Part shown: piece after piece, positions 1-64,000 of the stretch
Layout of the letters: each line of letters opens with the position of its first letter
Numbering within the stretch: position 1 is the first letter of the stretch
Source of the DNA: Candidatus Omnitrophota bacterium
Lineage (GTDB): Bacteria > Omnitrophota > Gorgyraeia > Zapsychrales > Zapsychraceae
NCBI GenBank assembly: GCA_020429915.1
Contig: JAGQKV010000015.1
Span: forward strand, 1,593-65,592
Length of the DNA: 64,000 nt
Direction: 5' to 3'
The notes under the pieces: model-generated
What the model was told of the DNA's origin: nothing
The model's input: the letters and a program-made list of their open reading frames with translations, nothing else
The model's database searches: none
Program-made: the position numbers and the translations under genes

Positions 1-562
1 AGTCCGTCACCGGTTTCGAGAAAACTGTGCATCGCCTTGAGCATCCGCAACGCCTCCGCATCGGTAAAATTGCCGATCGTGGATCCGGGGAAATACACGA
101 CCCTTTTGCGAAACGGAAAATCGATCTCGGGCAGGTGCAGTTCGCGGGTGAAGTCCGCGAACAGGGCGTGAACCTTGAGTTCAGGGTAGTCCCGCTTCAG
201 GTCGAGCACCGCTTCTTTGAGATGATCGTCGGAAATATCGATGGGAATAAACCCGGCCAGATGATCGCAGTGTTCCAGCAACAGACGGACCTTCTCGCCG
301 TTACCGCTGCCGTACTCGATCAGCAGGCATTCCTCTCCCAACCGGCAAACGATGGGCTGAATGTTATCGCGCATGATGTCCAGTTCGGTCCGGGTGGGAT
401 AGTATTCCGGAGTTTCACAAATCTTGGTGAACAGCTCCGATCCGGTCTCATCGTAAAAATATTTGCTCGGTAAGGATTTCTGCCCGCGGGACAGGCCTGC
501 GCAGACATCGCGGAAGAAGACATCCTGCTCGGGTTTGATATTCTTGAAACTGATTTCCGTCA
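1..562 (-). CDS. egtD: L-histidine N-alpha-methyltransferase EgtD (N-terminal ~187 aa; C-terminus lies beyond the window start)
   Basis: Minus-strand translation from the ATG at 560-562 reads MTEISFKNIKPEQDVFFRDVCAGLSRGQKSLPSKYFYDETGSELFTKICETPEYYPTRTELDIM..., which matches the EgtD N-terminal signature (LP.KYFYD..GS.LF..I...PEYY.TR.E). The ATG overlaps the egtB stop (ATGA), the usual egtB-egtD arrangement. Confidence 0.75.
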
Positions 563-1831
563 TAACTCCAATCCATCGTCGGCCAACCGGATGCCCATAA
601 ACTGCCAGCGCTGGTCCGGGTAGAAAAAATTGCGGTAAGTCGGCCGGATGTGCGACTGCGATGTGGCGCACGATCCGCCGCGCAACACCTTTTGATTGCA
701 CATAAATTTGCCGTTGTACTCTCCGACCGCACCGGCCGCGGGCCGGTAACCGGGATACCCCACATACGGTGAAGACGTCCACTCCCACACATCACCGTAG
801 GCTTGCGAGCTTTCCGGGCTGCAGGCGTCGAGCGCGACCGGGTGGAAATAGCGGCGGTCCACAAAATTCCCAGCAATTTCCTCGTTGCGAAAGGCGACCT
901 CCCACTCTTCTTCGCTAGGCAGGCGTTTGCCTTTCCAGCGCGCGAACGCGTCCGCCTCGTAAAAGCTGACATGGCATACCGGCACGTATGGATTTACCTT
1001 CACGTAACCGTTCAGGGTAAAATAATGCCAGTCATTGCCTTCCAAATCCCAGTACAACGGGGCCCGCCACTGCTGCTGTCGCACGGCGCTCCAACCGTCC
1101 GACAACCATAACTCGGGACGTTCATATCCGCCGTCGGTGATAAACTCGATATACTCGCCGTTGGTGATCAGCCGGGAACCGATCTGAAACGCGGGCACGA
1201 TCTTGTCGTGACGCGGGAATTCATTGTCATAACCGAATCCGTTACCGTCATGGCCGATGGCCTGAACCGATTCGGGAAAGCGCGTGTAGCGCAATGGCGG
1301 GGTACTTTGCGCATAGAGAATGGCGCAGTTCCAGTAAACGGGGTGCAGCGGGCTGCAGGCGAAGACGTGCTTCAAGTCGGTAATCATCAGTTCTTGATGC
1401 TGCTGTTCATGATGCAGGCCGAGTTCGATCAGGGCACTGATCTCATCGGCCGCCGCCGGATCCGGATCTTCCAGGAGCGCTTGCATCCGCTCATTGACGG
1501 CATGACGATATTCAAAGACCTCCGCGACCGTCGGCCGGGACAACTGCCCGCGATTTGCCCGACAGTGCCGGTCGCCGACGGCATTATAGTAAGAATTGAA
1601 TATGTAAGAATAGCGCGGATGATAATCGCGATAGCCGGCAATGAATTTCTTGAGCAGAAAAGTCTCGAAGAACCACGTGGTGTGCGCCAGGTGCCATTTG
1701 GCCGGACTCACATCCGGCATGGTTTGAACGACAAAATCTTCAGCCGCTAAATGTTTGCAAAGTTCTTCGGATAACCGGCGGACCGCCATGAAGCGCTCAC
1801 GCATGGTCGGCAGTTGTGTCTCTACGCTCAT
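560..1831 (-). CDS. egtB: Ergothioneine biosynthesis sulfoxide synthase EgtB (DinB-like N-terminal domain plus FGE-sulfatase domain)
   Basis: 423-aa ORF with a DinB-like region (HLAHTTWFFETF) followed by an FGE-sulfatase-like C-terminal region (GDVWEWTSSPY...RGGSCATS), and translationally coupled to egtD. Confidence 0.85.
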   Translation of the reverse strand: MSVETQLPTMRERFMAVRRLSEELCKHLAAEDFVVQTMPDVSPAKWHLAHTTWFFETFLLKKFIAGYRDYHPRYSYIFNSYYNAVGDRHCRANRGQLSRPTVAEVFEYRHAVNERMQALLEDPDPAAADEISALIELGLHHEQQHQELMITDLKHVFACSPLHPVYWNCAILYAQSTPPLRYTRFPESVQAIGHDGNGFGYDNEFPRHDKIVPAFQIGSRLITNGEYIEFITDGGYERPELWLSDGWSAVRQQQWRAPLYWDLEGNDWHYFTLNGYVKVNPYVPVCHVSFYEADAFARWKGKRLPSEEEWEVAFRNEEIAGNFVDRRYFHPVALDACSPESSQAYGDVWEWTSSPYVGYPGYRPAAGAVGEYNGKFMCNQKVLRGGSCATSQSHIRPTYRNFFYPDQRWQFMGIRLADDGLEL

Positions 1832-1896
1832 AAAGATTACCTCACGCTATCGATTAATCAACTTTGTGCGGTACGGCAGGATCCCGGCCCGTGACG

Positions 1897-2400
1897 CTAC
1901 TGGACCGAGACGATCTTGACATCAAACTGTAGGGTCTTGCCCGCCAGCGGATGATTGAAATTCAATACGACGGTGTTTTCCTTTACTTCCCAGACGATCG
2001 CGGGTACCGCCCCGCCGTCCGGATTTCTGATCTCGATGATCATTCCCGGCTCAGGGGTAAAATCGGCGGGGAACTTGGACTTTTCGACCTCGCGGTAGGC
2101 CTCTTCGTTGATCTCACCGTAGGCGTCTTTCGCGGCAACGATGACCGTCCGCTCGTCCCCGGCTATCATGCCGGCCAACTTTTTCTCCAGACCAGGAATG
2201 ATGGCGCCGGCGCCGTGTTCGTATTCCAACGGTTCTTTCCCTTCGGAACTTTCCACGACCTGGCCGTCGATGGTGAGTTTGTAATCGAACTTTACCGTCC
2301 GACCGTCTTCAATCTTGATTTCCTGGGCTTGAACAAGGGTGGGATAGGTACTGCCGGTAAAGGCCAGCAGGGCCAGACAAACGGGCAACACAAAACGCAT
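1897..2400 (-). CDS. FKBP-type peptidyl-prolyl cis-trans isomerase, periplasmic (signal peptide)
   Basis: 167 aa. The N-terminal signal peptide is MRFVLPVCLALLAFTGSTYPTLVQA. The rest is an FKBP fold (VKFDYKLTIDGQVVESS...LEYEHGAGAIIPGLEKKLAGMIAGDERTV). Confidence 0.8.
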   Translation of the reverse strand: MRFVLPVCLALLAFTGSTYPTLVQAQEIKIEDGRTVKFDYKLTIDGQVVESSEGKEPLEYEHGAGAIIPGLEKKLAGMIAGDERTVIVAAKDAYGEINEEAYREVEKSKFPADFTPEPGMIIEIRNPDGGAVPAIVWEVKENTVVLNFNHPLAGKTLQFDVKIVSVQ

Positions 2401-2403
2401 GGA

Positions 2404-2661
2404 TTACTCCTCACTGACGGGATTGGCGACGGCAGCCGCAGCTTCCGACGTCTGCAATTCATTCAACCTGGTGACGGCGGTCGCCTTCAGGCCCTTGGCC
2501 GCCTTTTCCGCTTGGTACTCGACTGTTTCGCCATCGTTAAGGAATCTGAATCCGTCGCCCTGAATGGTGGTGTAGTGGACGAAAACGTCCTCGCCGGCGT
2601 CCGTGGTGATAAATCCGTAGCCCTTCTTGCGATGAAACCATTTGACAATGCCTTTGGCCAT
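2404..2661 (-). CDS. Cold-shock domain protein (CspA family)
   Basis: 85 aa. MAKGIVKWFHRKKGYGFITTDAGEDVFVHYTTIQGDGFRFLNDGETVEY is a typical CSD with RNP1/RNP2-like motifs. There is a long 5' leader upstream. Confidence 0.85.
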   Translation of the reverse strand: MAKGIVKWFHRKKGYGFITTDAGEDVFVHYTTIQGDGFRFLNDGETVEYQAEKAAKGLKATAVTRLNELQTSEAAAAVANPVSEE

Positions 2662-2814
2662 GGTGCGTCCTCCTTATTGAGGTTTTTGGGGTTGGGATAT
2701 TGCCTATGGCCTAACCAGCGGAGGGATCAGCTACATGTCAATTCTCTCCAGCAGCCTTATCACAATACACCTTGGCCAAAGGATTGTCAAATTTAAGTCA
2801 GCAGCGAGGAGGAC

Positions 2815-3825
2815 TTACCACGCCTTTTGCCAGCCGACGGTAAATTCCAGATCCGAAATCAGCTGCGGACCGTTCACATCGACATCGATCGGAAAACCGA
2901 CTTCAAGGGCGAGCCGGTGACCGTGCAGCCAATTGTCTCCGGTTCCGATCAAATTAAGTCCGAAAAGGGCATCGAGTTGACGTCCCGCTTGTCGTGTGGG
3001 ATCGGCCGTCTGCACCATGTTCGGATTGAGGTCCGGATCGGCGCCGTCGATATCTCCCCAATACTTTTTACGCAGTCGAAATGAGCCGGATACCCAGTCC
3101 GCGGGTTCATAAGCAATCCAGGTACTTGCCTCGTACCGGTTGCCCAGCGTATAATCACGGTCGTTCTCGCCCAAACGCTGCACCGCCGTGAACTGCGTTC
3201 CCCAGCTCAACCGTTCATGCTGACCGGTGTAGGTTATGCCGGGATGCAGATCGTAGGTCCCCGAGCCGAGCTGCATGGGATACGGCAACAGCTGGTTCGG
3301 CCCCATGGGCGTGCGGTCCCGCTCATCGATGGACCCGCTCGGGAAACTGACCCCGAAATTCAGATGGACGCGCTGCGTTTCGTCTTGATAGACCGAAAAA
3401 AGTCCGGACAGCTTGATATCACCGATACCCGAAGAACTGGTGCTGAACATCCCGCCCATCCGTGTGCGATGGTCCATATCCTTCTCGACGTACGGAATCA
3501 TCAGCATAATTGTGATATCATCAGTCAAACCGTACATACCGCCGACCATATGCATGTCCATGGTCATGCTGAGCGGAGCCACCATAAACTCGCTCAGGAC
3601 CCGACTGGTGTCGACCTCGTCTTCGCCAACATAGGTTTCATCCATGTCCATCCGCATGTAGCGGTAGGAGACCATCCACTCCCCCTGCTTGTGCAAGTGA
3701 TCCCCCATGACACCGATCGGGGCATGATCATTGGCCGTGCTGTGGGCCGCGGCCGTGGAAACGGACGTGATGACAAAAACAAAACCGATTAAGTTGCATA
3801 CAGTCTTTCGGATCAAACTATGCAT
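2815..3825 (-). CDS. Outer-membrane beta-barrel protein (putative transporter; resembles the MetA-pathway phenol-degradation-like OMP family)
   Basis: 336 aa with a signal peptide and a body rich in Gly and aromatic residues. The C-terminus GWQKAW ends in an aromatic residue, typical of OMP barrels. It sits immediately upstream of mlaD. The family assignment is tentative. Confidence 0.5.
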   Translation of the reverse strand: MHSLIRKTVCNLIGFVFVITSVSTAAAHSTANDHAPIGVMGDHLHKQGEWMVSYRYMRMDMDETYVGEDEVDTSRVLSEFMVAPLSMTMDMHMVGGMYGLTDDITIMLMIPYVEKDMDHRTRMGGMFSTSSSGIGDIKLSGLFSVYQDETQRVHLNFGVSFPSGSIDERDRTPMGPNQLLPYPMQLGSGTYDLHPGITYTGQHERLSWGTQFTAVQRLGENDRDYTLGNRYEASTWIAYEPADWVSGSFRLRKKYWGDIDGADPDLNPNMVQTADPTRQAGRQLDALFGLNLIGTGDNWLHGHRLALEVGFPIDVDVNGPQLISDLEFTVGWQKAW

Positions 3826-3881
3826 AAAACACTCCTCTACTGAGTATTGAAAAGTAATTTGAAATGGTTACGGAAGGGATA

Positions 3882-4256
3882 TCAGACCGGTTTGGGGACC
3901 GGTTCGGGAAGCTCTTGCTGGGGATCGGGATAAAAAGTAGGCGCGGGTGCGATAAATCGGCCGGTTTTTAGAGCAGGGGTTGCGGTCAGAACGAGGACGG
4001 TTTCCATCGTTCCTCCGAACGACGGAAAGTCCAACCCCGGTTCTCCCCGGCCGCCGGGCCGCTTGAAGGTTAACCCGCCGTCTTTGGCTCCGTGCTGATG
4101 ATGGCGGTGGGTACACATACAAACCAGGCGCCGGCCGTTACAGATCTTTCCTTCCTGGTCCGCCCGGATAAACGCGCCCAGGGGAATGATCCAGGCGCAA
4201 AAACTGATCAAGGCCAGTAACAAGGCACCACTTCGGATGTAGGGTATTGTTTGCAT
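3882..4256 (-). CDS. Hypothetical small membrane protein with a Cys/His-rich motif (CMCTHRHHQHG)
   Basis: 124-aa ORF between the OMP gene and mlaD. It has an N-terminal hydrophobic helix. There is no homology call and it may not be expressed. Confidence 0.25.
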   Translation of the reverse strand: MQTIPYIRSGALLLALISFCAWIIPLGAFIRADQEGKICNGRRLVCMCTHRHHQHGAKDGGLTFKRPGGRGEPGLDFPSFGGTMETVLVLTATPALKTGRFIAPAPTFYPDPQQELPEPVPKPV

Positions 4257-4338
4257 TTTAATACAAGACGGATTAACGAAGAAGGCGATTATAGGTAAAC
4301 CGGCGGGAATTGTAAAGATCTTTCTGAGCGGGGTCGCG

Positions 4339-5091
4339 CTATTGACCGCCGCGTTCTTCTTTGAGCATCTGAATACTGCGCTCGCGCTTGTCCTTCGGAC
4401 GGTACAACAATTTCCACGGATTCATTTTTAAATCATAGGTAAACTGATCAAGATTGACCGCCGCGGAGCGCATCCGGGACATGGTATCGTCGATATTCTC
4501 TTCGTTGACCGTGATCCGTTCATCCAGATTGGCGGTAATCGATCGGAGACTCGCCATGCTGGCGTCGACATTGACCACGATGCGGTCGATGGCCTCTTTG
4601 TTTTTGGTGAGCCGTTCATTGAGATTGACCGAAATCTCCCGAATCTCCTTGGCGATCTCCTGCCCGTCCAGCAGCAGGGTATCCATGTCCGCCGGATCAC
4701 GGCCGTAGATCACGGAGCCGGGCTCAAGATAGCCGTTACCAGATCCCGTTACGGCCAGACCGACGTACTTCTCCCCCAGAAATCCCATGTTCTTCACATA
4801 CGCGCGGGTGCCTTTGGTCAACCGCGCGCTTTGCTCCAGCCAGACGGTCAGCTGCAGCATCGTCCCGCCCGGCTGCTCCACGATATCAATCGCCTCCACC
4901 TTGCCGACCTCCAGCCCGTTGAGCATGACCGGCGCGTTCAGACTCACCCCGTCGATATTCTTAAAGAGGACTTTCACCGTGTACCCTTCCTTCACGAACC
5001 GGAAATCGCCGGACTTAACGGTGAGATAGGCCAACAGTCCGATCACCACGGCGATCATCATCCCGATCTTGGCGTTATTGGATATTTTCAT
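4339..5091 (-). CDS. mlaD: MlaD, MCE-domain phospholipid ABC-transporter substrate-binding protein
   Basis: 250 aa. N-terminal TM anchor, then an MCE domain (VKVLFKNIDGVSLNAPVMLNGLEVGKVEAI), then a C-terminal coiled region. It follows mlaF and mlaE. Confidence 0.85.
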   Translation of the reverse strand: MKISNNAKIGMMIAVVIGLLAYLTVKSGDFRFVKEGYTVKVLFKNIDGVSLNAPVMLNGLEVGKVEAIDIVEQPGGTMLQLTVWLEQSARLTKGTRAYVKNMGFLGEKYVGLAVTGSGNGYLEPGSVIYGRDPADMDTLLLDGQEIAKEIREISVNLNERLTKNKEAIDRIVVNVDASMASLRSITANLDERITVNEENIDDTMSRMRSAAVNLDQFTYDLKMNPWKLLYRPKDKRERSIQMLKEERGGQ

Positions 5092-5118
5092 CAGTTCCCC
5101 CCCGCTGGTAAACGGTGT

Positions 5119-5883
5119 CTAAGTGATTTGAATCGGCCCCTCGATGTTGCCATGTATGAATTGCTGAACGATCTCGTTCTTGGACCGCTTGATCTGCTCC
5201 GGGGTGCCCACTTCCAGGATCCGTCCCTGATAGATCATGGCCGCGCGGTCGGCGATGCGCCAGATGCTTTCCATGTTGTGGGTCACCACGACCGATGTCA
5301 AATTCAGTTTCTTGGTAAGATCCAGGATCAGCTGGTCCACTACGTGGCAGACCACCGGGTCCAATCCCGCGGTCGGCTCGTCGTAGAAAACCACTTCCGG
5401 GTCCATGGCGATGGCCCGCGCCAGACCGACGCGTTTTTTCATCCCCCCCGACAATTCGCTCGGGTACAGATTCTCAAATCCCTTCAGGCCTACGAGATTC
5501 AGCTTCATCTTGGAAATGATCCCGATAATCTTGTCGTTGAGTTTGGTGTGTTCCTGCAGCGGCAGGGCCACGTTTTCCTGCACCGTGAGAAAGTCGAGCA
5601 GGGCCGCGGACTGAAAGCTCATGCCGAAACGGCGTTTGATGTCCTCGGCCTCCTCGCCCTTGACCGCATTGATTTCCTTGTCCCCGAAATAAACCTCGCC
5701 CTTTTCCGGAGTGATCCCGCCGGTCATGATTCGCAGCAATGTGGACTTGCCGCTGCCCGACCCGCCCATGATCACAAAGGTCTCGCCGACATGGATGTCC
5801 AGGGTGACATTGTCGAGCACGGTGCGGGTGCCGAAGACCTTGGTGATGTTGCGTACCGATATCGCGGGTTTGGCCTTGACCAT
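5119..5883 (-). CDS. mlaF: MlaF, phospholipid ABC-transporter ATP-binding protein
   Basis: Walker A GGSGSGKST and signature LSGGMKKRVGLARA. The gene order mlaE-mlaF-mlaD is as expected. Confidence 0.9.
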   Translation of the reverse strand: MVKAKPAISVRNITKVFGTRTVLDNVTLDIHVGETFVIMGGSGSGKSTLLRIMTGGITPEKGEVYFGDKEINAVKGEEAEDIKRRFGMSFQSAALLDFLTVQENVALPLQEHTKLNDKIIGIISKMKLNLVGLKGFENLYPSELSGGMKKRVGLARAIAMDPEVVFYDEPTAGLDPVVCHVVDQLILDLTKKLNLTSVVVTHNMESIWRIADRAAMIYQGRILEVGTPEQIKRSKNEIVQQFIHGNIEGPIQIT

Positions 5884-5884
5884 G

Positions 5885-6685
5885 CTATATCTCCGAAAAA
5901 TAAAAGATGCCGGTGACGACCGCGTCGGCCAGGATGATCAGGATAAAACTCGTCACCACACTGACGGTGGTGGCCTGCCCCACTCCCACCGCGCCGCCGC
6001 GGGTGCGCAACCCCTGATAAGCGCCGACCATGCTGATGATGACGGCAAAGACAAACGGTTTGGTTAATCCGGTGTAAATATCCTTGAGTGTCAAGAAATC
6101 AAATGAGGTCTGCATGTACAGCGCCGGGTTGATATTCAGGCTGTAAACACCGATAACATAGCCGCCCATAATCCCGGCCACGTCGCCGATGACGGTCAAA
6201 CACGGCAGCATGACCAGTAACGCCAGGAATTTGGGGACCACCAGAAAACGCACCGGGCTGATGGCCATCGTTTGGATGGCCTCGATCTGTTCGTTGACCT
6301 TCATGGAACCGATTTCGGCCGTGATGGCCGCCCCGATCCGTCCGGCGATGACCAGGGCGGTGAGGACCGGTCCGAGCTCGCGGCAGATACTGATGCTGGT
6401 GAGGCTGGCCACGTAGATCTTCGCCCCCATCTTGGACAATTGGTAGGAGGATTGCATCGCGAGGACCACGCCGGTGAAAAAGGTGACAAAGATCACGATA
6501 ATGATCGAATTCACCCCCATGAACACCATCTGCCGGCTGACCGCGGATCCGTTCACCGGTTTGCCGCGAAAAGGCCCGACGACAATCCAGTAAAGGGTGT
6601 CGATCAGCAGTTTGAGAAAATCGCGCGTGACCGCGAAGTAATATGTTACGGGCCGGCCGAGATTTTCGAAGATCCTAAGAATCAT
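5885..6685 (-). CDS. mlaE: MlaE, phospholipid ABC-transporter permease
   Basis: 266-aa polytopic membrane protein of the MlaE/YrbE family, translationally coupled to mlaF. Confidence 0.85.
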   Translation of the reverse strand: MILRIFENLGRPVTYYFAVTRDFLKLLIDTLYWIVVGPFRGKPVNGSAVSRQMVFMGVNSIIIVIFVTFFTGVVLAMQSSYQLSKMGAKIYVASLTSISICRELGPVLTALVIAGRIGAAITAEIGSMKVNEQIEAIQTMAISPVRFLVVPKFLALLVMLPCLTVIGDVAGIMGGYVIGVYSLNINPALYMQTSFDFLTLKDIYTGLTKPFVFAVIISMVGAYQGLRTRGGAVGVGQATTVSVVTSFILIILADAVVTGIFYFSEI

Positions 6686-7088
6686 GTTTCACGTCGGACT
6701 GCAGGTTGGCGGAGCAGACCACCGAGATTGTCCGCAGCAACTCCTGGGTATTGATCGGTTTGGTGAGGTAGGCGTCCGCGCCCATCTGCATCCCGATCTC
6801 GATGTCCTCAAGTTCGTCGCGGGCGGTGACCATAACAATCTTGATGTCCCGGCATTCCTCTTCGTTCTTGATCAACTGACAAAAATTGAAGCCGTTGATC
6901 AGCGGCATCATGACATCCAGGATGATCAGATCCGGCTTGTTGTCCATGGCCAGTTGCAGTCCGCGGTCCGCCCGGTCCGCGCGGGACACGGCGTACCCCT
7001 CCCTTTCGAGGACGCGCGCCAGCAAGGCCACCTCGACCGGTTCGTCATCGACAATCAACACTCGCGTTTGGCTCGTCTTGGCGTTCAT
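6675..7088 (-). CDS. Stand-alone response-regulator receiver domain (CheY-like)
   Basis: Start placed at the internal Met (MNAKTSQTRVLIVDDEP...). The canonical DD, phospho-acceptor D (LIILDVMMP), T (VMVTA) and K (YLTKP) are all present. It overlaps the mlaE start by ~11 nt. Confidence 0.75.
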   Translation of the reverse strand: MNAKTSQTRVLIVDDEPVEVALLARVLEREGYAVSRADRADRGLQLAMDNKPDLIILDVMMPLINGFNFCQLIKNEEECRDIKIVMVTARDELEDIEIGMQMGADAYLTKPINTQELLRTISVVCSANLQSDVKHDS

Positions 7089-7098
7089 AAACTCCTGA

Positions 7099-7716
7099 TT
7101 ATTCCGGCGGTTCCCGGTCAATCTCGGTATGGATGATCTGCATGTGAATATCGTACAGGACCGAGAGATAGGCGACAAAAAAGAAGGCCACGCCCAGGAT
7201 CTTGAATATTTCCTGAAACAGACTCAACGGATAGGTGTCCTCGAAAAAGTAGTCGGAGATAATCATACATCCGAAAAACATCGAGGCCACCAAAAACATG
7301 AACACGAAATTGCCGTACTGGAGGACTTGTTTGCGGTACCGGCAGATGGTGACGGCCCCGATCACGCCGAAGGCGGCCAGGACCCATTCGTCGAAAGGAT
7401 GTCCGCTCTCCCGCCCGCCGAACAAACGGAGGACGCCGCTCCCGATCCCCTCATGGATTATAAAGTATTCATCCAGACAAAGATAGAAAAAACCCAGCGC
7501 AGAAAACAGCCAGAAGTTCCAGCTTTCATAACCGTCGACAATCTTGTGATGGAGAAAATTGACCAGGGCCGCGATCAGCGACGTCCCGGCCAGGAGCAGC
7601 GCGGAAAAGAAGGTAAAGAACTCGTGCTCCTGAAAATAATGCATCGGGTCATAGTGATTAAGACCCGCGGTGGTGGCCCACAAAAAAAGCCCGACGCTGA
7701 CACCCAGCGCCGTCAA
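7099..7716 (-). CDS. Hypothetical polytopic membrane protein
   Basis: 205 aa with several hydrophobic helices and no recognisable family. It lies between the ABC-2 exporter and the receiver gene. Confidence 0.5.
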   Translation of the reverse strand: MTALGVSVGLFLWATTAGLNHYDPMHYFQEHEFFTFFSALLLAGTSLIAALVNFLHHKIVDGYESWNFWLFSALGFFYLCLDEYFIIHEGIGSGVLRLFGGRESGHPFDEWVLAAFGVIGAVTICRYRKQVLQYGNFVFMFLVASMFFGCMIISDYFFEDTYPLSLFQEIFKILGVAFFFVAYLSVLYDIHMQIIHTEIDREPPE

Positions 7717-7850
7717 AATAAGTTGATGCGATGCCTTGATGAAACCCCTCCCGATTCCGTCGTTTGTATTCCATGAGAATTATAACAAATACGGATCAAA
7801 TCAGAAGGAAAATGGCAATTATTATGGCTAAAACAGGACCGTGCGCGAAT

Positions 7851-8633
7851 TCAGGATCGCAGCCCCGTCCCCTTGCCCAGAAAATAGAAAATAACGGCGG
7901 TGAAGATGGCCGCAAAGAGGATGAGGATCAGGAAACTGAGCAGGATATTGACATCCGAGAAACCGTAAAAACCGTAGCGGAAGCCGTTGATCATATAAAG
8001 GATCGGATTGACCCGCGAGATTGTCCGCCAGACACCCGGCAGCAGGCTGATCGAGTAAAAAACACCGCCCAAATAAGTCAGCGGCGTCAGGATAAAGGTC
8101 GGAACGATGGATATGTCGTCGAACTTCTTGGCCAGGATCCCGTTGATCAAACCGCCCAACGCGAAAACCACGGCGGTCAGCACGATAAAGACCATGATGT
8201 AGCCGAAGTGATGAATCACCGGCCGGGTAAAAAACACCGAGACGGCAAAGACCAGCAGACCACACAGGATCCCCCGTAAGGCGCCGCTGAAGGCATACCC
8301 CCCGACAATCACCCAGTTCGGCGCCGGCGACACCAGCAGTTCTTCCACACTGCGCTGGAACTTGGAGCTGAAAAACGAGCCGGCCACGTTGACGTAGGAA
8401 TTGTTAATCACCGACATCATCACCAGCCCCGGCACGATAAACGCCATGTAGCTGACGCCGTTGATGTCGCTGATCTGAGATCCGATGAACTTGCCGAAGA
8501 TCAGAAAATACAACGACTGGGTGATGATCGGCGGAAAAAGCGTCTGTGGCCAGATCCGTAAAAACCGCACCACCTCTTTGCGGAAGAGCGTGTACATCGC
8601 GACCATGTTCTGTTGATGGGTACTGCGGGTCAT
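7851..8633 (-). CDS. ABC-2 family transporter permease (YadH/NodJ-like)
   Basis: 260-aa six-TM protein with an ABC-2 membrane-domain pattern. It overlaps the upstream ATPase gene by 4 nt. Confidence 0.8.
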   Translation of the reverse strand: MTRSTHQQNMVAMYTLFRKEVVRFLRIWPQTLFPPIITQSLYFLIFGKFIGSQISDINGVSYMAFIVPGLVMMSVINNSYVNVAGSFFSSKFQRSVEELLVSPAPNWVIVGGYAFSGALRGILCGLLVFAVSVFFTRPVIHHFGYIMVFIVLTAVVFALGGLINGILAKKFDDISIVPTFILTPLTYLGGVFYSISLLPGVWRTISRVNPILYMINGFRYGFYGFSDVNILLSFLILILFAAIFTAVIFYFLGKGTGLRS

Positions 8634-9538
8634 TTAAGCAGCTCCAGAAATAATTTCTCCATACGGTTGCCTTGCGGACGGAAATCCCGGATAGACATCC
8701 CGGTCGACTGACTGACTTTATTCAGCAAGGCTGCGATATCGGTCCCTTTGGACAACTCCATGGTGAATGTGTTGTCATCGACGCGCTGCGCGTTGATGTC
8801 GGCCAGCGGACCGATGTCGGTGACCCGGTCCACGTGGACGACGTATGTCTCCTTCTCGAGAATGCCCACCAGATTGCGCACCGAATCATTAGTAATAATC
8901 TTACCGTCCTTGATCATCGCGGCGTTGCGGCACATCTGCTCAACTTCTTCCAGATAATGTGTCGTCAACAGAACGGTGAGTCCGTTACGATTCAGATCGC
9001 GCAGATAATCCCACATGCTGTAACGTAACTCAACGTCCACCCCGGCGGTGGGTTCGTCCAGGATCAGCAGCCGCGGGCGGGTGATCAGGGCACGTGCGAT
9101 CATCAAACGCCGCTTCATCCCGCCGGACAGATTGCGGGACGGCTGGGATTTCTTTTCCCACAACTCCAGACGCTTCAGGAGCTGTTCGCATTCGGAGGCG
9201 GCCTCCGCACGCGGGATGCCGAAGTAGCCGGCCTCTGTCAGGACGATGTCTTCGACCTTTTCGAATTGATTGAAGTTCATCTCCTGCGGCACAACCCCGA
9301 TCATGCGTTTGGCCGCGTTGTGCTCGTGGTCGATGTCGTGTCCGAACACGCTGGCCTGTCCGCCGGTCTTGTTGACCAGCCCGGTGAGGATCCCGATGAT
9401 CGTGGTCTTCCCCGCGCCGTTGGCGCCGAGCAACGCGAAGAAATCTCCGGCCTCGACCTGAAGATCGATCCCTTTGAGGGCCTCGGTGCCGTTGGCATAC
9501 GTCTTGACCAGATTGGAAATGGAAATGGCTTGGTTCAT
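8630..9538 (-). CDS. ABC transporter ATP-binding protein (ABC-2 / YadG-like)
   Basis: Walker A GANGAGKTT, signature LSGGMKRRL and Walker B LLILDEPT. A C-terminal extension is typical of the YadG family. Confidence 0.85.
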   Translation of the reverse strand: MNQAISISNLVKTYANGTEALKGIDLQVEAGDFFALLGANGAGKTTIIGILTGLVNKTGGQASVFGHDIDHEHNAAKRMIGVVPQEMNFNQFEKVEDIVLTEAGYFGIPRAEAASECEQLLKRLELWEKKSQPSRNLSGGMKRRLMIARALITRPRLLILDEPTAGVDVELRYSMWDYLRDLNRNGLTVLLTTHYLEEVEQMCRNAAMIKDGKIITNDSVRNLVGILEKETYVVHVDRVTDIGPLADINAQRVDDNTFTMELSKGTDIAALLNKVSQSTGMSIRDFRPQGNRMEKLFLELLK

Positions 9539-9600
9539 AAGATTGGGATTATATCACAAATCGCCGCCGCAAACCGGAATTCGTCAAGGCGACGGGAAAA

Positions 9601-10434
9601 TCACTTTAAAACACTGAATCGGGGAAACTCCTGCGGACGGATCACGGCCAGGGTGTCTTCGGGAAATTCCTGCCAGTCATTCGGCTCGGCATCGGGGACC
9701 GTTGACGATACGACGGTCATGCGGCTTTGCGGATCGAAACGGTAAAACAGCGTGTTCCCCTTACGGAAGATCCACACCGTCTCACCGTCGCTCATGAAGA
9801 AATTGAGATACCGGTTTTCGTCCTCGATCTTCGCATAGAGTTTGTTGATCGCCGCCCGGATGCCTTGTTCGACGTCGTCATCATATTCTTTGACCGACTT
9901 CATAATCAGCAAGAAATACAGTTCCGAATCGATCCACGATTCAGGCGGATTCTGGTTACATACCGCCGGCGGATGCCGGGCCAGAAAATCCTCACCGATC
10001 AGATCGATCAGTATCTGTTTGCGCATGCCCCCGTTATGTCCGAACAACCATTTGCGGCCGTTGTAGGTGATACGGAACGGATGCGGGTTCGGCACTCCCT
10101 CCACGCAACCGGAAGACGCCCTCCTCAGGTGGCCCATCACGATCTCCGGTTCGAGGACGGCGATGTAACGCACGGCTTCGTCATACTCCTCGTTGAAGCT
10201 GGCGGCCTCGTCCCCGCGAATCACCACTTCGTCGCCCCGATCGTAAAATCCGACCGACCAGCCGTCCGGATAGATCTCTCCAAGATTCTTCAGCGAGTTT
10301 TTCGCGGTGATCAACTGATCTACAATGAATTCGCGGTCGAGGTCCGCTCCCACCGCCACCCAAAAACGGCAGGCGGAGGCGGCCGGCGCGATCATGAGCA
10401 ACGCGATGATAAACAGGACCTGAATAAATTTCAT
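9601..10434 (-). CDS. Exported class II glutamine-amidotransferase-like Ntn hydrolase (Cys immediately after the predicted signal-peptide cleavage site)
   Basis: The start at the internal Met gives MKFIQVLFIIALLMIAPAASA|CRFWVAVGA.... The Cys-first pattern is typical of class II GATase/Ntn-hydrolase domains (normally Met-Cys at the cytoplasmic N-terminus). Motifs GHLRRASSG and FGHNGGM are present. The ATGA overlap with the upstream gene was verified (cat at 10432-10434). Confidence 0.55.
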   Translation of the reverse strand: MKFIQVLFIIALLMIAPAASACRFWVAVGADLDREFIVDQLITAKNSLKNLGEIYPDGWSVGFYDRGDEVVIRGDEAASFNEEYDEAVRYIAVLEPEIVMGHLRRASSGCVEGVPNPHPFRITYNGRKWLFGHNGGMRKQILIDLIGEDFLARHPPAVCNQNPPESWIDSELYFLLIMKSVKEYDDDVEQGIRAAINKLYAKIEDENRYLNFFMSDGETVWIFRKGNTLFYRFDPQSRMTVVSSTVPDAEPNDWQEFPEDTLAVIRPQEFPRFSVLK

Positions 10435-10718
10435 TGGGAAATGTAAGAGGATTTGTACTGGCCGGCACGCTCCCGGCGTTCTTTTTCGGCCTGGCGTTTG
10501 GCCTTTTCCGTACGCCGGGTCCGGCGTTGCGCCTTGCGGCGGCGGAGAATGTTTCCTTTTTCCCGGGCACTCTTGCCGAGTGTGGCAAACCAGTCGGTGA
10601 CTTTGTTCCACGACGTCACCCGGTTGACATCCGTTTTTTCCGCCCCATAGCCGGCGGGGGAACCGAGCAACAGCGTCACGGTCACGAATAGCACGGGCAG
10701 CCGCCTACTCGCGCGCAT
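10431..10718 (-). CDS. Small secreted basic protein, paralogue A (conserved core NRVTSWNKVTDWFATLGK plus a Lys/Arg-rich tail)
   Basis: Start at the internal Met (MRASRRLPVLFVTVTLLLGSPAGYGA...; cat at 10716-10718). It has a signal peptide, then a core shared with the next gene, then RRRKAQRRTRRTEKAKRQAEKERRERAGQYK. Confidence 0.5.
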   Translation of the reverse strand: MRASRRLPVLFVTVTLLLGSPAGYGAEKTDVNRVTSWNKVTDWFATLGKSAREKGNILRRRKAQRRTRRTEKAKRQAEKERRERAGQYKSSYISQ

Positions 10719-11037
10719 CAATCCCTCCGCGGCCGTGCGGCATGCGCTTTTTATCCACCGTTTCCATGATCTGACGCTGCTGGCTGCGCATCTGTTTTTG
10801 AATCCGCTTCTGCTGCTTTTGGTGGGCCTTAAACACCCGCCGTTCCTGACGGCTCTTGCGACGTTCCAACAGGATACGCCGCTTTTCGGTATCATCTTTG
10901 CCCACGGTGGCAAACCAGTCGCCGATCTTGTTCATGGTCGTAACACGGTTGGGATCCTTGGCCGCGTCGGCCGGAACGGTGGAGCAGGTTAACAGCAGGA
11001 CCACGCCGCACAGTCCGGTGAATAGCCTTTTCCTCAT
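10705..11037 (-). CDS. Small secreted basic protein, paralogue B (core NRVTTMNKIGDWFATVGK plus a Lys/Arg/Gln-rich tail)
   Basis: 110 aa. Signal peptide MRKRLFTGLCGVVLLLTCSTVPADA. It clearly parallels the adjacent gene; this is a tandem duplication. Confidence 0.55.
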   Translation of the reverse strand: MRKRLFTGLCGVVLLLTCSTVPADAAKDPNRVTTMNKIGDWFATVGKDDTEKRRILLERRKSRQERRVFKAHQKQQKRIQKQMRSQQRQIMETVDKKRMPHGRGGIDARE

Positions 11038-11045
11038 TTCGTCTC

Positions 11046-11507
11046 CTACTCGTAGTACTCGATGGTAGTGTGTTCTTTCGGGTCGAACTTCATCGACTTC
11101 ATCCCCCAGTTCAGCACCTGCCCGGTGTCCTGATCAATCACCACGTGGAACGGGACCACCGGAAAGATCCCCAGGAAGGTATGACGCTTGTCCTTGAAGA
11201 GCAATGTCCATGTCCGCCGCAGCTCCAACCCCGTTTGGTCCTTGGGCAGGACGGCGTAAACGCGCGGTTGGCCGTTGCGGTACCATGTCGAGCGTCGCTC
11301 GGTCCGGTAGGGATCCAAGCTCACCAGACGGTCATACAGGCTTTGATTCAGAATGAATTCCTGTGCGAGCAGAATGGCCTCGACGCGGTCGACACCGTCA
11401 TCGGTGCGCACATCTTCCGCCAATTCCTTGATCGTGGCGTGATCCAGAACGGGAGTACAACCGCCCAACAGCGCGGCACAGGCTAAAGTTAAGATCAGTC
11501 GCTTCAT
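11046..11507 (-). CDS. Hypothetical lipoprotein
   Basis: 153 aa. The lipobox LLGG|C follows an MKRLILTLACAA signal. No family call. Confidence 0.55.
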   Translation of the reverse strand: MKRLILTLACAALLGGCTPVLDHATIKELAEDVRTDDGVDRVEAILLAQEFILNQSLYDRLVSLDPYRTERRSTWYRNGQPRVYAVLPKDQTGLELRRTWTLLFKDKRHTFLGIFPVVPFHVVIDQDTGQVLNWGMKSMKFDPKEHTTIEYYE

Positions 11508-11544
11508 ATGGGAAGGTCGTTGCGGATCACCGGTACCCGACAGG

Positions 11545-11850
11545 TTAACGGCAATGTCCCGCGCAATACGGATGATAGCCGACGCCGATTCCGAAATGCG
11601 GACGGTAAAACCCTTGCGAGATGTACAAATCCCGGGACCGTTCCGTGGTGTATTCCAGACGAATTCTGTCGGCTTCGTTTTTTAACTCCAGATACTTTTC
11701 CATGCTGATGTCCCCGGCGGTCAGCGCCTCGCGCAGTTCGGTCAACCGCGCGTCATGCCAGGCCCGCGAACCGACACCGGTGTAGGCACTCACGCAACCC
11801 GTCACCACCGATACAATCAGTAAGATCTGCAATATTCGCATGCGGGACAC
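11545..11850 (-). CDS. Hypothetical small lipoprotein
   Basis: 101 aa. Signal peptide with lipobox VVTG|C. The C-terminus is Gly/Tyr/His/Cys-rich (GIGVGYHPYCAGHCR). Confidence 0.5.
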   Translation of the reverse strand: MSRMRILQILLIVSVVTGCVSAYTGVGSRAWHDARLTELREALTAGDISMEKYLELKNEADRIRLEYTTERSRDLYISQGFYRPHFGIGVGYHPYCAGHCR

Positions 11851-11902
11851 TCCTTGAGGGGTTCAGTCGAGGACTTACTGCGATTCTATCACAAATAAAA
11901 CT

Positions 11903-14767
11903 TTATCGGCGTGATATTTTGGCGGAAATGGCAGGCGATTCGGCGGAAACCGCGTCGGGGTCGGGACTGATCACGGAGCCCGGATCACTCCCCAGCAGGA
12001 GCGGCAGGCTGTTCACCGGGGAGACATTGAGGATGACAGGAACAAAACCATCCACGCTCATATCCTTAAGCAAGGACGGATTGACCGAAAAGTGCAATTC
12101 GTCCGCATCGCCCCGGGTCTCCAACTGTAAATTGGCGGGATTCAAATCGATCCCCCCCACCGCATCGGCGTCGGACACAGCCTGTTCCGCCGATGGCGCG
12201 GCGGTGACCATCACGGCATGGTCGCGCAGCGTGCGTTCGAAGACGGTTTGAAACTTCATCGTGCCGTTAAAGACTTTATTGATGTCGGTTCCCGAATTCT
12301 CGATCAGGACCCGGTGCGCGAACGTGCCGAGGGACGTCCAGCTTTCATGCCGCGCCTTGATTTCGAGTTGGCCCGCCCACTCGACGCCTTTGGCCTCGAT
12401 CCGGGCGCGGCGACGGTCCTCCGCGGCCCGCAGATGAACGAACAGCAGATTGTCTTTCTTGCGCCACTCCTCGGGCACCGGTTTCTCCACGGTCTCGACA
12501 ATAATAATCCCGGTGTGGCCGTCAAAGTTATTCGCCCATGCCTCCTCCAGGTGGTCTTCGGCGCGCCAGGCATTGTAACGGTGGATCGTCTTGGACCCGT
12601 TTTTGCGCCGCAACGGATCCAGCCGGTAGCCGAACTCCTCCAGGGCTCCGACAATCAGGTCTTTAGTCACCGTCTTGCCCGCTCCGTGTCGTCCGTGCAG
12701 GACGAGTACCAGCGGTTCATCCGCGCGTTTCCGGCGGACGGCATTGCCGAGCCAACCGGCGATCTGAAGGATTCCCTGGCTGAACGGCTGTTCCTCCTCG
12801 GCGAGCGTCGCGTAATCGGTGACGTTATAATCCCGTTTGAGATGCCCGTACTCATCCCGGCGAATAAAGGTGGTCATGACGATCGCAGTCCCTTGTTTGA
12901 CCGGCGGGCGGCGAAAACGTCTTTCGCCCAGCTCGACCGCGGGCTTGCGATAATGCAGGGATTCCCAGTAGCGGGCGTCGCTGGTATCCGTCCCGTTGGG
13001 GCGTACACTCAGGACCGAAAAGCGGTCCGTTGCCCAAACGGCCGAGGCCAGGGCCTCATCAAAGTCGGGACTCTGCCGGGAGGTAAATTGCATAGCCAAC
13101 ACCTGGTCGATCGGCACGCTACGCCCGGTTTCTGTGTTGACGAAAAAATCGCCGCTGCGGTCCAGCAGGAAGGTATCAAACCGGTATTTATCCTGGTCGT
13201 ATTGCCGGACCCGGACGATCATAATCCCCTTGTGATCGTCGCTAAAAATGCGGGCAAAACCGTAGAGCATCCGCTCCAGAGAAAGTTGAAACATGTTCGA
13301 CGGGCTGTCTAAATCGATCGGACGGTTGGGAGCGAAGGTATCAAGAATCTCTTCCGCCCTGTCCAGCATGCGCATCCAGTTACCGGCAACGGCAAACCAT
13401 TGCGTCCCCTCTTCGGCCCGGCCGTTAAGCACGTGCTCGATGTCACTGCCCGTTTCCCCATCCACGGTATCGCTTTGCTCCACCAAACGCCGCCACACTT
13501 CGCGCAGGTAGGACACATCACTATCCGGCAGGATGCGCTCGACCAGGATCGACTGGTCGCCGTCGGATTCGCCCTTGGCCAACTGCCGCAACGCTGCCGC
13601 CCCGTCTCCGAGGCCATCCAGACGGGCGCGCACCCGGCGCAGAGCGAACACCGGGATCCCGGCCCCGGGATCATCCTGTTCACTGATTGCGGCCGCCATT
13701 TGCGCGTAATCGACGCCGCCGGAGAAATATTTGCGCGGGATGCGTTGATCGGTCAACGGATCGATGTCTTCACGTATGTAGTTGTAAACACCGCGCTCAA
13801 AGGCCTCAACGTACTTACGGTAAATGTGTTCATTGGCCTGCACGTCCGGCTGTGCAATGCCTTCGGTCTTACCGCGATCGACGTACAATTGTCCCAGCAG
13901 ACTGTCACGCAAATGCTGCTTGTACCACACGGCCAGGATAAGCGATTGATAAATTTGACGCAGCCGCGCGAAATTCCGCCCCTCGTTGACCTCCCGCTCG
14001 ATCTCCGGAATAAGTACTTCCCGCACGACGTCCGCCGAGATTCCGCTGACGATATCGGACCGTTCGGGAACAAAGTCGTTGCCGAGGGCATGCCGGCTTA
14101 AGGCCACGTAGTCCTCCTCCAGCATCACCTTCATCCGGCTTTCCAGGACCATGACCGTGGTGCCGTCACGCTGAACGACCGCCTTGTCCGGCACGATCCA
14201 CACCTTGTTGAAGGTATTCATCGGGATCTCGGTGGTACCGAAACGCGCGAAGGCCTTGGCCTGCACGCGCTGCCAAAAGGTCCTGCCTAATTCTTTTTCG
14301 GGATAAAGCATCGACGCGGACAGCTGCTTCAGCAGATAGTCCTGGGCGAGCAGTTCGCGGCCCATATCTGTTTGTCCGAATTCGGCGGGAATGATACGGT
14401 CGGCTTCGTAGGGGGACAGATTGACCCACAGCCTGTCTTCCGGCACGGTAAGCGCCGTCAGGAAAAACTTGATCAGCTGCCGGGCTTCCGCGCTCAGTTC
14501 CTCATCGGACATGTGCGCCTCCCCCTGGTTGACCAAAAAATCGAACTGCAACGGATTATCAGGATCAAGGGTGATGCCTTGGATGACCGGCGGATGGTAG
14601 ACCGGACTGATATCCAGCATCGTCCCCGGGGCCGGCAAATCCGCCACGACGCCATCTGTCAGTCCATATACCGGACCTCCGGATACGAACAAACACACCG
14701 CTGTCACGAGGCTTGTCAGTCCGCGCCAACGGCGGATATTGCGGGATATGTAGAGTCTTAATGTCAT
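11903..14767 (-). CDS. Large (~955 aa) exported or membrane-anchored protein with a C-terminal P-loop NTPase (nucleotide-kinase-like) domain; N-terminal ~650 aa unassigned
   Basis: Start at Met16 of the ORF (cat at 14765-14767) gives MTLRLYISRNIRRWRGLTSLVTAVCLFVSGGPVYG, a signal peptide or type II anchor. The Walker A sits at ~aa 700 (EPLVLVLHGRHGAGKTVTKDLI), followed by a kinase-like region (IIIVETVEKP...LLFVHLRAAEDRRRARIEAKG). It is the first gene of an apparent six-gene minus-strand operon of exported proteins. Confidence 0.6.
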   Translation of the reverse strand: MTLRLYISRNIRRWRGLTSLVTAVCLFVSGGPVYGLTDGVVADLPAPGTMLDISPVYHPPVIQGITLDPDNPLQFDFLVNQGEAHMSDEELSAEARQLIKFFLTALTVPEDRLWVNLSPYEADRIIPAEFGQTDMGRELLAQDYLLKQLSASMLYPEKELGRTFWQRVQAKAFARFGTTEIPMNTFNKVWIVPDKAVVQRDGTTVMVLESRMKVMLEEDYVALSRHALGNDFVPERSDIVSGISADVVREVLIPEIEREVNEGRNFARLRQIYQSLILAVWYKQHLRDSLLGQLYVDRGKTEGIAQPDVQANEHIYRKYVEAFERGVYNYIREDIDPLTDQRIPRKYFSGGVDYAQMAAAISEQDDPGAGIPVFALRRVRARLDGLGDGAAALRQLAKGESDGDQSILVERILPDSDVSYLREVWRRLVEQSDTVDGETGSDIEHVLNGRAEEGTQWFAVAGNWMRMLDRAEEILDTFAPNRPIDLDSPSNMFQLSLERMLYGFARIFSDDHKGIMIVRVRQYDQDKYRFDTFLLDRSGDFFVNTETGRSVPIDQVLAMQFTSRQSPDFDEALASAVWATDRFSVLSVRPNGTDTSDARYWESLHYRKPAVELGERRFRRPPVKQGTAIVMTTFIRRDEYGHLKRDYNVTDYATLAEEEQPFSQGILQIAGWLGNAVRRKRADEPLVLVLHGRHGAGKTVTKDLIVGALEEFGYRLDPLRRKNGSKTIHRYNAWRAEDHLEEAWANNFDGHTGIIIVETVEKPVPEEWRKKDNLLFVHLRAAEDRRRARIEAKGVEWAGQLEIKARHESWTSLGTFAHRVLIENSGTDINKVFNGTMKFQTVFERTLRDHAVMVTAAPSAEQAVSDADAVGGIDLNPANLQLETRGDADELHFSVNPSLLKDMSVDGFVPVILNVSPVNSLPLLLGSDPGSVISPDPDAVSAESPAISAKISRR

Positions 14768-15140
14768 GGTTCTCCGGTACGATCTCGTATATGCAATTCC
14801 ATCCCGGATCATGGGATGTCGGTTGCTTCGGATATTTACGGAGAACTAAAGTCGATCACGCGAGGGTGATGGGATTGGGGAATGGTTCGGTATGAACAGT
14901 GATTATAAGTCTAAGTATAATCAGCATTTGGGGGTAAGTCAAGGGCCAAAGCAAGCGCTTTCGCGGTTTTCCCGGAACCCGCCGGGATCATAAAATCACA
15001 AGTCTTTTATTTTCAAAGTCTTTCGCCCTTACATCCGAACCGACCTTGCCATTTGGCCGCCATGGTTTATACTTTACGGACATTTTTGCGAATTGACGAA
15101 CGACCCGATTGAGCGAACAACATACGGACCGCTCCGGCAG

Positions 15141-15149
15141 CCCCCCCCC
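15141..15149. repeat. Homopolymeric C9 tract in the divergent intergenic region, ~55 bp upstream of the BTLCP start codon
   Basis: gcag-CCCCCCCCC-gcgg was read directly. It is the longest G/C homopolymer noticed in the window. Confidence 0.9.
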
Positions 15150-15204
15150 GCGGGTACCGGCCGGACATCGGTCTTGACGAAACGACAGCCAGGATATCAT
15201 CAGC

Positions 15205-15780
15205 ATGCGACGGACAACGAGTCTTTTCGTGGCCCTGTCCCTTCTTTTGAGGGGCACGGCCCTGGCCGGCATCGGCTCCGATGCGACGGCCCGCACATCA
15301 CAGGAACGCCTCGAGTTGGCGCGTTTTCTCAAGGCGCAAAACATCCACTCCCTGCCCGAATACGTGAAGTGGTTCGAACAGCACATGACCTACCGGCCCG
15401 ATGGAGAGCGCGACAACTGGGCGCGGCCGCTCGATACCCTGCTGCGTCAAGGCGGGGACTGCGAAGATTTGGCCTTCCTGAACAAGGCGATGATCGCCCT
15501 GTTCGGCATAGAAGGCCGGGTTCTGGGCACGCGCCGAGGAGACGAACATCACGTGTTCCTCGTGTTTGAACACGCCGGCCGCATCTTCGTTTTCGATAAC
15601 ACGCGCTGTATCCGCACCAAGGCGCATTCGCTGGACGACATCGCCGCCTTTCTCTACCGGAAATACGAAATCGATTATCTGCTGGAAGTGGAAAACTCAC
15701 CGCGCCACATCCGCGTCCTGTATGACACGTTCACGCTACGCGGTTACGCGCGCGGTCCCTTGCCATTACCCGCCAGTTAG
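15205..15780 (+). CDS. Bacterial transglutaminase-like cysteine proteinase (BTLCP), secreted
   Basis: 191 aa. Signal peptide MRRTTSLFVALSLLLRGTALA. The diagnostic GGDCEDLAFL motif holds the catalytic Cys. The downstream His/Asp region is present (HHVFLVFE...FDN). Confidence 0.75.
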   Translation: MRRTTSLFVALSLLLRGTALAGIGSDATARTSQERLELARFLKAQNIHSLPEYVKWFEQHMTYRPDGERDNWARPLDTLLRQGGDCEDLAFLNKAMIALFGIEGRVLGTRRGDEHHVFLVFEHAGRIFVFDNTRCIRTKAHSLDDIAAFLYRKYEIDYLLEVENSPRHIRVLYDTFTLRGYARGPLPLPAS

Positions 15781-15791
15781 GACGCACAGGA

Positions 15792-16688
15792 TTATTCAAA
15801 ACGCAGGCGGCAATCGATATGATTGGGACTCACCCGGATCAGATCCAGGCGAAAGCTGGAAAACTGCGTCGCCTCCAACCGGTCGGCAAATTCGTCGACG
15901 TTAATGTCGAGAGACAGAAAATACTGCGCTACGCCTTTGGAAAAGTCAATTTCCTCCATACTGCGGACGAACGGATATTCACCGAGCAGGATCTTGATCA
16001 GACTTTGACGCATCTTGCTGGACATGCCGCTGACCGACAGGATGACTTCCTTCTCGGCCAGACCGTATCCCGAGGCCTGACGGGAACCGCGGTCCTGTTG
16101 CTTGTGTTGACGGATGATTTCCTGATTGCTGGGGACGTCCTGATTGCGGAAGTTGCGGGCGACATACGTGTTGTCGCGCCGGCCTCGGTCCGAAGAATTG
16201 GGCCGGTACACCCGCGGAGAGGTATCGCGGTCCTCTGCCGGAAATTTACGGACCTGCTCGCCGACGGTGATCGGCTCCGGTTCGCCGGTGCTGATGATGA
16301 AAAAAGAATTGGAATACACCTGCTGCACGCGCTCGCGAATGGCCGTCTTATATTCAAACCGGTACTTCATATCACCGACGATCAAACCGATCACCTGAAT
16401 ACGGAAAGTCCTTTCCTCCCCCGCCAGCAGGACCTGCTGCGGGGTGTCGCAGAGGCTCTCCTCACACTCCCAGTCCCCGTTGACCTGCAGACAGTCGCTC
16501 AGCGAACACATTCCCAGGTAATAGACCGGTTCGGTCAATTCATTGCGGACGGTGACCACCACACTATCACCGGTGGTGTACTGCGGCTTGTCTGTCTCGA
16601 CGGTGATTGCCGCCGACGCTCCGGAAGCCGGCAGGCCGAAGATCCCTGCGACGAACAGCACGGTACATATGTTGCGAATGACATTCAT
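15792..16688 (-). CDS. Hypothetical secreted protein (Cys-containing)
   Basis: Start at the internal Met (MNVIRNICTVLFVAGIFGLPASGASAA). ~298 aa with a Cys cluster (CSLSDCLQVNGDWECEESLC). ATGA overlap with the SDR gene stop. Confidence 0.5.
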   Translation of the reverse strand: MNVIRNICTVLFVAGIFGLPASGASAAITVETDKPQYTTGDSVVVTVRNELTEPVYYLGMCSLSDCLQVNGDWECEESLCDTPQQVLLAGEERTFRIQVIGLIVGDMKYRFEYKTAIRERVQQVYSNSFFIISTGEPEPITVGEQVRKFPAEDRDTSPRVYRPNSSDRGRRDNTYVARNFRNQDVPSNQEIIRQHKQQDRGSRQASGYGLAEKEVILSVSGMSSKMRQSLIKILLGEYPFVRSMEEIDFSKGVAQYFLSLDINVDEFADRLEATQFSSFRLDLIRVSPNHIDCRLRFE

Positions 16689-17473
16689 GAGCTTCTCTTT
16701 TTGGTTCCCTGGATCCAGCGGACCATCGCGGTGACGATATCGCGCGGCAAAAAACGCGCGCCGAAAACAAGGAACCGATTTTGCCAGCCCGGGATGGCCA
16801 CCGCCTTGTTCTTCAGCAGACAATGGTAACCGTATTCGGCGACATCCCTGGCCGTGGCCAGGCTGCTCAACTGAAAAAGTCGCGTCTGGGCCACATCGGC
16901 CACCGTCTGAAAATTCGTGGCCGTCGGACCGGGACACAACACCGAGACCCGCACCCCGCTGCCGCGCAACTCATTGCGCAGGGCCTGCGAGTAACTCACC
17001 AGATAGGCCTTGCCGGCGTAATAAACAGCCATATACGGCCCCGGGAAAAATGCCGCCGTGGAGGCCACGTTGCAAATATAGCCTTGCCCGCGGGCGATCA
17101 TATCCGGCAGCACCAAACGCGTCAGCCGGACCAGGCTGATGAGATTCACCTGCAGAATGTCCCGTTCATTCTCCCAGGATTGTTCCATGTAGGGGCCGCA
17201 GTAACCGAAACCGGCATTATTGATCAGCATGTCCACACTCATCCCGCGGGACTGAATTTCGTTGTGGACACCCCGGGCCGCGTCTTCCCGGGCCAAATCC
17301 GCAGGTACCACGAGCACCCGGATTCCGTGACGATCCTGCAATTCCTTGTAAATCTCGTTGAGGCGGTTGAGATTGCGGGCGACCAGGACCAGGTCGTATT
17401 TTTCCGCGGCCAGCAAACGGGCGAATTCATACCCGATCCCCGACGAAGCCCCGGTGACGACGGCTGTTGCCAT
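16685..17473 (-). CDS. SDR-family NAD(P)-dependent oxidoreductase
   Basis: TGASSGIG Rossmann motif and YxxxK catalytic pair (YYAGKAY). 262 aa. Confidence 0.85.
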   Translation of the reverse strand: MATAVVTGASSGIGYEFARLLAAEKYDLVLVARNLNRLNEIYKELQDRHGIRVLVVPADLAREDAARGVHNEIQSRGMSVDMLINNAGFGYCGPYMEQSWENERDILQVNLISLVRLTRLVLPDMIARGQGYICNVASTAAFFPGPYMAVYYAGKAYLVSYSQALRNELRGSGVRVSVLCPGPTATNFQTVADVAQTRLFQLSSLATARDVAEYGYHCLLKNKAVAIPGWQNRFLVFGARFLPRDIVTAMVRWIQGTKKRSS

Positions 17474-17493
17474 GAAGGATTCCTTTGCCTGAT

Positions 17494-18222
17494 TTACTGG
17501 ATCGTGACATTCCCGGAGAGAGAATGCACATCAACAAAGATCCGGTGCGCCGCCCCCTCGTAATTCGCGTTGGTAAAGACGGCGTTATTGCGGGAAAAAT
17601 TCTCGGCGACGATCTCGGCGCCGCGCACGGTCGTGATTTGGGCCCCGGCGTCCGGGGGCAACTTTAACTGAATCTCACCGTGATGATTGTTCATCCAGAT
17701 GACGATGTCCCGGTCCAGTTTCTTCGCAGACAAATCGATCTCCAGACGGCCTTCCCGGTTGTAAATCCGCAGACGGTCCAGATTCATGTCGTTGAGATCC
17801 AGCTGTCCCCGCCCCTTGCCGTACTCCACCGTTAAGTCCAACGGTAACTTCGGATTCAGCTGAACATCCCACGCGTTCATCGCGTCCCCCTGACCGAAGA
17901 CGCCGATGGAAGGAATACTTTCCTGGGTGAGCGCCACGTAGGCTTTTTGGTCGACTTCGTAAAACTCGAGTACCGGGGCCCGTACCGGCGACATGTACCG
18001 GTGCTGACTGACCATCACCGGCAACGCCTCGGCTCCCATCTTCAGGTCCCCTTTTTGTATTTTGAGATAAAACTCGGTCGAGGTGGCCGTGGCGGATTCG
18101 ACGACATGGTTGGGGGTCATCCGGTAATCCGGCCGGGCGGCCATACGGGTCCGGGTCTCCGCGTCGCAACCGCCGCAGACCAGACAAATGACGAAGGGAA
18201 TGAATAACAGACAGGTACGCAT
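17494..18222 (-). CDS. Lipoprotein with a DUF4097/putative-adhesin-like beta-rich domain
   Basis: 242 aa. Lipobox LVCGG|C. The repetitive beta-strand pattern resembles the LiaF/DUF4097 toast-rack family. The assignment is tentative. Confidence 0.45.
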   Translation of the reverse strand: MRTCLLFIPFVICLVCGGCDAETRTRMAARPDYRMTPNHVVESATATSTEFYLKIQKGDLKMGAEALPVMVSQHRYMSPVRAPVLEFYEVDQKAYVALTQESIPSIGVFGQGDAMNAWDVQLNPKLPLDLTVEYGKGRGQLDLNDMNLDRLRIYNREGRLEIDLSAKKLDRDIVIWMNNHHGEIQLKLPPDAGAQITTVRGAEIVAENFSRNNAVFTNANYEGAAHRIFVDVHSLSGNVTIQ

Positions 18223-18308
18223 AACAGTTGACCATTATAGTACGGGGACCGGCCTCTTAGTAGAACTATTTGGCGGAGAGGCAATGGCCGGCAGGAACCC
18301 GCGACCGG

Positions 18309-18935
18309 TTACGCCTTCTCTCCCAATACCGGGATCAGCAGCTTCGCCGTTTCCACGAGCTGCTGATAGTCGCGATCGTCGGTCAGCATTTGCTGCACCG
18401 CCAACACAAAACGGCCCTTTTCATAGCGCATGGATATATTACGCATCGGCAGGCCGAGGATGTGGCGGCACAGGTCCTGGTTCAGGAAATCCTTGATAAC
18501 CAGTTCTTTATTGGTCTTCACGATAAACTTTTGATCGAACACATGCTGGCCGATCTCGACATCCTGCATTCCCAAAACCTTGGCCACATCCGAGAGCATC
18601 GACTTGGTATAAATGTAGAACTCCAGGTCCTTGTTCCCGGGCACGCCGGCCTCGACGATGGTGCTGGCATTTTTGTAGCGGGTGCGGGGACGGTAGTAAA
18701 CGTTCAAATCGTACCCGGCAAGCGGGACGGTCGCCCGGGGGTATCCCAACTTCTTTCCGGGTTCGTAGTGGCCGCTGAACTGGGCGGCCAACCGTTCCAA
18801 CAACCCCCGCTGCAGCTTGACCTCCCGCAGGCGTCTGAGCAGTTTGTACACCAGTACCCCCAGCATGAAAGCCAATTGGCAAACGACGACCACGATGATC
18901 AGCTTCTTGATCTGAATGAGCAGTTCCGTGTCCAT
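18309..18935 (-). CDS. Hypothetical membrane-anchored protein
   Basis: 208 aa with an N-terminal TM helix (LIIVVVVCQLAFMLGVLVY). No family call. Confidence 0.45.
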   Translation of the reverse strand: MDTELLIQIKKLIIVVVVCQLAFMLGVLVYKLLRRLREVKLQRGLLERLAAQFSGHYEPGKKLGYPRATVPLAGYDLNVYYRPRTRYKNASTIVEAGVPGNKDLEFYIYTKSMLSDVAKVLGMQDVEIGQHVFDQKFIVKTNKELVIKDFLNQDLCRHILGLPMRNISMRYEKGRFVLAVQQMLTDDRDYQQLVETAKLLIPVLGEKA

Positions 18936-19068
18936 GATTAAATCCTCTGTTCCTCTCCAAATTGGGTGACGATCACTTTATGGCCCCTTAGCCGACAACG
19001 GACCGGACCGTTTCGTGAAAGGTGAATTCCGCCGCGAAGGACATGGCGGTCAACCGGTCGCCGGCAGG

Positions 19069-20412
19069 TCAGACAATCCCGTACGCCAGCATCGCCTCGG
19101 CAACCTTACGGAACCCGGCGATATTGGCGCCGTTGACATAGTCGATATATCCGCTCTCGGTCTCACCGTAGCGGACGCATTGCGCATGGATTTTGCCCAT
19201 GATTTCCTGCAGTTTGTTGTCGATATTTTCCCGGGTCCAGCTCAAACGCATCACGTTCTGTGTGATTTCCAGTCCGGAAATCGCCACCCCGCCGGCATTG
19301 GCCGCCTTGGCCGGACCGAACAGCACCCCGGCCTCGCGAAAGACTTTGATGCCCTTCAGAGTCGTAGGCATGTTGGCCCCTTCGCTCACCAGCCGGCAGC
19401 CGTTGCGGACCAGCAGTTTGGCGCTCTCTTCATCCAGTTCATTTTGCGTCGCGCTGGGAAAGGCGAGGTCGCAGGGGACTTTCCACGGCCGCTGTGCCGC
19501 ATGAAATTCGGCATTGAATTCTTCGGCGTACTCCTCGATCGAACCGCGCTTGTTGAGTTTGAGATCCATCAGGAAGTTGAGCCGCTCTTCGTTGATGCCT
19601 TCCTTATCGTAGATGTAACCGTTGCGGTCCGAGATAGTCACCACCTTGGCCCCCAATTCGATCAGTTTTTCGACGGTGTACAACGCGACGTTTCCGGATC
19701 CCGACACGACGCAAATCTTGCCTTCCAGACCGTCATCCTGAGTACGCAGCATTTCGCGGGCAAAATAGACGCTTCCCCAACCGGTCGCCTCGGTGCGGAT
19801 CTCGCTGCCGCCGAACGACAATCCCTTACCGGTGATCGTCCCCTGAAATTTGTTGGTCAGACGTTTGTACTGACCGAAGAGATAACTGACTTCACGGGCA
19901 CCGCAGCCCAGATCCCCGGCAGGGATATCGACGTCGTCGCCGATATGCCGATGCAGTTCGGTCATATACGATTGGCAGAAACGCATGACCTCGCTGTCAC
20001 TCTTGCCGATCGGATTGAAGTTCGATCCTCCCTTGGCCCCGCCCATCGGCAGCGTGGTCAAGGCATTCTTGAAGGTCTGCTCAAACCCGAGGAACTTCAG
20101 GACCCCGAGATTCACCGATTTGTCAAAACGGAGCCCGCCTTTATACGGCCCGATAGCGTTGTTGAACTGCACCCGGAAACCGCGATTGGCACGCACGTTC
20201 TTGTTGTCGTCCTCCCAGCAGACACGAAAGATGATGATCCGGTCCGGCTCGGTCATACGCTCGAGAATGCTCACCTTCTTGAACCGGGGGTCCTGCAGCT
20301 TTTTCAAATACGGGAGGACGCTGCGCGCGACCTCTTCCACCGCCTGATAAAACTCGGGCTGACCGGGACTCCGTCTTTTCACACCGTTCATAAAACGATC
20401 GATCTCGTCCAT
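19069..20412 (-). CDS. gdhA: NADP-specific glutamate dehydrogenase
   Basis: 447 aa. Catalytic region GGAKGGSNFNP and dinucleotide motif VVSGSGNVA. The match to the GdhA family runs full length. Confidence 0.92.
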   Translation of the reverse strand: MDEIDRFMNGVKRRSPGQPEFYQAVEEVARSVLPYLKKLQDPRFKKVSILERMTEPDRIIIFRVCWEDDNKNVRANRGFRVQFNNAIGPYKGGLRFDKSVNLGVLKFLGFEQTFKNALTTLPMGGAKGGSNFNPIGKSDSEVMRFCQSYMTELHRHIGDDVDIPAGDLGCGAREVSYLFGQYKRLTNKFQGTITGKGLSFGGSEIRTEATGWGSVYFAREMLRTQDDGLEGKICVVSGSGNVALYTVEKLIELGAKVVTISDRNGYIYDKEGINEERLNFLMDLKLNKRGSIEEYAEEFNAEFHAAQRPWKVPCDLAFPSATQNELDEESAKLLVRNGCRLVSEGANMPTTLKGIKVFREAGVLFGPAKAANAGGVAISGLEITQNVMRLSWTRENIDNKLQEIMGKIHAQCVRYGETESGYIDYVNGANIAGFRKVAEAMLAYGIV

Positions 20413-20424
20413 CGACGGTCCTTT

Positions 20425-21033
20425 CTATTGTTGCGACAACAAGGCTTGCTGCAGGGCCTGTTGATACTGAAGCTGAAGGGCTTGCTGGTAGATCGCCATC
20501 TGCTGACGGACAGCCACTTGCCGCGCGATGTTCTGCGCCACCGCCTGGCGGATCGCCGCCTCCTGGATGGCCCGATACCGTTGTTGAATTACGGCCGCCT
20601 GCACGACACTGCGCTGAATGGATTGACGCACGACGTTCTGCATGACCGACTGCACGATCGTACGTTGAATGGATTGACGGATGGCCGCTTCGACCGTCCG
20701 TTGCATGACCTGCTGGGCCGCCTGCTGCTGCCGCTGCACCATAAACTGTTCGACCCCCTGCTGGTAAGCCTGCCGTACGGCCTGCTGCACAACCTGTTGT
20801 TGCAGTCCCTGCAAGATGCTCTGCTGAATGGCATTTTGCACGACCGCCTCGGTCACATTAAGCCGTTGCCGGACAATGGCCTGCTGCACGGCTTGCATCA
20901 CCATAGCCTGGTACGTACGCAGCACGGTCTGCTGGATCAACTCGCGGGCGGCGGCGTCTTGGTCCTGGGCGCGGGCCGTACCGGAAGCAGCGATTCCCAG
21001 GACGATCATTCCGACTAAAATCTTTCGTAGCAT
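20425..21033 (-). CDS. Secreted Gln-rich periodic-repeat protein (low complexity)
   Basis: 202 aa. Signal peptide MLRKILVGMIVLGIAASGTARA. The body is built almost entirely of ~8-residue units of the form (V/I)xQ(A/S)(I/V)xRQ / QQAxxQ. Confidence 0.55.
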   Translation of the reverse strand: MLRKILVGMIVLGIAASGTARAQDQDAAARELIQQTVLRTYQAMVMQAVQQAIVRQRLNVTEAVVQNAIQQSILQGLQQQVVQQAVRQAYQQGVEQFMVQRQQQAAQQVMQRTVEAAIRQSIQRTIVQSVMQNVVRQSIQRSVVQAAVIQQRYRAIQEAAIRQAVAQNIARQVAVRQQMAIYQQALQLQYQQALQQALLSQQ

Positions 21034-21044
21034 GGGCTATCTCC

Positions 21045-21794
21045 TTAGGGTTGGGGGATCCGGCGCTGGCTGACCGGGTGCACGGGCAACCGTTCTCCGC
21101 TCAGAATCGGCGATAATGGTTTGGCATCGATGCGCAGCCCGCCGTCGTGTTCAATCCGGATCGTATATAGGACGCCGGGGACGAACATCGTGCCCGGGGC
21201 CTCGATTTGCGCGTTTTTGATCCCCTCGTTCTCACGGACGGCCGGATTCAAGGCATGATCCCAAAACTCCCGCCACAGCTCGGCCTCGTACTCATTGTCC
21301 AGCCCTTCCACCTTGTAGCCGGAGGGCACCGCGTGGAATTTGGTGATTTCATACTCCTGGGTTTCCTTCCCGTTAAGCATGAAGACCTTCAGAAATAAAT
21401 ACGCGCTTTTGCCTTTAAGCAGGTCGCCATTGCGGATGTGAATGTCATCAAACCGGATGACCAGCGACTGGAACTGAATGATATTGCCGGAGAACTCGAA
21501 GTAGCGCGGCTCCATCGGCTTGCCGGCCGCGTCGTATTCGAGGAACTTGATGGTGGTATAGGTCTTGCCGTCCTCCTCGTGGTAATTCACCCCGGTCACC
21601 AGGATTTCGGCCACCCGGGAATCGGCCTCCAGGCGGCCGATCACTTTCTTGAGGATCTCAACCTTGTTGAGCTGCTCCTGGATAAAATTGTAACCCACCA
21701 CGCCTCCGCCGGTGAGCAGTAGCAATACGCCGGTCAGCCACAAGTTTTTGCGCGACCGCCGGACCGGATTTTTCACGACAGACTCTTCATCCAT
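21045..21794 (-). CDS. Hypothetical membrane-anchored protein
   Basis: 249 aa. An N-terminal TM (LWLTGVLLLLTGGGVVGY) is followed by a soluble domain. No family call. Confidence 0.5.
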   Translation of the reverse strand: MDEESVVKNPVRRSRKNLWLTGVLLLLTGGGVVGYNFIQEQLNKVEILKKVIGRLEADSRVAEILVTGVNYHEEDGKTYTTIKFLEYDAAGKPMEPRYFEFSGNIIQFQSLVIRFDDIHIRNGDLLKGKSAYLFLKVFMLNGKETQEYEITKFHAVPSGYKVEGLDNEYEAELWREFWDHALNPAVRENEGIKNAQIEAPGTMFVPGVLYTIRIEHDGGLRIDAKPLSPILSGERLPVHPVSQRRIPQP

Positions 21795-21893
21795 TTTACC
21801 TATCCTACATCTTTCCGTCGGGATTTTGAACTCCTATTATCCTTTTTTCGGACGGCCATCGCCGACCGCGCGCCGAACATGTTATAATCGGAC

Positions 21894-22082
21894 ATGGCCG
21901 TTTCCGAAGAATACAATTACGCCTGCCCTTGTTGCGGAGGGGATAATTCGCTGTTGATCGACCTGACCGCCGGATCCCGGCAACAGTTCGTCACCGACTG
22001 CGAGGTGTGCTGCCGGCCGCTCGTCATCAGCCTGTGCCTCTCGGGGACGGACATTACCGACTTTGAGGCCGCGCCGGAATAG
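21894..22082 (+). CDS. CPXCG-motif cysteine-rich small protein (zinc-ribbon-like)
   Basis: 62 aa. The first Cys pair is in YACPCCGG and the second in CEVCCRPL. This is the four-Cys CPXCG family pattern. Confidence 0.7.
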   Translation: MAVSEEYNYACPCCGGDNSLLIDLTAGSRQQFVTDCEVCCRPLVISLCLSGTDITDFEAAPE

Positions 22083-23130
22083 CCCCCTTCTCCAGCATTT
22101 TCACTTCTTGGACCACCGTTACGATAAGCTCTTCCACATACCGGGTGGTACCGTCCAGGTTCAAATGATGCCAATCCTTGAACTCTTTAATGGGATAAGG
22201 TTGCAGCAACGGAGGAATGGTGTGCAGATTTGCGTTGGCATGCTCCCAGCGCGCCACCAGTTGGCGGTAACGGTCATTGCTGCCGGTGGCCTCGCGGCGG
22301 TCGTAAAGGACTTGAGTGGTCGGGGAATTGGCCAGCAATACGGTAATGCCGCTCTCCCGGGCCACCCGAAAGAATTCCTGATACCAGTAATCCATATCCG
22401 GGTCTGCCTTCAGCGGTAAGTCGAAGAATTCCGAAGCGCGCACCTCGTCGTCGGTCACCGATACAAAACCGCCGATAATCAGCCCTCCGTTGTTTTTATC
22501 CAGGAACCGTACCGCCGGCGTCATGTAGTCCTTGTAAAAATAACCCGGACTCTTAATGGCCTTTTTGATGGCACTGCGGTAAAGCACCAGATTAAGAAGG
22601 CGTTCGAGCTTCACGGTCACCAGCCGGCCATATTCGGAAACCGGAAAGACTCCCAGGAGTTCCGGCAGCGAATACATCTGCGCCAGGTAATGTAACGATT
22701 CGTTACGGCCCGGGACCTTATCGGCAGCCCAAGCGCCGGTGATCGCCAACGGAGCCGAACCGAACAGGATGTATTTCGGCGGGCGGTGCCGCCGCAAATA
22801 TTTGCGCAGCAGGAGCGTGTACGACCGGATGCCCTGATTGAGCATCGCATAATTGTAGACCGAGAAATTGCGGCCCAGGGCGGCGCTTAAATCCTCCTCA
22901 AACCACTTGGCGTTGAGCCCCATAAAGCGGCTGTCACCCATGATAATCATGTCGTGGTCCAGCGCGGGGCCATGTTCCAGCCGGTACTGTTTGTAAACCA
23001 GCGCGCTGAGCGAGGGCGTGCGTAATTTGTAGACATTGAGGCTTACGTACAGCTCAGTCAAATAAAGCAGCGCCAGGCAAAACAGCAGGGCCTTCGGCCA
23101 GCGTTTAAAATTGAAAATATATGAAATCAT
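22054..23130 (-). CDS. SGNH/DltD-like partner protein of the MBOAT acyltransferase (putative polysaccharide O-acylation)
   Basis: 358 aa. N-terminal TM, then GDSRF (a GDS(L)-like motif). It lies immediately downstream of the MBOAT gene and overlaps it. This pairing is typical of AlgI/AlgJ-X and DltB/DltD systems. Confidence 0.55.
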   Translation of the reverse strand: MISYIFNFKRWPKALLFCLALLYLTELYVSLNVYKLRTPSLSALVYKQYRLEHGPALDHDMIIMGDSRFMGLNAKWFEEDLSAALGRNFSVYNYAMLNQGIRSYTLLLRKYLRRHRPPKYILFGSAPLAITGAWAADKVPGRNESLHYLAQMYSLPELLGVFPVSEYGRLVTVKLERLLNLVLYRSAIKKAIKSPGYFYKDYMTPAVRFLDKNNGGLIIGGFVSVTDDEVRASEFFDLPLKADPDMDYWYQEFFRVARESGITVLLANSPTTQVLYDRREATGSNDRYRQLVARWEHANANLHTIPPLLQPYPIKEFKDWHHLNLDGTTRYVEELIVTVVQEVKMLEKGAIPARPQSR

Positions 23131-24532
23131 TGGCTTCGGTCACACCGTAAATGAGGATCAACATGATCAGGGCATAGTACCAGATCCCCCGCGCGACCCA
23201 CGGCAGGCGGTAGAGCGCCAGAATATCGTTTCGCCAGTATTGCACTATTTGAACGGCCATGGCCGGTCCGGCGAAAAAGGCCACCTTCCGCATGATGATT
23301 CCGGTCACTCCGGCCTCCAATCCCGGCGGTTGCCATATCATGGCCGCCATGAGTTGACCGAAATGGGTTAACGACTCGGCGCGGAACATCATCCAGCCCA
23401 GGCATACGAAGTGAAAAAAGACAATCACCTGGACCACGCCGGCCGCGCCGGCCACCACCGGATGCGCCGGCCGAGCTCCTCCCAGCCGACCAGCCGCGAG
23501 CCGGTATCCCACGAGCAGTACGCCATGATAAAAACCCCACAGGACGAACGTCCACGCAGCACCGTGCCAGAGTCCGCCGATAACCATCGTCAGCATCAAG
23601 TTGCGCAGGGTCGCCGTCGTACCGTGACGGTTGCCGCCCAGCGGAATGTACAGATAATCCTTAAGCCAAGTGGACAGACTGATATGCCAGCGCCGCCAAA
23701 AATCGCTCGGAGACGCCGCCATGTACGGAGCGAAGAAATTGTTCATAATATCAAAGCCCATGCAACGGCTCACGCCGCGGGCGATATTCGAGTACCCCGC
23801 AAAATCTCCGAAAATCTGAAAGGCAAACGCGTAGGTCCCCAGCCAAACGCGTTCCTTGACCAAGCCCGCTTCGAGGCTGTAGGCGTTGTCCACGACCACC
23901 GCCAGATTGTCCGCGACGAAGACCTTCAGAAACAGGCCCCACAGGATCAGATAACTCCCTTCGCAGACCTGCTCCCAGGTCACGGTGCGCGGCCGCGCGA
24001 CCTGCGGAAGAAGATGTCGGGCGCGTTCAATCGGACCGGCCACCAGCTGCGGAAAAAAGGCGACGAACAGCGCGAACTCCAGGAGACTGTCGTGGGCCTT
24101 GAGTTCCCCCCGGTAGATGTCGATCGTATAGCTCATCGACTGAAAAGTGTAGAAAGAAATTCCCACCGGCAGGATGATGTCGAGCGTGGCCGGATGCAGA
24201 TTCCAGCCCGCCGCCTCGGCCAGGCGGATCAGATTTTCACTGAAAAAATTGAAGTACTTGAAGAATCCCAGGATCCCGAGATTGGAAACGACGCTGATCA
24301 TGAGAAAGCGCCGGCGCGACCGCTGGTCCGCGGCGCGCTGCATGCGCCCTCCGCACCAAAAGTCGATGAAGGTGGATATCCAGATCAACGACAAAAACCG
24401 CCAGTCCCATGCCCCGTAAAAGATATAGCTGGCGATCAGCAGCATGCGGTTCTGCCAACGGTGATCCAAGAGACGGTACAGTCCGAGAACGATACCGAAG
24501 AAGACAAAAAACTGGACCGAATTAAATAACAT
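23105..24532 (-). CDS. MBOAT-family membrane-bound O-acyltransferase (AlgI/DltB-like)
   Basis: 475-aa polytopic membrane protein with an MBOAT signature, including the conserved His region (WHISLSTWLKDYLYIPLGGN...GGLWHGAAW). Confidence 0.85.
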   Translation of the reverse strand: MLFNSVQFFVFFGIVLGLYRLLDHRWQNRMLLIASYIFYGAWDWRFLSLIWISTFIDFWCGGRMQRAADQRSRRRFLMISVVSNLGILGFFKYFNFFSENLIRLAEAAGWNLHPATLDIILPVGISFYTFQSMSYTIDIYRGELKAHDSLLEFALFVAFFPQLVAGPIERARHLLPQVARPRTVTWEQVCEGSYLILWGLFLKVFVADNLAVVVDNAYSLEAGLVKERVWLGTYAFAFQIFGDFAGYSNIARGVSRCMGFDIMNNFFAPYMAASPSDFWRRWHISLSTWLKDYLYIPLGGNRHGTTATLRNLMLTMVIGGLWHGAAWTFVLWGFYHGVLLVGYRLAAGRLGGARPAHPVVAGAAGVVQVIVFFHFVCLGWMMFRAESLTHFGQLMAAMIWQPPGLEAGVTGIIMRKVAFFAGPAMAVQIVQYWRNDILALYRLPWVARGIWYYALIMLILIYGVTEANDFIYFQF

Positions 24533-24617
24533 GAACGGTGAAGATATGGGTTAATCCAGCCTTAAATATAGCAAAGATTGAATCACCACGGAAGGATTAA
24601 CTATGGGGAAAGCCGTC

Positions 24618-25655
24618 TCAGTAACTGTCGGCGGTCAGCTCGACCTTGCCGCGGAAAATCCAGTAGATCGCCACGGTATACGACAGCACGAACGGGATGC
24701 CGATCACCGCGATATTCAGCATGTAATTGAGCGATTTTTGGGACCCGGAGGCGTTGTAAACAGTCAGACTGTACTCCGGCAGCGGATTGGACAGAACGAT
24801 GTGAGGAAAAATCCCGACCCCGAAGAGCGCGATCAGGGCGGTCATGGCCACGCACGATGACAGCAGGGCCAGGAGGTCGCGCCCGTGGTAAATTTCCCGC
24901 GGAATGTTGGCGATCGCCAACATGTTAACCAGCGGAATGAGGAACAACACCGGTGACAGGCGGAATTTCTCGGCCATCTCCGGGATGTAGACCAACGTGG
25001 CCATGGTCGTGGTCGCGTAGCAGATAATGAAGAAAATGATGCAATTGTTGATCCACCCACGGACCTTTTCGTGGATCTCGCCTTCGGTCTTCAGGCACAG
25101 ATAGATCGCGCCGTGCATCATGAACAAGGCGACCGTGGTCACTCCGACCAAAAGGGCGTAAGGATTGAACAGACCCAGAAATGTCCCGGCGTACTCCTTG
25201 TCCGGTCCGAGCGGGATGCCCATGACCAGATTTCCCAGCGCGATCCCCAATACCAGAGTGGCTACGATACTCGACACCGAGAAGCTCACGTCCCAAAACT
25301 GCCGCCAGGCCGGCGAATGATGTTTGCTGCGGAATTCGATGGAAATGGCGCGGAAGATCAAAGACATCAGCAGGAGCATCACTGCAAAATAAAATCCCGA
25401 CGCCAGCGTCGCGTACACGTCGGGAAAGGCAGCAAACAAAGCCCCGCCTCCCGTGACCAGCCACACTTCATTTCCGTCCCACACCGGCCCGATAGAATTG
25501 ATGCTGACCCGGCGCTCGTGATCGGTTTTCATCAGCAGGTGTAACGCACCCACGCCGAGGTCGAAACCGTCCAGCATGGCGTAACCGCTGAACAAAACGC
25601 CGATCAGGACGAACCAGATAAGATTGAGATCGAGAAAGGTAAAATCCATGGTCAA
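24618..25655 (-). CDS. cydB: Cytochrome bd ubiquinol oxidase subunit II
   Basis: 345 aa. Typical CydB N-terminus ([36 protein letters not shown]). It overlaps cydA by 4 nt. Confidence 0.9.
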   Translation of the reverse strand: MTMDFTFLDLNLIWFVLIGVLFSGYAMLDGFDLGVGALHLLMKTDHERRVSINSIGPVWDGNEVWLVTGGGALFAAFPDVYATLASGFYFAVMLLLMSLIFRAISIEFRSKHHSPAWRQFWDVSFSVSSIVATLVLGIALGNLVMGIPLGPDKEYAGTFLGLFNPYALLVGVTTVALFMMHGAIYLCLKTEGEIHEKVRGWINNCIIFFIICYATTTMATLVYIPEMAEKFRLSPVLFLIPLVNMLAIANIPREIYHGRDLLALLSSCVAMTALIALFGVGIFPHIVLSNPLPEYSLTVYNASGSQKSLNYMLNIAVIGIPFVLSYTVAIYWIFRGKVELTADSY

Positions 25656-27001
25656 GCCCTCTGCCTGTCCGCCAAATGTTCTACGTCTTCCGGCCCGTGC
25701 TTGATCTTCCGGTCAAGCAGGAATATGAACAGCACAAACAGCAGCAGATAGATAACGGTAAACATAATCAGTGACGTCAGCACCATATTCGCGGTGACCG
25801 TTTTGGACAAGGCCTCCGAGGTGCGCAATAGTCCGTAGACAATCCACGGCTGGCGGCCAACCTCCGCGGTAAACCAACCGGCCTGATTGGCGATCTGCGG
25901 ACCAAGCACTGAGAAGACAAATGCCCACAACAGCGGCCGGCACTCAAAGAGTTTTCCGCGCAGCAGCATAAACATACCCGTCACGTTGAGGGCGATCAGA
26001 GTGAAACCGATCGCCACCATGATATGATAAAACTGAAAGACGACATTCACCGGAGGCCGGTCCTCCTTCGGAAAGGCGTTCAAGCCGGTGACCGGCGCGT
26101 CGGGATCGCCGTACAGAAGCACGCTGACCATGCGCGGGATCCGGATCCCGAAGTTGACGCGTTGATTCTTCTCGTCCACCCATCCGAAAAGATACAGATC
26201 AGCCGGGGCCGACTCCGGATAGTGGGCCTCCATGGCCGCCATCTTCGGCGGTTGGTGTTCGGCCACCAGTTCGGCGCTGTGGTGCCCGCTGATCAACTGA
26301 CAGACAGAAGCGAACAGGGCCACGGTCAGAGCGATCTTCATCGATGCCTGGGCGAACTCCCGGTGACGGTTGCGTAGCAGATAGTAAGCACTGATGCTCA
26401 GGACCAGCGTGGCGCCGGCCTGCCAACAACCGAGCACGACGTGCATCAACCGGTCCATCGATGAGGGATTGAACACCATGGCCCAAAAGTCGGTGATCTC
26501 CGCCCGTGCCTCCATCCCCTGCCCGACGATGTGATATCCCGCCGGCGTCTGCATCCAGGATCCGGCCACCACGATCCAGATCGACGAAAAATGAGCGCCC
26601 AGACACACCATGATCGCCGATACGAAATGGACCCACGGTTTGACCTTGTCCCAACCGAATAAAAGCACCGCCAAAAAGCCCGATTCCAGAAAGAAGGCGA
26701 AGATTCCCTCCGCTGCCAGGGCGCTGCCGAAAATATCTCCGACGTAACGGGAATAAGTGGCCCAGTTCGTTCCGAACTCGAACTCCATAACGATACCGGT
26801 GGCCACACCGATCGCGAAGGTGAGTCCGAAGACCTTCACCCAAAACCGCGTCATGCTGTGATACAGCGGATTCTTGGTCTTCAGATACATCCCTTCCATG
26901 ATCACCATGATGATCCCCAGCCCGATACTGAGCGGCGGATACAAATAGTGGAAGGCAACGGTTAATGCGAATTGTATTCGTGATAAAAGTAAGACGTCCA
27001 T
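25652..27001 (-). CDS. cydA: Cytochrome bd ubiquinol oxidase subunit I
   Basis: 449 aa. CydA family; quinol-binding Q-loop region and heme ligands are in the expected context. Confidence 0.9.
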
Positions 27002-27088
27002 GACTTAATCCTGACTGGAAAGGTAATAATTTAACAGAAAATCCGGCAGATGCAAGCAGTAATTTTTTTAAACCGAAAAAAACGGGTT

Positions 27089-27664
27089 TTACAGGAGCGA
27101 TTGCAGATGCCGCTCCATGGCGGGGAGTTGCTTCGGGGTATCAATCTTATAGTAGCCGCGGATCGTCGCGTTTTGATCAATCAAAAAAACCATCTGATCC
27201 AACTGGAACAAGTCGGCGCGGGCGTCGAGGTGAAAACCGGCATGCATCCAGCTCTCGATTTCCTCCCGCGGTCCGTATAGGAGAAACCATTTTTGCTGCG
27301 CGTCCCCGTCGAGATCGGCGCGGATCCCGGCCAACCGCTCCGGATCAGCGGACACACTGATAATCTGGAAGTTCTCACGTCCGGCAAAGCGACGATACAG
27401 TGCCCGTAACGACTGCAGCGTCGCCTCATGCGGGACGCTGCGCTCCGGCGAAATAAAATGCACAAGCCAAACCTTTCCTTTCATCTTGTGCAGATTGTGT
27501 TTTTCGCCGTTAATATCACTCAGCTCAAAATACGGGACGCCGCCATAGGCAAACCCGCCGAATCCCTGGCCGGCGTCGCGGCGCATCAGATTAAATGCCA
27601 CCGTAGCAGCCACGACGAACAAGACGGCCCACGCCAGGACGACGGGCCGGTCTTCACGCTTCAT
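27089..27664 (-). CDS. SCO1/SenC-like thioredoxin-fold protein lacking the CxxxC copper-binding motif
   Basis: 191 aa. N-terminal TM, then a SCO-like fold (GKVWLVHFISPERSVPHEATLQSL). Where canonical SCO proteins carry CxxxC, this one has FISPER with no Cys. It is the last gene of the oxidase operon. Confidence 0.55.
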   Translation of the reverse strand: MKREDRPVVLAWAVLFVVAATVAFNLMRRDAGQGFGGFAYGGVPYFELSDINGEKHNLHKMKGKVWLVHFISPERSVPHEATLQSLRALYRRFAGRENFQIISVSADPERLAGIRADLDGDAQQKWFLLYGPREEIESWMHAGFHLDARADLFQLDQMVFLIDQNATIRGYYKIDTPKQLPAMERHLQSLL

Positions 27665-27878
27665 GCGGACCCTGCCTTTTTTGCATACGGCGAACCAGAG
27701 AGAACAGGACGAAAAAGATGATGAACGGCAGTGACAAGAAAAGACCGACGGGCCAAATGATCTTCAATAGGTACCCCTGGTCGTCGCGTCCCATACACGA
27801 CGGGCACGCCGCGGCCAATTGCGGAAAGGCCAGCAAGCAGGCCGTGGTGCCTGTCATCAGAAAAGAACGTCGCGCCAT
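27654..27878 (-). CDS. Small exported membrane protein with a CPSC motif
   Basis: 74 aa. Signal peptide, then CPSCMG, then a C-terminal TM helix. It lies between the subunit IV and SCO-like genes and overlaps the latter's start. Confidence 0.45.
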   Translation of the reverse strand: MARRSFLMTGTTACLLAFPQLAAACPSCMGRDDQGYLLKIIWPVGLFLSLPFIIFFVLFSLVRRMQKRQGPHEA

Positions 27879-27879
27879 T

Positions 27880-28161
27880 TCAATAAATCATTTGGTAAGG
27901 AAGGTCATACATTAACGATACGCAAAACAGGACGGCCAGCGGGATCGGCACGCACACCGCAATCTTCAGCGCCTTGGTCTCATAGCGCAAATGCATGTAG
28001 ACCATGGCGACGAGAATCATCTTGGTCGAGGCAAAGGCGAGCAGCATCGCCACCTGCGCGCTTTTCGGCACAGGCAGACTGTTCACTCCCAGTTCCAGCA
28101 CCGTCAGGACGGTCAGCCAGATCGCGTTCACGATATAGAGTTTTTTATGATCCGTGGACAT
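27880..28161 (-). CDS. Cytochrome c oxidase subunit IV (prokaryotic small subunit)
   Basis: 93 aa with 3 TM helices. Position and size match bacterial aa3/caa3 subunit IV. Confidence 0.7.
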   Translation of the reverse strand: MSTDHKKLYIVNAIWLTVLTVLELGVNSLPVPKSAQVAMLLAFASTKMILVAMVYMHLRYETKALKIAVCVPIPLAVLFCVSLMYDLPYQMIY

Positions 28162-28176
28162 GGATGCTTCCCTCCT

Positions 28177-28809
28177 TTAAATCAGGTAAATGACGGTGAA
28201 AACCAGAATCCAGATCAGATCGACGAAGTGCCAGTAGAGCCCGAGGATTTCGACCTTGTCGTAATCCTGCGAAGAGTACCGCCCTCTCATGGCGGCCATC
28301 AGGATGCAGAAGATGTAAATCACCCCGGAGAAAACGTGCAATCCGTGATAACAGGTGGTCACGTAAAACGCGCCCGCGTACACACTGGAGGTGGTCAGGA
28401 ACTTCGTCCCGCTCATTCCGGCCTTGGCCAACTGTTCGCCGAGATGTTCGCTGCCCATGATGAAATGTGTGTACTCATAAACTTGAATGCCCAGAAAGAT
28501 CATGCCGCCGAGCATCGTCAACAACAGGAACTTGACGAGCCCTTTCTGATCGTCACGCTGCACCGAATTCAGGGCCATGACCATGGTAAAACTCGTGCAG
28601 ATCAGCAGAAACGTGTTGAACGCGGTCAACGGAATATTCAGAACCGTTCCCGGCTCGGGCCATGAAGCCGCGCCGGCGCGCAACGCGGCCCCGCCGATAA
28701 GCAATGTCCCGAAACTGAGCCCGTCGATGAGGATAAACAGCCACATCCCGAGCTTCCCGGTGGTCGCGTCTCCCCAAACGTCTTTCCGGACAGACAAAGA
28801 TTGACTCAT
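28177..28809 (-). CDS. Cytochrome c oxidase subunit III
   Basis: 210 aa. Heme-copper oxidase subunit III family (…VYEYTHFIM…HGLHVFSGVIY…LYWHFVDLIWI). Confidence 0.88.
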   Translation of the reverse strand: MSQSLSVRKDVWGDATTGKLGMWLFILIDGLSFGTLLIGGAALRAGAASWPEPGTVLNIPLTAFNTFLLICTSFTMVMALNSVQRDDQKGLVKFLLLTMLGGMIFLGIQVYEYTHFIMGSEHLGEQLAKAGMSGTKFLTTSSVYAGAFYVTTCYHGLHVFSGVIYIFCILMAAMRGRYSSQDYDKVEILGLYWHFVDLIWILVFTVIYLI

Positions 28810-28820
28810 GCCTTCACTCC

Positions 28821-29534
28821 TTAATTTTGCGGTTTGCTAAACGTAAAAGTCAGCTCCTCGGTTCCGCCTTCCGTCAGCGATACCTTTACCTTTTGCGTGC
28901 CGAGCTTTTCATGCCACGCTTCGACTTCATACATACCCGCCGGCAGATTCTCAATGCTGAATTCACCGGTTGTTTCGGACACGTCGAAATACGGGTGTTC
29001 CATGACCGCGATAAATCCGTTCATCCACGGATGCACATCGCACTTCATTTTGACCATCACCTCGGGCTTGTCGAAAGTCCGGGTGATTTTCTTCCTGAAC
29101 TTCGGCATGGCGATATTGAACTCATCATTGACCTCGGCCACCGCATGAACGTTGTGCAGCGTCCCGTCGGGATTGAGGATGTCGATGGGTTGATTGACCA
29201 TCACGCCCATCACGTGCGGATGGTACAAACATCCTTGCTGATCCAATACGGCGGCTTCGGCCGGGGCCGGATAGGCCTTCTTCGGCACCCCGCTGATCAC
29301 CCGGACAAAGACGTTCGCCAAGGTATTGCCTTCCCCTAACACCAGAAAATCCGGTGAGACCGGGTCGGCATGTTTGGTCAGGCAGATCGGATCGGCGTCC
29401 ATCTTGATCGGCCGGAGCTTGGGAACCGTACCCTCGTATATGGCCTTTCCCTTTATGGTCGCGGCCTGCGCGGAGGTCGTCACCATAACAGCAAAAATCG
29501 TTGTCAACAAAATGGGGATGTTACGTGTACTCAT
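28821..29534 (-). CDS. Exported beta-sandwich protein with a candidate type-1 (blue) copper ligand set; possible electron donor for the oxidase
   Basis: Start at the internal Met (MSTRNIPILLTTIFAVMVTTSAQA; cat at 29532-29534). It contains C-x2-H-x2-M (KMKCDVHPWM), like the amicyanin CTPHPFM ligand loop, plus upstream His residues (LYHPHVMGVM). The C-terminal segment resembles a carboxypeptidase-regulatory-like beta-sandwich (GEFSIENLPAGMYEVEAWHEKLG). The functional call is tentative. Confidence 0.45.
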   Translation of the reverse strand: MSTRNIPILLTTIFAVMVTTSAQAATIKGKAIYEGTVPKLRPIKMDADPICLTKHADPVSPDFLVLGEGNTLANVFVRVISGVPKKAYPAPAEAAVLDQQGCLYHPHVMGVMVNQPIDILNPDGTLHNVHAVAEVNDEFNIAMPKFRKKITRTFDKPEVMVKMKCDVHPWMNGFIAVMEHPYFDVSETTGEFSIENLPAGMYEVEAWHEKLGTQKVKVSLTEGGTEELTFTFSKPQN

Positions 29535-29548
29535 GTTACTTCTCCTTT

Positions 29549-30127
29549 CTAATGAATCACAAAAATCACGGTGTAGAAAACACACCAAATAATCGTCAGA
29601 AAATGCCAAAACCAGCCCACCAAGACCAGCGGCGTTTTCTCCTCAGTCGTTATTATACGGCGGCGCGTACGTAATGCCAGCCAAAATACGGCGGCCATGG
29701 CTCCCAGCACATGCACGGCGTGCAGACCGGTCATCGCGAAAATCGACGACGCCGAAATACTTGTTGCCAGGCGGATCCCTTCGCCGGCCAGCGTCTGCCA
29801 CAGCCAGAACTGCATGGCGCCGAATACGGCTCCACAGGCCAATGTGCCCCACAGGTACCGGTTGACGTCTTCGGGCCGCGATCCACCTACGGCGCGTACC
29901 GCCATCTTGTAAAAAACGCTGCTCAATAACAGGATCAATGTATTCGCCGTGGCCTGTATGAACGGTCGGTCACCCGCCCCAAACGAATACCAGTGTGTGG
30001 CCTGGACCCGCAGGACCGTATAGCCGAACAATGCCGTGGCAAAAAGCATCGACCAGGACGCCAAGGCGATCATCATGCCCAGTTGTGCCGTTTGCTGTTT
30101 TTCTTGCGGAGGGATTATTACTGTCAT
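29549..30127 (-). CDS. Second heme-copper oxidase subunit III-family protein (paralogue)
   Basis: 192-aa polytopic protein with subunit-III-like C-terminal helices (HAVHVLGAMAAVFWLALR...WHFLTIIW). It lies directly downstream of subunit I. Confidence 0.7.
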   Translation of the reverse strand: MTVIIPPQEKQQTAQLGMMIALASWSMLFATALFGYTVLRVQATHWYSFGAGDRPFIQATANTLILLLSSVFYKMAVRAVGGSRPEDVNRYLWGTLACGAVFGAMQFWLWQTLAGEGIRLATSISASSIFAMTGLHAVHVLGAMAAVFWLALRTRRRIITTEEKTPLVLVGWFWHFLTIIWCVFYTVIFVIH

Positions 30128-30134
30128 GAATAAA

Positions 30135-31892
30135 CTACGATGCGGCGGTTAGCTTCTCGGTTTGTGAGATCCAGTCGCGGCCTTGAATGGCCGGGTTGCT
30201 GTACTCATGCGGACCGGTGTAAACCGTCGGCATTTGAGCGAAATTACCGTGTGGAATCGGATAATCCACGGTCCACTCAATCGTGGCCGCGTTCCACGGA
30301 TTCCGTTCGGCCTTCTTCCCTTTCATTAGAGACCAGATGAGATTGACCACCAGCACAACCTGAGCCGCGCCGAGCAGCCAGGCCCACCAGCTGATCTGTG
30401 TGTTCAGCGGTTTCAGGTTCTGGAGGAATTCATAAATGTAGGGATCGTACAGCCGACGGTGCTGCCCGGCGTATCCGGTGACCATCATATTGTAGAAGAC
30501 AATATTCAGCGGAATAAACGTTCCCCAAAAATGGATCTTGCCCAACAGCGGATTGAGCATTTTACCGAACATTTTCGGAAACCAGAAGTACAAAGCGGCG
30601 TAAGACCCCATTAAGACACTCGCCGCCAAGGTATAATGAAAATGCCCCACAACAAACATCGAATCGTGGAGATAGATGTCGGAGGTGACCGTCGCCAAAT
30701 ACAGGCCGGTCAAACCGCCGATACCGAAGACAAAGACCACCGACAACGCGAAGAGCATCGGTGCACGCAATTGCAAGGACCCCTTCCAGAGAGTGCCCAG
30801 CCAATTGAGGAAAAAGACCGATGACGGAATACTGATCAGCAGCGTCAAAAACATGAAGGCCTTGCCCAACAACGGACTCATCCCCGTCGTGTACATGTGA
30901 TGCCCCCACACGATCGCGCTGAGACAGGTAATGATGCACATGCAGGTGGCGGTGACCCGGTAACCGAAGGCCGGTTTGCGGGAAAAAACCGATAGCAAGT
31001 CCGAGACGATGCCCCAGATCGGCAGGATCAAGATGTAAACCTCAGGGTGCCCGAAAATCCAGAACACATGCTGGTACAGCAAGGGGTCGCCGCCTTCCAC
31101 GGTCGCCTTGGAACCGGCAATAAAGAATTGTGTCCCGAAGACGTTTTCCAGCAGCAGGAAAATCAGACCGGCGGCGATGATCGGCACGAATACCGCGTTC
31201 AGAATCGCGGCCAACCAGATCCCCCACACGGTCAACGGCATTTGAAAATACCCCATGCCCGGCGCGCGCATGCGGATCACGGTCGTCACGTAGTTGATCG
31301 CGCCCATGATGACAGCGATCCCCATCAGCGTCAGGGACAGCGCCCATAGAGCCTGTCCGTGTCCGGCGATACCGCCGACGGGAGTACTCAACGGCGGGTA
31401 GGACGTCCACCCGGCCGCGGCCGGTCCGGCCGGCAGAAAATGCGAGGCCAACAGGATGACGCCCGACAGGAAGAACGTCCAGAACGAAAACATGTTCAGC
31501 ACAGGGAACGCCATGTCGCGGGCGCCGATCTGCAACGGGATGACAAAATTGGCAAAGGCCCCGCTGAGCAGGGGTGTCACCGCCCAGAAAATCATAATCG
31601 TTCCGTGCATCGTGAAGATCTGGTTATAGATATCCGGGGTGATGATGCCGTCCGAGGCACCGAAGAGCAGCTTTCCGATAATCGGGACGGGCTGTCCGGA
31701 GTACGCCAGCTGCCAGCGGATGAGCATGGCCTGCAACCCGCCCCATAGCAGCCAAAAGGTCCCGAACCATAGGAACTGAATCCCGATCATTTTGTGATCG
31801 GTGCTGAAAATGTATTTGGTTATAAAGGATTGTTTGTGCGCCGTTCCGTCAGACATATAACTCTCTCCCCTTTTTATATTTTCTTGTTCCAC
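30135..31892 (-). CDS. ctaD: Cytochrome c oxidase subunit I
   Basis: 585 aa. Canonical heme-copper oxidase subunit I (FTMHGTIMIFWAVTPLLSGAFANFVIPLQIGARDMAFP...), with the CuB and heme His ligands in context. Confidence 0.95.
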   Translation of the reverse strand: MEQENIKRGESYMSDGTAHKQSFITKYIFSTDHKMIGIQFLWFGTFWLLWGGLQAMLIRWQLAYSGQPVPIIGKLLFGASDGIITPDIYNQIFTMHGTIMIFWAVTPLLSGAFANFVIPLQIGARDMAFPVLNMFSFWTFFLSGVILLASHFLPAGPAAAGWTSYPPLSTPVGGIAGHGQALWALSLTLMGIAVIMGAINYVTTVIRMRAPGMGYFQMPLTVWGIWLAAILNAVFVPIIAAGLIFLLLENVFGTQFFIAGSKATVEGGDPLLYQHVFWIFGHPEVYILILPIWGIVSDLLSVFSRKPAFGYRVTATCMCIITCLSAIVWGHHMYTTGMSPLLGKAFMFLTLLISIPSSVFFLNWLGTLWKGSLQLRAPMLFALSVVFVFGIGGLTGLYLATVTSDIYLHDSMFVVGHFHYTLAASVLMGSYAALYFWFPKMFGKMLNPLLGKIHFWGTFIPLNIVFYNMMVTGYAGQHRRLYDPYIYEFLQNLKPLNTQISWWAWLLGAAQVVLVVNLIWSLMKGKKAERNPWNAATIEWTVDYPIPHGNFAQMPTVYTGPHEYSNPAIQGRDWISQTEKLTAAS

Positions 31893-32695
31893 GGCCAGCC
31901 CCAGTCTTGCGGGACCCCGCTGTCATCCTCTTCCTCACCCCAGTCACTCCAGTCGTCGGTTTCTTCCTGCTCCTGACGAAGTTCTTCGAGCCAGGCTCGA
32001 AAGTCCTCCGGTGAATCGACGGTAAGGAATCCGCGCATCCGGTAATGTCCGTTCCCGCACAGTTCGGCGCAGGCGATCTCGAACTTTCCGCTTTCCTTGG
32101 CCTGAAACCAAAAAGAGGTGATCATGCCGGGAGTCGCATCCTGTTTGATACGAAAGTGGGGGATATAAAAGGTATGAATAACGTCCATCGGAGCCATCTG
32201 CACCACCACCGGCGTGTCGACCGGGATATGCATTTGGTTCTGCGGGGCGATGATATCGTCATCGGTGGCGAAATATCCGTCCGGACCGGCGTAGCGGATA
32301 TTCCAGGCGAACTGTTGAGGCATCACTTCCACGCGCACGACATTTGCGCCCTTGGGAAAATTCCAGAAGGCCTCCTTGAGATCCTTGAAGGCCATCGCCT
32401 CAATTACCGCGTCAATGGAGAAAAATACGGTAAAACCCAGGACCACCGTCGCTACGATATATATTTTCTTGTCACCGCGTTCATAAACCGCCTTGTGCCC
32501 GGGCCGCGCCCGGTAACGAACGATGAAATACACCAATGACAGGACAACGACCGCCATATAAATCGCGACCACTGTATCGGTGTAATGAATGACCTTGTCG
32601 ATCCGGTATCCGTCCAACGAAACATCCTGCGGAGGCTTGATAAACCAGATACCGCTCAAGGCCGAGTGGATGAGGCTTTGGAAGAGAGTTCCCAT
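31874..32695 (-). CDS. ctaC: Cytochrome c oxidase subunit II (CuA; no fused cytochrome c domain)
   Basis: 273 aa. Two N-terminal TM helices. CuA ligands H...CAELCGNGHYRM. There is an acidic C-terminal tail and no CxxCH motif, so this is aa3-type, not caa3. Confidence 0.92.
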   Translation of the reverse strand: MGTLFQSLIHSALSGIWFIKPPQDVSLDGYRIDKVIHYTDTVVAIYMAVVVLSLVYFIVRYRARPGHKAVYERGDKKIYIVATVVLGFTVFFSIDAVIEAMAFKDLKEAFWNFPKGANVVRVEVMPQQFAWNIRYAGPDGYFATDDDIIAPQNQMHIPVDTPVVVQMAPMDVIHTFYIPHFRIKQDATPGMITSFWFQAKESGKFEIACAELCGNGHYRMRGFLTVDSPEDFRAWLEELRQEQEETDDWSDWGEEEDDSGVPQDWGWPWNKKI

Positions 32696-32807
32696 AACGC
32701 CCTTTTCTCCTTTCGAATACGGTCAGGTTATAAATTTTGGCATATTATATATAAATACTATTAATATTTGTATCCGGGAAACTACTTAGGATGGAAACGG
32801 GAGTATT

Positions 32808-34442
32808 TCAGGAGACGGCCGCGCTGCTTTGGTAGAGTTCCTGCCGGCGCTTCTTGATGGTCTCATCGGCGAGGTACTCGTCAAACGTGATTCCCTGCTT
32901 GTCGATATAGCCGACCGGGGTGATTTCAATAATCCGGTTGGCCACGGTCTGGACCAGTTCGTGATCATGCGACGAGAACAGGATGGTGCCGTTAAACTTG
33001 CTCATGCCGGAGTTCAGGGCCGTAATGGACTCAAGGTCAAGGTGGTTGGTGGGTTCATCAAAAATCAGGACGTTGGCCTGGGCCATCATCATCCGCGACA
33101 ACATGCAGCGGACTTTCTCACCTCCGGAGAGGACGGTCACGCTCTTCTGGGATTCCTCTCCCGAAAAGAGCATCCGGCCGAGAAAACCGCGGATATACTG
33201 CTCATCCTGCTCGGTGGAAAACTGGCGGAGCCAGTCGACGACGATCAAATCCCGCGAAAAGTACCTGTCATTTTCCTTGGGAAAATAGGCCTGCGAAGTG
33301 GTCGCCCCCCATTTGAAGGATCCTTTGTCCGGCTTCTCTTCGCCCGTTAACACCTCAAACAGGGTGGTCTTGGAAAGGTCGTTGCGGCCCACGAAGGCCA
33401 CTTTATCCCCCTTTTCAATAGTGATCGTGAGGTCCTTGAACATCGGCTGACCATCGATGGACTTGCTGAGATGATCGATATGCAACAGATCGTTGCCGGC
33501 CTCGCGCTCGGACTCAAACCCTATATAAGGGTACTTGCGGGAAGAGGGCTTGATATCGTTGAGGGTCAGATTTTCCAGGATCTTTTTGCGTGAGGTGGCC
33601 TGTCGGGACTTGGACGCATTGGCGCTGAACCGGGCGATAAAATTCTGCAGCTCCTTGCGTTTGTCCTCAATCTTCTTATTGGACTCCTGTTTCTGCCGCA
33701 TGGCCAGTTCGCTGGATTGCTGCCAGAAGGAATAGTTTCCCGGATAGAGCTGAATCTTGCCGAAATCGATGTCACAGATGTGCGTGCACACCTTGTCGAG
33801 AAAATGCCGGTCGTGCGAGACTACGATCGCGAGATTCGGAAAATCGATCAGAAAGTCTTCCAGCCACATCGATGTCTCGACATCCAGCTGGTTCGTGGGC
33901 TCATCCAGAAGCAATATATCCGGGGCTCCGAACAATGCCTGCGCCAACAGAACCTTGACCTTCTGACTCCCCTCCAACTGCTTCATTTTCAGTGAGTGCA
34001 GGTCTTCGCCGATACCCACGTCCGAAAGCAGTTTGGCCGCATCGCTTTCCGCGTTCCAGCCGTCGAGTTCGGCAAACTCCCCTTCCAGCTCAGAGGCGCG
34101 GATCCCGTCTTCATCCGAAAAATCGGGCTTGGCGTAGAGTGCGTCTTTTTCGGTCATAACCGCGTACAGCCGCTTGTGCCCTATGAGGACCGTGGTCAAC
34201 ACCTCGTACTCGTCATAGGCGAACTGGTCCTGCCTGAGGACGGACATGCGCTTGCCGTCCCCGATGCTCACGTCACCGGTCGTCGACTCAATGTCCCCGG
34301 ACAAAATCTTCAGAAATGTCGATTTTCCCGAACCGTTGGCACCGATCAATCCGTAACAGTTGCCGGGGGAAAACGTGATATTGACCCCGTCAAAGAGTTT
34401 ACGCGATCCGTACTGCAGACCGATATTGTTTACCGAAATCAT
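32808..34442 (-). CDS. ABC-F family ATPase (tandem ABC domains; EttA/Uup/YheS-like)
   Basis: 544 aa. Two Walker A motifs (GANGSGKST; an internal second NBD), a linker with a charged coiled region, and no TMD. Confidence 0.88.
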   Translation of the reverse strand: MISVNNIGLQYGSRKLFDGVNITFSPGNCYGLIGANGSGKSTFLKILSGDIESTTGDVSIGDGKRMSVLRQDQFAYDEYEVLTTVLIGHKRLYAVMTEKDALYAKPDFSDEDGIRASELEGEFAELDGWNAESDAAKLLSDVGIGEDLHSLKMKQLEGSQKVKVLLAQALFGAPDILLLDEPTNQLDVETSMWLEDFLIDFPNLAIVVSHDRHFLDKVCTHICDIDFGKIQLYPGNYSFWQQSSELAMRQKQESNKKIEDKRKELQNFIARFSANASKSRQATSRKKILENLTLNDIKPSSRKYPYIGFESEREAGNDLLHIDHLSKSIDGQPMFKDLTITIEKGDKVAFVGRNDLSKTTLFEVLTGEEKPDKGSFKWGATTSQAYFPKENDRYFSRDLIVVDWLRQFSTEQDEQYIRGFLGRMLFSGEESQKSVTVLSGGEKVRCMLSRMMMAQANVLIFDEPTNHLDLESITALNSGMSKFNGTILFSSHDHELVQTVANRIIEITPVGYIDKQGITFDEYLADETIKKRRQELYQSSAAVS

Positions 34443-34535
34443 AATAAAGTCTCCGTAGGCTGTATCGGGGGGGCATTATAACACAGGATGGAAATCCGGA
34501 CAGGCTTTTTTTGCCGGGTTGCAACCCGCTGCCGG

Positions 34536-36335
34536 TCAAATCTTTTCGCTGAAAATCTGCAGATTTTCCTGCATCCGGAGCAGCAACCGCGACTTCATGG
34601 TGCGGCCGTGCAGTTCCCCGTCCCGGATGGGATGCCACTTACCCGGGACCAGGACCTGAGACTGAATGAAACGTTCGATCGCGGCCTGCAGTTCATTGAC
34701 GTCGATCTTGCGCCTGACCTTGATCGCTTCGTTGACGATCCAGGTCAGACCGTCACCGGTCTTACGAAACTGGTGATTGATGACCTCGGAACGTTCGGCG
34801 ATACGCTTCATAATACTGCGGGTATTACCGCCGGCGACGCGGATCAACCGGTTGTAGCGTTGCTGGAATTCCACGGCCTTACGGCGGCGGTAGTCGTTCA
34901 GTTCCAGGTCCGCCTCCCCGGCGTACGACGCGGCCATGATCTTGCAGAAATCCTCTTCGTCCATAATCGGCCATTTCCCGGCTTCGTAGTGATGCAGGAC
35001 AAACACCGGCAGCAGGCGCAGGATATGCCGGACTAAAAACACCGGCGGATGGTCGATGCCGTCGGGGACCGGACCCTCTCCGGCCGCAGTCTTGATGTGT
35101 TCGAAGTAGTTGAGGACCTTGCGGAAATCTTCCACCCGGTCGGGGTATCGCTTCAGCAGGCGATCACACTGCGCGTGCGTGAAGCCGACGCGCCACAGCA
35201 TGCGGCGATTGCGTTCGCTGCGAAAGTGGGCGTCGAAAATTTCCAGGACCGGATGCTCGTCATAATCCTCCAACGGCTTTTTTTCACGGGTGACGATGAA
35301 ATCCGTCATCTGAATAAAGGTCTGGATGATCTTCCGCGCCCAGTAGCGCTGCTCGGTCAGGGTCGTCGAAAAACGGTCGACATCCTCATAACGGTATTTG
35401 TTGTGCTTCGCCGCGAACTGGCGGATCGACCCGTAATCCAGGATCGCGCCGCTGGCCAGCATGTTGTCGCCGTCCCACGCCAGCCAATTGAAGATATACT
35501 CCTCCTCCATGACGGCCGCCAGCCGCGCGTGCGTGCGGGTGATATACTCGAGCGCGCGCCAGTAGCGTCCCGGCGCGCTCTTGGGAAGCTCGTACACACC
35601 GTTGGCCTCCTGCCGCTGGAGAAAGTAATCGAAGGACCGTTTCAGCTCAGGGAGCTGCCCGGTCTTGAGATAACGGAACAAGTGCGCGGGACGAATCAGA
35701 TTGGGCGCGGTGCGCACACCCAGACCGGTCTTGTCCGGATATTCAATCACCGTCAGACAGCGCTCGGTAGGATATCCTTCCCGGTAAAAAATTTCCGACA
35801 TGATGGCACTGCCGAGCATCTCGTCGAGATCGGCCAGCCCCGAGGCATATCCCAATTCGTCGCTGCCGGTCGGGATCGGCCGGTCCGTTTGCTGGGCCCC
35901 CGGAGACAGGATCGTCACCCCGGTGCCGCAACTGGAAATATCGTAGGTCTTCGAACGGGTCTTGATGCATCCGTTCCAGATGCTGCGGCCGTCACCGGAT
36001 GTTTCGCCGCGTTTATTGTCGTGCTGGATCTGCAGATAACGCGTTGCCATGTACAGGCGGTCTTCGTATCCGTCTTTGGGAAAACGGCGCCGGTTGGCCC
36101 AATCGTATTCGTTGAGGATCTGCAGGGAAAAAGTCTTGAGAATGACCTGCTCGAGATTCTTGGTGATACGGCGGGTATGGTCCTTGGGAATCAGTCCCAG
36201 TTCACGGGCGAGGGGAAAATTGAAATAGATCACCCGGCCGCCGGGACGATAGCGGACCGGATAGTCGATATAGCCCTCCGGACTTACATCCCGCCAGGGA
36301 TGCGTACCGTCGATCTGATCAAACTTTTCATACAT
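34536..36335 (-). CDS. Divergent SelO/YdiU (UPF0061)-family protein adenylyltransferase-like pseudokinase
   Basis: 599 aa. GDGRSI (cf. SelO GDGRA(I/V)). SSCGTGVT...LGSAIMSEIFYREGYPTERCL (cf. KGAGLTPYS...LRSSIRE..A.EAMH.LGIPTTR). The catalytic-loop region WDGDNMLASGAILDYGSI aligns with SelO [23 protein letters not shown]. Confidence 0.5.
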   Translation of the reverse strand: MYEKFDQIDGTHPWRDVSPEGYIDYPVRYRPGGRVIYFNFPLARELGLIPKDHTRRITKNLEQVILKTFSLQILNEYDWANRRRFPKDGYEDRLYMATRYLQIQHDNKRGETSGDGRSIWNGCIKTRSKTYDISSCGTGVTILSPGAQQTDRPIPTGSDELGYASGLADLDEMLGSAIMSEIFYREGYPTERCLTVIEYPDKTGLGVRTAPNLIRPAHLFRYLKTGQLPELKRSFDYFLQRQEANGVYELPKSAPGRYWRALEYITRTHARLAAVMEEEYIFNWLAWDGDNMLASGAILDYGSIRQFAAKHNKYRYEDVDRFSTTLTEQRYWARKIIQTFIQMTDFIVTREKKPLEDYDEHPVLEIFDAHFRSERNRRMLWRVGFTHAQCDRLLKRYPDRVEDFRKVLNYFEHIKTAAGEGPVPDGIDHPPVFLVRHILRLLPVFVLHHYEAGKWPIMDEEDFCKIMAASYAGEADLELNDYRRRKAVEFQQRYNRLIRVAGGNTRSIMKRIAERSEVINHQFRKTGDGLTWIVNEAIKVRRKIDVNELQAAIERFIQSQVLVPGKWHPIRDGELHGRTMKSRLLLRMQENLQIFSEKI

Positions 36336-36341
36336 AAATCC

Positions 36342-36798
36342 TTATTGAACTTTGAAATCTGCCGAATCGGCGATGACATATCCGCCGATCTTCCAGGGGC
36401 CGCCGTTCATGCGCACCGGGGAAAGCGTCTCGATCGCCCGCGGTTTATTTTCGAACTCGGACTGAAACTGGATCACCGTCATCTCCAGGCCGGGATGATT
36501 GGGGATTTTTCCGAAGTAGCCCGAGTCAAATACCTCACGGGATTTGACCTCGCCCAAGGGGGACCGCTCGCGGCGCATCTCTTCCAGCCATTCCTCGCGG
36601 TCGACTTTGCCCTGAAAGAGCGGATGGGATTGGTTCCATCCCTCTTCGTACAAGCCCGCGTCCATCACCGCCAACCACACCAGCGTGGCCTCCAGCGTAG
36701 CCGGATCGACCTCTTTCTTTTGCGTCCATGCCGTGGTGGCGGTCAGCGTTAACACACTCACGCACAAGACCGCCACGCTCATCATCACTCGTCGCATC
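36342..36798 (-). CDS. Hypothetical secreted protein
   Basis: Start at the internal Met (MRRVMMSVAVLCVSVLTLTATTAWTQ; the cat was verified). ~150 aa. No family call. Confidence 0.45.
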
Positions 36799-37399
36799 AC
36801 AAAACCTCCGTCGTTTTCCACATCCGCGGTGCGGGGGCGCTGGACCGGCTCCTTTCGATTAACGCATTGATTCGCGGGAGCAGCAGCCCGGCGAGGAAAT
36901 CTCCGTCGCGGGCCTTGATCCGGCCACGGTCTTCGCCCTGGATCACCATATCCATCTCCCGGATGATCCGTTCCATGGCACCCACCATCCGGCCGGAGAC
37001 GATCCTGGCCCAGGCATAAACAATGGCGAAAAACAGCCACACCAGACCGAGCAGGTACGCGCCGCCGGTGTTCACCAGCGCGGTGCGCGTCAAATTCGGC
37101 GTTTGATTGATATACGTTATCAGCTCTCGCTGGCCGTAAAGGATAAGGATACTGCTGGCACTACAAAAAACAAACGTCGGGACCATGGTCATACACATGA
37201 TCGGTATCTGAAAGCGGTTGACCCGCATCAAATCGGCACGTCGCACGGGGTGGCGCATGCGTCCTCCTTGGAGTTGGTAACGATCGGGATCGGTTTGCGG
37301 TCGGTGTCATAACCTCGGGAAGCAGAATAAGTTATATTTTACAAGCAGACCGAAACGCGAACAAGTAAATTACTGAATAATTGACCGTCCGGACGGCGG

Positions 37400-37966
37400 T
37401 TAACGTGACGGGTCCAGGCCGAGGACCTGGTGTTTGACGGTGCGGTCGAAAGGCTGATCACCTACCCACGTAGCGAAGATCCCCTTGCCGAAGTCGGCCC
37501 CGGGAACGGTGCCGAGTACGCGGCCGTTATGTTCAAAACGCGTACCCGCTCCCGGGATGTAGGTCATGGCAAAGAGATCGCCCGCCTGCAGATCGACAAA
37601 TATGCCGCTCAGGGAATCGATGCGCGCCTGGACGCGACGGAACTCATCGGCAGTCATATTTTTCTCCATGCGCTTGGCGATAAAGTCGATAAAGCGGCGC
37701 GCGGTGACCGGTTTGAAGTACGAGATCTCGACACGTTTGCCCACATCATCGAGGGCATGGGTGCGATCGGTATCTTTATCGAGGTAAAAGCCCGCGACAA
37801 AAAGGTCCATAAAGAGGAGTTTTTTGGTGCTCGTCCCCAAGAGTTCCAGGGCCACGCCCCCCTCCCGGTGAGAGTCCCGGAACGAGACCTCCTTGGTTAT
37901 GTTGGCCATGACCGGAGACTGCAGGCTGAGGGCGACGAAGATTGTCAACACGGCGGTTTTACGCAT
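37400..37966 (-). CDS. Chalcone-isomerase-like (CHI-fold) periplasmic protein
   Basis: Start at the internal Met (MRKTAVLTIFVALSLQSPVMA; cat at 37964-37966). ~188 aa. The CHI-like family commonly co-occurs with cfa/DUF1365/DUF1295 clusters. Confidence 0.5.
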   Translation of the reverse strand: MRKTAVLTIFVALSLQSPVMANITKEVSFRDSHREGGVALELLGTSTKKLLFMDLFVAGFYLDKDTDRTHALDDVGKRVEISYFKPVTARRFIDFIAKRMEKNMTADEFRRVQARIDSLSGIFVDLQAGDLFAMTYIPGAGTRFEHNGRVLGTVPGADFGKGIFATWVGDQPFDRTVKHQVLGLDPSR

Positions 37967-37970
37967 ACGA

Positions 37971-39272
37971 TTACAATTGCCCGATAAACGCCTGATCCTT
38001 GTCGGATAACGCGAATTCGAGCGGATCGTTAAGATTAAGGTTGTTGGGCCTGGAATAGACAGCTTGGACCACGCTGATGTGGCGCATTTTGAAGGCCGCC
38101 TCGCAGTAGCACAAGTAGAAGTTCCACTTGCGAACAAACCGATCGTCCATGCCGAGCTTCTTGACCCGGGCGATCTGCTTGTTGAACAAATGATACCATA
38201 TTTTCAGCGTTTTGGCATATGACGGCGTCATGTCTTCGTAGTGGTGGAGATTGAGCGTGCCGGTAGCATTGATCGCCTGTTGGACGGACCGCACGCTGGG
38301 CAGCAGGCTGCCCGGAAAAATATGCTTCTGGATCCAATCCGTGTTCCGGCGGGCAATCTCGTAGCGGTGGTCCGGGAAAAGGATCATCTGGATCGCCACC
38401 AGACCGTCCTTCTTGAGGACCCGGTGAATGGTTGCGAAATACTCTTTAAGATACTTGTGGCCAACGGCTTCTATCATTTCTATCGATGCGACCTTATCAT
38501 AGGAACCCGTCAAATGTCGGTAGTCCTTCAGCTGTACGTCCACCTTCCCGGTCAGCCCGGCACGGAAGATCCGCTCCTTGGCATACTTGTACTGTTCCTT
38601 GGAAATGGTGACGGTGGTCACCCGGCAGCCGTAATGCTTCGCGGCGTGTTCGGCAAATCCTCCCCAGCCGGTGCCGATCTCCAGGACATGGTCGGTCGGG
38701 CGCAATTGCAGCTTTCGGCACAGGACCTCGTACTTGGCGAACTGCGCCTCCTCCAGCGTCTGCTGGGGGTCCTGAAAATAAGCGGCCGAGTAGGTCATAG
38801 TCGGGTCCAGCCACAGACGGAAGAAATCGTTATTCAGATCGTAGTGGTCCGCAATGTTACGACGGCTTCCGCGAAGGGTGTTCTGCCGGAACCAGCCGTA
38901 ACATTTATTGATCATTCCCACCCAATTCACCGGCGATTTCTTGTCCCGGTCGGTGGCGATCGTGGGATGATTTTCGTGATTCAACAGCATCCAGCGGATC
39001 ACATCGGTAATGTCGGCAGTACTCCAATCTCCGTCGACATAGGCCTCACCGAATCCGACCGAACCGAACAGGACGCACCGGCGGAAAAAACGCATATCAT
39101 GAATATGGATTACCGCCTCGATCTCATGACCTTTACCGTAATTCAGACGGTGTCCGTCGGGAAGGATCATGACCAGACTCCCAAGTGACATGGGCCGGAA
39201 GACCGAGTCGATAATTTTCAGGCACAGCCGGTCGAACCACCGCGGCGCAGAATCAGTGTATTTTGTATGCAC
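37971..39272 (-). CDS. cfa: Cyclopropane-fatty-acyl-phospholipid synthase (Cfa-family SAM-dependent methyltransferase)
   Basis: Cfa N-terminal region (FGSVGFGEAYVDGDW), SAM motif VLEIGTGWGG, and a C-terminal Cfa-type domain. The start is uncertain: the candidate GTG at ~39270-39272 gives a ~433-aa product, and other candidates are at 39191 and 39353. Confidence 0.85.
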   Translation of the reverse strand: MHTKYTDSAPRWFDRLCLKIIDSVFRPMSLGSLVMILPDGHRLNYGKGHEIEAVIHIHDMRFFRRCVLFGSVGFGEAYVDGDWSTADITDVIRWMLLNHENHPTIATDRDKKSPVNWVGMINKCYGWFRQNTLRGSRRNIADHYDLNNDFFRLWLDPTMTYSAAYFQDPQQTLEEAQFAKYEVLCRKLQLRPTDHVLEIGTGWGGFAEHAAKHYGCRVTTVTISKEQYKYAKERIFRAGLTGKVDVQLKDYRHLTGSYDKVASIEMIEAVGHKYLKEYFATIHRVLKKDGLVAIQMILFPDHRYEIARRNTDWIQKHIFPGSLLPSVRSVQQAINATGTLNLHHYEDMTPSYAKTLKIWYHLFNKQIARVKKLGMDDRFVRKWNFYLCYCEAAFKMRHISVVQAVYSRPNNLNLNDPLEFALSDKDQAFIGQL

Positions 39273-40041
39273 GTAGGACCTCCCTCTGTAGTTCAGGATT
39301 TTCACGCTTTTTATGATGCGGTATTTTCTTGATGAAATGCAGTACGGCGGCATGCCAGTGTATGAGAAAGATAACCTTCAGAGTGACCAGCGGTATCGTG
39401 AAGCCCACCCGTAACAGCTCGGTATTGGTCAGCGACCGGCGCTTGCCGGTCATCGTGGTGTAAAGGAACTTCCGTTCCTTTTTCAGGTCGTCGATACGGA
39501 TAAAGAGCCGCTCGCCCGGTACCTTCAGCCGGAAGTCCATCGGGACGTCCAGGTCGATAAACGGTGAGATGTAGTAGTACTTCTTCTGAACGGAACGGAA
39601 GGTGTCCTTGTGCAAAGTTTCCAGCCCCAGGAAAAACGGTTTAAGCTCGCCGAACGTATTGCCGACCTGAGCGACAGCGCAAACGGGACGGTGATCGGGA
39701 TCGAAGCAAAAATAAAAAGACACAGGATTAAACACATAACCGGCCGTACGGACGTTGGTCATCAGCATCACCCGCGCGATGGGCTCATTGACTCCCTTGC
39801 CGCGGGCATAAGCCAGCACATTCTCTTTAACGCCGGTATGACCGAAACAGATATGGTCACTGTCCCGAAATTCGAACAACGCGCGACGGTTGCGGTTGAA
39901 CAGTGGCAGCTTTTGTGACAGCGTGTCGAGTTCATCGAGATCGAGATAGAACATGTAGATCCGGTGCGTAAAGCGGTGCCGCTTGGGAGCGACCCGGCAG
40001 TGCATGACATCAAGCTCATACAGGCAGGAATTTAAATCCAT
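39253..40041 (-). CDS. DUF1365-family protein (UfaO-like candidate)
   Basis: 262 aa. Conserved DUF1365 features (…CRVAPKRHRFTHRIYMFYLDLDEL…GYVFNPVSFYFCFD…). Its partners in this cluster are the classical DUF1365 partners. Confidence 0.75.
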   Translation of the reverse strand: MDLNSCLYELDVMHCRVAPKRHRFTHRIYMFYLDLDELDTLSQKLPLFNRNRRALFEFRDSDHICFGHTGVKENVLAYARGKGVNEPIARVMLMTNVRTAGYVFNPVSFYFCFDPDHRPVCAVAQVGNTFGELKPFFLGLETLHKDTFRSVQKKYYYISPFIDLDVPMDFRLKVPGERLFIRIDDLKKERKFLYTTMTGKRRSLTNTELLRVGFTIPLVTLKVIFLIHWHAAVLHFIKKIPHHKKRENPELQREVLRAYKIH

Positions 40042-41294
40042 TTCAGCTCTCCCAAAAGCCGCTGGGCCACGTTCATTCCGGCTGTGAAACCGTCTTCGTG
40101 AAATCCGTATCTGAAATAGGCGCCGCAGAAAAAGGTGTGTCCGTTCTGGTTCAGTTGATTGAGCCGCGGTTGCGCCTTGATGGCATCCACGTCAAAGAGC
40201 GGGTGATGATACTCCTTCTCCCAAATAATCCTGCCCCGGTCGATATCTCCCGGATCATTGATCGATACAAAGTAATCCCGTTTGCGGGACACGTGCTGCA
40301 GCTTGTTCATAAAGTAAATCGTCGTCGGCAGGGTCCTTCCTTCGCGCCGTGCGATCCGGTAGTTCCACGCTGACCACGCTTTTCGGGTCTTGGGCATTAC
40401 CGAACTGTCGGTGTGGAGCGTCGCCGTATTGGGTTGGTACTTGAATTTGGACAGCAGGTGCTTCTCGTCCGGTGTGGGGTCTGCAAGAATGTCCAGACTT
40501 TGATCGGCATGCGCGGCGAGGATAACCTTGTCGAACGCATGCCGCCGGTCGTCGGCCGTCTTGATTTCAATCCGTCCCGCCTGGCGGCGCACGGCAATCA
40601 CCGGGCTGCCCAGATGCACCTTGCCCTCAAACAACGCCATCACCTTGTCGCGGTATTGCCGACTGCCGCCGACCAGAGTTTTCCATTGGTATTGGGTGTT
40701 TAGCCCCAGGAAGCCGTGGTTCTTGAAAAACCGGACCAGCGTGACGATCGGAAAATCCAGCATCTGTTCGGGCGGAGTCGACCACACCGCCGAACTCATC
40801 GGGACCAAATAGTGATCGAGCATGTCCCGTGCGTATCCCCGGTCCGTGATATAACGGTCCACGGTCCAATCGATGTACGCGTTGTCTTCCAGGACTTCGG
40901 GGGCTTCCTTATTGAAGCGGTTGATGTCCATCAACATCCGGTAGTGTCGGGGTCGAAAAAGATTACGGCGTTGCGAGAACAGGCCGTTCAGTCCGGTGCC
41001 GCAGTATTCCAGACCGGTGGGCAGGTACTGCACGCTGAACGACATGTCGGTGTCCTTCTCTTCAATATCCAGGGTCTTGAAAAATTTGAGAAGGTTCGGA
41101 TACGTCACATGATTGAAAACCATGAAGGCCGAATCGATGTGGATGTCGTCTCCGTCGTCGTCGACCGTCAGCGTGTTCGTATGCCCGCCGGCGTAATTTT
41201 CCTTGTCAAAAAAAGTGATGTCGTATTTATGGCGCAGAAAGTAACCCGCTGCCATTCCCGACACGCCCGTCCCGATGATCGCAATTTTATCCAT
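40032..41294 (-). CDS. NAD/FAD-binding amine-oxidase-like oxidoreductase (COG2907; UfaD-like candidate fatty-acyl desaturase)
   Basis: 420 aa. N-terminal dinucleotide-binding motif MDKIAIIGTGVSGMAAGYFL. The amine-oxidase fold runs full length. Confidence 0.8.
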   Translation of the reverse strand: MDKIAIIGTGVSGMAAGYFLRHKYDITFFDKENYAGGHTNTLTVDDDGDDIHIDSAFMVFNHVTYPNLLKFFKTLDIEEKDTDMSFSVQYLPTGLEYCGTGLNGLFSQRRNLFRPRHYRMLMDINRFNKEAPEVLEDNAYIDWTVDRYITDRGYARDMLDHYLVPMSSAVWSTPPEQMLDFPIVTLVRFFKNHGFLGLNTQYQWKTLVGGSRQYRDKVMALFEGKVHLGSPVIAVRRQAGRIEIKTADDRRHAFDKVILAAHADQSLDILADPTPDEKHLLSKFKYQPNTATLHTDSSVMPKTRKAWSAWNYRIARREGRTLPTTIYFMNKLQHVSRKRDYFVSINDPGDIDRGRIIWEKEYHHPLFDVDAIKAQPRLNQLNQNGHTFFCGAYFRYGFHEDGFTAGMNVAQRLLGELKWI

Positions 41295-42345
41295 GTTTGA
41301 CCTTCTTTTTCAGCTGATAGTGGCTGACCAGCCACTCCCGACCGTTGTCGTAGCCCCACAATTCGGCACACGCCATGAAGAACACCCGCCAGTAAACCCA
41401 CCATTTCCGGTATTCCTGTTCCCCGTAGGTCTGCCGCAGAATCGGCATGATCTCCACCTTATGGGCGTCCATATTGCGCAGCCAGCCTTCCGAGGTTTTT
41501 TGATAGTGGGTCCCCGGGACCTGCCAGTGTTCGGCGATGGCAAAGTCATCCTGAAAGTGGTACAGCAGATCATCCGACGGCATGATACCTCCGGTGAAAA
41601 AATAGCGGGCCATCCAGTCGTAACCGCCGTCGTCAACGGTATAGAAATAGGTGTATTTGCGATGCGTGAAGATATGGATAAACAGCTTTCCGTCATCCTT
41701 CAACCAACCCGCGATACGCTGCAGCAGCTCCTTGTAGTTGCGCATGTGTTCGAACATCTCGATAGAGACGACGCGGTCGTACCGACCCGGCGCCTCAAAG
41801 TCGTTCATATCGGCGGTGCGAATAGTGACGTTCGTAAGTCCGCGCGCCTTGGCCTGGTCTTCAATGTACTCTTTTTGTGTTCGTGAATTGGAGACGCCCG
41901 TGATCCGGCTGCCGGGAAATTTCTCCGCCATGTACAGTGTCAGCGATCCCCAGCCGCACCCGAGATCGAGGACATCCTGACCGTCGCACAGGTCGGCCCG
42001 GCCGCAGGTCAGAAACAACATGTCCTCTTCGGACTGATCGAAATCCGTGACGCCTTTCTTCCAGTATCCGCAGCTGTACTTCATATGTTTGCCCATCACA
42101 TACCGGAAGAACTCGGTCGGGACTTCGTAGTGCTGCTGATTGGCCTCGGTGGTGTTCAACGCGATGGTGGAGCTCTTCATCTCCTCAACGACTTCCTTGA
42201 GCCGCTGCTGGGCGGCCGCCACACCTCCCCGGCCTTCGTTCTTGAGCTTGCTTTTGAGCAGTCCCCGGATACCGAACCGGATGACCGGGTCCGGAATCAG
42301 ATTGCGTTCGAGAAATCCTTGACTCATGAGGGCGATGTTTTTCAT
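41287..42345 (-). CDS. Second Cfa-family class I SAM-dependent methyltransferase (UfaM-like candidate)
   Basis: 352 aa. SAM motif VLDLGCGWGS. Cfa/mycolic-acid-methyltransferase-like C-terminal region (…FEHMRNYKELL…IHIFTHRKY…). Confidence 0.8.
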   Translation of the reverse strand: MKNIALMSQGFLERNLIPDPVIRFGIRGLLKSKLKNEGRGGVAAAQQRLKEVVEEMKSSTIALNTTEANQQHYEVPTEFFRYVMGKHMKYSCGYWKKGVTDFDQSEEDMLFLTCGRADLCDGQDVLDLGCGWGSLTLYMAEKFPGSRITGVSNSRTQKEYIEDQAKARGLTNVTIRTADMNDFEAPGRYDRVVSIEMFEHMRNYKELLQRIAGWLKDDGKLFIHIFTHRKYTYFYTVDDGGYDWMARYFFTGGIMPSDDLLYHFQDDFAIAEHWQVPGTHYQKTSEGWLRNMDAHKVEIMPILRQTYGEQEYRKWWVYWRVFFMACAELWGYDNGREWLVSHYQLKKKVKHG

Positions 42346-43127
42346 GGGTTTGTCCTTTTTGGGGGTAGCGGGATCAGGACGCTGGTCGTTTCCTGATAGC
42401 GTCGGTATTCTTCTCCCCGGGATTTAAGTGATTGTTGCTCCGCCAGTGGAATGCCGGTGATTTTTAAGATGATAAAGACGATGGTCAGCGGCGACACCAC
42501 CGTCAGCCAGCCACCGGGGGTGGCCAAGGCATACAGATACACCGCCGTCCAGATGACGATCTCAAAAAAATAATTGGGGTGGCGGGAATAGGCCCATAAA
42601 CCGATCCGGCAGACCTTCCCCCGGTTATCGGCATCGTTCTGAAATGTCCGCAATTGTTCGTCGGTGATGCTTTCTCCGACAAGACCGATCACAAAAATCA
42701 ACGCCGCCGTCAGCTCCCACGCGTTCAGGCCGGTCCGCGGATTGAACGCCACGCACAGGACCGGAAGGACAACGATCATCTGTAGCAGTGCCTGAAATTC
42801 GAACAGTTTGAAGAAATTCATGCGCGCCCGCTTCCCCCATTTCCGGCGGAACATGGCGTATCGTTTGTCTTCGTGGCCCTCCTGATGCATACGTCTGAAA
42901 ATAAAGAAGATAATCCGGGCGCCCCACAGCAGAAGCAGGACCAGCAACAGTATGTTGCGTTGCGTCCAGCCGGCGCCCCGGACGATAAAGATCGCGGCCA
43001 TCATCGCGAAACCGAATCCCCATCCCATATCCACAATCGTGGCGTCATCATTGCGCAGGTGAATGAGCCAAATCAAGGCCATCATTACCGTTACCGCCAG
43101 ACATCCTGTCAGGTACGCCGTGAGCAT
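42342..43127 (-). CDS. DUF1295-family membrane protein (steroid-5-alpha-reductase / ICMT-like fold)
   Basis: 261-aa polytopic protein with a conserved C-terminal ...GLWAYSRHPNYFFEIVIW... motif. Confidence 0.75.
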   Translation of the reverse strand: MLTAYLTGCLAVTVMMALIWLIHLRNDDATIVDMGWGFGFAMMAAIFIVRGAGWTQRNILLLVLLLLWGARIIFFIFRRMHQEGHEDKRYAMFRRKWGKRARMNFFKLFEFQALLQMIVVLPVLCVAFNPRTGLNAWELTAALIFVIGLVGESITDEQLRTFQNDADNRGKVCRIGLWAYSRHPNYFFEIVIWTAVYLYALATPGGWLTVVSPLTIVFIILKITGIPLAEQQSLKSRGEEYRRYQETTSVLIPLPPKRTNP

Positions 43128-43136
43128 CCTTTCTCC

Positions 43137-43679
43137 CTATTTTTGCGGATCCTTGGATCCGTTAGCAGTGCTACCGTCCATCACGGCTTCGAGCTTAAAG
43201 AACCATTTCATCAAGAGACCGGACAACTGTTCGACCTCTTTCCGCTCCAAAAGGTAGACGGACTGCTGAATCATTTCACTGAAACCGAAAAATACTGTCC
43301 GGATGATTTCCTCCCCGGCCGGGGTAATGTGAATCAGGTTCACGCGCCGGTCATGCGCGGCCGGGACCCGGCTGATATAACCGTCCTTCGTCATCCGGTC
43401 CAGCAACCGGGTGATGTTGGAGGGCGTTACAATCATGTGGTATCCCAAATCATTCTGGGAAATCCCTTCCCCCTGCCCCATGAATTTGATCAGCATCAGG
43501 GCGTTAAACTTGACCGGCGTGAGATTGTGCGGTCGGAAGAATTCATCCATACGTTTCTCTAAAAGGGAATACACACAAAAAATGCCGTGAAAGACCTCGG
43601 CACTGGGCCGTCCTTTAATGGCGTTGAAGTAGAAATCCTTGCGCGATGGCCGGGTTGGTCCGTTAGTTTTATTAATCAT
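43137..43679 (-). CDS. MarR-family transcriptional regulator (first gene of the lipid-modification cluster)
   Basis: 180 aa. Winged-HTH region (ISQNDLGYHMIVTPSNITRLLDRMTKDGYISRVPAAHDRRVNLIHITPAGEE). Confidence 0.85.
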   Translation of the reverse strand: MINKTNGPTRPSRKDFYFNAIKGRPSAEVFHGIFCVYSLLEKRMDEFFRPHNLTPVKFNALMLIKFMGQGEGISQNDLGYHMIVTPSNITRLLDRMTKDGYISRVPAAHDRRVNLIHITPAGEEIIRTVFFGFSEMIQQSVYLLERKEVEQLSGLLMKWFFKLEAVMDGSTANGSKDPQK

Positions 43680-43715
43680 GGCTGCCTCCTGAGATTAAAT
43701 TTAACATAGCAATAG

Positions 43716-43727
43716 TTGACATGTCAA
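43716..43727. promoter_or_regulatory. Perfect 12-bp palindrome TTGACATGTCAA in the marR upstream region (candidate MarR operator overlapping a -35-like hexamer)
   Basis: Read directly, 37 bp upstream of the marR start codon. MarR regulators bind such palindromes and usually autoregulate. Confidence 0.45.
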
Positions 43728-43874
43728 ATATATTTTGAAAATAAATCGTAAGCTACTGTTTTATAACGACTTAACCGATGTCTTCGGAATTATTTACTTG
43801 ACAAACCAGCCTATTCATGTAAGATATAGTTAACAGGAGTTAACAAGAGCTAACTGAACGGGAGATTTTTCAAG

Positions 43875-44849
43875 ATGAATTTAGTCGAAATACTTTCATG
43901 GTCAGATAAAAGATCCAGAGCTTACTTAGAGTAGATCAGGTGGAACGGAAAGCCCAAATGCCCGCATTGTGGGAGCGAGGATCATGTGAGACTTAAAGGA
44001 AAGGCCCCTAGAGCCGGTGTCATTAAGTGTAAGAATAAGGAATGCCGCAAGCAGTATACCGTGACCGTGGCGACCATCTTCCATTCTTCCCACGTTCCCC
44101 TTAGAAAGTGGATCGCGGCCTACTGGCTTATGTGTTCTGCCAAAAAAGGCTATTCGGCTAATCAGTTATCCCGTGACGTAGATGTGACGTATAAGACCGC
44201 TTGGTTTATGGCCCACAGAATCCGCCACGCCATGAGATACAATTCGTTCAAGAAATTGGACGGAGACGTTGAGGTGGATGAAACTTATGTGGGCGGTAAA
44301 GCCAAAAATAAACGCCAGTCATATCACGCCAGAAAAAAGCGTGAAAAAGAACAGCGCAAGACTGGGAAAAACAGCACTAAGGTTCCGGTTATGGCTCTCG
44401 TCGAGCGTGACGGTAGCGTTAAATCTCAAGTGTTGTATCGTGTTTCGGCTAAGAAACTGAGAACGGCAATCGAATTGTATGTTGATCCGAAAGCAACCGT
44501 ACACACCGACGAGCTTCCCCTCTATCGCGGGATAGGACACAAGTTTGCTGGTGGCCATAAGACGGTGAACCATTCGATCAACGAATATGTCAACGGTGAT
44601 TGCACCACCAACACGGTGGAATCATATTTCGCCCTGCTGAAGCGTGGAGTAATAGGAATATATCACCATGTTAGCACGACTCATTTACAAAGATATTGTG
44701 ACGAATTTGTTTTCCGCTGGGATCATAGAAAACTCAGCATCGAAGAGGCTTTCAACCGCGCATTGCAGTTGAGTGATGGGAAGCGACTGTCTTATAAGGG
44801 CAGGATTAAGCGGTTTGCAGATAAGTCTTGGTGGAGAAGTGATATTTAA
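43875..44849 (+). pseudogene. IS1595-family transposase interrupted by an in-frame TAG (expected Gln codon) at 43932-43934
   Basis: The frame from ATG 43875 reads MNLVEILSWSDKRSRAYLE*IRWNGKPKCPHCGSEDHVRLKGK... and continues into the 287-aa ORF that the track starts at GTG 43986. The family consensus is ...YLEQLRW...CPxCG, so the stop sits where the conserved Gln is (CAG to TAG). Confidence 0.65.
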
Positions 44850-45130
44850 TGAGCCACGCGAACCCACAACAGCAACCAGATAAGCCAAGACTGGTTATTA
44901 TAGACTGGGAAGATAGCGTCCAACCCATAGCGCAGTGGATGTATTTATGCGACCTTGACCAACATCAGATTGTAAAGTGTCGGTCTGTTGGATGGTTGAT
45001 TGGCGATGGGCGCAGGGTCAAAGCATTGGCGCAAAATTTGGGTGATATTGGCCGTAAAGATAGCATCCAAGTCAGCGGCATACTTAAGATCCCCGCGCGC
45101 TGCATCACCAGAATTCAGGATTTAGGCTAG
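44849..45130 (+). CDS. Hypothetical 93-aa protein translationally coupled to the transposase (IS passenger or accessory gene)
   Basis: A TAATG overlap links it to the transposase stop. No family call. Confidence 0.35.
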   Translation: MSHANPQQQPDKPRLVIIDWEDSVQPIAQWMYLCDLDQHQIVKCRSVGWLIGDGRRVKALAQNLGDIGRKDSIQVSGILKIPARCITRIQDLG

Positions 45131-45143
45131 AAGGCGGTTATTT

Positions 45144-45290
45144 ACGTTTGCCCTTCGTCTCATCCTGACTGAGGACAGAAGCCCCCAACTGTCTAATTTG
45201 TCTATTAGACAGGCTGTTTGGTTCCCTCATAGCTTTGGAGGCTATGCTGGACATTTTGTTTCCTGTTTCTTTTTTTGGTTTGGTCATTTC
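45144..45290 (-). CDS. Putative small protein (49 aa, Lys-rich N-terminus) with a strong RBS
   Basis: Not in the supplied track. The minus-strand ORF reads MTKPKKETGNKMSSIASKAMREPNSLSNRQIRQLGASVLSQDETKGKRK, and an AAGGAG lies 5 nt upstream of the ATG. A perfect hairpin (GGGAGGC-ttaatt-GCCTCCC, 45306-45325) lies just upstream. Confidence 0.3.
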
Positions 45291-45430
45291 TGACTCCTTT
45301 GTTAAGGGAGGCTTAATTGCCTCCCAATCTGCTCGTCGAGGCTAGACAAAAAAACACAATAAAAAACCCGAAATATACATTGAATAGTTTAAGGCTAGTG
45401 ATAATATGGTTTTAGGGCAAAAAAAAATCT

Positions 45431-45459
45431 TTGACTTTTTTTGCAATTTTTTATATTAT
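45431..45459 (+). promoter_or_regulatory. Near-consensus sigma70-type promoter (TTGACT, 16-17 bp spacer, TATATT/TATTAT) firing toward the antisense of tRNA-like gene 1
   Basis: Read directly in the AT-rich island. Confidence 0.4.
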
Positions 45460-45485
45460 GTTGTACCTTTTAATGCTCTGTTTTG

Positions 45486-45559
45486 CGCCCCCTCCGGGAT
45501 TCGAGCCCGGAACCTCACGTTTAGCGGACGCGCGCTCTATCCAATTGAGCTAAGGGGGC
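45486..45559 (-). tRNA. tRNA-like gene 1 (class I, Arg-like body; loop CCGCUAA implies anticodon GCU; C33 and C54 non-canonical)
   Basis: The minus-strand sequence GCCCCCUUAGCUCAAUUGGAUAGAGCGCGCGUCCGCUAAACGUGAGGUUCCGGGCUCGAAUCCCGGAGGGGGCG folds as a cloverleaf. It has a 7-bp acceptor, a GCUC/GAGC D-stem with G18G19, a 5-bp anticodon stem, a 5-nt variable loop and a 5-bp T-stem. CCA is not encoded. Confidence 0.45.
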
Positions 45560-45678
45560 GACAAAACATAAAAATAGCCCGTGGCGGACATAAAAAATCC
45601 GCAACGTGGTCAAACGTTAATGATCGTGGTACAGGGCCTAATCTGACAACCACGAGCATTTCACGGGCAAATCTGAGA

Positions 45679-45714
45679 AGCCGTGTTGTCATTACTGATA
45701 GCACGGCTTTTCTT
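45679..45714 (+). terminator. Rho-independent terminator candidate on the plus strand (AGCCGTG-16 nt loop-CACGGCT followed by TTTCTT)
   Basis: Read directly. Together with the promoter at 45431 it would bracket a ~245-nt plus-strand transcript. Confidence 0.4.
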
Positions 45715-45862
45715 ATATATATAGTATTACTATGGCACGCGATTTCAATAAAAAACTAGAAAATATTGCCATTCGCTCTTTCTAATCGGAATATGGGAAC
45801 CTTCGGTCGGATGAACTTTTCCTTGCGTAGCAGTTAGTAATGGATTACTATTAAGGAGATAT

Positions 45863-45949
45863 GGGGACGGTGAGACTCGAACTCACAAATCCCGGCTAGG
45901 AGATACTGGATTAGGAATCCAGCGCGTTTGCCAGTTTCGCCACGCCCCC
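45863..45949 (-). tRNA. tRNA-like gene 2 (class II body with long variable arm, A73; anticodon loop UUCCUAA gives CCU)
   Basis: Minus strand: GGGGGCG-UG-GCGA-AACUGGCAA-ACGC-G-CUGGA-UUCCUAA-UCCAG-UAUCUCCUAGCCGGGAUUU-GUGAG-UUCGAGU-CUCAC-CGUCCCC-A. The T-arm is canonical, with U33 and A37. The ~19-nt variable region is Leu/Ser-like, which is unusual for a CCU (Arg-AGG) anticodon. Confidence 0.45.
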
Positions 45950-45965
45950 ACCCTCCCACAAAATA

Positions 45966-46067
45966 TTGCCGCTCCCAGACTTGAACTGGGACTACCAGCA
46001 CGAGAGTTGGCCCGGCCTCCTACAACCTTGCCAATAACTGGCGTGCGATCCATTACACTAAGCGGCA
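45966..46067 (-). tRNA. tRNA-like gene 3 (aberrant; canonical acceptor, D-arm and T-arm, but the anticodon-stem helix encloses a 37-nt insertion and no 7-nt loop)
   Basis: Minus strand: TGCCGCT-TA-GTGT-AATGGATC-GCAC-G-CCAGT...(37 nt)...GCTGG-TAG-TCCCAG-TTCAAGT-CTGGG-AGCGGCA-A. The T-loop TTCAAGT is canonical. The first base is T1:A72. It may be a pseudo-tRNA or a tRNA-like structured RNA. Confidence 0.35.
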
Positions 46068-46078
46068 TCCCTGTAAAT

Positions 46079-46591
46079 CTATTCCTCCCAAGCGGTTGCG
46101 GGACTATCTTGATTTGGCTCAGGCCACGGGTCAATTTCTGCGATCTTTAAGTCTTTGTCGGCGTTATACTTATAAATTGCCGGGCGTCTTCCTGAGCCGT
46201 CTTTAATCCGCTTTATAATTTCTCTGCTCTCAAGTCGGCTGCATACGTTCGAGAAGAAATTCGGTGAGCACTCAATATCTGGGTGCTTGGTGATAAAAGC
46301 CTCCTCAACATCTGTGTATGTGAATGGGCGTTCGAGTGTTTTGACGAGATCTTCAACTAGGGCTGTGCGGTTTACGGTTCGGCTAGACTTATTGGCAGTC
46401 TTTCCAATATTTCTCGACGAGGATTGGCCATTTTCTGCTGCCGAACCACGCAACACCTCTAGTGCGGCGAGTTTTTCGCGGTACTCTTTTTCGATTTGAC
46501 GCTTAAGTCGTAGGTATGTTTTATCATCAATCATATGCTCCCATCTCCTCTCAGGTGAGTCATATATTAACATAATAAGGTGGTTTGTCAA
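46079..46591 (-). CDS. Hypothetical protein, possibly winged-helix DNA-binding, immediately 5' of the tRNA-like cluster; start uncertain
   Basis: 170-aa ORF in the AT-rich island. C-terminal region FTYTDVEEAFITKHP...FFSNVCSRLESREIIKRIKDGSGRRPAIYK. It is not an integrase. Confidence 0.4.
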   Translation of the reverse strand: MTNHLIMLIYDSPERRWEHMIDDKTYLRLKRQIEKEYREKLAALEVLRGSAAENGQSSSRNIGKTANKSSRTVNRTALVEDLVKTLERPFTYTDVEEAFITKHPDIECSPNFFSNVCSRLESREIIKRIKDGSGRRPAIYKYNADKDLKIAEIDPWPEPNQDSPATAWEE

Positions 46592-46603
46592 AGGGGAAAT
46601 GCC

Positions 46604-46732
46604 ATGAAGGAGAAAAAAAAGAAGCAGTTAGGCAAGGTTATCCCTCCGACCGATCTGTCGGTGGAGGAAGCCTTGAAAAAGGCCTTTGAGGGCGATCAGG
46701 AAGAAAGCCCTAAAGACAATAATGGCAAGTAG
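46604..46732 (+). CDS. Putative small protein (42 aa: MKEKKKKQLGKVIPPTDLSVEEALKKAFEGDQEESPKDNNGK)
   Basis: Not in the track (below its size cutoff). A GGGG/AAAGGGG RBS-like motif lies upstream. The A8 tract sits inside codons 3-6. Confidence 0.25.
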   Translation: MKEKKKKQLGKVIPPTDLSVEEALKKAFEGDQEESPKDNNGK

Positions 46733-46759
46733 ATACGTAGATATTGGTTTTTAAAGTAT

Positions 46760-47386
46760 CTAATTCCCGATGTCTTTTGACTCTGAAACGACTTTGGAAA
46801 CGGGTTCGGGGGGCTTGCGGGAGAAGATTTTCTTAACAAACCGGAACATGACTTTGAGAAACCAGACCGAAAATATAATGAAGATGACGACCAGAATCCC
46901 GGCGATTACCGGGTGCGTGCTGATCAAATACAGCACCCCGATCACCGAGACGTCCTCAGTCACGCTGGCCACGGAATTTGTGATGGGTTCGGGTGAGGTG
47001 TTGATCGCAGCCCGGGCGGTGGCCTTGGTGATGTGGGAGTTAAAGGCGACGGTCCCGGTGACCAGCGCGGTGGCCATTTGTATGGACGGATCCGCCCCGT
47101 TCATGGCCATGTATCCCAGAGTCAGCCCCCCTACCGGACGGATAAACGTATGCGCGGCATCCCAGGTGGAATCTACATACGGGACCTTGTCTGCCACGAA
47201 TTCAATGAGGCACAGGATCACCGCGACCGCGATGACCAGCGGGTGACCGAGCACTTCGAGGTTGCCAGGCAGCTGGATCCATTCCATGCGCTGCGCGATG
47301 CCCAAGCCAGCCACGGTGAGATACAGATTGATCCCGGATGCCCAGGAACTGCCCAGCAGAAAACCCAGTGAACTCAATTCTCCCAC
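46760..47386 (-). CDS. DUF4126-family membrane protein (start uncertain; likely GTG near 47386)
   Basis: Polytopic. The family-like N-terminus is ...ELSSLGFLLGSSWASGINLYLTVAGLGIAQRM.... The upstream 30 codons of the ORF are probably not translated. Confidence 0.55.
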   Translation of the reverse strand: MGELSSLGFLLGSSWASGINLYLTVAGLGIAQRMEWIQLPGNLEVLGHPLVIAVAVILCLIEFVADKVPYVDSTWDAAHTFIRPVGGLTLGYMAMNGADPSIQMATALVTGTVAFNSHITKATARAAINTSPEPITNSVASVTEDVSVIGVLYLISTHPVIAGILVVIFIIFSVWFLKVMFRFVKKIFSRKPPEPVSKVVSESKDIGN

Positions 47387-47512
47387 AGGATGGTCCTCGC
47401 AAATCCGACTATATCGCCGCGCGGCTACGGTGGCGGTAACCGGGGCGCAGACGGATGAAAAAAGGCAACGCCTCATGCAAACATGAAGCGCTGCCTTTAA
47501 TCATGGATTCGT

Positions 47513-48343
47513 TTATGCGGATTGCAATGCGTCTTCCGCTTGTTTAATTACGTGTACATCTCGCTGCGGATACGGAATGGAGCAGCCGGCCTTTTCCAGT
47601 TCGACTTTACCTTTTTCCTGCATATCCCAGTAGACCGCCCAGTAGTCGGCCGGCTTGACCCACGGACGGCAGATGATATTGACCGAACTGTCGCCCAATT
47701 CTGAAACGGCGATGACCGGTGCCGGATCTTTCAGAATACGCTCATCGGCATTCACCAGATCGGTCAGGACCTGCTTGGCGACCTTCAGATCGTCGTCGTA
47801 GGAGACGCCGAAGACCATATCGACACGGCGCTGTTCGATGGCGGAGAAGTTGGTGATGATCCCACCGGTGATCTGACTGTTGGGAACGATAATCTTGCGG
47901 TTGTCCGGATGAGCCAGGATGGTGTTGAAGATCTGGATTTCCTTGACCGATCCCATGGTCCCGCCAGCGTCGATAAAGTCACCGATCTTAAACGGACGGA
48001 AAAGCAGAATCATGACTCCGGCCGCAAAATTGGACAGCGTTCCCTGCAGTGCCATACCCACGGCCAAGCCAGCCGCACCGAGCACGGCGATGAACGACGT
48101 TGTCTGCACGCCCAAACGGCCGATCGCCGCCATAATCGTAAAGATCAGGATTGCGTACTTAACGAGATTAGCGGTGAAGCCAACCAAAGCCTTATCCGTC
48201 TTGGCCGCTTCCATCAACTTCTTGACCAATTTGGCCGCCGTGTTGGCCACCCATTTACCAACCAGGTAAATAATGATGGCGGCGACAAGATTGAGGATAA
48301 AGGGAACCCCGATATCCGTGATCTTCTGGATAATTTCTTCCAT
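47513..48343 (-). CDS. Small-conductance mechanosensitive channel (MscS family)
   Basis: 276 aa. Three N-terminal TM helices, then the MscS beta-domain (…LFRPFKIGDFIDAGGTMGSVKEIQIFNTIL…). Confidence 0.88.
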   Translation of the reverse strand: MEEIIQKITDIGVPFILNLVAAIIIYLVGKWVANTAAKLVKKLMEAAKTDKALVGFTANLVKYAILIFTIMAAIGRLGVQTTSFIAVLGAAGLAVGMALQGTLSNFAAGVMILLFRPFKIGDFIDAGGTMGSVKEIQIFNTILAHPDNRKIIVPNSQITGGIITNFSAIEQRRVDMVFGVSYDDDLKVAKQVLTDLVNADERILKDPAPVIAVSELGDSSVNIICRPWVKPADYWAVYWDMQEKGKVELEKAGCSIPYPQRDVHVIKQAEDALQSA

Positions 48344-48398
48344 TACTGAACTCCTTGTTTTATTGTTGATTCTGTACCGGTCGATTTCCGGCTATTTG

Positions 48399-49004
48399 CT
48401 ATTGATCGGCCCCCATCAGGGCAGCCTTGGCTTCTTCAGCCGTATTGGAGAGCTGGGTTTGGAATTTCTCTGTGGTCTGGTTGGCCAATGCAGCGAGCTT
48501 GGCCTTGGCCTGCGAGATGATCTCCTGAGCCTCAGGGGACTCAGGCTTGATGGCCAGGATACTTTGCGCCTTTTGGGTCGCTTCTTTATATTGTTCATTG
48601 TCCAGCAAAGCGCGGGCCTCGGTAAGCATAGCCTCGACCTTGGACACTATCTCATCGGCCTTGGCCTTGGCGTCGGCAGCGGCCGTCTCCATCTTTTCCT
48701 GCATGGCGGCTGTCTTGTCCTTGATTTGGCGATTGAGCTGTTCGATGTTATCCTGTTGCGCAACTAGGCTTTCAGACGCCGACTGGGTCACATCCGCAAC
48801 CTTCTCTTCGGCCTGGTGGGCCATTTCCCGCGCCCGTTGATTGAAGTCCACCGGATGATTCTCCACCAAACCTCCGGCCTTGGCGACCTTTTCGCGAAAT
48901 GTCTGACGGTCACCCGCCGCTTCGTGCCCGGGGGTGAAATAGCTGTAGGCAAACAGTCCGACCAATGCGAGTACGACGATAATCAGCACGATACTTCCCT
49001 TCAT
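48399..49004 (-). CDS. Membrane-anchored coiled-coil protein
   Basis: 201 aa. N-terminal TM, then an Ala/Glu/Lys/Gln-rich alpha-helical region. It lies downstream of the flotillin gene. Confidence 0.5.
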   Translation of the reverse strand: MKGSIVLIIVVLALVGLFAYSYFTPGHEAAGDRQTFREKVAKAGGLVENHPVDFNQRAREMAHQAEEKVADVTQSASESLVAQQDNIEQLNRQIKDKTAAMQEKMETAAADAKAKADEIVSKVEAMLTEARALLDNEQYKEATQKAQSILAIKPESPEAQEIISQAKAKLAALANQTTEKFQTQLSNTAEEAKAALMGADQ

Positions 49005-49221
49005 GACGTCTCCTTAACTTGGGGTCCGGGTTGATGATTTTTTATCTCTGCTAACATTTCATTGGCTGACAATGGACACGTATTTTACAAAAAAGGCGGG
49101 ATTTTGGCAAGAATAATAATGTTCCAACTTGATTAAACACAGGCGTTTTGAACCCGTCAGCAAAAAGGCGCGCCCCGCCTGAGAGGCGGTGACGCGCCTT
49201 GTTCTTCCACAATAGACCGGA

Positions 49222-50610
49222 CTATTCTTCCGGTTTCGGCTTGGGTGCCGGTTTCGGTTTGTTGACCGTCTTTACTCCTCCGGTCCCTTTGGCCTGTCCG
49301 CCCTCGGATTTCACATCGCCTAGATAGGCGGGCAGATCGATTCCGGCCATACCGGTGACATCGTGGAGCGCCGGTAGGGATTTCACCAAATTACTCATAA
49401 AATTTGCGGTGGAGCTTCCTTTTTCACCGTTGCCGCTGTCCCAGACCGTGACCTTGTCGATCTTGATGTTCTTGATCGCCTCGGTCTGCAGCTGGACGAT
49501 TTGCTCCAGCTTTTCCACGATCAGCATGGTGGCCGCATCCCGGGCATTATCCCCGCAGGAATCGACCAAGCGGTTGTAACCCTCTGCCTTGGCATCCAGG
49601 ACCTTCTGGATACCCTCAGCCTCGGCCGATTTGATGGAGATAATCGCGTCGGCTTCCCCACGTGCTTCACGGCGGTTTTGTTCCGCCCGTGCCTCGGCGT
49701 CGATCTCGATCTTGCGCTTTTCAATCTCCTTGGGAACGACCTGCTCGGCCTCAAGCCGGCGCGTTTCCGCGGAGGCCTTGGCCTTTTGGATCTCGGCGAT
49801 CGCATTCTGTTCGGCCACCTGACCGCGCTGTTCGGCGATCGCTTCCTTCTCCTGCAAGTCCGCATCAAAGCCCGCAATATTGGCCTTGGATTTGTTTTCC
49901 CCTTCCACGGCCTGCGCGTTAAACTCGGCCACACGGATACGGCGTTCCTTATCAGCCTGGGCGGATCCGACCTCACCGAGTTTTTCCTGTTCGGCCACGT
50001 CGATCTTGGCCTGGTTGACCGCGGTCGCCGCGGCTTTCTTTCCGATACTTTCGATATAGCCGGATTCGTCGGTGATGTCGGTGATGTTAACGTTGATCAA
50101 TGTCAGACCGATCTTCCGTAATTCGGGTTCGATGTTGTTACGGATAGCCATCAGGAAGCGTTCGCGGTCCTGGTTGATTTCCTCGATCTTTAGTGAGGCG
50201 ACTGTCAGACGCAGCTGCCCGAAGATGATTTCGGTGGCCATCTTCTCGATCTCATTGGTCGTCAGTTCCAGCAGACGGACCGCCGCATTGTTCATCGCCT
50301 CGGGCGACGTATCGATGGCGATGGTGAACGTACTCGGCACATTGATCCGAATATTTTGGAAGGACAGCGCCCCTTTCAGCGGGATGCTGATCGTCATCGG
50401 GGTCAGGTCCAGGAATTTGGCGTCCTGGATCAGCGGCCACACAAACGCACCACCCCCGTGGAAACACTTGACGGATTGACCTTCCCCTACTTTACCGTAG
50501 ATCGCCAGGATCGCGTTCGACGGGCACCGCTTGTAACGTGACGCCAGGAACATACCTAATCCCAGAATGAAGAGGGAAAAGACAATCACTGTACCGGTTA
50601 AGGAGCCCAT
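49222..50610 (-). CDS. Flotillin-like SPFH/band-7 protein (YqiK/FloT-like)
   Basis: 462 aa. N-terminal TM, SPFH domain, a long EA-rich coiled coil (flotillin repeats), and a Pro/Lys-rich C-terminus. Confidence 0.85.
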   Translation of the reverse strand: MGSLTGTVIVFSLFILGLGMFLASRYKRCPSNAILAIYGKVGEGQSVKCFHGGGAFVWPLIQDAKFLDLTPMTISIPLKGALSFQNIRINVPSTFTIAIDTSPEAMNNAAVRLLELTTNEIEKMATEIIFGQLRLTVASLKIEEINQDRERFLMAIRNNIEPELRKIGLTLINVNITDITDESGYIESIGKKAAATAVNQAKIDVAEQEKLGEVGSAQADKERRIRVAEFNAQAVEGENKSKANIAGFDADLQEKEAIAEQRGQVAEQNAIAEIQKAKASAETRRLEAEQVVPKEIEKRKIEIDAEARAEQNRREARGEADAIISIKSAEAEGIQKVLDAKAEGYNRLVDSCGDNARDAATMLIVEKLEQIVQLQTEAIKNIKIDKVTVWDSGNGEKGSSTANFMSNLVKSLPALHDVTGMAGIDLPAYLGDVKSEGGQAKGTGGVKTVNKPKPAPKPKPEE

Positions 50611-50622
50611 GTTTTCTCCTTT

Positions 50623-51207
50623 CTATATTTGCCGGACCGATATGGTCCGGTCGTCGATAACCTTCACGACTTTGACTGTCTTAAAAGATTCGATGTCGAC
50701 CTTGTCTTCCGACATGGCCTCCAATTCTTTGAGAATTCCGCCCGGCATGGAAACGTTCACTTTGCCGCGGCCCTCAGCCGGGATCCTTTGATAAACACTG
50801 GCATTTAGTCCAATGGTATCTCCAATCTTGAAGACCGCTCCTTTGGAAACGAGCTTTCCTGCCATACGGAAGAGCATGGCCGTAATCCACATCGTAGCCA
50901 AACCCGCAACGATGGCGATCACCGTCGAGACCATCACCGACAGACCAAACTGCTTGTAGGCTGTCAGCCCGGCCCAACCGAACATCATGATGAAAGCGGT
51001 GAGTGTGTTCACGGAGATCAGCTCGAAAGCCGCGTCGGAATGCGTATCGCCGTCCATATCTCCGTCGATCCCATCCATACTACCGTCCATGTCTCCACCG
51101 ACCAGCATCAATATCAACCGGACGGTGAAAAAGACGGTTCCACCCAGGGCACAACTCCAGAATACCTTGGTCAGCACATCCGCTTCGGCAAAAAATTCTA
51201 GGCTCAT
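50623..51207 (-). CDS. NfeD-like / YqiJ-family membrane protein (flotillin partner)
   Basis: Start at the internal Met (MSLEFFAEADV...; cat at 51205-51207). TM helices, then a C-terminal OB-like beta domain. It is the canonical upstream partner of the flotillin gene. Confidence 0.7.
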   Translation of the reverse strand: MSLEFFAEADVLTKVFWSCALGGTVFFTVRLILMLVGGDMDGSMDGIDGDMDGDTHSDAAFELISVNTLTAFIMMFGWAGLTAYKQFGLSVMVSTVIAIVAGLATMWITAMLFRMAGKLVSKGAVFKIGDTIGLNASVYQRIPAEGRGKVNVSMPGGILKELEAMSEDKVDIESFKTVKVVKVIDDRTISVRQI

Positions 51208-51223
51208 CGTCTCATCCCTCCTC

Positions 51224-51715
51224 TCAGGATTTCTTGTCAAATTTGCCGGCCTCACAGGCCCGAACAAATCCTTCGCCGATACACTTGAGGTCTTCCCACT
51301 CCTTGCGTATCCGTTCCGCTTCCTTTATGGTGATGCGCTTGCCTTCGTTGTACGATTGTGAGATCGCGTCGAGGGCCTCGGAGAATTCCTTAATCATGCT
51401 GTGCACATTCTTCAGGACCCGGCCGCCGACGGACGGCAGTTCGTGATCTTGCGGGTTCGGGGCGTAAAAGCCGCCGGCATGACGGCACATCCAGTTGATG
51501 ATCTCGTTGTCCTCGGTAATTTCATGGATCATCTGCAACCGGTCTAACGGGTTGGCCGCGCCGCTGGGCGCGATCTTAGCGGTGTCGTCGGAATCCTGAC
51601 ACCACTTGTAAACTAAGGATTGAGATACGTTCATCCGCGCGGCCACCGCCTTGACGCCGACTTTGTCGATGGCCTTCTTCAGCACTTGATATGACTTTTG
51701 CACAATGGCCTCCAT
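51224..51715 (-). CDS. Hypothetical protein with HTH-like segment (AARMNVSQSLVYKWCQ)
   Basis: 163 aa. It resembles small phage-type regulators. No confident family call. Confidence 0.4.
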   Translation of the reverse strand: MEAIVQKSYQVLKKAIDKVGVKAVAARMNVSQSLVYKWCQDSDDTAKIAPSGAANPLDRLQMIHEITEDNEIINWMCRHAGGFYAPNPQDHELPSVGGRVLKNVHSMIKEFSEALDAISQSYNEGKRITIKEAERIRKEWEDLKCIGEGFVRACEAGKFDKKS

Positions 51716-51804
51716 TCTTCAGGTTCATCCAAAGTATACTCCAATCAAAGTGCCTTGTTAATTACAATCTGGACGCCTTTCTGTAATCGTTTACGAACCG
51801 GATT

Positions 51805-52473
51805 TCAGAATATGACGGGCCGTAACTGATTATAAAAATCCGGCGGTAACTCCTTCTGGGAAAGCGCTTTCAGGCGGCCGATCACGGCGATCCAGCGCTG
51901 GCAATCCTGGTACCCTCCCTTCAATCCGGGCAGGATCACCGCCTGCGGATCCCGGATTTCCGGCAGCAATTGTTGAAAGACCTTGGAGGCGAAAATGACT
52001 TTGACGGTGGTCCCGGGGTCCGCTTTGAGCGCGGCGCGGAAGGCCTCTTCCGCCTCGTCCAGCTGTCCCAGACGCAGCCGCGCAATCCCCAGATTATAGT
52101 GTGACCAGAAATAGGCCGGATTCAATTCAGCCGACTTGGCAAATGCCTTGACGGCTTGGGCGTCTTTTCCCTGCCCGGCCAGACAGTAGCCCAGCATGAA
52201 ATAACCGTTGGGATTCTGCGGGAGATAATCAGTCACCTTCCGATAGTAAAACGCGGTGCTGCGGGCATAGTCCGGATCCATATCGGTTGCCGAACGGTTG
52301 GATGCCGCCAGTTCAGTCAATGCGGGCATATACCGGTTCAGGGCGCGCAGTTTGGCAATCCCCAGGGCCTGGTGATCTTTAACGTATAAAGTCACGGCCG
52401 TGCCCGCAACAATATAGAAAAAACCGACACTCAAGAAGACGGACTTGGCCTTACCTCTAAATCCCGGCTTCAT
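51805..52473 (-). CDS. Membrane-anchored TPR-repeat protein
   Basis: 222 aa. N-terminal TM, then TPR-like repeats (…YFMLGYCLAGQGKDAQAVKAFAKSAELNPAYFWSHYNLGIARLRLGQLDEAEEAFRAALKADP…). Confidence 0.65.
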   Translation of the reverse strand: MKPGFRGKAKSVFLSVGFFYIVAGTAVTLYVKDHQALGIAKLRALNRYMPALTELAASNRSATDMDPDYARSTAFYYRKVTDYLPQNPNGYFMLGYCLAGQGKDAQAVKAFAKSAELNPAYFWSHYNLGIARLRLGQLDEAEEAFRAALKADPGTTVKVIFASKVFQQLLPEIRDPQAVILPGLKGGYQDCQRWIAVIGRLKALSQKELPPDFYNQLRPVIF

Positions 52474-54589
52474 TCGACCCGCCTCCCTTCCGGCGTTCGT
52501 CCCACCACGCCCTTCCGATGCCGACGAACATGGCGTAGAAGATCACTAATATGCTGTAGTGGAATCCGCGGTATCCGGCCCCGCCGAACCGGAATGTCAC
52601 CGTATGCGCTCCGGCCGGCAACGGGATGCCCATAAAAGACCCGTTGGTTTCGCGGATGTGCTGAGGGTGGCCATCGACTGTCGCTTGCCAACGCCGGTGC
52701 CAGTTCTGGTTGAACACCAGAAAGTGCCACGCCGGCTGGTCCGTCTTGAGTTCGACACGATCGACGGTGGCGCGGACGAGTTCGACGCCCGGCGTCGTAT
52801 CCGTTACGGCCTCATAATTCCGCATCCCGTCCCTCAACTTTGGTATCTCCACGACGGAAAGAACGGTCGCCTGGTCTTGGCGTAGGGTGAATTCGCGTTC
52901 CAAAGCGGAATAATCATACGTCCCGCTCATATTCACCGCGACATCATCAAAGAGGATAAACTTGTGCCGCTTGTAATCGAACAGCGCGCTGGGGCGTACC
53001 GCATTGTACAAATCATGATAGTTGCGCAGCGCATAGTACAGGCTGGGCTTGTGGGTATCCGTCGGGATACCCATGATTTCTTTGTTCTGATAGGAACCGG
53101 TGTCGTAGGGATCGTCACCTTTGTACGGTCCGTTGCGCACCGCGGAGTTGACATTCAGGTAGTGGTAAACTTCCAGGGACTGACATCCGACGGCGGCCGT
53201 CAACAGGAACAACCCCACGGCGGGCCGCGTGACCGCGGCTGGTACAACACGCAATACAAAAAAAAGTGCGCTGAACGCAATCATTCCATAGGTACTCCAG
53301 ATCGTATTGCCCCAGATGACCACCATCACGGTGAATACGGCGTGCACGGCCAGTGTCCAACATATCCATCCGCCTGCCGGGTACGGTTTCTCTCGCGCGC
53401 ACAGGTCGTCGAACAGGATCGCCGCCGCCAGCACAAATATCGGCAGCATGGCCAGCCAGAAAAACCAGTGCAGGTTCCGGAAATATTTAAAAAGAAAGAT
53501 GTGCCGGTGCAGGAAATCGTAGACCGGCGTCAAGGCAGGTACGCTGAGTAAAAACAGAAATCCCCCCCACGTTACCAGGAGCAGGAACTTTCTGTTCAAG
53601 CGGACGCCGGCGCCCATCAAAAATATCAGATAAATGAAGCCGGGGAAAAAAATGATCGCGAACTTGAACCGACGCATATCACTGAAGGCGCTGGTATACA
53701 CCAGCTCCTCGAGCATCGCCCATTCGGTGACGGTTTGTTTGCCCACGGCCAGCGCGTGGTCGGAGGCGGCGGTTGACGCCCGTCGCGGCATCACAAACTC
53801 GCCCTCCCGGGCGCTTTGAAAGATTATCGCCGCCGGGATCATCGCCATAATCAGGCTGAAGGCGCAAACTGCGGTCAACACCTTGTGCCGCCAAAGGAAA
53901 GTACCGGCCTCTCGCAGCCGATCCATGGCCCGCCGCGGAAAGAAGGCCGCCCCGAAAACAAGAAACGACGCGAAGATTATCAGAAAATACAAAGGAATAT
54001 ACGTGGTGGCGAGGTTCATCAGGCAATAGGTCAGTCCCAGCAAATTGACCGCTCGCGGGCGGCGAAGAAAATCCAACAAAAAACCGAAGAACCACACTAA
54101 CGGCACACTGACCAGAACAATATAGGAATCAAACTGGCGCGTGCCCAGCGAAGAAAATAAAAACAACAGGAATCCGGCGTAAGCCGCCGTCTTCGTCTTG
54201 AGAACGATGCGGCCCAAAAAGTAGAAGCCCAGCGCCGCCATAAAGTAGTAGATCGCAAGATAGCTCGTGTAAGCGGTCAGATGCGGCATACCGCACCAGC
54301 GCAGGACGACCGGAATCAGGAAGAACGGATTGAAGGAACCCATACGGCGCAGGAAGAATTCGTTGGGCACGCCACCGTTGATACCGGGGTCCCAGAACGG
54401 ATAGACGCCCTTCACCATATTATCGATAAAGAATTTAACGTGCTGGTAGTACCCGACGGCATCGGATTGCAGCGACAAACGGCCGGACACGAAGCCCCGG
54501 AAACATATCAACCATATCAGGAAACTGAAAAGTATCCAGCCGGCCATCTGGCGGCCGGAGGGCGCGTTGGAAGATGCCTCCCGGAGCAT
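52457..54589 (-). CDS. YfhO-family polytopic membrane protein (putative glycosyltransferase of surface polymers)
   Basis: 710 aa with >10 TM helices. The N-terminal region carries the YfhO-like motif DAVGYYQHVKFFIDNMVKGVYPFWDPGINGGVPNEF. Confidence 0.55.
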   Translation of the reverse strand: MLREASSNAPSGRQMAGWILFSFLIWLICFRGFVSGRLSLQSDAVGYYQHVKFFIDNMVKGVYPFWDPGINGGVPNEFFLRRMGSFNPFFLIPVVLRWCGMPHLTAYTSYLAIYYFMAALGFYFLGRIVLKTKTAAYAGFLLFLFSSLGTRQFDSYIVLVSVPLVWFFGFLLDFLRRPRAVNLLGLTYCLMNLATTYIPLYFLIIFASFLVFGAAFFPRRAMDRLREAGTFLWRHKVLTAVCAFSLIMAMIPAAIIFQSAREGEFVMPRRASTAASDHALAVGKQTVTEWAMLEELVYTSAFSDMRRFKFAIIFFPGFIYLIFLMGAGVRLNRKFLLLVTWGGFLFLLSVPALTPVYDFLHRHIFLFKYFRNLHWFFWLAMLPIFVLAAAILFDDLCAREKPYPAGGWICWTLAVHAVFTVMVVIWGNTIWSTYGMIAFSALFFVLRVVPAAVTRPAVGLFLLTAAVGCQSLEVYHYLNVNSAVRNGPYKGDDPYDTGSYQNKEIMGIPTDTHKPSLYYALRNYHDLYNAVRPSALFDYKRHKFILFDDVAVNMSGTYDYSALEREFTLRQDQATVLSVVEIPKLRDGMRNYEAVTDTTPGVELVRATVDRVELKTDQPAWHFLVFNQNWHRRWQATVDGHPQHIRETNGSFMGIPLPAGAHTVTFRFGGAGYRGFHYSILVIFYAMFVGIGRAWWDERRKGGGSNEAGI

Positions 54590-54804
54590 GAAACCCTTTC
54601 CGCGTGGGGATTGGTCGTAACCTGTTTTGAGATAACCCGGGTGAGAAGGAAATTGGGCCTGATTAATGAGGTATTGTAACCAAAACCCGACCGAATCACA
54701 AGCAAAATGCCTGCCGTCAGATAAAGTGAAGTTTGTATATCACGCCCTGACAAATATCAGTATAATGGCGATACCAATAAACGTCCGCAGCAAAGGAGCG
54801 ACGC

Positions 54805-55647
54805 ATGCCCACAGGGAAATCCAAGCCGAAGACCGGATATATCAAAGCCTACAACAACTACGAATTTCTGAATAGCCCCTCCGCCCGGACGATTCGTATC
54901 CTGACCGAGATGGTCGAACCCCGCGAGCGCCTGCGCAAGCATCATGTGCACAACACGGTCGTTTTCTTCGGATCGGCACGTACCCTCCCCCGGGCCACGG
55001 CGCGCAAGAATTTTCGTGCCGCCGAGCAGGCTTACAAGGCGGCGGCCCGCCCGAGCAAACGCCTTAAGGACGATCTCCAAGCGGCCGAGAGTGAACTGAT
55101 GATGTCGCGCTTCTATGAAGATGCCGTCGATCTCGCCGAAAAACTGACGATCTGGTTCAAGGAACCGCTGTTCAAGAGACGGCGCTTTCTGGTGTGCACG
55201 GGCGGCGGCCCCGGAATCATGGAAGCGGCCAACCGCGGCGCCAAGAAGGCCAAGGGCGAGTCGGTGGGGTTAAATATCAGCCTCCCGCTCGAACAGGACC
55301 CCAACCCGTACCAAACCAGAGACATCTCCTTCGAATTTCACTACTTCTTTATCCGTAAATTCTGGTTCTTCTATCTGTCCAAGGCGATGATCGTGTTTCC
55401 GGGGGGATTCGGCACCCTCGATGAACTCTTCGAATTGCTGACACTCGTGCAAACCGAAAAGACCAGGAAGTACATGCCCATCGTGCTCTATGGAAAGGAT
55501 TATTGGAATGAAGTGGTAAACTTTCAGGCCCTCGCCCATTGGGGGATGGTGAGCCCGCAGGACCTGAAACTCTTTAAGATTTGCGACGACGTGGACTCCG
55601 CCTTCAATTATCTTCAGGCGGAGCTGAAAAAGCACCATCTCCAGTAG
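54805..55647 (+). CDS. LOG-family protein (lysine-decarboxylase-like / nucleotide 5'-monophosphate nucleosidase fold)
   Basis: 280 aa. LOG signature GGGPGIMEAANRGA and …FPGGFGTLDELFE… motif. Confidence 0.8.
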   Translation: MPTGKSKPKTGYIKAYNNYEFLNSPSARTIRILTEMVEPRERLRKHHVHNTVVFFGSARTLPRATARKNFRAAEQAYKAAARPSKRLKDDLQAAESELMMSRFYEDAVDLAEKLTIWFKEPLFKRRRFLVCTGGGPGIMEAANRGAKKAKGESVGLNISLPLEQDPNPYQTRDISFEFHYFFIRKFWFFYLSKAMIVFPGGFGTLDELFELLTLVQTEKTRKYMPIVLYGKDYWNEVVNFQALAHWGMVSPQDLKLFKICDDVDSAFNYLQAELKKHHLQ

Positions 55648-55695
55648 GCACGGCCGTCACTTACCGTTTGCGGCTGAAGTAAACGACCGCCCCCA

Positions 55696-56271
55696 TCACA
55701 ACGAGCGTGATCCCGACGAGGACGATAAATTCCCACCATTGCGGTTCTTCCGACATACCAGATTCGACTCCAATTCGTTGACCAGCTCTTCGCGCGTCAG
55801 GCGGAAAAGCAAATACACAAAGACCGTCACCGGCACCAAGGCCACGGGGCCATAGTGCAGCACCGAAAAAAAGGCGTACATTATCAAGACCATCACCATC
55901 AGTACCGCCAGACGGTAGGCCCAGTAATGGTAGCGTTGCAGAAAGATACCCGCGCAGACCAGGTAGAATGAAATCGCGGCAATGACGTACACCGTCGATC
56001 CCTCCGGCGCCACATACATCACGCGATAGCCCTGCCGGTCGTTCATATAATCCATTACCGGAATGGACACAAAAAACGCGGATAAAATCACGTAGTATCC
56101 GAGCAACCCCACGATGGTCAGCTCTCCGGCCACCAGCCGCACGTGGCTGGCCGGCTCTCCGCGCAGCTGCCGGCGGCGCTGCATGATCATATGAAACAGC
56201 AGAAAAAACGGCACCACATTGGTCAGGAGAATGCGAAAAACAAGATTGAGCGGCAACGCTTCGGAAGGCAT
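55696..56271 (-). CDS. Hypothetical polytopic membrane protein
   Basis: 191 aa with 4-5 hydrophobic helices. No family call. Confidence 0.45.
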   Translation of the reverse strand: MPSEALPLNLVFRILLTNVVPFFLLFHMIMQRRRQLRGEPASHVRLVAGELTIVGLLGYYVILSAFFVSIPVMDYMNDRQGYRVMYVAPEGSTVYVIAAISFYLVCAGIFLQRYHYWAYRLAVLMVMVLIMYAFFSVLHYGPVALVPVTVFVYLLFRLTREELVNELESNLVCRKNRNGGNLSSSSGSRSL

Positions 56272-56279
56272 ACGCGATA

Positions 56280-56696
56280 TTATATACGCTCGAGCTCGGT
56301 GCGAATCAGCATAAGAACATCTAGGTTGTTGCGTGATATCATGACGATGGGACTGTGATGGGCCTCGGGATCGGCGCTGCCGTACATCAGCGACAGGTCA
56401 ATGCCGGCCTCGGCGATCTTGTCGGTAACCGATTGCAGGGCGCCGGGTTTATTGGACAGCGTCAGGAGCACGACCTCTTCCTCCTGCACGTCGAAGCCTT
56501 TTTTCTCGAGGAGATTCTTGGCCTCGTTGTTGTCTTCAGTCACAAACATGATCGCGACCATTCCGCCGACTGCATACGCGCACAAGGCCAGAATATTGAT
56601 GCCGGAACTGGAGACCACGCTCAAGACTTCGGCCAGGGTCCCGGCTGTATCTTTCAGGTGGATCATGAGTTGACGGTCTAATTCAGCTTTTATCAT
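56280..56696 (-). CDS. ACT-domain protein (tandem ACT-like regulatory domains)
   Basis: 138 aa. Two beta-alpha-beta-beta-alpha-beta units with a Gly-containing ligand loop (DTAGTLAEVLSVVSSSGINI; NKPGALQSVTDKIAEAGIDL). Confidence 0.7.
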   Translation of the reverse strand: MIKAELDRQLMIHLKDTAGTLAEVLSVVSSSGINILALCAYAVGGMVAIMFVTEDNNEAKNLLEKKGFDVQEEEVVLLTLSNKPGALQSVTDKIAEAGIDLSLMYGSADPEAHHSPIVMISRNNLDVLMLIRTELERI

Positions 56697-56780
56697 GGGA
56701 AGGTCCTTTCCGGTGTCTGCCGGGTCAAATGACGTCCTACTTTATTCTCACCTATAAATATAACACATCCCGGGCGGGAA

Positions 56781-57956
56781 TCAGTTACCGGTTTTATAAA
56801 TCCCGCGGCGGATCGCCCGCTCACCGAATTTGTCTTTGATTTGATCGCAGGCCCGGTGCAAATCTTCATCCCGTTTCTCAGCCGGATCTTCAAATAAACT
56901 GTCCCGCACGTAAGGGTCTTCAAAATTGGCCACACGCACCCCGATAAGACGGATGTGCATGCCCGGCCGGAAAAATATTTTATACAGGTGCAGCGCCGTG
57001 GTGTAAATCGTGTCGGAAAAATTGGTGCGGTGGTCGAGCGTTTCGGCACGGCTGAATGTCTGAAAACCCTTGAGCCGGATCTTGAGCGTGACCGTTTTCC
57101 CCTTCAGATCGTGCTTGCGCATCCGCCGGGACACCTTTTCCGAGAGATACAGCAGCCGGTCGATGATTTCCTCCTGGTCGGTGGTATCCTGCTCAAAGGT
57201 ATGTTCGTTGCTGACCGACTTTATCTCATCATCCACCGCCACCGGGCGTTCGTCGATACCGTTGGCCAGCTGGTGCAAGTGTAGTCCGTGCGTCCCGAAA
57301 CGTTTGCTCAAGGCCTCGATCGGTGTCCGGGCGAGCTCGCCCACCGTCTTGATTTGCAATTGATGCAGCGCACTTTCGGTGTGCTTGCCGACCCCCCAAA
57401 TCTTGCCGATCGGCAGCGGCCACAGAAAATTCCGGACCTGGTCCGGCTTGATTTCCAGCAGCCCGTCCGGTTTGTTGTAATCCGAGGCGATCTTGGCGAT
57501 CATTTTGTTGGGAGCGATACCGATCGAGGCGGTCAGTCCGACCCGGGCCCGGATGTCTTTTTTAATGGCCCGGCACAAATCCAGTGGGCTGCGCCCATCG
57601 GACAGACATCCGGTCAGGTCCATAAAGGCCTCGTCAATACTGACCGGTTGGATGTCGGGAGTGTAGTCCTTGAGGACGGCAAAGATCTGGCGGGATACTT
57701 CGCGGTATTTCTGATGATTGCCGCGCAGGTAAATCCCCTGCGGGCAGCGGCGATAAGCGATGGAGATCGGCAGCGCCGAGTGGATGTTGTACTTTCGCGC
57801 TTCGTAGGAGCAGGTGGCGACCACGCCGCGGCCCTGACCGCCCTTCGGATCGGCGCCGATAATCACCGGCTTGCCGCGCAACGCCGGATTGTCGCGCTGT
57901 TCAACGGCCGCGAAAAAGGCATCCATATCCATATGCGCGATGATTCGCTCGGGCAT
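56781..57956 (-). CDS. dinB: DNA polymerase IV (Y-family translesion polymerase)
   Basis: 391 aa. N-terminal MDMDAFFAAVEQRDNPALRGKPVIIG and catalytic SIDEAFMDLTG motifs. Confidence 0.92.
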   Translation of the reverse strand: MPERIIAHMDMDAFFAAVEQRDNPALRGKPVIIGADPKGGQGRGVVATCSYEARKYNIHSALPISIAYRRCPQGIYLRGNHQKYREVSRQIFAVLKDYTPDIQPVSIDEAFMDLTGCLSDGRSPLDLCRAIKKDIRARVGLTASIGIAPNKMIAKIASDYNKPDGLLEIKPDQVRNFLWPLPIGKIWGVGKHTESALHQLQIKTVGELARTPIEALSKRFGTHGLHLHQLANGIDERPVAVDDEIKSVSNEHTFEQDTTDQEEIIDRLLYLSEKVSRRMRKHDLKGKTVTLKIRLKGFQTFSRAETLDHRTNFSDTIYTTALHLYKIFFRPGMHIRLIGVRVANFEDPYVRDSLFEDPAEKRDEDLHRACDQIKDKFGERAIRRGIYKTGN

Positions 57957-57974
57957 GGCGGCTCCCCGGTCGGA

Positions 57975-59048
57975 TTAAACGTTGAAGCGAAAATAAATCA
58001 CATCCCCGTCGCGGACTTCATACTCCTTGCCTTCCAGCGAGACGCGATTTTTGGCCTGCACGGCTTGATAAGAACCCAGTTCTTTCAAATCGTCGTAGTG
58101 GTAAACTTCGGCGCGGATGAATCCGCGGGCGATATCGGTATGGATCTTGGCGGCGGCCTTGACGGCCGGCGTTCCCTTGGGGATCGTCCACGCGCGGGAT
58201 TCCTTTTCCCCCGCGGTAAAGAAACAGATGAGTCCCAGCAACTCCTGCCCGGCGCGGGCGACCTTTCCGAGTCCCGGCGTCACGATACCGGCTTCCTCAT
58301 AATATGTGGCCCGTTCCTCGGGAGGTAACTCGAGGATTTCCGACTCCAGTTTGGTGCACAGTTCGACGATACCCGCGTTTTCCTGTTTCGCCCGTTCCTG
58401 CAGCGGTCCGAGTATGCTTTCATCGGCCCCGCTTTCGTCGGTGTTGGCGACATAGAGAATCGGTTTGCCGGTCAGGAACTGGAATTCCTTGGTAAATTCC
58501 TCGGGAATCTTCATCAGACGTGCCGAGGTGCCGGCGTTAAATCCGGCGAGGATCTCTTCCATCTTGGCCACGTTTTCCTTGGCCGCCTTCTCTCCGGATT
58601 TCGCGGTCTTGCGCAGCTTCTCCAGGGCCTTCTCGGCCTGCTGTATATCGGCGAGCAACAATTCGGTCTCGATGGTCTCCACCGCGTTGATCGGGTCGAG
58701 ATCGCCCATGACATTTACCACATTATCGTCGTGAAAACACCGGACCACATGGAGGATCGCATCCACCTGCCGGATATTCGCCAGAAACTTGTTCCCCAGC
58801 CCTTCCCCCTGACTGGCGCCCTTGACCAGCCCGGCAATATCGACGAACCGAATCCCGGCCGGGGTGGTCTTGACGGATGAGAATTCCCGGGTCAGATGCT
58901 CCAGCCGCGGATCGGGCAACGGCACGATCCCCACATTCGGGTCGATGGTAGTAAAGGGAAAGTTTTCGGCCGCGATCCCGGCCCCGGTCAAGGCGTTGAA
59001 CAACGAGGATTTGCCCACGTTCGGCAAACCCACAATTCCGATTTCCAT
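57975..59048 (-). CDS. ychF: Ribosome-binding ATPase YchF (Obg-family GTPase)
   Basis: 357 aa. G1 motif GLPNVGKSSLFNALT, a coiled-coil insert, and a C-terminal TGS domain. Confidence 0.92.
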   Translation of the reverse strand: MEIGIVGLPNVGKSSLFNALTGAGIAAENFPFTTIDPNVGIVPLPDPRLEHLTREFSSVKTTPAGIRFVDIAGLVKGASQGEGLGNKFLANIRQVDAILHVVRCFHDDNVVNVMGDLDPINAVETIETELLLADIQQAEKALEKLRKTAKSGEKAAKENVAKMEEILAGFNAGTSARLMKIPEEFTKEFQFLTGKPILYVANTDESGADESILGPLQERAKQENAGIVELCTKLESEILELPPEERATYYEEAGIVTPGLGKVARAGQELLGLICFFTAGEKESRAWTIPKGTPAVKAAAKIHTDIARGFIRAEVYHYDDLKELGSYQAVQAKNRVSLEGKEYEVRDGDVIYFRFNV

Positions 59049-59153
59049 TCCTGTCTCTCCTTCCTGGCGATGCCCGGCCGCTGAGCCGGCGGAGTCTAAA
59101 CGAGCCTGTATGATACACCAATTTGAGGGGGCTGTCCCGTCAAATTATACGCC

Positions 59154-59190
59154 CAAAAAAAGGCAGCCCGGACCCTGCCGGAGCTGCCTT
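59154..59190 (-). terminator. Rho-independent terminator downstream of the MORN-repeat gene (minus strand: AAGGCAGC-loop-GCTGCCTT followed by a U7 run)
   Basis: The plus strand shows an A7 run, then GGCAGC...GCTGCC. On the minus strand this is a GC-rich hairpin followed by UUUUUUU. Confidence 0.6.
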
Positions 59191-59213
59191 ATAAACGTCT
59201 CTTACATATCAAT

Positions 59214-59957
59214 TTACAATTCGCTGTGCGTAACCGTTTCCTCCTTGACCAACTTATCATCGATAAAAGTCTTGATGAGCGTTTTGTCGTCGTTCTGACG
59301 GGTAAGCGTTTGGTAATATTTCGCCAGCGGATCGCCGCTTTCATCTTCGAATTGCTCGCAATCCCGTCGCGCCTCTTTGGAGTTGATCACGGTCAGCTCG
59401 CAGGTTTCGCGCAGAATCCCGCTGGGATAATACCGGTGATACGGCCCGTCGTTCTGTCCGTCCTTAAAATCTCCCTGGTAGACAAGCCGGCCCTGTTCAT
59501 CATAACGTTTGATGGTGCCGTTGAGCGCGTCGTTCTTGGCGCGGCCTTCCATCTTCAACTGACCGTTGCGATAGTACTCTTTGAAAGATCCGTGCAGATC
59601 TCCGTTGCGGTATTTGCGTTCCGCCTTGAGAGCCCCGTTGCTGTAATAGCGCTTGCTCTGCCCGTGATACTCCCCGTCCTTAAAAAAACTCTCCTCCATA
59701 ATCTGGCCATTGCGGAAGTAAATTTGTTGCAGGCCGTCACGCTTACCGTTCTCAAAATTGCCTTTGATAAACAGATTGCCGTTGGGATGATACCCGAGGG
59801 TTTCCCCCTCAAGTTTACCATCTTTGTAATAGCCGACGCTCTCCAGGACGCCGTTGGAATAATAAGTCTTGTTTTCTCCGTCGGGAATTTGCTCTTGGGC
59901 GTATGCGGATACGGTGGCCAGCAGAGTGATCGCCACCAATAGGATAAATCTGGGCAT
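59214..59957 (-). CDS. Exported MORN-repeat (YwqK-like) protein
   Basis: Start at the internal Met (MPRFILLVAITLLATVSAYA; cat at 59955-59957). It contains ~9 MORN-like repeats (YYxNGxLxxEGxxKDGKxxG). Confidence 0.7.
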   Translation of the reverse strand: MPRFILLVAITLLATVSAYAQEQIPDGENKTYYSNGVLESVGYYKDGKLEGETLGYHPNGNLFIKGNFENGKRDGLQQIYFRNGQIMEESFFKDGEYHGQSKRYYSNGALKAERKYRNGDLHGSFKEYYRNGQLKMEGRAKNDALNGTIKRYDEQGRLVYQGDFKDGQNDGPYHRYYPSGILRETCELTVINSKEARRDCEQFEDESGDPLAKYYQTLTRQNDDKTLIKTFIDDKLVKEETVTHSEL

Positions 59958-60088
59958 GAACCTGTCCTCCTCTTCGCGGATCGTCATTCTTTGAGTCTGT
60001 GATATTTTAACGTCGCGTCGATCGAAATACAAGCAACATTCCCAACTTCGCGTTGACCCTGTCCGGTACTGACGTTAAAATACCGACT

Positions 60089-61069
60089 ATGAGCCTGGTT
60101 TTACGAATAACACTCGCATTATTGCTGTATAGCGGACTGTTCCCGAACCGCGCGGCGGCGCAGTACACCCGCAACAGCATCTACACGGCGGCCCGCGCGG
60201 GAGACTATGCAGCCGTGGAGAAATTCATCAGCCGACGCGTCAATCAGGAATCCCTGGATAACCTCTTGGGAGCCGCTGTCGCCGGACAGCAGCTCGACAT
60301 CATCGCATTGCTGATCGATAAAGGGGCTGATCCCAACAGCCTGACGTCCTACAACAGCCATCTCTTGAATACCGCCATCATGTTCGGATTCGACCGAGCG
60401 GCCGCCAAACTCGTCGAACTGGGAGCCGATCCGAATCAATACGGATACCGGAATCGTGAACGTAATGTATTTATTGATTGGGATTGGACACCGCTGATGT
60501 GCGCGGCCTTTCGCGGGAACGAGGAGCTGGTCGAGCTTCTGCTGGCACACGGCGCCGATCCGCAACTCAAAGGCCGTTCGACATCGGACGTGGATATTGA
60601 AACGGCCGCCGATATCGCCGCCTACAGCGGCCACCTGGATACCCTGAAACTGTTGCTGCAAAAAGGCGCGCCCCTCAGCCGCGAAACCATATTCAAAACG
60701 GTCCGCGGCGGTCATTTCAAAGTATTTCGCTTTTTGTTGAAACAGGAAGACGATCTGAACCGACTGAGCCGCCAGCACCGGACGTTACTGATGGAGGCGG
60801 CCTGGTGGGGGCATGAAGATATCGTGAAGTTCCTGCTGCGAAAAGGAGCGGACGTAAACTATCGCAACGCCGCGGGAGAAACCGCCTTACTGACGGTGCT
60901 TTCCAATCCCGACCGCGAATTGAATGTCCAACTGAACATCCTCAAACGTCTCATCCGCAACGGGGCCGTAGTCGGCAATGATCTTCCGACGGCGCGCTCC
61001 CTGGCACAACGCTACAATAAGAAACCTATCCTGGCTTATCTCGATACGATTGACGAAAAGGGAAAGTGA
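60089..61069 (+). CDS. Exported ankyrin-repeat protein
   Basis: Start at the internal Met (MSLVLRITLALLLYSGLFPNRAAA). It has 6 or more ANK repeats (…GADPN…LLxxAxxxGHxxxVxxLLxxGA…). Confidence 0.75.
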   Translation: MSLVLRITLALLLYSGLFPNRAAAQYTRNSIYTAARAGDYAAVEKFISRRVNQESLDNLLGAAVAGQQLDIIALLIDKGADPNSLTSYNSHLLNTAIMFGFDRAAAKLVELGADPNQYGYRNRERNVFIDWDWTPLMCAAFRGNEELVELLLAHGADPQLKGRSTSDVDIETAADIAAYSGHLDTLKLLLQKGAPLSRETIFKTVRGGHFKVFRFLLKQEDDLNRLSRQHRTLLMEAAWWGHEDIVKFLLRKGADVNYRNAAGETALLTVLSNPDRELNVQLNILKRLIRNGAVVGNDLPTARSLAQRYNKKPILAYLDTIDEKGK

Positions 61070-61453
61070 TCAGACGGCTGTCTGAGCGCCGGCGACTTGG
61101 CGCTTAATGTTGATGATGATCTCCACGCAGTCAAAGGCCTTGACCGCATAAGCATCGGCCCCGGCCTCTTTAGCCTCATCCGTCTGATTCGGCTCGGCAA
61201 GACCGGACATGACAATGACCTTGACTGTGTCACCCGCCTCCTGTTTGATGCGGCGGCATAGCTCCAGACCGCTGACGTCCTCCAACCCCATCTCCACCAA
61301 CACGATCTGCGGTTGTTCCTGGGTATAAAGCGCCAACGCCTCGCGTCCGGCTTGCGCCAAGACGAACCGGTCAAAGCCGTAATTCAGCAAACGGACACGT
61401 ATGAGTTCGCAAAAGTGCTCGCTGCGGTCAACAATCAAAATCTTTGGATTCAT
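61070..61453 (-). CDS. Atypical single-domain response-regulator receiver (phospho-acceptor Asp replaced by Glu; first acidic pair is DR)
   Basis: 127 aa. MNPKILIVDRSE…QIVLVEMGLEDVSG…VIVMSGLA…YAVKAF. By comparison with CheY, D57 becomes E, D13 becomes R, T87 becomes S, and K109 is conserved. Confidence 0.7.
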   Translation of the reverse strand: MNPKILIVDRSEHFCELIRVRLLNYGFDRFVLAQAGREALALYTQEQPQIVLVEMGLEDVSGLELCRRIKQEAGDTVKVIVMSGLAEPNQTDEAKEAGADAYAVKAFDCVEIIINIKRQVAGAQTAV

Positions 61454-61599
61454 GGACTATCTCCCCTTTTTAGCAATATGGTTCTAGCTTACTTGAATCC
61501 CGCCACAGGCACAATATGGGATAAACACTCATAAATTACTTATTTCTTATAAGTATTGATAACCCGGATTTTAAAACTTATATGTTGTAATTAATAAAG

Positions 61600-62421
61600 T
61601 TACAATGATTTTAGGTAAGTAGCCAAGTTTGTCTTCTTACCGGACAATTTTAGCTTGGTGCGGATGCTGTTGCGGTGATTATCCACGGTTCGCTGGGAGA
61701 TGTTCAGAATCCGGGCGATGTCCTTGCTGCTCAATCCCCCCCGGATCATGTTGCAGATTTCCACTTCCTTGGGAGTCAGTTTCAGGGTCTTACGCGAGAT
61801 CTTCTGGCCGAACGCCGCCGTCACCGTTCTGAGATTCTTCTCCAGAATCGCCAGATGACGACGGTCCGCGGTACCTGTCCGGCGCTTAAGCTGATTGACG
61901 ATCGGCAGCACAAGCTCCTCAATATTGGCACTGACCTCCTGCTTGAACCGGTTCTTCTCCTGTTCGATCTGGGACAAGACCTCCTGCAGTGCGATATTCT
62001 TTTGCTCCAAGTCCCGCGTCTGCGTCAACAGCTTATCCTGTGATTCGCGCAGGGCGTTCTCCGTCTTTTTTTGATTGGTCAGGTCCCGGGCGATGGCGTA
62101 TATCACCTGATTGGCCGGAACCGAGGTCCAACCCAGCCACTTGTAGCTGCCATTCTTGCATCGGTAACGATTCTCGAAATAAAGCGTCTTGCGGCCTTCC
62201 CCGAGCTTCTCAAGCTCATCGAGGGTCGCCTGCACATCTTCCGGATGGACAAATTCCAGAAACTTGACGGATAGCAGCAATTCTTTGGAATGGCCCAGGG
62301 TGCGCATAAAGGCGGGATTCACGTCCAGGAAATAGCCGTCCAAAGACGCGATACACAGGAGGTCCAGGGAGAGATTGAAAAATTTGTCGATGCGCCGGTC
62401 TTCCCCCTCATATGATTTCAT
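61600..62421 (-). CDS. PAS-domain LuxR-family transcriptional regulator
   Basis: 273 aa. N-terminal PAS domain (…LDLLCIASLDGYFLDVNPAFMRTLGH…YRCKNGSYKWLGW…), a coiled linker, and a C-terminal LuxR HTH (LTPKEVEICNMIRGGLSSKDIARILNISQRTVDNHRNSIRTKL). Confidence 0.85.
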   Translation of the reverse strand: MKSYEGEDRRIDKFFNLSLDLLCIASLDGYFLDVNPAFMRTLGHSKELLLSVKFLEFVHPEDVQATLDELEKLGEGRKTLYFENRYRCKNGSYKWLGWTSVPANQVIYAIARDLTNQKKTENALRESQDKLLTQTRDLEQKNIALQEVLSQIEQEKNRFKQEVSANIEELVLPIVNQLKRRTGTADRRHLAILEKNLRTVTAAFGQKISRKTLKLTPKEVEICNMIRGGLSSKDIARILNISQRTVDNHRNSIRTKLKLSGKKTNLATYLKSL

Positions 62422-62440
62422 CGGGGCCCCTCGCGGAGCA

Positions 62441-63718
62441 CTATGGGGGAGGGAAATCGGCGAAAGACGTCGTTTCTTGCCATGTTATTATATTAGCAAT
62501 AAATGGGGAAAAAGGAACCGCAATGTTGGCCTTGTGCGTGTAATTGCGCACCGCAAACACGCTCAGATCAATACCGGTCTGTGTTCCTCCGCCGCCGCGT
62601 ACCGAGATGGCGCCGGTAAAATTAAATTCACCCAGACCGACGGTACTTTCGGCGCGAAATTCGCCATTGGCCCCGTCGCTGCCGTCGGCAATTACGAAGG
62701 CTTCCACGGTCAGGTCCGCGCCGCCAGCGACCGCTCCGTCGGGTATGACGACATCCTGTTTGGCGAACAAACCGATCTGGGCGTCCGGTGTCAACGGATC
62801 GGGGACGATGTCGCCTTCAATGTAAATGTTTCCGCCGGCCACCAGAAGCAAAGATGTATCGAACTCGCCGGAGACCCGGATATCCCCGGTGGCAAAAATG
62901 AGGCGCGGCGCGAAACCCGGAGTGCCGTCCAGGGCGCCCAGGTTGTCCAGATCAATGGTCAAATCGCCGGCCTCCTTGTACCCGCCCAGCGTAGCGGCCA
63001 GTCCGGTCGCCAAAGTATCATACCGGTTGATGTCCACGCCGGGAAAGGTCACCGACGGATAGGGATTCACCGCGCCGGTAATGGTGATGTCCGGATCGGA
63101 CTGCGGATTGGACGGATTGAGCTCATCAATATAAAGCACGTTGCCATCGATGGTGATATGCCGCTGCGCCGCGTCCGGCAGTGCATCGTTGACGTCAAAG
63201 AACAGGTCCTGCCCGAGAACATCCGCCTCCACAACCGCCCCGCTTTTAAAGCGTAAGGCTCCCGGCGTTGACAATAAAAACCGACTCGGGTCGTCGATCA
63301 GCACACGCGCCAGGATCGCCCGGTTCAAATTGCTTTCGGCGTCGTATCCCACGGAACGCACCCAGCGGGTCTCTCCGAGGTCCTCAATATCGGGTCCGTT
63401 GACCACTTCGATACTATAGGTACCGATAACGGTGGTATCGTCCGCCTCGACGGCATTAAGCAAGACATTGCTGACCGCCATATTCGGCATGTCGGGATCC
63501 GTCCCGAGACCCCAGTCAGGGTCCCGCCGGAATTCAAACAGCGCGCGGTCGATCCCCGCCTCCGCGGTCGAGAATGCCTGATGAACGGCGCGGCGCTGAT
63601 CGGCCTCGCGCAATTGCTGGGTCGACCGGACAAACGCGGCCCCGAGTAAAATGGTTAAAAAGAGGGCCACCGCCAGGCTCATAATCAGGAGATATCCGTC
63701 CGAATTGTTGATCTTCAT
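62441..63718 (-). CDS. PilX-N-like (minor pseudopilin-like) N-terminal anchor protein with a large beta-rich extracellular domain
   Basis: 425 aa. The N-terminal hydrophobic segment (LLIMSLAVALFLTILLGAAFV) resembles the type IV pilus PilX N-terminal domain. The Gly/Asp/Thr-rich repetitive C-terminal region suggests a beta-helix or adhesin-like fold. Confidence 0.5.
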   Translation of the reverse strand: MKINNSDGYLLIMSLAVALFLTILLGAAFVRSTQQLREADQRRAVHQAFSTAEAGIDRALFEFRRDPDWGLGTDPDMPNMAVSNVLLNAVEADDTTVIGTYSIEVVNGPDIEDLGETRWVRSVGYDAESNLNRAILARVLIDDPSRFLLSTPGALRFKSGAVVEADVLGQDLFFDVNDALPDAAQRHITIDGNVLYIDELNPSNPQSDPDITITGAVNPYPSVTFPGVDINRYDTLATGLAATLGGYKEAGDLTIDLDNLGALDGTPGFAPRLIFATGDIRVSGEFDTSLLLVAGGNIYIEGDIVPDPLTPDAQIGLFAKQDVVIPDGAVAGGADLTVEAFVIADGSDGANGEFRAESTVGLGEFNFTGAISVRGGGGTQTGIDLSVFAVRNYTHKANIAVPFSPFIANIITWQETTSFADFPPP

Positions 63719-64000
63719 CAGTTTGCCGCTCCTGTATCGGGGCTGTTGGCGTTGCGCGGAAAAATCTCCGTGGCCGTATTGATACTAACCGACCGACGCA
63801 GTAAATCATCGGTCAGAGTCAGCATAAGCCTGAGTCCGCGTCCCGTGTCGTCGTCCCTGACAAATGCGGAATTGGCCGCGTCGACTTTGTCCGATATCGT
63901 CCGGCTTCCCGCCGCGCGCTCCACGAGCAGCCGGCCGTCCAAAGTAATCCGGTACGTGGCGAACACCTCGCCGTTAATCCCCGTGAAGACGGCCGTGTTG
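63718..64000 (-). CDS. C-terminal part of an upstream minus-strand gene (N-terminus beyond the window end); possibly another pilus-associated protein
   Basis: The open frame runs to the window edge and its stop overlaps the start of the PilX-like gene. Confidence 0.3.
   Translation of the reverse strand, partial: NTAVFTGINGEVFATYRITLDGRLLVERAAGSRTISDKVDAANSAFVRDDDTGRGLRLMLTLTDDLLRRSVSINTATEIFPRNANSPDTGAAN

Follow-up and report, generated by a model that had tools for sequence, protein, structure and literature searches.

The window (the whole stretch of DNA analysed, 64 kb) carries three tRNA-like genes on the minus strand, all three carried as cargo by an IS1595-family transposon of 2,984 bp (43785-46768). 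The features of the element and its borders are as follows:

43777-43784, no strand: left copy of the target-site duplication (8 bp, GATGTCTT), directly abutting the element end
43785-43827, plus strand: left terminal inverted repeat, starting cGGAATTATTTACTTGACAAACC and containing a sigma-70-like promoter (TTGACA-16-TAAGAT) for the transposase
43875-44849, plus strand: DDE transposase gene of the IS1595 family (324 codons), codon 20 being an in-frame TAG (43932-43934)
44849-45130, plus strand: ORF93, a small protein without assigned function, its start overlapping the transposase stop (ATGA)
45431-45459, plus strand: promoter-like site TTGACT-17-TATTAT (10 of 12 consensus matches); the predicted RNA is antisense to gene 1
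45485-45559, minus strand: gene 1, a tRNA of class I whose body is Arg-like (A20, G73), from ARAGORN, Rfam and alignment
45577-45668, either strand: cloverleaf-shaped fold without tRNA loop motifs (MFE of the spacer)
45675-45712, plus strand: intrinsic terminator (17-bp stem and T-run)
45721-45748, minus strand: weak promoter-like site TTGAAA-16-TACTAT (9 of 12 matches), upstream of the cloverleaf-like fold and gene 1
45861-45950, minus strand: gene 2, class II tRNA with a Leu-like body, A73 and anticodon CCU
45966-46067, minus strand: gene 3, tRNA-Glu(CUC)-like (U1:A72, A73), interrupted between positions 32 and 33 by a 30-nt insert that folds as a hairpin
46079-46534, minus strand: ORF151, a protein with a coiled-coil helix and a winged helix (PadR/MarR-like)
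46562-46591, minus strand: internal third copy of the inverted repeat and promoter, beginning TTGACAAACC (TTGACA-16-TAATAT, extended -10 TG)
46604-46732, plus strand: Lys-rich small ORF of 42 aa with the motif P..L..EEALKK, recurrent in related elements
46746-46768, minus strand: right terminal inverted repeat, gGGAATTAGATACTTTAAAAACC in reverse complement, identical to the left end at about 18 of 22 positions (manual count)
46769-46776, no strand: right copy of the target-site duplication (GATGTCTT), an exact match to the left copy

Assignment to the IS1595 family was based on the DDE_Tnp_IS1595 transposase (Pfam, 7.9e-40; NCBIfam IS1595, 5e-64), a zinc-ribbon region interrupted by the TAG, the terminal inverted repeats and the 8-bp duplication. 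Extension of the transposase frame upstream to the ATG at 43875 restored the N-terminal zinc-ribbon region and crossed the TAG. Inverted-repeat pairs were located in 86 related elements, and 17 of 81 related loci have the motif ACTTGACAAACC upstream of their transposase; two related loci with the same end motif carry duplications of 7 bp (L061) and 8-9 bp (L006). A 30-nt inverted repeat (43798/46591) was rejected as the element ends, the right end and the target duplication lying at 46768. As for mobility, the window copy has the in-frame stop in its transposase, and a single insertion site was seen across the 24 contigs read. One of the options in an earlier note on this DNA, decayed genes marking an integration hotspot, gives way to genes placed inside a transposon with inverted repeats and an 8-bp target duplication. 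The AT-rich island that it described was confirmed: GC is 45.8% at 44-46 kb and about 55% in other parts. A phage origin of this island was discarded: no blastn match was obtained in the phage collection, and the flanking genes are chromosomal housekeeping genes.

Gene 1 (75 nt) was called 'Ser(gct)' by ARAGORN and scored 60.1 bits with Rfam RF00005 (gathering 29; E = 1.6e-10 over the 64-kb window). The cmscan alignment (minus strand) gave a 7-bp acceptor stem, the D-loop AAUUGGAUA, an anticodon stem CGCGU/ACGUG, an anticodon loop CCGCUAA (C33, anticodon GCU, A37), a variable loop of 5 nt and a T-loop CUCGAAU with C54. Its E. coli matches were tRNA-Arg genes only (BLAST, 76.6% over full length), and its body is that of a tRNA-Arg: class I, A20 (A after G18G19), C35 and U36. 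The anticodon departs from the Arg set (NCG/YCU) at G34, giving GCU, and C replaces both U33 and T54, which are near-universal in tRNAs. Identification as a tRNA-Ser was rejected: the variable loop has 5 nt, there is no class II arm, and the ARAGORN label stems from the anticodon alone. As read from the sequence, gene 1 looks impaired in this copy.

Gene 2 was called 'Arg(cct)' by ARAGORN and scored 57.5 bits with RF00005 (gathering 29; E = 8.6e-10 over the 64-kb window). It has a 3-bp D-stem, an 11-nt D-loop, a variable arm of about 19 nt with a 5-bp stem, a canonical T-loop and a canonical 7-nt anticodon loop, UUCCUAA, with no deviation from canonical loops. All its annotated full-length BLAST matches, which are from phages, are tRNA-Leu, and the body is of the tRNA-Leu type; the anticodon lies outside the Leu set (NAG/YAA). 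A covariance model (R1) that was itself built from class II tRNAs borne by insertion sequences, gene 2 included, gave it 82.6 bits, and its closest relative is L174_UGG (69%). Gene 2 looks decoding-competent in this copy. Its CCU could nonetheless be an accidental, unselected inversion of the hairpin loop, because UUCCUAA is the exact reverse complement of the AGG-type loop UUAGGAA.

For both genes, ARAGORN, RF00005 and the cmscan alignment reproduced what had been read by hand in the earlier note: a class I, Arg-like gene 1 with CCGCUAA (GCU) and C33/C54, and a gene 2 with a class II body, A73 and CCU. Both were called with the same anticodons, and inspection of the identity elements agreed (gene 1: A20, G73 and the 5-nt variable loop; gene 2: A73 and the long variable arm). 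BLAST to annotated tRNA-Arg and tRNA-Leu genes likewise upheld the disagreement between body type and anticodon. The suggestion that the two genes had swapped identities with each other did not survive: the body of gene 2 is Leu-like and not Ser-like, that of gene 1 being Arg-like.

Gene 3 in its unmodified form was called neither by default ARAGORN nor by Rfam. In intron mode, ARAGORN returned a tRNA-Glu(ctc) with a 30-nt insert after position 32; with the insert removed, the default mode gave a normal 72-nt tRNA-Glu(CUC) with U1:A72, and this sequence matched phage tRNA-Glu and tRNA-Gln genes. The earlier claim was thus half right: a normal anticodon loop is absent, and an anticodon is not, since CUC stands in the loop that can be reconstituted. 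The T1:A72 pair was read correctly, and the 37-nt insert consists of 7 loop nucleotides and 30 inserted ones. No bulge-helix-bulge motif could be drawn from sequence reading and folding, the insert being a simple hairpin. An archaeal-type or group I intron was therefore rejected: the bulge-helix-bulge is missing, and the insert has 30 nt against more than 200 nt for a self-splicing intron. Gene 3 would be unable to decode in this copy.

Order and motifs suggest how the cargo could be expressed. The internal inverted-repeat copy (46562-46591), a sigma-70-type promoter by prediction, would drive a transcript through ORF151, gene 3 and gene 2; 11 nt separate the ORF151 stop from gene 3, which makes co-transcription likely. 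Gene 1, about 300 nt further downstream, would use a weak promoter-like site of its own. The tRNAs would be freed by RNase P and 3' processing, and CCA would be added since none is encoded. On the opposite strand, the promoter-terminator pair proposed earlier is present as predicted features (promoter-like 45431-45459; hairpin and T-run 45675-45712). The terminator hairpin is much more stable on the plus strand (-26.6 kcal/mol, z = -8.2) than on the minus strand (-15.8 kcal/mol); the RNA that it ends could be the transposase-ORF93 transcript or else a short antisense transcript. In the promoter scan, promoter-like sites were no more numerous in the region than in shuffled sequence. The ORF151 model (AlphaFold, mean pLDDT 85) had PadR, MarR and BlaI regulators as its best Foldseek matches. 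ORF151 has 71 remote homologues, and its exact match (P0001) was found in 84 database blocks and 52 contigs, with the same neighbourhood in 24 of the 24 contigs read.

With ARAGORN, Rfam and a purpose-built covariance model, class/anticodon-mismatched tRNAs were found in 10 of 160 related loci (about 6%); these come from Chloroflexota, Actinomycetota, Nitrospira, Fibrobacterota and metagenomes. Leu-like bodies carry Pro UGG, CGG or AGG, Gly GCC or Arg CCU, and a Ser-like body carries Ile GAU; in one locus (L085) a Leu-like body has Gly GCC and a Ser-like body has Ile GAU. The dominant type is a Leu-like body with a Pro anticodon. Class II bodies on these insertion sequences have five non-cognate anticodon families (those named being Pro, Arg, Gly and Ile) and never Leu, Ser or Tyr. 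In the Arg-like bodies position 34 alone is changed (GCU twice, ACU once), with C35 and U36 kept. At the loci where element boundaries could be placed, tRNAs inside the boundaries were mismatched in 7 of 7 cases, against 1 of 14 outside (Fisher p = 7e-5). The mismatched tRNA is usually the last in the cargo operon and abuts the 3' end of the convergent transposase gene. A search of viral contigs from the tRNA side (Leu-type D-arm with NGG) gave three loci (L167, L174 and L175) that adjoin IS1595-type transposases. In two phage arrays (L177 and L179) a class II Leu-like UGG tRNA stands beside an Arg-like class I ACU tRNA.

Structure is well kept in these tRNAs, which speaks for selection on it. 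Genes 1-3 and the class II relatives have a 7-bp acceptor and a 5-bp T-stem, and among nine class II members 22 of 24 cloverleaf pairs covary. Between L004 and L084, whose transposases are 81% identical, at least six double compensatory stem changes were counted by hand, and CGG is kept in both. A18 with G55 replaces G18 and U55 in L083 and L108 (read from the sequences). The class II covariance model found no degenerate tRNAs beyond the ARAGORN calls in about 150 other related elements, and no Arg-like tRNA with UCU or CCU was found on an insertion sequence. ARAGORN intron-mode matches in L094 and L144 were judged false positives in GC-rich coding sequence. Toxin-antitoxin and defence-type genes abound in the cargo of this IS1595 subfamily (PIN, HicAB, Panacea-like, ClpP-like and a PADLOC candidate). 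No shared protein partner (synthetase, modifying enzyme or toxin) of the tRNAs was found, their neighbours being unrelated proteins. The ORF151 family is absent from the other loci of this kind and precedes an irregular tRNA in one other context only (L184). BLASTP gave no similarity between ORF151 and the proteins that occupy the corresponding position in L060 and L061.

Judged by sequence, this transposon subfamily repeatedly carries structurally intact tRNAs whose body and anticodon belong to different amino acids. The reading put first here, tentatively, is that genes 1-3 are transposon cargo and belong to a class of mobile tRNAs of hybrid identity, capable of being charged and of misdecoding. 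Because gene 2 has all the canonical features of an elongator tRNA and a Leu-type body with A73 and bacterial LeuRS does not read the anticodon, it should be charged with Leu; reading AGG, it would cause low-level Arg-to-Leu misdecoding at a codon that is rare in the host (2.0 per 1000). Gene 1, with the ArgRS determinants A20, C35 and U36, could put Arg at AGC/AGU, and C33 and C54 probably cripple it. Gene 3, with 30 nt inserted in its anticodon loop, would take no part in decoding. Across the related elements the anticodon changes should mostly be tolerable to the synthetase of the body, so that charging is preserved and decoding altered. Among the options that the earlier note had listed, mistranslating tRNAs appear best supported, and the whole suggests that tRNAs capable of misreading the genetic code are spread by mobile DNA.

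Several points weaken this reading. The window copy looks partly decayed (transposase TAG, C33/C54 in gene 1, the insert in gene 3). Pyrimidine 37 in L084, L019_UGG and L108 and the weak anticodon stem of L060 are unusual and cast doubt on these as working decoders. A cost to the cell is to be expected from constitutive Pro-to-Leu or Ser-to-Arg misreading. Synthetases that do read the anticodon (ProRS, G35/G36; ArgRS, C35/U36) might charge some of the tRNAs 'correctly', and part of the covariation may be diversity inherited from different source tRNA-Leu genes and not the result of selection after capture. As to the role of misdecoding, a toxin/addiction module, a defence module or mistranslation regulated by ORF151 are possibilities. 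The bolder version, in which a subfamily of IS1595 transposons and some phages spread identity-swapped tRNAs as an RNA toxin under a winged-helix regulator, is distinctly improbable. If true, Pro and Arg codons would be read as Leu, and Ser AGY as Arg, deliberately, in addiction, abortive infection or conflict between elements, as a mistranslation-based weapon on mobile DNA.

Somewhat unlikely, and set against the misdecoding reading, is the explanation that these are tRNA-shaped RNAs which do not work in decoding: decoys or sponges of tRNA-targeting toxins such as these elements encode, processing signals for RNase P/Z, or ligands of the winged-helix protein from the same element. As a processing signal, the RNA would mark where the cargo operon stops at its 3' side and protect the transposase gene that converges on it, in keeping with the position of the tRNA, almost always the final gene of the operon against the 3' end of that gene. 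The toxin-antitoxin and defence-type genes of the subfamily fit this explanation, as do a gene 3 unable to decode and relatives with a non-purine 37 or an abnormal loop (L071, a 4-nt anticodon call). Irregular tRNAs near toxin-antitoxin genes, some of them charged yet unused in translation, point the same way (Mukai et al. 2017, PMC5389517). However, neither a processing signal nor a decoy needs a canonical 7-nt loop with U33, or the same anticodon kept across diverged copies (CGG in L004 and L084). Confinement of the change to position 34 in the Arg-like bodies is left unexplained, and no single partner protein family accompanies the tRNAs.

An unlikely account of the genes in the window is decay: helper tRNAs of the ordinary kind, captured by the transposon in the past, would now be accumulating mutations in a dead copy that has become fixed. 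It agrees with the transposase TAG, the divergence of the right inverted repeat from the left, the one insertion and neighbourhood in 24 of the 24 contigs read and a retrieved locus (L001) 100% identical to the window, as well as with the breaks at U33 and T54 in gene 1, the disruption of gene 3 and a gene 2 loop that could be a hairpin inversion. Of the 325 transposase codons 12 are AGA, a codon used 1.6 times per 1000 in the host, and an ancestral tRNA-Arg(UCU) helper would make sense because the genes of the element are AGA-rich. Yet every stem of all three genes is still fully paired, whereas random decay should strike about 42 stem positions far more often than three anticodon positions; the same kind of mismatch, with compensatory evolution, occurs in independent elements of other phyla; and a search of the insertion sequences turned up no Arg-like tRNA with UCU or CCU.

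Very improbable is a set of correctly charged rare-codon helpers, with ArgRS acting on gene 2 through C35/U36 and ProRS on the NGG relatives through G35/G36, by which the codons of the element itself would be better translated and nothing misread. AGA and AGG together are about 12 times as frequent in the transposase as in host genes, tRNAs are common cargo of mobile elements and phages, and NGG is constant while position 34 varies (UGG, CGG, AGG). Against this, gene 2 reads AGG alone (two transposase codons) and not the abundant AGA, and A73 Leu-type bodies should remain LeuRS substrates. Bacterial SerRS requires a long variable arm and therefore cannot charge class I bodies that carry GCU or ACU. 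The tRNAs with Gly GCC and Ile GAU have A73 and G73 as discriminators, without the acceptor-end elements of GlyRS or IleRS.

Codon reassignment, genome-wide or confined to the element's own genes, is hardly credible: the body-anticodon mismatch is all that speaks for it, but in a 161-sequence transposase alignment the column of the window's AGG codon 22 is Arg in 127 of 160 and that of its AGC codon 267 is Ser in 130 of 161, codons of other elements that match their own tRNA anticodon align with the standard amino acid, TAG ends 8 of 42 host ORFs, and the genes sit on an inserted mobile element and not in the core genome. This codon-by-column analysis of 161 transposases ruled out recoding of the element's own transposase gene. 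Amber suppression as a rescue of the transposase TAG was also rejected: the CUA of both loops is at positions 35-37, out of register, genes 1 and 2 have none of CUA, UCA or UUA at 34-36, and TAG is a normal host stop.

Known systems share parts of this picture. Passenger genes in IS1595-family insertion sequences were reportedly treated by Siguier, Gagnevin and Chandler in 2009; the window element resembles the family in its DDE_Tnp_IS1595 transposase, inverted repeats starting GG, 8-bp duplications and variable passengers between the transposase gene and the right end. Nematode nev-tRNAs are said (Hamashima et al. 2012) to be class II tRNAs with Gly or Ile anticodons that LeuRS charges with Leu regardless of the anticodon. 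They likewise join a class II Leu-type body to the anticodon of a class I amino acid; unlike the present set they are eukaryotic nuclear genes, are not known to lie on transposons and have different anticodon sets, with partial overlap at L085 (Gly GCC, Ile GAU). The tRNA genes and arrays of phages, plasmids and ICEs are also tRNAs on mobile elements, and L177 and L179 show the same mismatched pairing. In typical phage tRNAs the body matches the anticodon, and these are thought to adjust codon supply or to replace host tRNAs cut by nucleases.

A full-text search of the literature found no description of tRNA genes as IS1595 passengers, and none of the association was found in literature on mistranslating or missense tRNAs with mobile elements, or on a long variable arm with a proline anticodon. 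Closest are the allo-tRNAs and 'polycistrons of irregular tRNAs' that Mukai et al. (2017, NAR; PMC5389517) described from metagenomes of soil and sediment, some charged and some active as missense or nonsense suppressors in E. coli, with a natural function that is not known. They too are bacterial, have anticodons at odds with their identity elements, sometimes stand two or three in a row, lie near toxin-antitoxin or transposon-related genes and include GCU and GUC anticodons (PMC5389517). Unlike allo-tRNAs, which have an 8/4 or 9/3 acceptor/T-stem and mostly Ser identity, the window set is 7/5 and Leu-like or Arg-like; genes 1-3 were accordingly rejected as allo-tRNAs, their 12-bp branch folding as 7/5. 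The link to a transposon-related ORF in that paper is anecdotal, with no delimited IS1595 cargo and no type with a Leu body and a Pro anticodon (PMC5389517). The tRNAProX/ProRSx pairs of Streptomyces and relatives are hybrid-identity tRNAs that mistranslate sense codons, with a dedicated synthetase paralogue and Pro bodies bearing Ala, Thr or Asn anticodons (review PMC11415595); no synthetase-like gene lies beside the transposon-borne tRNAs.

Natural tRNAs with disagreeing body and anticodon are rare, and here they are structurally conserved, recurrent passengers of a defined transposon subfamily in several phyla of bacteria as well as in phage contigs. Searching the interval from the transposase gene to the right end of these elements is a systematic way to find them, and they offer a testable system for the question whether mobile elements use programmed mistranslation. 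These putative natural missense tRNAs with Leu or Arg bodies could also interest genetic-code engineers. For annotation, labels taken from the anticodon only (tRNA-Ser, tRNA-Arg, tRNA-Pro) inside insertion sequences can misname the amino acid.

The cloverleaf-shaped fold at 45577-45668 had no match in the Rfam search; it has a 7-bp closing stem (GCCCGUG/CACGGGC) with three hairpins, and its folding z was -3.0 on the minus and -3.7 on the plus strand. ORF93 has 18 homologues (47-62% identity), found also downstream of IS1595 transposases in L162-L164 and once in a phage-like locus (L165). Peptides similar to the 42-aa Lys-rich ORF form several clusters in the cargo of related elements.

Comparison with relatives and GC content placed the three tRNA genes as cargo of an IS1595-family transposon. 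The window has a GC content of about 55% (bacterial chromosome) and the 44-46 kb stretch one of 46%, in keeping with the AT-rich island described in the earlier note; this stretch includes an IS1595-family DDE transposase gene. Comparison with related loci (L-numbers) yielded a conserved end motif, GG.AATTATATACTTGACAAAC, which forms perfect terminal inverted repeats (IRs) in L061 and L006, with target duplications of 7 bp and 8-9 bp, respectively. In the window, the motif begins at 43785 and a diverged inverted copy finishes at 46768. The octamer GATGTCTT is exact on both flanks (43777-43784 and 46769-46776), giving an element of 2,984 bp. The three odd tRNA genes are more interesting in this context than alone. 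The element contains, in order:

43875-44849, transposase gene, with an in-frame TAG at codon 20
44849-45130, ORF93, its start overlapping the transposase stop
45485-45559, minus strand, gene 1, ARAGORN tRNA-Ser(gct)
between gene 1 and genes 2 and 3, structured spacer of 300 nt
45861-45950, minus strand, gene 2, ARAGORN tRNA-Arg(cct)
45966-46067, minus strand, gene 3, ARAGORN (intron mode) tRNA-Glu(ctc) with a 30-nt insert after position 32
after genes 2 and 3, ORF151
46562-46591, internal third IR/promoter copy, facing ORF151
46604-46732, small Lys-rich ORF, last in the element

The transposase frame (324 codons) is intact apart from the single TAG (43932-43934), which lies in a variable alignment column and may reflect either recent inactivation by mutation or control by readthrough; elsewhere in the host, TAG is a normal stop. 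ORF93, without a Pfam match, belongs to a small-protein family that is found repeatedly 3' of IS1595 transposase genes and also in one phage-like gene cluster (L162-L165 set).

With default settings, ARAGORN called two tRNA genes across all 64 kb of the window, and both fall within the reported interval: genes 1 and 2, with the anticodons that had been read manually. The Rfam tRNA model scored them at 60.1 and 57.5 bits, respectively (gathering score 29). On the minus strand, gene 1 is, as had been described, a 75-nt class I cloverleaf (short variable loop) with the D-loop AAUUGGAUA, the anticodon loop CCGCUAA (C33, GCU, A37) and the T-loop CUCGAAU, with C54. Gene 2 likewise proved to be a 90-nt class II tRNA (long variable arm, with a 5-bp stem) carrying A73; its D-stem has 3 bp and its D-loop 11 nt, and the anticodon CCU sits in a canonical loop, UUCCUAA. 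Gene 3 was called neither by default ARAGORN nor by Rfam. The anticodon-arm insert and U1:A72 noted earlier are present, but the gene does hold an anticodon-like CUC: deletion of the 30 nt restores its loop and a standard 72-nt tRNA-Glu(CUC) call. Folding placed the insert as a separate hairpin atop the anticodon stem, and a bulge-helix-bulge splice motif could not be drawn for it. All stems of the three genes are still paired.

The E. coli matches to the gene 1 body were tRNA-Arg genes only, the annotated full-length phage matches to the gene 2 body were all tRNA-Leu, and gene 3 without its insert matched tRNA-Glu and tRNA-Gln genes. The proposed swap of identities between genes 1 and 2 is unsupported, because the body of gene 2 is Leu and not Ser. 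Read as its exact reverse complement, the gene 2 loop (positions 32-38) becomes UUAGGAA, the loop type of AGG-type relatives (CUAGGAA in L167); since a perfect hairpin stem flanks the loop, its CCU could stem from a template-switch inversion.

The promoter-bearing IR copies at 43798-43827 and 46562-46591 are near-identical and both face inward; the first is predicted to drive the transposase and the second ORF151 and the tRNAs. ORF151 stops 11 nt short of gene 3, and 15 nt separate the end of gene 3 from the start of gene 2, so that the simplest reading is a single ORF151-gene 3-gene 2 transcript from the IR-like promoter (TTGACA-16-TAATAT, extended -10). ORF151 has 71 remote homologues, and its predicted structure (mean pLDDT 85) comprises a long helix and then a winged-helix domain, with PadR, MarR and BlaI repressors as nearest solved folds; the two promoter copies could be a shared operator for this protein. 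The promoter-like site (45431-45459) and the terminator (45675-45712, plus strand) previously proposed opposite gene 1 are both present in the sequence. The terminator is strong (-26.6 kcal/mol, z = -8.2; -15.8 on the opposite strand) and may end the transcript of the transposase and ORF93 or, alternatively, a short RNA from the promoter-like site; both would cross gene 1 in antisense. Between genes 2 and 1, a 92-nt cloverleaf-shaped fold (45577-45668; 7-bp closing stem, three hairpins) folds equally well on both strands, and has neither tRNA loop motifs nor an Rfam match.

Two transposase-query scans retrieved 160 loci from many phyla (43-53% identity). IR pairs delimit elements of 2.0-4.9 kb in 86 of them, indicating passenger DNA throughout the subfamily. 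The passengers are highly varied: PIN, HicAB, Panacea-like and ClpP-like proteins, DNA methyltransferase, a PADLOC candidate and small Lys-rich peptides. tRNA genes adjoin the transposase in 10 of the 160 loci; every tested tRNA of these passed the Rfam threshold, and a covariance-model search for further hidden tRNAs in related loci found none. Their anticodons contradict their class, as follows:

class II, Leu-like A73 body: Pro UGG (L008, L019, L083), CGG (L004, L084), AGG (L108), Gly GCC (L085)
class II, Ser-like G73 body: Ile GAU (L085)
class I, Arg-like body: GCU (L019), CGA (L060)
other: GUC anticodon (L087), 4-nt anticodon call (L071)

Among loci with placeable element boundaries, 7/7 tRNAs inside elements were mismatched between body and anticodon, versus 1/14 outside (Fisher p = 7e-5), and the boundary of the locus with the sole outside mismatch is unreliable. 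In the reverse approach, a pattern search (Leu-type D-arm, then NGG at 34-36) returned more class II 'Pro' tRNAs, in viral contigs. Those of L167, L174 and L175 run towards the 3' end of a convergent IS1595-type transposase gene, and the UGG tRNA of L174 is the closest relative of gene 2 (69% identity). In a phage tRNA array (L177 169-1777, L179 8477-10085), a class II UGG tRNA is paired with an Arg-like class I ACU tRNA; among its other members are several tRNA-Lys and tRNA-Tyr genes whose D-arms are odd, and the array may be relevant to anticodon nuclease evasion. Leu-type class II tRNA-like genes in other viral contigs (L166 10304-10440; L169 1069-1195; L170 2914-3042 and 2625-2743) carry 46-61 extra nucleotides in or beside the anticodon or variable region, recalling the insert of gene 3; in one of them the loop is a Phe GAA loop and a second T-arm-like hairpin is embedded.

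The tRNA cargo class appears, from its substitution patterns, to be under selection. Across nine class II members, 22 of the 24 cloverleaf pairs have compensatory changes, although this covariation could partly be inherited from differing source tRNA-Leu genes. L004 and L084 (transposases 81% identical) are collinear through the tRNA at 78.6% nucleotide identity; at least six double compensatory substitutions (manual count), located in the D, anticodon and T stems, separate the two tRNAs, yet both retain CGG. Such changes mark the transposon-borne tRNAs as structurally maintained RNAs and not random debris. In the class II tRNAs of L083 (1789-1879) and L108 (5341-5430), A18 and G55 replace G18 and U55 (D-loop UAG rather than UGG, T-loop UGCAAAU), possibly a covarying G18-psi55 tertiary pair. 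Between L060 and L121 (transposases 91% identical), a 249-bp indel holds the tRNA, which is apparently gained or lost as a module. This indel (L060 5901-6149 versus L121 at about 1355) is clean, comprises the tRNA-like gene and its flanks, and has no obvious direct repeats.

In bacteria, tRNA recognition by LeuRS and SerRS is independent of the anticodon, and ArgRS reads A20, C35 and G/U36 while ignoring position 34. Non-cognate anticodons of many different kinds occur on the Leu-like and Ser-like bodies, and the Arg-like bodies with an intact anticodon arm are changed at position 34 alone (GCU, GCU, ACU). Such changes are of the type expected to keep charging and alter decoding, which defines a missense suppressor tRNA. 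Given this pattern and these identity rules, we tentatively favour, at somewhat short of even probability, a family of aminoacylatable hybrid-identity tRNAs that misread sense codons. Gene 2, which looks fully competent, would place Leu at AGG codons, which are rare in the host (2.0 per 1000); gene 1 could place Arg at AGC/AGU and is probably impaired by C33 and C54; gene 3 would be incapable of decoding. For genes 1-3 we infer every step, from transcription and processing to charging and decoding. Within this widespread cargo class, the copy in the window has probably decayed in part.

A non-translational role as decoys or processing signals is possible but rather unlikely: it would suit the abundance of toxins among the cargo, the unusual position 37 in several members, the consistent place of the tRNAs at the end of the cargo operon, where they face the transposase, and the charged-but-unused irregular tRNAs of Mukai et al. 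(2017; PMC5389517), but leaves the conserved anticodons and the position-34-only changes unexplained. Decay within a dead transposon copy, which we consider unlikely, would account for the transposase TAG, C33 and C54 of gene 1, the insert of gene 3 and the reverse-complemented loop of gene 2, but not for stems that all remain paired. Correctly charged helpers for rare codons are improbable: AGA is abundant in the element, but AGG is the only codon read by gene 2, and serylation of class I GCU tRNAs is impossible. Codon reassignment is barely credible, being contradicted by the transposase alignment, where the matching codons line up with their standard amino acids, and by the normal use of TAG as a stop.

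The closest functional analogue of the present tRNAs is provided by nematode nev-tRNAs, which have a Leu body and a Gly or Ile anticodon. The nearest precedent comes from Mukai et al. (2017; PMC5389517), who described allo-tRNAs and polycistrons of irregular tRNAs; these bear non-cognate anticodons and lie close to toxin-antitoxin genes and genes related to transposons, and some were active suppressors in E. coli and some were charged but unused. Allo-tRNAs are defined by 8/4 or 9/3 geometry and mostly have Ser-like bodies, whereas the present tRNAs are 7/5, which sets them outside that class, and Leu-like or Arg-like; delimited IS1595 transposons are not described there as the vehicle. The Streptomyces tRNAProX system (PMC11415595), unlike the present tRNAs, has its own synthetase. 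Full-text literature searches turned up no account of tRNAs as cargo of IS1595 elements.

Further observations concern related loci. In L184 (1093-1624), an ORF151 homologue (P0022) is followed by a terminator-like hairpin, an irregular 76-nt tRNA (anticodon AGC, anticodon stem poorly paired) and then an ORF with a transposase-like helix-turn-helix N-terminus. In L185, another ORF151-family gene is preceded on the opposite strand by a 2'-dG-II purine riboswitch aptamer (2467-2537; 65.9 bits). A Lys/Pro-rich small peptide with the motif P(V/I)SL.PL.F(E/N)EAL..LL.VKP is recurrent cargo of the subfamily (window 46604-46732; L004 7427-7624; L060 5734-5886; L061 ~2700-2870), and such peptides fall in several clusters among the 86 elements. 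L006 (4824-9627) is a 4.8-kb member, flanked by the duplication AAAAAGTG, whose cargo comprises a 502-aa DNA methyltransferase and other genes.
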